A stretch of 23,296 nt of DNA from Candidatus Micrarchaeia archaeon (GTDB lineage: Archaea; Micrarchaeota; Micrarchaeia; Burarchaeales; JACRGF01): positions 1 through 23,296 of the forward strand of contig JAWCPB010000019.1 in assembly GCA_038870455.1 (NCBI GenBank), in the 5' to 3' direction. The translations under genes were made by a program, and so were the position numbers. Numbering within the stretch: position 1 is the first letter of the stretch; each line of letters opens with the position of its first letter. Shown here in pieces: positions 1 to 23,296 of the stretch. Under the pieces are notes generated by a model that was not told the DNA's origin, did no database searches, and saw nothing but the letters and a program-made list of their open reading frames with translations.

Positions 1-348
1 AAGCCAAACCCGAACGCTTCGCTGGCAGCCTATTACTTCTGGAGCAGGGCATGCCCGTACTCGCTGGACGCGAATCCTTTCATTGACGAGGTGGAGCGGA
101 ACTGGTCGGCGCTCAGCATAGTGCGCGTTGACATTCTCATGAACTGGCCTGCGTTCGAGCTCTACACGAGGTTTGCGGACGCGTACAACCTGTCCAACGA
201 CTCGCGGGTGGTGCCCGTGGTTTTCATAAACGGCACGACCATCTCGACGAACTACACGATAAAGGAAAAGCTCGCGGGGGTTGTGGCGGCGTGCCTGCGC
301 TCAAAAAACTGCTCCAGCCCGCTCGCCCCGCTGAACCTAACGGGCTGA
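1..348 (+). CDS. Thioredoxin/glutaredoxin-fold protein, 5'-partial
   Basis: Frame 1 is open from base 1 and reads KPNPNASLAAYYFWSRACPYSLDANPFIDEVERNW...VVPVVFINGT. It has a CxxS (CPYS) motif after a hydrophobic strand and a cis-Pro-type VPVVFING motif. Confidence 0.7.
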   Translation, partial: KPNPNASLAAYYFWSRACPYSLDANPFIDEVERNWSALSIVRVDILMNWPAFELYTRFADAYNLSNDSRVVPVVFINGTTISTNYTIKEKLAGVVAACLRSKNCSSPLAPLNLTG

Positions 349-1047
349 CTTTTCCTGTTCTCTCGCTATTTCGGCGAGCGCGCGCTTTCCAAGCAGCCCG
401 GTTGGAGAAAAGAACGCGAGCAGGAACGCGGCGAACTTGATGAGGGGGTCTTTTCTCTTGACGTGGCGCAACTCATGCAGGAGGATGAGCTCGAGCTTTT
501 TCCTTGGCAGGAGCTCGAGAGCGCCCACGGACAAGACTATGAAGCTCTTTTCACCCACGACCGAGAACGCGATGGGCTCCTGCCTGCTTACGAAGCGAAG
601 CTCAGGCGCAACCACGCCGACTCTCATGCTCAAGCGCTCGTTCAGAGCGTGAAGCCAGTGGGAAGCCGGAAGCGCTTGGCCTCCGATGGCCGCCACGAAA
701 AGCCGCGAGCCGAGGAGATAGAACACGGTGGCGGAGAGCACCACGGCCAGCGGAAGCGCGCCGAAAAGCACTTTCATCGAAAGCATGTCGCAGTTCATGG
801 CCACGAGCCAAGTCGTCAGCGGAAGTGTTGCGAGCACGAGGCTCGCCATTATGGCGGCCATCCGCGCCCTGAACGAGGAGAAAATCACCCTTGCCCTGTA
901 GGCTGCGTAGGAGGCGGCAAAAAAGCCTGTGGTTATGGCGAGCGTGTCCGCCCGCGTTATGCACGCCCAGTGGTCTTTCAGGAGGTACGCCGCGAAAGCT
1001 GCCCCGCTCGCTGCGAGAAGCACTTCACTGGCATTAAACTTAGGCAT
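337..1047 (-). CDS. Membrane zinc metallopeptidase, M56 (BlaR1-like)/M48 type; C-terminus appears short
   Basis: Several N-terminal hydrophobic helices, PIAFSV..IVLSVGALELL, HExxH motif (LLHELRHVKRKD), then REQE just before the stop. Confidence 0.75.
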   Translation of the reverse strand: MPKFNASEVLLAASGAAFAAYLLKDHWACITRADTLAITTGFFAASYAAYRARVIFSSFRARMAAIMASLVLATLPLTTWLVAMNCDMLSMKVLFGALPLAVVLSATVFYLLGSRLFVAAIGGQALPASHWLHALNERLSMRVGVVAPELRFVSRQEPIAFSVVGEKSFIVLSVGALELLPRKKLELILLHELRHVKRKDPLIKFAAFLLAFFSPTGLLGKRALAEIAREQEKSAR

Positions 1048-1120
1048 ATCAAAACAAGGTATATTTCACGGCGCTTGTTTTTAAGCTTACTACTTTGACC
1101 GCTGACGGAGGTATCGGCAA

Positions 1121-1221
1121 CAACCCTTTTGTCGGCGATCCGGCAAAAGCGTTGACGGAAAAAGGAGAGCGCCTGCGGCGCCAACCCTTTTGTCGGCGAT
1201 CCGGCAAAAGCGTTGACGGAA
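1121..1221 (+). repeat. Two identical 40-bp palindromic direct repeats (1121-1160, 1182-1221) separated by 21 bp
   Basis: CAACCCTTTTGTCGGCGATCCGGCAAAAGCGTTGACGGAA occurs twice. Internal hairpin CAAC.CTTTTG.CGG-cgat-CCG.CAAAAG.GTTG. The spacer contains a small hairpin, GCGCC-tgc-GGCGC. Confidence 0.95.
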
Positions 1222-1340
1222 GACAAAGGGGGGAAGTATCCCCCCTTCGTCCTAGACCTTCCCCCCTCTCGAGGAGGGTCAGGAGGAACCTGGAACTGGG
1301 GGAACCGCAGGTTCCCGCGGTTCAGTCCCCCTGGGTTCGG
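1222..1340 (+). mobile_element. ~120-bp non-coding multi-hairpin dispersed element, copy A
   Basis: GACAAAGGGGGG...GGGTTCGG aligns end to end with the reverse complement of 14653-14773 (about 85-90% identity by eye, same boundaries). No terminal inverted repeats. Confidence 0.75.
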
Positions 1341-1367
1341 TCCTTTCGCCGGCGTGGTTGGTTCTAA

Positions 1368-1760
1368 TTATTCAAGTATTTTCTCGGGCGGGAGGCGCCG
1401 GGGCGGCTCGCCTGCTTTGAAGATGAGCTCGAGGCGCCGCCAGAAGCCCTCGAGATCGGAGCGAAGCTCGGCGAAAAAATCCTGGGGAAAAGGCTCGGGG
1501 GCACGCGGAATGCCTTTCACGATTTTTACCTCTGCCCTGGCCGCGGGCGGAGGCGCAGGTGGCTTCGCGAGAGGTGCTGCCGAAAGGGGAGCGGCCGGCG
1601 GCTTGGCAGGCGCGGGCTTGGTTGAAAGAGGCGGGAGAGCGGCCGGGATTTTGGATGGAAGCCTGAGGAAATGCGGCGTTGGCTTTCGCCTGGGCTTTGA
1701 AACAGGCCTGCGGGCTGGCCTTCCCGCGGCTTTTGCCTTTCGCGCCCTGCGCTTTGTCAT
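1368..1760 (-). CDS. Hypothetical protein with Lys/Arg-rich N-terminus, Pro/Ala-rich linker and short helical C-terminus
   Basis: 130-aa ATG ORF about 23 bp downstream of an AT-rich TATA-like box (1783-1790). No recognisable family. Confidence 0.55.
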   Translation of the reverse strand: MTKRRARKAKAAGRPARRPVSKPRRKPTPHFLRLPSKIPAALPPLSTKPAPAKPPAAPLSAAPLAKPPAPPPAARAEVKIVKGIPRAPEPFPQDFFAELRSDLEGFWRRLELIFKAGEPPRRLPPEKILE

Positions 1761-1782
1761 GTTTCCAGATTATGCGCTGGGG

Positions 1783-1790
1783 TTTAAATA
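1783..1790. promoter_or_regulatory. Archaeal TATA-box candidate between divergent genes
   Basis: TTTAAATA in GC-rich context, between ATG 1760 (-) and ATG 1833 (+). Confidence 0.5.
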
Positions 1791-1832
1791 GGTGAAGCAG
1801 CAAAAGAATTGCTTGTTCTAGAGGAGGAGGGA

Positions 1833-2288
1833 ATGCGTAAGAAAAGCGCTGACCGGGGAGAGGCGTTCAAACAGGTCTTTAGGAACCTCGACGAGTTTTT
1901 CAGCAAAATAGAGGAGAACAGGCAACTCACGCCCGAAAGAAGCTTTCAGGTGGTTGAGATTTCTGGGGGCGGGGATGGTGCTGAGAGGGAGGCCGATTCG
2001 CGTGAGAAAGCCCTCATGCGATTCCTCGAGGACAGGGTCGCCGGAAGGGGACCTGCCAGAAAGCTTAAGGCGTTCAAGGGCCTCACCATGTACTTCGATG
2101 ACAACAAGCGCGGGTGGTCTCTCGTGGTTTGCGCGTACGAAGAAGAAACACTCTTCACGCTAAATGCAACCGACGAAGGCCGGACGCTGACGCTCGTGCT
2201 GACGCCGACAGGAAAAAGCTTTGTGGAACGTTTGGTATCAGAGCTGGAGCAAGAGGGACTGCTGACGGAGTTCATGGAAAAGAAGTAG
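1833..2288 (+). CDS. Hypothetical protein
   Basis: Part of ORF 1809-2288. ATG at 1833 is preceded by a GGAGGAGG Shine-Dalgarno-like sequence. Plausible globular composition. Confidence 0.7.
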   Translation: MRKKSADRGEAFKQVFRNLDEFFSKIEENRQLTPERSFQVVEISGGGDGAEREADSREKALMRFLEDRVAGRGPARKLKAFKGLTMYFDDNKRGWSLVVCAYEEETLFTLNATDEGRTLTLVLTPTGKSFVERLVSELEQEGLLTEFMEKK

Positions 2289-2292
2289 GGGG

Positions 2293-2400
2293 GCGGGGTG
2301 GTCGAGAAAGAGGGTTGTGTGGGAGGTGAAATCCACCGGAACCTACAACCTCCAAAGGGAGGCATCGGAACCGCAGGTTCCGATTATGGCCGCACCCCGC
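2293..2400. repeat. Structured multi-hairpin region between convergent genes; shares the GGAACCGCAGGTTCC hairpin with the 120-bp element
   Basis: GCGGGGTG(2293-2300)/CACCCCGC(2393-2400), GGTTGT/ACAACC, GGTG/CACC, and ATCGGAACC-gca-GGTTCCGAT (2364-2384). Confidence 0.6.
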
Positions 2401-2986
2401 GCCCGCTAGCATGCAAGTGCTGGTCGCCTTGCAAGCGTGACTCTGGAAGCCGGTAGAAGACTTTCCTGCCGGCCTGAACCTTTTCGAGAACCCCGAGCTC
2501 GAAAAGGTTGTTCAGACGCGCGCTCGCGGCATTCCGCCCCTTGTAGCCAAAGGCGGATTGCACGTCCTCGGCGCACGCCAAACCCTTCTGCCTCACGAAA
2601 TCCACGATGCGCTGATCGACGTCTGGAAGGACGGGCGCTGGTCGCCTTGCCTCACCCGCCAGCCCCTCCAGCCTGCCGATTCTCGCTTCAAGCGCATCGA
2701 GGCGAGCGTAAATGTTCTTGAGCAGGCGATTGGTGTTCTCCTTTTCCCTTACAGTCATGTAGAGGACGGAGGCGAGGAAAACCGGATCCCGCAACTTGGC
2801 GAGGACGGGCCGCAACTCATTCTCAACCTCATCGCGGACAGCCTCAACGTCCTTGGTCGGGAGGGCGCTCTCGATAGGCTTAAAAGCTTTGTTTTCTTCA
2901 TCTGCTTCATTGCCGGGCATGAACGCACCTGCTCGCGTGTTCAATGGAGTCACGACAACTCCATGGAAGTGTCGTGACTTAGTCAT
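2384..2986 (-). CDS. Coiled-coil plus C-terminal winged-helix protein (putative DNA-binding regulator)
   Basis: Heptad region LLKNIYARLDALEARIGRLE, then a wHTH-like DQRIVDFVRQKG...AASARLNNLFELGVLEKVQAGRKVFY. The start could be the later Met (MPGNE). Confidence 0.7.
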   Translation of the reverse strand: MTKSRHFHGVVVTPLNTRAGAFMPGNEADEENKAFKPIESALPTKDVEAVRDEVENELRPVLAKLRDPVFLASVLYMTVREKENTNRLLKNIYARLDALEARIGRLEGLAGEARRPAPVLPDVDQRIVDFVRQKGLACAEDVQSAFGYKGRNAASARLNNLFELGVLEKVQAGRKVFYRLPESRLQGDQHLHASGRGVRP

Positions 2987-3058
2987 GACACATTTTTAAA
3001 CCTTCGTTTTCTCCTCGGAAAAACCCTGCCCGGCTCGGGAAATGAAATCGGTGGGAAA

Positions 3059-3613
3059 ATGGAGTACGGGCTTTTTGAAGCAACGCAGGAGATTCTTGAT
3101 GCATTAAAGAAGATGGATATTACTGCGTTGAGGAAAACAAGCAATAGATGCACGAACTCGCTTGCAATCGAGGCTAAGAAAGGCATGCTCGAGCTGGCAA
3201 TAGTGTCTTACTCCCTTGCGAAGGTATTGGAGAAGCCTCATTTCTGGAAAACAGAGAAATGGGATGAATTCGTTTCTAAAACCCAGAAAAAGCTCGGAGA
3301 ATGCGCGTATTATGCGAAAGAAGGCATGGAGGAAGAGTTTGGAGTGTGCATCGAGGGGCTTGAGAAAGGGCTTGCCGAGGCTGAGGCGAGGGACAGGAGG
3401 TATGTCAAGGATGTTCTGTTCAAGGCGAGGATAAAGATTGGAAGCACGCTTTACGCACAGGGTTTCTCGCTGGGAAACGCCGCCGCGCTCGTCGGAGTCA
3501 GCAAGAGGGATATCGCGAGCTATGCCGGAAAGACGATGATTTTCGACAGGGCTGGAAAGACTTTCGGCATAGCCGAGAGGCTCAAGAAGGCGAGAAAGCT
3601 TTTCGGGAAGTGA
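3059..3613 (+). CDS. Hypothetical helical protein with possible C-terminal HTH
   Basis: 184-aa ORF, first gene of a tightly packed three-gene run. GFSLGNAAALVGVSKRDIASY resembles an HTH. Confidence 0.7.
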   Translation: MEYGLFEATQEILDALKKMDITALRKTSNRCTNSLAIEAKKGMLELAIVSYSLAKVLEKPHFWKTEKWDEFVSKTQKKLGECAYYAKEGMEEEFGVCIEGLEKGLAEAEARDRRYVKDVLFKARIKIGSTLYAQGFSLGNAAALVGVSKRDIASYAGKTMIFDRAGKTFGIAERLKKARKLFGK

Positions 3614-3617
3614 GCGG

Positions 3618-4295
3618 ATGAACGGAGAGGAGTCTGTTGTCTGCGACTCGAGCGCGCTGATTTCGCTGACCGACTCTTGCTTCCTGCCCCTCCTTTACGA
3701 GCTCAAGAAGCGCATGAGAGGGGGCTTTCTCATAACGCCGGTGGTCAGGTACGAGAGCATAGAGCACCCGATGAAAATACGCGAGCACGCCATGGCCGCC
3801 ATAAGGCTGTTGAACGCGGAAAGGGACGGCGTGATCCAGACGGTGGCGAAGGACTTGAAGAAAGAGAGGGAAGAGGTGCTGTGGATAACCAACAACCTGT
3901 TCATCGTGAATGGGAGGCCGTTGAACCTCGTGCAGGCGGGCGAGGCCGAAGCGCTCGCGCTCGCCGCGCAGGCGGGAGTGAAGAACATACTCATCGATGA
4001 GAGGACGACGAGAATGCTCATCGAGGCGCCGCTCGCGCTCAAGGAACACATGGAAAAGGAGTTCGAGGGAAAAGTCGAGGTGAATGAGGAGTACTTAGGC
4101 AGGCTGGGCGAACTCACCAAAGGGCTGAGCGCTTTCCGCTCGTGCGAGCTGGTTGCGCTCGCGTTCGAGCGAGGCTACTTCAAGAAGTACGGGGAGGCTG
4201 AGAGGCAGGCGCTCGAGGCAGCGCTCTACACGGTGAAGTTCGCGGGCTGCGGCGTGAGCTTCGAGGAAATAGAAAGTTACCTGAAGGGGGTTTGA
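3618..4295 (+). CDS. PIN-domain-like protein
   Basis: Acidic PIN motifs: VVCDSSALI, V.YE, GEAEALALA, ILIDE. Confidence 0.75.
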   Translation: MNGEESVVCDSSALISLTDSCFLPLLYELKKRMRGGFLITPVVRYESIEHPMKIREHAMAAIRLLNAERDGVIQTVAKDLKKEREEVLWITNNLFIVNGRPLNLVQAGEAEALALAAQAGVKNILIDERTTRMLIEAPLALKEHMEKEFEGKVEVNEEYLGRLGELTKGLSAFRSCELVALAFERGYFKKYGEAERQALEAALYTVKFAGCGVSFEEIESYLKGV

Positions 4296-4296
4296 G

Positions 4297-4986
4297 ATGC
4301 AGCTTCCCCTGCACCGTTTTTCGGAAAAGGGCGAGAAGCGGCACATTGAGGTTTTTGCAGATGAGCACGAGAGCGGAGTACCCGAGGTGCTCGCCTCCAT
4401 GAATGTCGTGGTCAGGAAGACGGTGCTTCCCGTGGGCGACTATATACTCAGCGAGCGGGTGGTGTGCGAGAGGAAGACGAGGGATGATTTCGAGAACAGC
4501 ATCATGGATGGCCGGCTGTTCCATCAGGCGGGCAGGATGCTCGCCGACTTTCCGCGCGCGCTCGTGGTAATCGAAGGCGAGAGGTTCGCCGAGCGGGTGG
4601 GGAAGAGCGCTGTGCTCGGAGCGATTGCGGCGCTCATAGTCGATTATGGCGTATCGGTTTTCTTTACGCGGGATGAAGAGAAGACTGCCGAGCTGTTGTA
4701 CGCGATTGCGAGAAGGGAGCAGCTTGGGGAAAAGAGGGAGGTCAGGCTGCTCGGGGAAAAAAGGGCGTGGAGCCTGGCCCAGAGGCAGCAGCTCATAATT
4801 GAGACGCTGCCCAATGTAGGGCCAAAGCTCGCCAAGGCGCTGCTCGCCCGCTTCGGAAGCGTGGAAAAAGTTTTCAAGGCGAGCGAGAAGCAGCTGCAGG
4901 AAGTCGAAAAGATAGGCGAGAAAAAGGCGAGGGAAATCAGGAGGGTGATAACAGCGAAATACGAGAGGAGTGAGCAAGAATTATAA
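4297..4986 (+). CDS. ERCC4/XPF-family structure-specific nuclease with tandem HhH (short form, no helicase)
   Basis: ADEHE, VGDY, ERKTRDDFENSIMDGRLFHQ, VVIEGE, plus HhH motifs LPNVGPKLA and VEKIGEKKA. Confidence 0.9.
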   Translation: MQLPLHRFSEKGEKRHIEVFADEHESGVPEVLASMNVVVRKTVLPVGDYILSERVVCERKTRDDFENSIMDGRLFHQAGRMLADFPRALVVIEGERFAERVGKSAVLGAIAALIVDYGVSVFFTRDEEKTAELLYAIARREQLGEKREVRLLGEKRAWSLAQRQQLIIETLPNVGPKLAKALLARFGSVEKVFKASEKQLQEVEKIGEKKAREIRRVITAKYERSEQEL

Positions 4987-5010
4987 ACAATTGTGTAAAA
5001 AATTTACTCG

Positions 5011-5610
5011 ATGCTGGAGGCCCTCATAACATCAAGGGTGAAGAGGAAACTGCTTGCGTTTTTTTTCGCCAATCCGGAAAACGAATTCTACATAAGGGAA
5101 GTGTCAAAGAGACTTGGCGAGGAAACGAACGCGGTCAGAAGCGGGCTTCAGGCGCTGGCGGACGCTGGGATACTCTACTCAAACAGGAAGGGGAACCTGA
5201 GATATTTCGGGGTGAACAAAAAATGCCCTATTTTCGAAGAGCTGAAAACCATGCTGCTGAAGACAGAGGGGCTCGGTGATGCGATGAGGAAAGAGTTGGA
5301 GAAGTCGGGTGCCCTGTTCGCTTTCGTATACGGCTCTTACGCGGAGGGAAAGGAAAGAAAAGGCAGCGACATAGACCTCATGGTGATTGGCGATATTCAC
5401 ATAGATGACTTCAACAAAATTATTTCCCGCATTGAAAGAAAAATAGGGCGCGATGTCAATTACCTCGTTTACCCAGAAAAAGAGTTCGCGGAGAAGCTCT
5501 CGAGCGGCTTCTTGCGCGATGTCGTCAGAAGCAGGAGGATAATGCTCGTCGGGGAGGAGGATGCATTTAAGCGATTTGTTGAAGCAAGGGCGGATACGGA
5601 AAGTTCCTAA
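5011..5610 (+). CDS. wHTH-fused minimal nucleotidyltransferase (MNT), putative antitoxin
   Basis: N-terminal wHTH (FYIREVSKRLGEETNAVRSGLQAL) and Pol-beta-type motif YGSYAEG...SDIDLMVIG; adjacent to a HEPN gene. Confidence 0.85.
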   Translation: MLEALITSRVKRKLLAFFFANPENEFYIREVSKRLGEETNAVRSGLQALADAGILYSNRKGNLRYFGVNKKCPIFEELKTMLLKTEGLGDAMRKELEKSGALFAFVYGSYAEGKERKGSDIDLMVIGDIHIDDFNKIISRIERKIGRDVNYLVYPEKEFAEKLSSGFLRDVVRSRRIMLVGEEDAFKRFVEARADTESS

Positions 5611-5983
5611 AGATCCGAGACAGGCCGGCGAGAACCTCGCGGCGGCTGAGAGGGACCTGGCGGTAGCCGGGAAAACCCTTGAAGTGGATTGTGACTGGGC
5701 TTTCGTCATGGCTTATAACGCGATGCTGCACGCGGCGATGGCGCTCATGTTCGCAGAGGGATACGCCCCATCAGGAGAAGAAAGGCACAAGATCGCGGTG
5801 GATTACGCCGATGCCAAGCTCGGAGCGAGATTCGGGGACCTGGTCAGTCTTTTTGACAGGATGAGGAAAAAGAGGCACGCGGTGCTTTACGAGAAAGTCG
5901 GTTCGATTTCAAGGTACGAAGCGGGTTTTGCGCTCAAAACCGCCAAAGAATTTGTTGAGAGAATAAAGGAAAAAACTGAGTGA
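5561..5983 (+). CDS. HEPN-domain protein, partner of the upstream MNT
   Basis: AERDL..A, AYNAMLHAAMALM..G, H, and RKKRH..Y pattern of archaeal HEPN proteins; overlaps the MNT gene by 50 bp. Confidence 0.8.
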   Translation: MHLSDLLKQGRIRKVPKDPRQAGENLAAAERDLAVAGKTLEVDCDWAFVMAYNAMLHAAMALMFAEGYAPSGEERHKIAVDYADAKLGARFGDLVSLFDRMRKKRHAVLYEKVGSISRYEAGFALKTAKEFVERIKEKTE

Positions 5984-6033
5984 AAGAACAAGTTTAAAAA
6001 AATCTCCGAATAAATACTCTCGGGAGGGGTGGC

Positions 6034-6420
6034 ATGGAAGACGACGTTGCGGCAGTCATAAAGAGAAAGCTCAGGAGCTGGGGCGACGAGAAGCTGAACA
6101 CGGCAAAGCTCATCGAGCTCAGGAAAGAAATCACTGAAAAGACGGGCAAGTACAAGTTCGCGCCCTTCTCGAACATTAAAAAGTGGGTGAGGCAGGCGAG
6201 GAAAATGCTTGCCGCAGAGGAGAAGCCTGCCAGAAAAGGCAAAGCCGGCGGGGCGAAGGCGCCTGCGGAGATTACCGCGCCGCCCGTGCTATCGGACAGG
6301 GTTTTCCTGCAGAACATCAGCTTTGAAGTGGCCGGGATGAGGAGGACGCTTGAGAGGATTTCGCAGCAGCTCGATATGCTGGAAAGGCAGCTCGCGCTGA
6401 AGAGAGGGGCTTCTGAATAA
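6034..6420 (+). CDS. Hypothetical protein with C-terminal coiled coil
   Basis: 128-aa ATG ORF with GGAGGGG upstream and a TTTAAAAA box near 5993. Confidence 0.65.
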   Translation: MEDDVAAVIKRKLRSWGDEKLNTAKLIELRKEITEKTGKYKFAPFSNIKKWVRQARKMLAAEEKPARKGKAGGAKAPAEITAPPVLSDRVFLQNISFEVAGMRRTLERISQQLDMLERQLALKRGASE

Positions 6421-6466
6421 TTTTGGCTGGCGGAAAAATCCGCTTCGTTCTGGCTCCTGTCCAAGC

Positions 6467-7147
6467 CTAGCGCGCCCTGAGCGCCCTTGCCTTCCCCATT
6501 TCTTCAGAGACTTCTTTAGCAAGGATCTCTTCAGCTCTGGCTATGAGCGCCTCCCTCTTTTCAATCAGAACGCTGAGAGTCCTCTCAAGCTCCGCGCACT
6601 TCTGAAGGTTGCCGCGCAGGCGCTCCCTCTGCAGCTCCTCGCCTGCCGAGCGTATTTCACCCTCGTTGGCATCAAACTCGGTCACATCTTCTTCCCGAAC
6701 ATATTCCGCCCTGCGGCCGTGGATGGCCCGCACCACAAGGCTCGGCACGGGAGGAAGCGATGGCGCGGGCGCCTTAGCCTCTTTTTTGACTTGGGCAAGC
6801 GCTTTTTCTGCAATCTCCCTCTTCCTAGCGTGGTTGGCAGAGATTATCTCGCGAATGCGCGCCAGCACGCCAGCGTCCCTCGCCTGCTTGAATTCTTTCG
6901 TGAGGCGCCGCAGCTCCTCCTCTCCTGGGGTGTAGTCCGCGATGCCAAGCTTATGCTTGAGCGCGGCGAGCTCGCTGAGCAGGCCCTTCTGCGCGCCCAC
7001 GCGCGCGGCGAGTTGCGCATCTTCCTTGCCCTCAGCGCGCAGGCGGGCGAGCTCGAGCAGGCCGCTGTTGAGCTCGAACTTCAGCTCCTCCACGGCGATG
7101 AGCTCCTCTAATGTGGCCTCTCCTCTGCGAAGCCTTTCGAAAGCCAT
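6467..7147 (-). CDS. Hypothetical coiled-coil protein
   Basis: E/K/R/A/L-rich helical ORF. The track gives a start at 7255, but that overlaps the upstream gene end; ATG 7147 (MAFERL) is more plausible. Confidence 0.65.
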   Translation of the reverse strand: MAFERLRRGEATLEELIAVEELKFELNSGLLELARLRAEGKEDAQLAARVGAQKGLLSELAALKHKLGIADYTPGEEELRRLTKEFKQARDAGVLARIREIISANHARKREIAEKALAQVKKEAKAPAPSLPPVPSLVVRAIHGRRAEYVREEDVTEFDANEGEIRSAGEELQRERLRGNLQKCAELERTLSVLIEKREALIARAEEILAKEVSEEMGKARALRAR

Positions 7148-7241
7148 ACTGGTCGCGGACAAAAATTGGAGGGCAGGGAATAAAAAGGTTTTTGAAAGGC
7201 TCAGGGAGCTATCGATATCCCAATCGCGTTGGGTTCTGGCA

Positions 7242-10200
7242 CTAAAATCTGGCATTAAGGAAAAAGAAAAATTTCCACAGTTCGAACTCTTCGATAGGTC
7301 TCAGAGTTAGGACTTTATCATAATCAGCTCGAAGTCCAAGATCAAGTTGCCAATTTCCGTATTTTTCTCCTCTGATTGTAAGGACTGGCCCTCCGCCTCC
7401 GCCGAACATGCTCCATCTTGTTGCTCCACTTTGATAGATTGTCTCGCCTCCTCCAATGCCCGCAGAGAGCTCAAGCGTCAAATCCCATTTTTTTTTCTTT
7501 ACCCAAAAGATGCTTGCCTCAAGTTTGCCAATGTGCTGCTTCAGATATGAATAGTCAGCCTGACCGAGATTAAGCTGTTCCAGAAAATCTTTTATATCTT
7601 CATACCCCTCCTCTTTATTAAGCACCGCAATAAGGTTCTGATACTCGCTCTCGCTCATCACAGAAACGATGCCTTTTTTCCGCACATCATCGAATATGTA
7701 GAGCACACGCACTTCCCCATAAGTGTCCAACTTGAACGCTATCTCCGCGTTCAGATTTGTCAGTTCTTTATCAGAGAGACGGATGTATTGGCCAGAGAAG
7801 GCTGCTATGGTCTCGATCGATGGAGAAAAGTTCAAGTATGCGGCCACTCCTCCAGCAACGCCAACAGGGTAATACACAGAACCCCATATCCCAAGCTCCT
7901 GCAAGAGTGCGCCTTTTTCGAAATGCCGCACGACCTTTGCTCCAAAGGTATAGGCCTCTTCTCCGACCAAGCCTCCGCCTCCAATCAGCCACTTTGTCCA
8001 GTCCTTGGCGAGCAGGCCTCCTCCGAGCCACGGGGTTTCCTGCCCGACGATTTCCGCAACGAATTTCCCCTCGTCGTCCTTGTATCGGATGATGCCTATT
8101 GTGCCAGCTCCCGAAAAGCCTACCCTGTCCACCGCACCCTCTATTCTTTTTTCACCGAGCTCATCAAGCACAAACCTGAATGCAACGTTAAAATCCACGC
8201 CTGTCTCTTCGGCCAACCTCCGTGCTAGAATGGAGGCTGTCACATAATGATTGAATTTCTCTCTGTCCATGATCCATGTAACTCTCCCGCCCGTTATCTC
8301 ACCCCGGATTTCCTCAACCGCTGCTGACCTGGCCTTCGCCCACTTTTCAATCTCGGCTTTCACGGCAGGATCGTCTGGATTGAAGCCCAGCGCCCGCGCG
8401 TAATCGCTCCCTATCTTTACAAGCTGCTCATAAGTTGGAGCCGGGGCTGCGAACAATCCCTTGTTCTCCGAAAAGGATTTGTCGATAGCGCTGGCCACAG
8501 CGCTTTGTGGGATTTCTTTCTCTCCGAGCTGTTGCTTTAACCTGTTAAATCTCCACAAGAGGTCGTTAAAGCCGAAGACGTTGACGTAGTGTTTTTTTAG
8601 CTGAAACTTTAGCACGCCATACACGTCGCGTCCCTCGGCCGCCCCTAACGTAAGCTCAAGCGGCAGTGGTTTGGAAAACAGCGTGGCAAGCTCCACGCCT
8701 TTTTTCCCGTCAATCTCGCGGTATGCACCTACGATGTGTGAGACAACCTTCTTGTTGCGCAGCTGGGCGCCAGCTGCCAGAATCACATCTTCCGGCCTTT
8801 CGAAAACGCCAACCGCCTTCTCCCTGCTGATTATGGCTCCAAGCATGGCCGGACCAACCGTTCCGGCGAGAACAACCCCCCCAAAAGACTTATCCGGAAG
8901 GTCGAACACCTTTCCTTCTTCTCCATACATTTTGTATCTCAAGCTCAACCCGAAAAGATCATCCACTGTTCCCCAGTAGCTCCCGAAAAGCTGATTTATC
9001 TTCTCTCCATTCGCGTTGTAAATGTCCATGCTCTTTATATGGATGAGGTGGCCGTGGGTGTTGAGAAAGGCGTATGCATTATACAGGCCGGTTCCGTAGT
9101 CTTTCTCTATGTAAAACACGATGTTGTTTTCTTCCGGAATTTGGCCCTCGATGTAGCTCTGGAGAATCTCCCCCTCGTTCCAACGAAACATCTGATACGG
9201 CACGGCCAGCTTTCCATCCTTTGCAATGCCAATGCCACGCAACTCCTCGAAAAATTTTACCAGCGCGTTTTTGCCATAATCTTCATATTGTCCTTCGATT
9301 AGGGCGCTCGACTCGGGACCAACCCCGACAACTCTTCCTCCGACATTCCACCAGCTGGATTCATATGAGCGGGCTACAAACTCTTTTCCATAGCCAGCCA
9401 CAATGGTCTCCACCCGCTGCTGCCTTTCCTTGGGCGACTGTGTGGATTCGGACATTAGCTTGTCGACTAACGCCTTTCGTTTGTCAGCATCCGGCTCGAA
9501 GGAAGCAAGAAGCTCATCAAACTTGTCGCGTCTCTGCTGGGCATCCTCGATATCGTAGGCGCTCAGGATGTCGTTCACAAGTCTGCTCTGGCCAGCATCC
9601 TGAAGTCCATAGGCGGTCGTAATGCTTTTTTGTATCTCAGCCTTCATTGTCGTCTCCCAGCCAACGAAACGTGTCTTGTACGCTCTCTGCGGCTTCCAGC
9701 TTGTCAGCGCGTTAATATAGTCACTTATGCCCCTCCAGCCAATCGGCTCTTTCGCCGCGCCTGGGATGCCATCGCGAGCAAAAGTTGGGAGCCCAAACAC
9801 GTTTTTTAGCTCTTCAAAATGTAATGGCTGTATATCGCTTATGAAAGCCCGCCTTCCAATAGGGGGGCCTGGAAAGTATGGATAAATTCTTCCTAGTTCA
9901 TAGCCGCCAGTGGTGTAAGTGTCACTGCCCCAGCTAGCTTTGTAAAAAGAGTAATAGCCAAGTGGCCAGCCCAGCGACCAGTAGATCTGTTTATAGACAC
10001 TGCCGTAATAATATAGATACGGCTCTCTGACCATCATATCTTCCTCTCTGCCGCTCTCAAGGTACCTGCCGAAGTACCCCGCCATGGGATTCACGTCAGC
10101 GCAGCCGAGGAGGTATTCGATTTTTTCTTTGTAATAGGTCTCGATGATCTTTTTGGCATCCAAGGCGTTTTTTCCCATGTTCTGTAGGTTGTTGTCATAC

Positions 10201-11609
10201 AATACGATGGTTGTTATGAGCTGCTCCAGCTCTCCATTAGCGGTTGTCCGTCTTATCAACGCCGGCAGCGCATTCGTGAAGAACGGCACCAGCCCTCCAT
10301 AGGCAATTTGGGGCAACTGGCCGTACAGCATGTTAAGGAATTCATTGTTGTCCAGGTTATTTTGTCTCAGCACCGGCAGCGCTTTACTCAAGAAGGCCCA
10401 CTGGGCGCGGATGTCAAGCTTCAAGATTGGGGCAAAAGGCAGTCTTCTGTCACTGAATTCCTTCACAAAGTTGGCCCTTGTTTTTAAGAAGGTTTCGTTC
10501 TTGGAAAGATTAATTAAAACTTCGAGTGAATCTTTCCCTCCAATTTCATCGTCGATTGTTGTGGAGTAATAGGAGAGGAAGACATCCTTCACAGCAGGCG
10601 GGAGTCCATCCACCGCCTTGCGCGCGTTTTCTGCTGCTTTATCTAGACGCGAACGAATGTCAGATTTTTCTGCGGTGTAGACAAAATCTCCTGACAGATT
10701 AGCCAGGTAGTTGAGAAGGTTGAGCATGCTGGTCTTCGCATAGTCAAGCTGGTGTCCGGTTTGCACACACCACTTACGCAAGTTGTGTGGGTCGAACCCC
10801 GGGACATCCTTGAGTCCGATTTTGTTAAGCACTTTACGCACACCATCGATGTAACCACTTTTCCATTCAGCGTTTCGTATAACATATCCTGCCTCTGCTG
10901 AACCAAGACGATCTTCAAGTTCCTTGCGCCTCTCGAGATCAAGCGGATCGGCAAGCCAAGTGGCGATCATCAAACCCAACCTTTCTCCTACCGAATAGCC
11001 ATCCTTATAGTCTTCTGTTATACCCTTCGAAAGGACCTGTTGCTCAAGCTCTCCAAAAATGTTGGTGCTTCTAATGGCTTCTGTATAACCCTTGTACTTG
11101 CTCTCCGGAGATTTCATGCGGGCGTAAATCTTCACCAGATGGTCATATGCCTCAATCCACTTTTCAGCTTCAACAAGTTCCTTTAGTTTTCTCACGTCCT
11201 CTTCTGCGAGTGTGTTAACGGTCTTCTTGGGCACGACAGGCTTTTTCTCGGGCTTTTCCGGCTTCTTCTCCATGTAAGCTTGTACCGCCTGTACGAACTC
11301 CTCGCCGTAGAGTGTTTTGGCATTTGTTGGATTATTGCGCGCAGACTCGATAGCACTGACTAAATCCTTAGGGGTAATCACTCCTCCCAACAAATTCCTG
11401 AGTCGAAGAAAACCTTTATCCTTATTAAGCGCGTTCCAATAGCCGCGCTTGAAATCTTCATTGTTTCCGTATTCCTTTGCGAGTCTCAGAAAATCCTCTT
11501 TTGCTTTTTCGTTCCCGGTTCTGGCAAACTTGGAAATAGCTTCAAAAGCATTCTCGCCAGCTTTTTCTTCCTTTGTGATCGGCTTTGGAACCTGTCCCAT
11601 GGTGCACAC
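7242..11609 (-). CDS. Large hypothetical protein (1455 aa): helical N-terminal part, beta-strand-rich C-terminal part ending in Phe
   Basis: Uninterrupted 4.4-kb ORF with lower GC than the core genes. No family recognised. The start may be 11600. Confidence 0.85.
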   Translation of the reverse strand: MCTMGQVPKPITKEEKAGENAFEAISKFARTGNEKAKEDFLRLAKEYGNNEDFKRGYWNALNKDKGFLRLRNLLGGVITPKDLVSAIESARNNPTNAKTLYGEEFVQAVQAYMEKKPEKPEKKPVVPKKTVNTLAEEDVRKLKELVEAEKWIEAYDHLVKIYARMKSPESKYKGYTEAIRSTNIFGELEQQVLSKGITEDYKDGYSVGERLGLMIATWLADPLDLERRKELEDRLGSAEAGYVIRNAEWKSGYIDGVRKVLNKIGLKDVPGFDPHNLRKWCVQTGHQLDYAKTSMLNLLNYLANLSGDFVYTAEKSDIRSRLDKAAENARKAVDGLPPAVKDVFLSYYSTTIDDEIGGKDSLEVLINLSKNETFLKTRANFVKEFSDRRLPFAPILKLDIRAQWAFLSKALPVLRQNNLDNNEFLNMLYGQLPQIAYGGLVPFFTNALPALIRRTTANGELEQLITTIVLYDNNLQNMGKNALDAKKIIETYYKEKIEYLLGCADVNPMAGYFGRYLESGREEDMMVREPYLYYYGSVYKQIYWSLGWPLGYYSFYKASWGSDTYTTGGYELGRIYPYFPGPPIGRRAFISDIQPLHFEELKNVFGLPTFARDGIPGAAKEPIGWRGISDYINALTSWKPQRAYKTRFVGWETTMKAEIQKSITTAYGLQDAGQSRLVNDILSAYDIEDAQQRRDKFDELLASFEPDADKRKALVDKLMSESTQSPKERQQRVETIVAGYGKEFVARSYESSWWNVGGRVVGVGPESSALIEGQYEDYGKNALVKFFEELRGIGIAKDGKLAVPYQMFRWNEGEILQSYIEGQIPEENNIVFYIEKDYGTGLYNAYAFLNTHGHLIHIKSMDIYNANGEKINQLFGSYWGTVDDLFGLSLRYKMYGEEGKVFDLPDKSFGGVVLAGTVGPAMLGAIISREKAVGVFERPEDVILAAGAQLRNKKVVSHIVGAYREIDGKKGVELATLFSKPLPLELTLGAAEGRDVYGVLKFQLKKHYVNVFGFNDLLWRFNRLKQQLGEKEIPQSAVASAIDKSFSENKGLFAAPAPTYEQLVKIGSDYARALGFNPDDPAVKAEIEKWAKARSAAVEEIRGEITGGRVTWIMDREKFNHYVTASILARRLAEETGVDFNVAFRFVLDELGEKRIEGAVDRVGFSGAGTIGIIRYKDDEGKFVAEIVGQETPWLGGGLLAKDWTKWLIGGGGLVGEEAYTFGAKVVRHFEKGALLQELGIWGSVYYPVGVAGGVAAYLNFSPSIETIAAFSGQYIRLSDKELTNLNAEIAFKLDTYGEVRVLYIFDDVRKKGIVSVMSESEYQNLIAVLNKEEGYEDIKDFLEQLNLGQADYSYLKQHIGKLEASIFWVKKKKWDLTLELSAGIGGGETIYQSGATRWSMFGGGGGPVLTIRGEKYGNWQLDLGLRADYDKVLTLRPIEEFELWKFFFFLNARF

Positions 11610-11625
11610 ATTTGATACTTAGGAT

Positions 11626-12753
11626 TTAAGGGAATGTTCTTCCTTCTTTTTTTCCTTTTCCAGGGGCTTTTGGTTGTGGTTGATATGTTTGGGGTTGATA
11701 TGGAGGCTGGTACGTCTTAGGGCGCTTTTCCGTGCAGGAGCGAATGACAATACCTCCAACGATAATCAACCCCAAAGTTGCAAATGGATGTTTTTTCACT
11801 CCGCGCGCTACTGCTGTGAGGTATTCTGCAAATTTTGGAAGAACCCGGGCTTCGATTACTTCAAACCCGTATTTTCTGAAAGCCTCGAGCCAAAGCCCTT
11901 TTCCTTTCATCAGGCCGATAACATCGTTTTTGATGGAGGTTATGTGGGATTCTTCAATCCCGTGCCTTTTCAGGACTGACTCCACTATGTCGGGGATGCT
12001 TTTTGAGGCATTTTTCTTATCGAGTGTTTCAATTATGATGTCCTGCATCAACAAATCTTTTTGTTCGGCGGAAAGAGCGAGGCTCCTAACAGAGCTCGAG
12101 ATATTGCGGGTGACTTCTACGATGTTGGCGTGCACAAACTTTCTGAACTGCCTCGCATTGATTATACCGTCTCTGCTGAGCTGAACGAGAAAATCATCAA
12201 TGCCGATGCCGTTGTGCAACGCGATTTTTTCGAGCAGTGGGTTTGTGGGGTCGTATTTCGCCAGCACTCTAATGAGCCTTTCAATTTCTTTTTCGCTCAG
12301 AGGCACTCCTTTTTCCAGTTTTCTTTTCAAAAGCCACCTGAATGGCGCCTTCCACCACTTCGCTTCTTTAAGAGCAGGACTTTCTACAATAATTTCGTAG
12401 AAGTCTTTTGGAAAAGTTGCCTGAAACATGCGGACCATTTCAATGCTCTTCGCTGTGCCAGTTGTGATTTCTACGGCTTTCTCGGGCGGGACGGCTATTG
12501 TTCTCTCAAGTTTATTCAAATCGTACTTGAGAACAGCAATTTCGCCTTTGGGGGTTTCCCCCTTTTGTATTTCCGCCATTATACCCTCGAGTCGTTTTCG
12601 TAAATTGTTTATTTTGGCTTTTGCATCATTCGGAAGATCTTTTTGTAACAATTGGAAGATTCTATTTTCTATCTCTTCGATTATCTTTATGAGTTCTTCG
12701 GGTCCTCCTTTGAACGCAGCCACTTTCTTTTGTATGTCGCTTACAACCCCCAC
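11626..12753 (-). CDS. Hypothetical protein with coiled-coil N-terminus, one near-C-terminal TM helix and YQP repeats
   Basis: GTG start preceded by AGGTGA and a TTTAAATA box (12785-12792, -). TM segment FATLGLIIVGGIVI, then TYQPPYQPQTYQPQP. Confidence 0.8.
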   Translation of the reverse strand: MGVVSDIQKKVAAFKGGPEELIKIIEEIENRIFQLLQKDLPNDAKAKINNLRKRLEGIMAEIQKGETPKGEIAVLKYDLNKLERTIAVPPEKAVEITTGTAKSIEMVRMFQATFPKDFYEIIVESPALKEAKWWKAPFRWLLKRKLEKGVPLSEKEIERLIRVLAKYDPTNPLLEKIALHNGIGIDDFLVQLSRDGIINARQFRKFVHANIVEVTRNISSSVRSLALSAEQKDLLMQDIIIETLDKKNASKSIPDIVESVLKRHGIEESHITSIKNDVIGLMKGKGLWLEAFRKYGFEVIEARVLPKFAEYLTAVARGVKKHPFATLGLIIVGGIVIRSCTEKRPKTYQPPYQPQTYQPQPKAPGKGKKEGRTFP

Positions 12754-12793
12754 TTCATCACCTGTGTATTGTGCGCATCTTCGCTATTTAAAT

Positions 12794-14122
12794 CTATATC
12801 TCCAGCTTATGTTCCTCTGCGTATTCGATGGCAAGTCGTGCAAGCTCATTTCCCTCTATTTTCTTAATTCTTCTCCTCACTTCTTCCGGAATGGCATGGC
12901 CGCGGTAGTACTCGAGTATGCATTTTGCAAGAAACGGCGCGATTTCCTCCTTTTCTTTTAGTTTCAGAATTTTCCTTATTTCATCAAACGCGCCTTCCCT
13001 GTCCAATTCCCCTTCCGAGTAGTGCTTTTCGAAAACTTCTGGGAAGAGGGAGCTGACCAGCAGAATCCCCAGATCGAGTTGTATATCGGTCTGGGATGCG
13101 ATGAATTTTTCAAACGTCTTCTCCTCTTCCCGCCATGTTTCATACACTTCCTTTAGAGCCCATGCGATGTCTAAAGTGACATAAGGGGTGATAACCCACT
13201 TTATGAACCACCGCGGCGCATACTTGTAGATTGCGGTCCATCCCAGCGTCATGAGTATGGCATTGAACATGAAGTCTCTGATTTGCTCGTGGGCCGGCCG
13301 GAAGACCTCGCCGAGATAATCGGCGTTGTTGCGGTAGGCCAACTCCAGTTCGTCAAATGCTCTGGCAGCTTCCCCTCTTGCAGACACGATGCGCTCGAAG
13401 TTTTTTCTTATTGTTTTTTCATCCCCGGAAAGTATGGCCATGCCCGCCGCGGCAGTCGTATCGAGCAGCAGGCGAAGCCGGGATTCCGCCTCCTCCAGCG
13501 CCAAGGCGTATTCCGTGAAGGCGCGTTTCTGCGCCTGGCTGATCTCCCTTCCGCCCCAGAAGACATCTCGGATGGTCCGCCAGATGGCGATGTCCTTGCC
13601 CGTAAGCATTTCGTATGCGCCCGCGCCGGCAGCGTAGGGAAGCGCTCCCAAAATCGTCATGAGCATGGTGCCGCCCGTGAGAAAGAGGCGCGAGGCCGCG
13701 CCCGGCGCGCGCAATTCCGAGAGATTCGCGAGGGTTTTGTCATACTTCTCGTATGTGCGCACAAAGGCCTCCATTTGAATGAGTATGCCGGGGTTTTTCT
13801 TCAGGAAAGTTTTAGCTGCGTTGAGCTGCTCGGGCCTCATTGAGGAGAGAAAGGAGTAGACGCGCCACTCAACATCTTTCGGGAGGCTGATGAAAGTGCG
13901 AAGTGGCATTCCAGATGCCAGGCTTTTGAGAATGGCGAGAATTATTTCGGCCTCCACGCGCTTGGCATACTGTTGAAAGAATTTGTCAGCGGCAACCCGT
14001 TCGCGTGGACTCATCCTTGAGAAATCCACCGGCACATGATGGGTATTGTATACCTTCACCGCGTCCTCAGGAGAGAGCGAAAATCCCACCTTTGGGGTGG
14101 GCGCGAGTAGTTGTTGCGTCAT
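12794..14122 (-). CDS. Hypothetical helical protein with internal hydrophobic segments
   Basis: 442-aa ORF with hydrophobic stretches LFLTGGTMLMTILGALPYAAGAGA and FMFNAILMTLGWTAIY...WFIKWVITPYVTLDIAWAL. Confidence 0.8.
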   Translation of the reverse strand: MTQQLLAPTPKVGFSLSPEDAVKVYNTHHVPVDFSRMSPRERVAADKFFQQYAKRVEAEIILAILKSLASGMPLRTFISLPKDVEWRVYSFLSSMRPEQLNAAKTFLKKNPGILIQMEAFVRTYEKYDKTLANLSELRAPGAASRLFLTGGTMLMTILGALPYAAGAGAYEMLTGKDIAIWRTIRDVFWGGREISQAQKRAFTEYALALEEAESRLRLLLDTTAAAGMAILSGDEKTIRKNFERIVSARGEAARAFDELELAYRNNADYLGEVFRPAHEQIRDFMFNAILMTLGWTAIYKYAPRWFIKWVITPYVTLDIAWALKEVYETWREEEKTFEKFIASQTDIQLDLGILLVSSLFPEVFEKHYSEGELDREGAFDEIRKILKLKEKEEIAPFLAKCILEYYRGHAIPEEVRRRIKKIEGNELARLAIEYAEEHKLEI

Positions 14123-14163
14123 TGAATGTTTTTGCGTGGGGGATGCATAAAAAGGGTGCGGTT

Positions 14164-14565
14164 TCAGCCCGCGCTGGCGCCCCCGCCTTTGGCAATTTCT
14201 ATCTTAGGGGGAATCATGGGCGGGGCGAGGTTGATGGGCCTCACCACGAGCGTGCCGTTGGTGCTGCACGTGAAGTTTATGGTGTTCAGCACCACTTCGG
14301 CAAAGTCGGCTGGCAGCCTCTTTTCCCCATCCCAGGTCCGCTCTATCTCACTGGCCCGCTTGGGCTCTTCTTTTGCATAGAGAATGCCCTGGATTTTGAG
14401 CGAGCCGACTTTCTCGGCATAGGCAACTGTATAAGTGTATTTTATCTCTATGTCTTCGCCGTTCACTTTTAGCGCGTCGAGCCCGATGTTGATGCTGAGG
14501 CCTGTGATGGGCTCGTCGCTCTCACGCCTGGCCTCAACCGAAGTGATTTTCCCGCCAGTAATCAT
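14164..14565 (-). CDS. Archaeal hypothetical protein, possibly SecB-like fold
   Basis: Four beta-strand-like segments, then a helix and an NLAPPMIPP tail. TTTAAATA box at 14596-14603 (-). The fold call is from memory of similar archaeal proteins and is unverified. Confidence 0.7.
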   Translation of the reverse strand: MITGGKITSVEARRESDEPITGLSINIGLDALKVNGEDIEIKYTYTVAYAEKVGSLKIQGILYAKEEPKRASEIERTWDGEKRLPADFAEVVLNTINFTCSTNGTLVVRPINLAPPMIPPKIEIAKGGGASAG

Positions 14566-14607
14566 CGAACCACCCTTAAACAGATTTATCCTCCGTATTT
14601 AAAAACC

Positions 14608-14818
14608 TTACATGAAGTCCGCCAAATTGAACTGCTTCTGCGTCTCGTCCTGCCGAACCCAGGGGGCCGAACCGCGGGAACCTGCGGTTCCCCCAGTTTG
14701 AGGTTTCTCCGTAATCCCCTCCTAAAGAGGGGGGAAGGTCGAGGACGAAGGGGGGACACCTCCCCCCTTTGTCTTACATGAAGTCCGCCAAATTGAACTG
14801 CTTCTGCGTCTCGTCCTG
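14608..14818. repeat. Perfect 45-bp direct repeat (14608-14652 and 14774-14818) equal to the last 14 codons plus stop of polC
   Basis: TTACATGAAGTCCGCCAAATTGAACTGCTTCTGCGTCTCGTCCTG occurs at both positions (46 bp if the preceding C is counted). Confidence 0.97.
14653..14773 (-). mobile_element. 121-bp non-coding multi-hairpin dispersed element, copy B, between the 45-bp direct repeats
   Basis: Reverse complement matches 1222-1340. Hairpins GACAAAGGGGGGA/TCCCCCCTTCGTC, CCCCTC/GAGGGG and GGGAACC-gca-GGTTCCC. Confidence 0.8.
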
Positions 14819-17800
14819 GAAGATGGAGGCGATGTCTTTCTCGATGAGGGCGAGGCGCTGCTTGAGGTAGTCTGGCAGGGCATAGCGCTCGGCTATTTCG
14901 CGCGAGAGGGATAGGTACTTTTCGATGCCTCCCTTGTTGACTGTCAGCAGGAGCTTGCCGCCGCACCGCCTGCATTTTCCGAGAAGCGGAACGCGGCGGT
15001 ACTTGAAGTTGCAGTCGCCGCAGCGGAATTCCTGGCGCGAGAAAGAACGCAGGTTGCCGTACAGGTCGGGCAGGAAGTGGGAGAGGATGACGCGCGCTGC
15101 AGCGTCGCGCGCGTCGGCAGCGCGGATTTTTTCCGTCAGCGAAAACTGGATTTCAAGCTTTTCCTTCATGCTCTTGAGGGAAACGTAGGCCGTGCGCACG
15201 GGCCCGCCGTGAATGCTTGCCGCGGAGTGCGTGAAGCCGAGGCCTGCATAGACCGAGGGCCGGCCGAGGCGGTCGCCCACCTTCTCGAGCTTGGCTTCTG
15301 AGGGAGAGGCGAAGCGCTGGCAGGCCTCGTAGAATTCGAGCGGGTAGCGCGCCACGACTTCCATAGCATGCACTTCGTCATCCACTTCCTTCGGGTCGAT
15401 GGCCGAGGAGAGGATGAGCGGCGCGTCCATCGAGCCGCCCCTCGACTCGGGCAGGAACGCGCGCGAGAAGTTCAGGAGCGCGTCCATAAGCAGCATGATG
15501 GAGTCCTCATCTCCGTCAGCGTTCCTTCTTCTGGCCGCAATTGTATATGGATGGCAGTACATGGCATTGGCTTTCGTGAAGCCGACAACGCGGCCGAGCA
15601 CTCCGCACGAGGTGTGCGGCGATAGGGTGACCACGAGGGTGCCGACGAGCTCATCACGCGAGGCTATGTTGTAGAATGGGGACTGGCCGTAGAGGAGGAT
15701 GAGCTCGTCATCCACGAATTTTGCCACGCGCAGGAGGTAGTCGGCGCCGCTCTCGGGCAGGATGATGTCCTGCGGACGCAGCTCGAGAAGCTGGCTGTGG
15801 GAAGAGAGGGGGGCGCCGTGGCAATCGTGCGTGTAGCCGAGCTCCCGCAGGCGCTCGACAGGCACGCCAACCTCCTCCGGAGTGAAGTGGGTGAGCGGGA
15901 GGTTGGTGGCGTCGAACCGGATCGTGCCATCCTTGAACACGAAGACATCGTGTTTGGAGCGCAGTATGCCCTTCTCGAGAGGCTCGGGGAGCTTGAGCGC
16001 GCTCGTCATGCCGCGCACGCCCTTCAGTTCCTCGGGAAAGAAGCCGCAGGCCGCCCTCGCCTTCTCGACTATGGAGACGATGTTGAGCGGCTTTGTGGCG
16101 AATGGAGCGGCCTTGCCACCGCACGCGCACTGGGAGCCTTGGATGGGCTTGGAGCACTTCGCGCAGGAACGGGTTACTAGGGCGCGGGAGCCGCACATTG
16201 GACAGCGGCTCGTGGTCGTGTGGGTGTTGCAGGCCGGGCAGCGCAGGGAAGCGGCTTCCACGAACACTCCCTTGCCCTCGAAGTCCCTCTCCCGCAGGCG
16301 CTTGAAGGCCTTTGCGATGGAGCGGGTTTTGCCGCCGGCGTTGCCTATCGGAAAGAGCACCTGCGGCGAGGCCTCCATTTTGCGCTCGCGCGCCTTCTCG
16401 GGCCTGCCCATGCGGCCGCCTATGTAAGTCGGCGCTTTGGGCATGACCTGGACGCCGGCAAGCTCGCTTATGAGGGAGAGGGCCGGCTTTTCAGGGGAAT
16501 AGGCTGCCTGGAATTTCTTGAGTGAAAGGCGTTTTCCCTCGAGCATGCCCAGCGAGCGCAGCAGCGCGTGAGCAGTGTCGGCATCGAGAAGAATGTTTTT
16601 CCCCTGCACGCGGTGGGGCACGCACAGCTCTTCGAGAACCTCCTTGGCTGGCGAGAACTCCACTGAAAAGCCGCGGACGTCGAACCACTCCATCAGAAGC
16701 CGGCCGGCAGCGAGCCACTCTGCGAGGAGCTTGAGCTGCTCGCTGGAGACATCGTGCCAGAAGAAAGTCCATCTCGGGTGAAGCGGAATGCCCAGCTTTT
16801 CAGAGAGGGAAAACGCTTCGGTGGCGGTGGCGGGATGAACGGGAGGCGGAAGGCCTTTGGCCGCGGCTGCTTTTTCAGCCAGCGCGGCCCACCACTCTTC
16901 GCACCACGCGCCGGGAACGAGCGGGTGGTTCGACTTGAGGAAGTCGCCGTAGGAAACGAGCAGGTCGCCGAGGAAGAGAATGCGCTTTACTTCGCCGCGC
17001 AGGCGCCTCGCCTCCCCCTCGCTCTCCACGCGCACGACATCGCCGCTGTTGAGGAGGACGACCGGGCCTTCGATGGAGTCGCAGGGGGTGACCACGCAGC
17101 CCTTGCCGGGCCTCTCCAGCTTCAACTGGGTGCCGATGGCCGGAAAGTCGTTGAGAATGGCCATGGTGGCGGGGTGCAACGCCTTGGCCGCGATGCCTGT
17201 CATGCGCGTGCGGCCGTAGCGCAGGCGGAAGCCCCCCTTGGCGCTGGGGTAGGCGAAGATGGGCCTGCCCGCAACGACGTCGCCGAGGAAAGAAGGGTTG
17301 GGCTTGACTTCGACGCTGCCTTCTTTCTTGGCTTTCTTGACGAGGTTCTCGAGCCACGACCAGTTGAGGCCGACTTTCCTGGTTATCTTGAGCACTTTGC
17401 TGGCCTTCTGGGCGATGCCTTCGGCGATGACCAGCGCGATGCCTCCCCTGATGCGGTTGGTGGCAACGCGCGGCAGGTCGCGGTGCACCTGCACCTCAAA
17501 CTGTTCGGTTGGGTCGCCGTCAACGCACACCGGGCAGTTTTTTACGATGAGTCGAATTTCGTCATCCGAAGGCTTGTGCTGCAGGCGCGCGGCGCGCGCG
17601 TCGTAAATGCTTATCTCCTCCACGTAGCGCTCGACTTCGGAGTCGGTGGGCCTGTAGTCGGCCACGCCCATCTTCAGGCGCGCGTAGTCGGCGAGCACTA
17701 CGGACAGCGCGGCGACGGTGCCGCCGGCGCTCCTGATCGGGCCCGCATAGAACAGGCTCAGGTAATCGCTTCCGTCCGGGTTCCTGCTCAGCCTGATGCC

Positions 17801-18148
17801 GGCTATGCCCTCGGTGGGGGCGACGAGAACTCCTTCGGTGAGCAGGGCCACGCCCGTGCGGATGGCTTGGTTGAGAAGCTCTTCCTTGCCGCCTCCGCCG
17901 TATTTTCCTTCAAGAATCTGTTCGGCTATGTTGAAAGCCAGCTCTTCCCTCGAGCGGTCGAGGCCCAGCGCGCGGATTCCCCCGGCAACGCCCCTCGGGC
18001 CCACGAGAGCCTCGACGCGCGCGGCCACGTCCTCGGCTATTTTAATCTCCGGCTCGTCCGCGGGGTCGATGTGCGTGGCTCGAGCGCGCCTGGCGACCTC
18101 GAAAGCCTTATTCAAGCCATTGGAGAGGGAAGCGAAGTAGCTATCCAT
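14774..18148 (-). CDS. polC: DNA polymerase II (PolD) large subunit DP2
   Basis: GPIRSAGGT, GGFRLRYGR, RMGRPEKA, FKDGTIRFDATN, PHTSCG, catalytic RRNADGDED, CxxC zinc modules and a C-terminal PIP-box-like QKQFNLADFM. No intein. Confidence 0.98.
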   Translation of the reverse strand: MDSYFASLSNGLNKAFEVARRARATHIDPADEPEIKIAEDVAARVEALVGPRGVAGGIRALGLDRSREELAFNIAEQILEGKYGGGGKEELLNQAIRTGVALLTEGVLVAPTEGIAGIRLSRNPDGSDYLSLFYAGPIRSAGGTVAALSVVLADYARLKMGVADYRPTDSEVERYVEEISIYDARAARLQHKPSDDEIRLIVKNCPVCVDGDPTEQFEVQVHRDLPRVATNRIRGGIALVIAEGIAQKASKVLKITRKVGLNWSWLENLVKKAKKEGSVEVKPNPSFLGDVVAGRPIFAYPSAKGGFRLRYGRTRMTGIAAKALHPATMAILNDFPAIGTQLKLERPGKGCVVTPCDSIEGPVVLLNSGDVVRVESEGEARRLRGEVKRILFLGDLLVSYGDFLKSNHPLVPGAWCEEWWAALAEKAAAAKGLPPPVHPATATEAFSLSEKLGIPLHPRWTFFWHDVSSEQLKLLAEWLAAGRLLMEWFDVRGFSVEFSPAKEVLEELCVPHRVQGKNILLDADTAHALLRSLGMLEGKRLSLKKFQAAYSPEKPALSLISELAGVQVMPKAPTYIGGRMGRPEKARERKMEASPQVLFPIGNAGGKTRSIAKAFKRLRERDFEGKGVFVEAASLRCPACNTHTTTSRCPMCGSRALVTRSCAKCSKPIQGSQCACGGKAAPFATKPLNIVSIVEKARAACGFFPEELKGVRGMTSALKLPEPLEKGILRSKHDVFVFKDGTIRFDATNLPLTHFTPEEVGVPVERLRELGYTHDCHGAPLSSHSQLLELRPQDIILPESGADYLLRVAKFVDDELILLYGQSPFYNIASRDELVGTLVVTLSPHTSCGVLGRVVGFTKANAMYCHPYTIAARRRNADGDEDSIMLLMDALLNFSRAFLPESRGGSMDAPLILSSAIDPKEVDDEVHAMEVVARYPLEFYEACQRFASPSEAKLEKVGDRLGRPSVYAGLGFTHSAASIHGGPVRTAYVSLKSMKEKLEIQFSLTEKIRAADARDAAARVILSHFLPDLYGNLRSFSRQEFRCGDCNFKYRRVPLLGKCRRCGGKLLLTVNKGGIEKYLSLSREIAERYALPDYLKQRLALIEKDIASIFQDETQKQFNLADFM

Positions 18149-19637
18149 GCTGAGCCTCGCCGAAGTTGATGACGTCGAGCTTGAGCGAGCGCAGGTTGTA
18201 CACGGGAAGGAAGCAGGGGGTGGGCACGTGGCCCAGGCGAATCTGGAACGATGTTCTCGCCTGCCAGGTTCCTGCGTTCAACAGGAAAGTGCCTTTGTAG
18301 CGGTCGGCGCCGTTCTTGTGAAGGTGGCCCATGTGAATGAGGTCCGGCGCCTCGTCAATGAGCATGTAGTCCCTGTGCTCGGGGATGATGGGGTTCTCGC
18401 CGTAAATAGGCGAAAGGTTTCTTCTCTTCAGGAGCTCGGCCATGGCTTTCTCGGGCCTCTCGTAACTCGAGTTCGGGATTGCCGCGATGATGCTGTCGAG
18501 CGAAGTGCCGTGGTAGAGCAGCGCGCGCAGGCCCTCCACTTCCAGCTGCGAGGGGTTCCCGAGAAAATGCGCGTTCGGAGGGGCGTGGTCTTTCACGAGC
18601 TCGGCGCCTATGGCCGGCTGGGGTTCCGCCCTCCTGACCGCATCGTGGTTGCCCGGAATGACTATGACCTCGATGTAGTTAGGAACTTGGGCCAGGAGCT
18701 CGCAGAAGGCCTTGTACTGGTCGTGAATGTCAAGAATGGCGAGCTCGTTCTCCTGCCCGGGATACACGCCCACGCCGTCAACGGCGTCGCCGGCGACAAA
18801 AAGATACTTCACTTTGCCGGCGAGCTCCCTCTCGCCGGGCGGGCAGTTTCCGTTGAGCCAGCTCAGCATGCGCTTGAAAGGCCCTTCCAGAAAGTTCCTG
18901 CTGCCCACGTGAGTGTCGCTGACGAAAGCCGCGCACACCTCGCGCTCGGCCCTCCTCGCCTCGCGCGGGGGCACATCGGGCCAGGTGATCTGGGAGGCGA
19001 TGAGGAAAGCCTCGCTGAGCCTTCCCTCCACGGCGATGACGTCGTCGAGCAGCACCGAGGATGCGGCGGAAAAGACATCGCCGCTCTTCTCGCTCTTGAG
19101 CGCGAGCACTTTGGCGGTGTCGTCCTCGCTCTCGAGCTCGAGGAGAATGTGGCCGTTCTTGGTCACCCTCTTGTCCGCCACCAGGCCGATGACGCGCACC
19201 TCGCTTCCCCTCGCGCTCTTTCTCAGGGAAGAGATGGGGACCGTGGCTAGGTTCGAGTGGTGGCCCAGCAGGACGCTCTCGAGCCTCTTGTGCCTGTCCC
19301 TGAAGTAGAGCACGAAATCGTCGAGCGAGCCGGTGCATCTGCTCTTGCCTGTCACTTCCTTATCGGGAAGGAAGCGGAGGTCGGGCTCGAGCTCCTTGGC
19401 GGCGGGGGCGAAGCCGCTGCTGCGCACGACTTCGACGGGAAGGGGGATTTTCTTCTCCTCCCTCTTCCTGACAATTTCCTGAACGAGCTCGACGGTGACA
19501 ATGGGGGCGGTCTTTTCCAGGAGAATCTGCTCGGCGACATAGCCCGGGTCCTCGAGAGTCCCAATGAGCCTCGCGGCATCGGCGGTGACGAGGCGGTCGG
19601 CCTCGGTCAAGCGTTTTACAATCTCTTCACTCGCCAT
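18141..19637 (-). CDS. polB: DNA polymerase II (PolD) small subunit DP1 (proofreading exonuclease)
   Basis: OB fold plus calcineurin-like phosphoesterase motifs SDTHVGS, GDAVDG, PGNHD, YHG and HMGHLH; overlaps the polC start. Confidence 0.97.
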   Translation of the reverse strand: MASEEIVKRLTEADRLVTADAARLIGTLEDPGYVAEQILLEKTAPIVTVELVQEIVRKREEKKIPLPVEVVRSSGFAPAAKELEPDLRFLPDKEVTGKSRCTGSLDDFVLYFRDRHKRLESVLLGHHSNLATVPISSLRKSARGSEVRVIGLVADKRVTKNGHILLELESEDDTAKVLALKSEKSGDVFSAASSVLLDDVIAVEGRLSEAFLIASQITWPDVPPREARRAEREVCAAFVSDTHVGSRNFLEGPFKRMLSWLNGNCPPGERELAGKVKYLFVAGDAVDGVGVYPGQENELAILDIHDQYKAFCELLAQVPNYIEVIVIPGNHDAVRRAEPQPAIGAELVKDHAPPNAHFLGNPSQLEVEGLRALLYHGTSLDSIIAAIPNSSYERPEKAMAELLKRRNLSPIYGENPIIPEHRDYMLIDEAPDLIHMGHLHKNGADRYKGTFLLNAGTWQARTSFQIRLGHVPTPCFLPVYNLRSLKLDVINFGEAQHG

Positions 19638-19646
19638 CCGGCGCCT

Positions 19647-19910
19647 CTACTCGCCTTCCTTTATCGTCTCGAGCGCGCTGAGAATCGTCCAAATCTGTGT
19701 CCTGGCGTGCGCGGGCATGTTGATGTCCTCGCTCACCTCGTCGAGGATGTACACGGCGCTGCTCGCGCGCTGGACAATTTCCTCGCTTCCCGAAAGCTTG
19801 GCCTTTGCATCGCTCACCGCCTTGCGGATGTTCTTCGGCACGCTCGTGTCGTTGATAAGGATGTCCATGAGGGAAACGATTTGGCTGATTTTCTCCTCCT
19901 GCGACGGCAT
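19647..19910 (-). CDS. UPF0147 family protein
   Basis: DTSVPKNIRKA...LDEVSEDINMPAHARTQIWTILSALE signature; GAGGTGA ribosome-binding site upstream. Confidence 0.9.
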   Translation of the reverse strand: MPSQEEKISQIVSLMDILINDTSVPKNIRKAVSDAKAKLSGSEEIVQRASSAVYILDEVSEDINMPAHARTQIWTILSALETIKEGE

Positions 19911-19945
19911 GCCATCACCTCTTTTGTGGAACTCGCTCCACGCAA

Positions 19946-20133
19946 CGGGCCCGAAGGGATTCTCAGACCCTTTTTCCGTGAACGCTTTTTCGGTTTGCCG
20001 AAAAAGGGTTCTTTGAACCCTTGACCGTCAGCTTTCTTGGCCTCGGGGGAATCCCGGGGCGTAGAAGGCTGCTGCGCTATGTGCCCACCTTTTCCGGTTC
20101 GCGAAAAAGGGTTCCAGGCTGCGCCACGGGCCC
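19946..20133 (-). tRNA. trnR: tRNA-Arg(UCU) with three introns (sites 19/20, 37/38, 59/60)
   Basis: Exons 20133-20114, 20080-20062, 20033-20012 and 19959-19946 join to a 75-nt cloverleaf: GGGCCCG TG GCGC AGCCTGGATA GCGC A GCAGC CT-TCT-AA GCTGA CGGTC AAGGG TTCAAAT CCCTT CGGGCCC G. Introns of 33, 28 and 52 nt have BHB-like junctions. CCA is not encoded. Confidence 0.92.
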
Positions 20134-20235
20134 TTTGTTTTGTTTCGTTATAGGCTTGCGCCCGCTATACGCGGGCTTTGCTGTGAATAAAATGGCTGCA
20201 AGGTTTATTAACTCTTGCGCGGTGTTTTTCCGGTG

Positions 20236-20904
20236 ATGGGGCCCTCCGAGATAGCAGCGCTGATCGACTACTCGCAACTCAAACCAACCGTCACGCGCCG
20301 GGACGTTCGGCGGATGTGCGCCCTGGCGCGGCGCTACGGCTTTCACGCGGTGTGCGTGAACTCGCATTGGGTGAGGGAGTGCGCGCGGCTCCTCAAGGGA
20401 AGCGGCGTGAAGGTGGCCGCCACCGTCGGCTATCCGCTGGGGGCCGCGAGCACGAGGGCGAAAGTTGCGGAGGCCGAGCAGGCCTTCCGCGATGGCGCGG
20501 ACGAGGTAGATATCGTGATGAACATCGGCGAGATGCTGAGCAGGAACGAGAGGGAGGTTTTGCGGGATTTGAAGGAGGCCGTGGCGGTCGCCAGAAGGAG
20601 AGGAAAGTGCGCCAAGGCGATCATCGAGACGGCGTACTTGAGCAAGAGGCAAAAAATTGCCGCGTGCAGGCTTGCGTTGCGGGCGGGCGCCGATTTCGTA
20701 AAGACTTCAACGGGCTATGCGCCCAGAGGCGCGAGCGCGGAGGATGTCAGGCTCATCAGGCGGGTTGTCGGGAAGAAGGCGGGGATAAAGGCTGCGGGAG
20801 GCATTCGCAGCCTGCGGCAAGTGCTTGCTCTCGTTGCCGCGGGCGCGGACAGGATCGGCGCGACCGCAGGGCCGGAGATCGTGGAGGAAGCGCGACATTG
20901 CTAG
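20236..20904 (+). CDS. deoC: Deoxyribose-phosphate aldolase
   Basis: IDYSQLKP, AVCVN, VGYPLG, GADEVDIVMNIG, KAIIET, GADFVKTSTG (Schiff-base Lys), KAAGGIR, GADRIG. ATG at 20236. Confidence 0.96.
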   Translation: MGPSEIAALIDYSQLKPTVTRRDVRRMCALARRYGFHAVCVNSHWVRECARLLKGSGVKVAATVGYPLGAASTRAKVAEAEQAFRDGADEVDIVMNIGEMLSRNEREVLRDLKEAVAVARRRGKCAKAIIETAYLSKRQKIAACRLALRAGADFVKTSTGYAPRGASAEDVRLIRRVVGKKAGIKAAGGIRSLRQVLALVAAGADRIGATAGPEIVEEARHC

Positions 20905-21308
20905 TGCGCGTGCTCGTGTCCTGCGGGAAAGCGCACGGGATAAGAGTGTTCTTCGATGAGGCCGGCCTTCTTGAGGCTGCGGATTTCTTTCTCGAGCGCT
21001 GCTTTTGTCTTGAAAACCTGCGTGAGGCTGAACTCGTAGAGAGTTTCCCTGCCGTGAAGCAGGCTCGGGGAGCTCTTTACTTCAATGATGCAGCGGGCAG
21101 CGCGCTCGCACAGCTTTTCAAGAGCGCTTTTAATCTGGCGCGACTCGCCTCCTTCAAAGCGCTTTTCGCCTTCCTTGAACCTGCCGTACTTGCGGAGCTC
21201 GATGAAGCCGCTGAGCTGGAGGGAGCGCAGGCGCGGGATGACGAGCATGCGCAGGTCGCTCGACCAGAATCTGTTGCTCTTGAAAAGCCGCTGCAGCAGG
21301 GCGAACAT
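20901..21308 (-). CDS. Hypothetical protein directly downstream of secD
   Basis: 135-aa ORF whose ATG abuts the secD stop (TGA-ATG) and which fills the gap to deoC. No family recognised. Confidence 0.55.
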   Translation of the reverse strand: MFALLQRLFKSNRFWSSDLRMLVIPRLRSLQLSGFIELRKYGRFKEGEKRFEGGESRQIKSALEKLCERAARCIIEVKSSPSLLHGRETLYEFSLTQVFKTKAALEKEIRSLKKAGLIEEHSYPVRFPAGHEHAH

Positions 21309-22874
21309 TCACTCCTCCTCCACGCCGAAAAGGTGCTCGACGAGCGCGGCGTAGGCGGGGCGCGAGATGCCCACTCCCAGGAGGTAGCCGAGCACCGTGG
21401 AGGTGGCGAAGCCGACTATTTCAACGAGGCCGGAGAAGAGCAGGGGAAGCATGGCGACCGCGGCGATGGTCGCATTCGTGGTGATTATCTGAAAAGCCCT
21501 GTCGAGCCTGCGCCTTGTGCCCGCCTCGGTCATCCCCCCGCGCTTGAGAATCTCGTCCGTTATGACAATCTGCGCATCAACGGAAACGCCGAGCGCGGCG
21601 ATGATGCCGGCCATGGCCGACAGGTCGATGGTGCCGACGCTGCCGATGACGGACACGAGGACGGTGAGCTCAGCAACAGAAATGAGTATGATGGGCAGAA
21701 TGACCTTCGGGGCGCGGTAGCGGACGGAGACGAGGAGGACGATGCCCGCGAGGGCGGCGAGCGCGCCCACCACGCTGTAGCGCAGGAACTCCGCCCCAAG
21801 GGGCGCGGGAATGGTCGTGGTCGAGCCCATGATGATGCGGACTGGAAGCGCGCCGCCGCTGAGGATGCTGCGCAGCTTCTTCATCTGCAGCAGCGCGTAG
21901 GCGCGCTGCTCGTCGAAAGACGCGCCTTTCGCCGAGCCGGAAACCTGGTAGAGCTGGCCGACCACGCCCGAGGCAAGGCCTTTGCTGAGCCTGGGCGAGG
22001 AGAGCAGGCCCACGGCAGGCCACGCGTCTACCTCAAGAGCCTGGCCCGTTGCCTGAAACTCCGGGGTCATTTCGGCGCGCGTTTTGTTGGAGATGACGAA
22101 GCCCATGGCGCGAAGATCGGAAACGATGGATGGGGAGAGCGTGTTCGAGACAATGGCCTTTGTTTCGTTTGTTCTCGAGAGGTTGACGATGCGCGCGCGC
22201 GCTTCGGCCCAGTCGCCGAGGACGAAAATGGGGATGGTGGCGTTTTCCCTGCGCACCGCCCTCTCGAGAGCCGCGAGCGCGGCCTCCTCCGAAACGCTTT
22301 CGTTGAGCAGAACATCCCTCTCGACAACGACGATGGCGTCGTCAGGCCGGTCGAGAAACATGTAGACGGGGTATTCGGCTTTCCCCCTCGCCGCGTCGGC
22401 GAACTTGGCCACGCTCTCCTGCGTGATGGCGAACCCCACCGCCCAGGTGATGCGGTTGCCCTGCGTGGTCGGCTCCTCCTGAATGCTGCCCGGAATGATG
22501 TCCTCGCCCGACACGGCGACGCGGCCGTCGATGATTCCCTCGAACTTTCCCACTTCCCTGACTATCTTCTCGACTTCCTGAATGAAGGAAGGGTCGCCCT
22601 TGGGAACCTCGACGTAGATTTCGCTCGCCCCCACGCCCCTGACAACAACCTGGGCGAGGCCGAACTTGGCCAGGCGCGTCTTGAGAATGCCGATGACCTC
22701 GTCCATGGTCTCGGCATCCACGGGCCTCTCGAGAGTGAGAGGCAGGCGCGTGCCCCCCTCGAACTCTATGCCGAAGTGAAGCCCCCTCCAGGCCGCGAGC
22801 GACAGGGCTAGCAGCACGAGCACCGCGAGCGCGAGCACGCGCCTGTCGCCTGCCAGAGAGTGCGTGATGGGCAT
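21309..22874 (-). CDS. secD: Protein translocase subunit SecD (archaeal type)
   Basis: N-terminal TM, GIEFEGGT, large extracytoplasmic domain, LSGGALPV, LGAEF, then five TMs with GVSVDAQIVITDE. Confidence 0.93.
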   Translation of the reverse strand: MPITHSLAGDRRVLALAVLVLLALSLAAWRGLHFGIEFEGGTRLPLTLERPVDAETMDEVIGILKTRLAKFGLAQVVVRGVGASEIYVEVPKGDPSFIQEVEKIVREVGKFEGIIDGRVAVSGEDIIPGSIQEEPTTQGNRITWAVGFAITQESVAKFADAARGKAEYPVYMFLDRPDDAIVVVERDVLLNESVSEEAALAALERAVRRENATIPIFVLGDWAEARARIVNLSRTNETKAIVSNTLSPSIVSDLRAMGFVISNKTRAEMTPEFQATGQALEVDAWPAVGLLSSPRLSKGLASGVVGQLYQVSGSAKGASFDEQRAYALLQMKKLRSILSGGALPVRIIMGSTTTIPAPLGAEFLRYSVVGALAALAGIVLLVSVRYRAPKVILPIILISVAELTVLVSVIGSVGTIDLSAMAGIIAALGVSVDAQIVITDEILKRGGMTEAGTRRRLDRAFQIITTNATIAAVAMLPLLFSGLVEIVGFATSTVLGYLLGVGISRPAYAALVEHLFGVEEE

Positions 22875-23296
22875 TCACATCCCTTTCCTCTCGAGGTACC
22901 ACAGGATGACGACCGCGTTGAGGCCCCAGGTCGCCACGAGATCGCCCAGCAGGCCGGCTATGGCCACAGAGGCGATCTGGTAATAGGTGGGAATGTGGGT
23001 GACGAGCGCGAGCGCGAGCAGCGCGCCGAACGCCACGAGGGCGGCGAGCGACATGGTCGCGCCCGTCTTCATCGTCTCGTAAGCGCGCTGGCGGGGCGTG
23101 CCCTCGGTGCGCTTGAGCGTGCGCATGGTGAGGAGGATGTCGGTGTCGAGCGAGAAGCCGATGAGCATGAGCAGGGCGGCGAACGAAGGCAGGGTGAGGG
23201 GAATGCCGAAAGCGCCCATAGCCCCGAGCGCTATGACGATGTCCGATGCCGCGCCCGTGAGAACAGCGAGGGATGGACTGAAAGTGCGGAAGACGA
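22875..23296 (-). CDS. secF: Protein translocase subunit SecF, 5'-partial (runs off the window)
   Basis: Frame is open to the window edge: VFRTFSPSLAVLTGAASD...AALLMLIGFSLDTDILLT...GLLGDLVATWGLNA. Its stop abuts the secD start. Confidence 0.92.
   Translation of the reverse strand, partial: VFRTFSPSLAVLTGAASDIVIALGAMGAFGIPLTLPSFAALLMLIGFSLDTDILLTMRTLKRTEGTPRQRAYETMKTGATMSLAALVAFGALLALALVTHIPTYYQIASVAIAGLLGDLVATWGLNAVVILWYLERKGM

Follow-up and report, generated by a model that had tools for sequence, protein, structure and literature searches.

The archaeal bulge-helix-bulge (BHB) motif has two 3-nt bulges on opposite strands with a 4-bp helix between them, and it is cut after the second bulge base. 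In eukaryotes, families of repeats called introner elements create spliceosomal introns. For Archaea, Fujishima et al. reportedly found in 2010 that unrelated tRNAs of the Thermoproteales carry similar introns, a pattern that was read as intron transposition. In the accessible parts of two reviews, these transposed tRNA-intron families are described as needing a BHB at each new site (PMC4033280, PMC4090602), the mechanism of transposition is called unknown (PMC4090602), and free-standing copies of an intron family receive no mention (PMC4033280, PMC4090602). A 2026 preprint on Asgard archaea still treats the route by which introns arrive as open.

The window analyzed here, a stretch of 23,296 nt forming one contig (C19) of a 1.04-Mb genome (G000; 51 contigs, rated 90% complete), contains a tRNA-Arg(TCT) gene with three predicted introns and, some 19 kb away, an array of palindromic repeats. 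The original prediction placed tRNA introns and free palindrome in a single dispersed family, and this proved correct: the family, which we call E, has 54 copies in the genome, 31 in tRNA genes and 21 in arrays. We think that E is probably a short structured repeat that multiplies in archaeal genomes, mainly inside RNA genes that are cut by the tRNA splicing endonuclease; direct support exists for the family itself and its covarying structure, for where its copies lie and their orientation in sense alone, for unequal copy numbers in two congeners and for one polarized gain.

Neither ARAGORN without introns nor Rfam at gathering score reports any tRNA in the window. The tRNA-Arg(TCT) gene was resolved with a custom finder that enumerates introns with BHB geometry and then scores the spliced product as a cloverleaf (maximum 31); since the finder demands a BHB-like boundary, its BHB calls are not independent of the splicing assumption. 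Applied to 24 random 600-nt regions of this genome, the finder gave scores of up to 28, with none at 29 or above. The gene and its introns are as follows.

19947..20133, minus strand: tRNA-Arg(TCT) gene (custom BHB-plus-cloverleaf search, score 30/31)
20081..20113, minus strand: predicted intron 1, D loop, 33 nt (BHB central 4/4, outer 1, inner 3)
20034..20061, minus strand: predicted intron 2, position 37/38, 28 nt (BHB 3/4, 4, 3)
19960..20011, minus strand: predicted intron 3, T loop 59/60, 52 nt (BHB 4/4, 4, 0)

Joining the exons (20114-20133, 20062-20080, 20012-20033 and 19947-19959) yields a 74-nt cloverleaf with an acceptor of 7/7 pairs, a D stem of 4/4, an anticodon stem of 4/5, a T stem of 5/5 and the T loop TTCAAAT. 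The span given in the original prediction, 19960-20113, was derived independently here: its two limits are exactly where intron 1 starts and where intron 3 ends. All three predicted introns have the form of archaeal BHB introns as judged from sequence, and the BHB geometry applied is supported here because, in about 30 tRNAs, it leaves anticodon and T loops of the correct 7 nt.

Intron 3 is a full E unit (HMM match 19971-20010) followed by the tail CUGAGAA, in which UGAG pairs with the T-loop UUCA; in its BHB, a 9-bp terminal inverted repeat follows after one mismatch. Its similarity to the free repeat at 1121-1165, first counted as 38 of 45 columns, comes to 38 of 46 in a global alignment (19968-20011, minus strand), and the compensatory swap that had been noticed at the hairpin (GAAC..GTTC versus CAAC..GTTG) is real and is one case of a family-wide covariation. 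The assignment of intron 1 to the family stands in part. Intron 1 is a shortened relative of E, with a ACCCUUUUU..AAAAGGU hairpin and a GGGC tail that pairs with the D-loop GCCU, and it is identical in 31 of 50 columns to the E intron in the D loop of tRNA-Lys(CTT) (contig C15), with which it has its 5′ end and 3′ tail in common; it is not a full copy, as about 16 nt of the core are missing, and the E-family HMM does not match it. Intron 2 lies outside the family and likewise has no HMM match.

The E unit of ~45 nt begins with two variable bases and ACCCUUUU, continues through a stem-loop of variable sequence into AAAAGCGU, and then has two further variable bases and ACGGAAAA, or in shorthand NN-ACCCUUUU-hairpin-AAAAGCGUN'N'-ACGGAAAA. 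Many copies terminate at their 3′ end in AAAAGGGU, which is able to pair with the 5′ ACCCUUUU. Covariation indicates that E is a long hairpin in which a C.C mismatch is conserved, with the conserved 3′ tail, ACGGAAAA, left unpaired. We aligned 121 copies (alignment A1), three from the window and 118 from other phyla among the matches listed. The column pair 7:48, made up of the base at -2 to ACCC and the second variable base after GCGU, is paired in 119 of the 121 rows, and does so in many ways (AU 36, UA 31, CG 27, GC 23, GU 2, other 2); the adjoining pair is AU in 102 rows, GC in 15 and GU in one. The covariation score of 7:48 is 0.300, as against 0.089 with shuffled partners (0 of 500 shuffles reach 0.300) and at most 0.119 with slid partners. 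ACCC, GCGU and ACGGAAAA were set by the search pattern, which makes their invariance in A1 one of construction, and the covarying NN and N'N' positions were left free; a selfish repeat would not usually keep these three elements so strictly in distant phyla, and their conservation suggests that they are bound by a protein or have another function. In a pyrimidine-rich subfamily the tail mirrors the stem, with mirror runs of 10 or more in 14 of the 121 copies; with shuffled partners the number of such copies averages 1.4 and never exceeds 6. This suggests that more than the folding of a simple hairpin constrains the structure.

Pairing of AAAAGGGU with ACCCUUUU completes a regular BHB in the predicted folds of the T-loop site in the window and of the site in tRNA-Leu(GAG). 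These terminal inverted repeats are present in many intron copies and are absent or replaced in several array copies. We also considered the conserved hairpin as a canonical BHB with the ACGG tail as its central helix, and rejected this: at the sites examined, ACGG does not pair with the exon.

A profile HMM built from 13 copies (nhmmer, cut-off E<=1e-3) converged on the 54 matches, and gave none in the reversed genome and none in the block-shuffled genome, so that the similarity lies above chance, a point on which the original prediction had made itself open to refutation. Placement by the finder and by reading of the flanks puts 31 copies in 19-20 tRNA genes and 21 in composite arrays outside tRNAs; one more lies in the central (internal) loop of a C/D-box-like sRNA (contig C6), and one is degenerate with unclear context (C8). 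The hosts are tRNAs Gln-TTG, Gln-CTG-like, Ala-CGC, Ala-GGC, Cys-GCA, Ser-like, Pro-CGG, Pro-GGG, Thr-GGT, Thr-TGT, Thr-CGT (plus a duplicate contig end), Lys-CTT, Arg-TCT, Arg-CCG, Asp-GTC, Val-CAC, Phe-GAA, Leu-GAG and Glu-TTC. E is present in about half of the tRNA genes of the genome and makes up about half of its tRNA introns. Within its host tRNAs it occupies the D loop, the position after the anticodon or the T loop, in sense orientation in every case, and several tRNA introns contain two or three tandem units joined by a GC-hairpin linker. Excision of E from its hosts leaves cloverleaves scoring 29-31 of 31, against 28 or less in the 24 random regions; ARAGORN after the same excision solves part of the genes, with anticodons mis-called. 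ARAGORN with introns finds 24 tRNAs, several of them mis-called, and no second Phe or Asp gene. The sole tRNA-Phe and tRNA-Asp genes detected carry E introns, and these genes must therefore function and the inserts be removed. Only 15 places in the genome score above the threshold of the Rfam tRNA model (RF00005); many tRNAs of such lineages would therefore go unnoticed in standard annotation.

Highly similar introns in distinct tRNA genes of one genome, the sign by which transposed introns are recognized, are thus found with E as in the Thermoproteales families. Unlike those families, E has a defined covarying core and forms tandem multi-unit introns, it occurs in a PolD-bearing, DPANN-like genome and in many phyla, and its copies are not confined to tRNA introns, being found also in arrays (21 of 54), in the C/D-like sRNA and in rRNA.

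The free-standing copies in the window belong to an array at 1079-1370, upstream of a protease-like gene (337-1047, minus strand), in which a TATA-like box, a leader, E, a linker, E, the modules Q and R and further repeats follow in this order.

1079..1120, plus strand: TATA-like AT-rich box (TTTTTAAG) and leader upstream of the array, both conserved in an alignment with the congener (G001:C3); a promoter role of the box is inferred from sequence
1121..1165, plus strand: free E copy 1 (nhmmer match 1123-1163, E 4e-13)
1166..1181, plus strand: linker, a GC-rich hairpin (GCGCC-UGC-GGCGC) between tandem E units, by reading of the sequence
1182..1225, plus strand: free E copy 2 (nhmmer match 1184-1225, E 9e-12; direct repeat D1, spacing 61)
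1221..1269, plus strand: Q module, a second palindromic family (GGGGGG..CCCCCC hairpin; inverted repeats I1 and I4)
1289..1323, plus strand: R module, a third palindromic repeat (GGAAC..GGTTCC; inverted repeats I3 and I6)

The two E copies are identical in 41 of 45 columns, and in copy 2 the start of the next repeat module stands in place of the 3′ tail. The linker also joins tandem E units in tRNA introns on contigs C15, C33 and C39. Q has about 50 matches in the congener and is itself the predicted 37/38 intron of tRNA-Thr(CGT) (C26) and of a Ser-like tRNA (C4). R occurs again next to E in other arrays, and together with E and P1 modules it precedes the 3′ half of tRNA-Arg(CCG) (C38); the 5′ half of this tRNA is on contig C11 and is followed by two E units and Q, and the gene either contains a giant composite intron broken by assembly or is a split gene. 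The possibility that 1095-1221 is a decayed duplicate of the tRNA, which the original prediction had named as a threat to its own reading, is rejected: the best cloverleaf scores 26, within the random range (maximum 28, 24 regions), and an RF00005 scan of the genome at E<=10 has no match there. Rfam as a whole, at E<=10 on 1060-1400, gives weak matches to unrelated families alone, far below gathering scores. The array holds 49 strict BHB motifs, where shuffled versions have 27 on average and at most 38, but such counts are uninformative in a region made up of palindromes.

Turnover of E was followed in a congener (G001; whole genome, 1.16 Mb, rated 95% complete), with loci aligned via their flanking genes. 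The E HMM has 10 matches there, compared with 54 in the genome of the window, and individual sites differ as listed.

tRNA-Arg(TCT): three introns here; all three in the congener too, with the core of intron 3 decayed
tRNA-Ala(GGC), tRNA-Val(CAC) and the T loop of tRNA-Pro(CGG): E in both genomes
D loops of tRNA-Lys(CTT) and tRNA-Phe(GAA), and the C/D-like sRNA: full E here; joined E termini only in the congener
T loop of tRNA-Lys(CTT), tRNA-Cys(GCA) and the anticodon site of tRNA-Thr(GGT): E at the 5′ end of the intron here; a short unrelated intron in the congener
D loop of tRNA-Pro(GGG): E intron here; intron-less in the congener
tRNA-Leu(GAG), position 37/38: 49-nt E intron here; intron-less with identical exons in the congener

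It had been proposed that the repeat entered tRNA-Arg(TCT) twice; recent entry is not borne out, all three introns being present in the congener too, and introns 1 and 3 are best explained as old E copies, with the pair at 1121-1225 as a copy in a multi-repeat array that is not part of a tRNA. In tRNA-Cys(GCA), tRNA-Thr(GGT) and the T loop of tRNA-Lys(CTT), the sites argue for insertion of E into pre-existing introns. Termini-only stubs at several sites of the congener mean that part of the 54-versus-10 difference is decay in that genome and not spread. The array in the window has an ortholog in the congener, with the upstream box and leader kept and one E, with a different stem, where there are two here; this orthologous place and the conserved box are as compatible with a gene that is being maintained as with a site where repeats accumulate.

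The proposed link between the repeat and intron gain is borne out by tRNA-Leu(GAG). Its gene is uninterrupted in the congener and in four genomes from two other families (G013, G025, G014 and G020), at 98-100% identity over the full 86 nt, and the match is split in two in the genome of the window. Because the outgroups and the congener are intron-less, the E intron is a recent gain on the lineage of this genome. The filled site is 49 nt longer than the empty one, its exact borders being ambiguous by 2 nt (GG), and a target-site duplication is not clearly visible; a TGAGG/TGGGG likeness at the site is explained equally well by BHB pairing. By eye, the closest relative of this intron is the D-loop intron of tRNA-Lys(CTT), and the two have in common a GG before the unit and GGGUG after it.

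In search of E beyond this genome, a two-unit query matched 8 of 31 genomes of the order and class, this genome counted, and a core-pattern scan of one genome per prokaryotic species found at least 115 loci, with archaeal titles in all but one of those shown. The lineages listed are Aenigmatarchaeota, Micrarchaeota/Micrarchaeia, Iainarchaeum, Nanoarchaeota, Woesearchaeota, Parvarchaeota, Nanohaloarchaea, Altiarchaeota, Methanophagales/ANME-1, Syntrophoarchaeum, Methanocellales, Methanosarcinales and Thermoplasmata. Among the matches listed, 42 of 120 groups were solved as tRNA introns in sense orientation (finder score 29 or above), as against 2 of 120 for the opposite strand, which served as control. 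The solved introns from other phyla hold 45 E units, counting singly the four tandem units of one intron (L085); among these matches 25 units are at 37/38, eight in the T loop, three in the D loop, three in the variable loop and six elsewhere, and for 22 of the 45 the predicted intron start coincides with the first base of the hairpin, two before ACCC. Also among the matches listed, E lies within 16S rRNA at three loci (L010, L076 and L027) and within 23S rRNA at two (L028 and L043), as identified by Rfam, and further listed copies are directly 3′ of tRNAs or, in ANME-1 contigs, after stop codons. One Micrarchaeia record (L016) has the same tandem-plus-linker layout as the window.

Two genes with EndA domains are present in the genome, with open frames of 381 and 397 aa; for Micrarchaeum, one paper gives 387 aa as the size of a three-unit, broad-specificity splicing endonuclease, and 56% as the proportion of tRNA genes that are disrupted (PMC3239211). 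We infer that the E introns are excised by EndA. In the pre-tRNA, the pairing of AAAAGGGU with ACCCUUUU, or the hairpin itself, would give the intron-internal helix of the BHB, a few bases 3′ of the E unit would pair with the last exon bases, and the entire insert, here one to three tandem units, would be excised and the tRNA religated. Spread may occur by DNA-level copying between sites of short homology, such as the GG before and the GGGUG after the unit, and we favor this over a transposase or reverse splicing. Such copying, or ectopic conversion between tRNA genes, fits because the Leu and Lys introns share these flanks, because E recurs at conserved D- and T-loop sequences and because it forms tandem duplications; an RNA-level route by reverse splicing also fits, because the first base of the hairpin coincides exactly with the predicted 5′ splice site.

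The original prediction had likened the repeat to REP/MITE-type DNA transposons, a likeness that the results do not bear out. Searches of the genome, which is 90% complete, found no Y1/HUH transposase (PF01797, Y1_Tnp; control genomes positive), a single match to the TnpB zinc-ribbon domain that fell below cut-off, and no reverse transcriptase (RVT_1), and no target-site duplication could be made out clearly; among Y1, TnpB and RVT_1, the families covered, E has no transposase-bearing parent. E resembles the REP/BIME-RAYT repeats and the hairpin MITEs derived from IS200/IS605 in being a short imperfect hairpin with conserved flanks, high copy number and clustered arrays. REP hairpins are extragenic and have a conserved flanking tetranucleotide; E has a hairpin with a conserved ACGG tail, but most of its copies lie inside genes. 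It differs in lacking a Y1/HUH gene in this 90%-complete genome, in arrays that are direct tandems and not alternating, and in that 31 of its 54 copies lie within genes, each on the sense strand of the host RNA.

Two archaeal systems provide other points of comparison. E is like the C/D box sRNA in the tRNA-Trp intron in that a structured RNA resides in a BHB intron, with release by EndA (predicted for E), but E occupies some 20 tRNAs and positions and its copy number varies between congeners; neither C (RUGAUGA) nor D (CUGA) boxes occur in the E consensus, and 1060-1400 has no Rfam match to such an RNA at gathering score or at E<=10. The Caldiarchaeum integrating element (PMC3293823) shows a heterogeneity, at the level of populations or species, that ties a mobile element to intron gain and to tRNA fragments, comparable to the Arg(CCG) halves on C11 and C38, and differs in being 1.8 kb long with a recombinase, whereas E is 45 nt and non-coding.

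We rank a selfish repeat first, as the probable identity of E, and second, as an unlikely alternative, a small RNA or protein-binding RNA module with a function of its own, which would be expressed from introns, as the C/D box RNA is from the tRNA-Trp intron, and from its own arrays, and would have spread by dosage selection. The presence of core and tail in many archaeal lineages and a hairpin kept by compensatory change would be expected of such a module, as would the conservation in the congener of the TATA-like box and leader of the free array, the sense-only copies in host RNAs, the E in the internal loop of a C/D-box-like sRNA and the mirrored tail of the pyrimidine-rich subfamily (14 of 121 versus a mean of 1.4). 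A function is harder to reconcile with 54 copies in one congener and 10 in the other, where stubs remain without visible replacement, or with the decayed core of intron 3 of tRNA-Arg(TCT) there; moreover, E matches no Rfam family and has no C or D boxes or other recognizable guide. A selfish repeat thus remains our preferred reading.

For the copies at 1121-1225 in particular, we judge it doubtful, more so than a function for E, that they are part of an unrecognized giant intron, or that they lead into or trail a split tRNA or other spliced RNA. The halves of tRNA-Arg(CCG) do adjoin such modules (E, R and P1 on C38, two E units and Q on C11), Q is itself a 37/38 intron in two tRNAs, and several arrays terminate at contig breaks. 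Against this, the 260 nt flanking the array in the window on each side contain no tRNA-like exon (best cloverleaf 26), the RF00005 scan of the genome at E<=10 has no match there, and in both species the array sits between the protease-like gene and unrelated sequence; free-standing is the best reading of 1121-1225, as far as sequence allows. That the whole resemblance is a chance likeness between A/T-tract hairpins, or an assembly artefact, has next to no probability and is already refuted. The arms of E are indeed low-complexity T4/A4 runs and many copies are at contig ends, but the control genomes gave no matches, E is found in the independent assembly of the congener and at no fewer than 115 loci of named public assemblies, and its covariation is far above shuffled and slid controls. 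Contigs from three DNA runs show only raised depth over the repeat and junctions that stem from other copies, which is uninformative on the locus itself.

How tRNA introns arrive in Archaea is an open question, and E makes it testable because it occurs in and out of introns, differs 5-fold between congeners and provides one outgroup-polarized gain. It also allows donor and recipient sites to be compared, its conserved core is a search handle across Archaea, and its filled and empty sites could be used in splicing and insertion assays. Searches of open-access main texts by keyword and by sequence string found no description of the E element, and apparently new within the literature searched are the covarying core, the free-standing and rRNA copies, the introns of tandem units, the spread through many phyla and the outgroup-polarized gain.

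A bolder reading is possible, in which E is the archaeal counterpart of eukaryotic introners. As with introners, the repeat copies are the introns, they appear in single-lineage bursts, and the splice signals come from element and site together; the differences are that E is 45 nt long, resides in non-coding RNA hosts, would be removed by the BHB protein endonuclease and not by the spliceosome, and has no transposase link that we could see. We would offer only tentatively, as something that may well not hold, the speculation that E is the first defined archaeal "introner," a pan-archaeal non-coding mobile element for BHB-spliced RNAs that creates tRNA and rRNA introns, enlarges them through tandem duplication and is seeded from transcribed free arrays, with its hairpin and tail as a handle for a host or element factor or for reversed action of the endonuclease and ligase.

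Some further observations concern the organism and the surroundings of E. The window contains PolD genes, and these, together with the layout of L016, indicate DPANN-type archaea. Sequencing runs that match the DNA of this organism are all labeled as hot-spring metagenomes, and no RNA run is among those listed. IMG/VR viral contigs have three matches to E, and at two loci (L046 and L101) E lies in frame inside an IS200-type transposase gene.

A role as tRNA intron is not confined here to E, the ~45-nt hairpin repeat with a conserved ACGG tail. Q, the repeat module that follows the two E units of the free array, is a palindromic repeat found elsewhere in the same genome and in that of a congener (G001), where we counted ~50 matches, many of them tandem with a period of ~44-48 nt.

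Window 1221-1269: Q, with a GGGGGG/CCCCCC hairpin; also on contigs C26 and C4 of the same genome and in G001

In a tRNA-Thr(CGT) and a Ser-like tRNA (contigs C26 and C4), the intron at the canonical 37/38 position is Q itself, and the intron role is therefore held by at least two unrelated repeat families here. Both families, together with the module R, also adjoin a tRNA-Arg(CCG) that lies in two pieces.

Contig C11, ~9313-9470: 5′ half of tRNA-Arg(CCG), with two E units and Q downstream
Contig C38, 1-176: matching 3′ half, with E, R, and a further palindrome upstream

Either these halves flank a giant composite intron broken by the assembly, or this is a split tRNA gene.

The genome encodes candidate splicing enzymes, and the two open frames are near in length to the Micrarchaeum three-unit epsilon-type enzyme.

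Contig C25, 4197-4457: tRNA-intron endonuclease catalytic domain in a 397-aa open frame
Contig C2, 67432-67674: the same domain in a 381-aa open frame

Just 15 tRNA matches in the whole genome reach the Rfam gathering score, and ARAGORN, run with introns allowed, assigns the wrong anticodon to several tRNAs; in genomes like this one, many tRNAs would be called missing by routine annotation.

The free array is preceded by a conserved segment, and the window also carries other genes.

Window 1079-1120, and ~81045-81090 on contig C3 of G001: AT-rich TATA-like box and leader before the free array
Window 5011-5983: nucleotidyltransferase/HEPN gene pair

The box and leader are conserved between the two genomes and the E stem downstream is entirely different, a pattern that suggests that the free array is transcribed. 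Window 7242-14122 holds a series of large ORFs, of 1455, 375, and 442 aa, without a match in Pfam.

E also occurs within genes other than tRNAs.

L046, 3930-3961, and likewise L101: E unit within the reading frame of an IS200-type transposase
Contig C6, 23080-23240, minus strand: C/D-box-like sRNA with GUGAUGA and CUGA-like boxes

As read from the sequence, the transposase insert is 42 nt long and in frame, with the HVHLF motif on one side and PPKYSVS on the other. Two readings are possible: an mRNA intron spliced at a bulge-helix-bulge motif, or a tolerated 14-residue insertion. The central loop of the sRNA holds a full E unit, and its counterpart in the congener holds a 13-nt stub of the E termini only. 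In the viral collection, the E core pattern is present in three contigs (L231-L233).

Copies of E with a pyrimidine-rich stem (L058, L084, L108, L109, L119, and others) have a purine tail after the ACGG that mirrors the 3′ stem strand and, read in parallel, complements the 5′ strand; where the stem changes, the tail changes to match. The predicted arrangement is that of an intramolecular triple helix of the purine-motif type. Mirror runs of at least 10 occur in 14 of 121 E copies (three from the window and 118 from other phyla), compared with 1.4 on average and at most 6 for shuffled partners.
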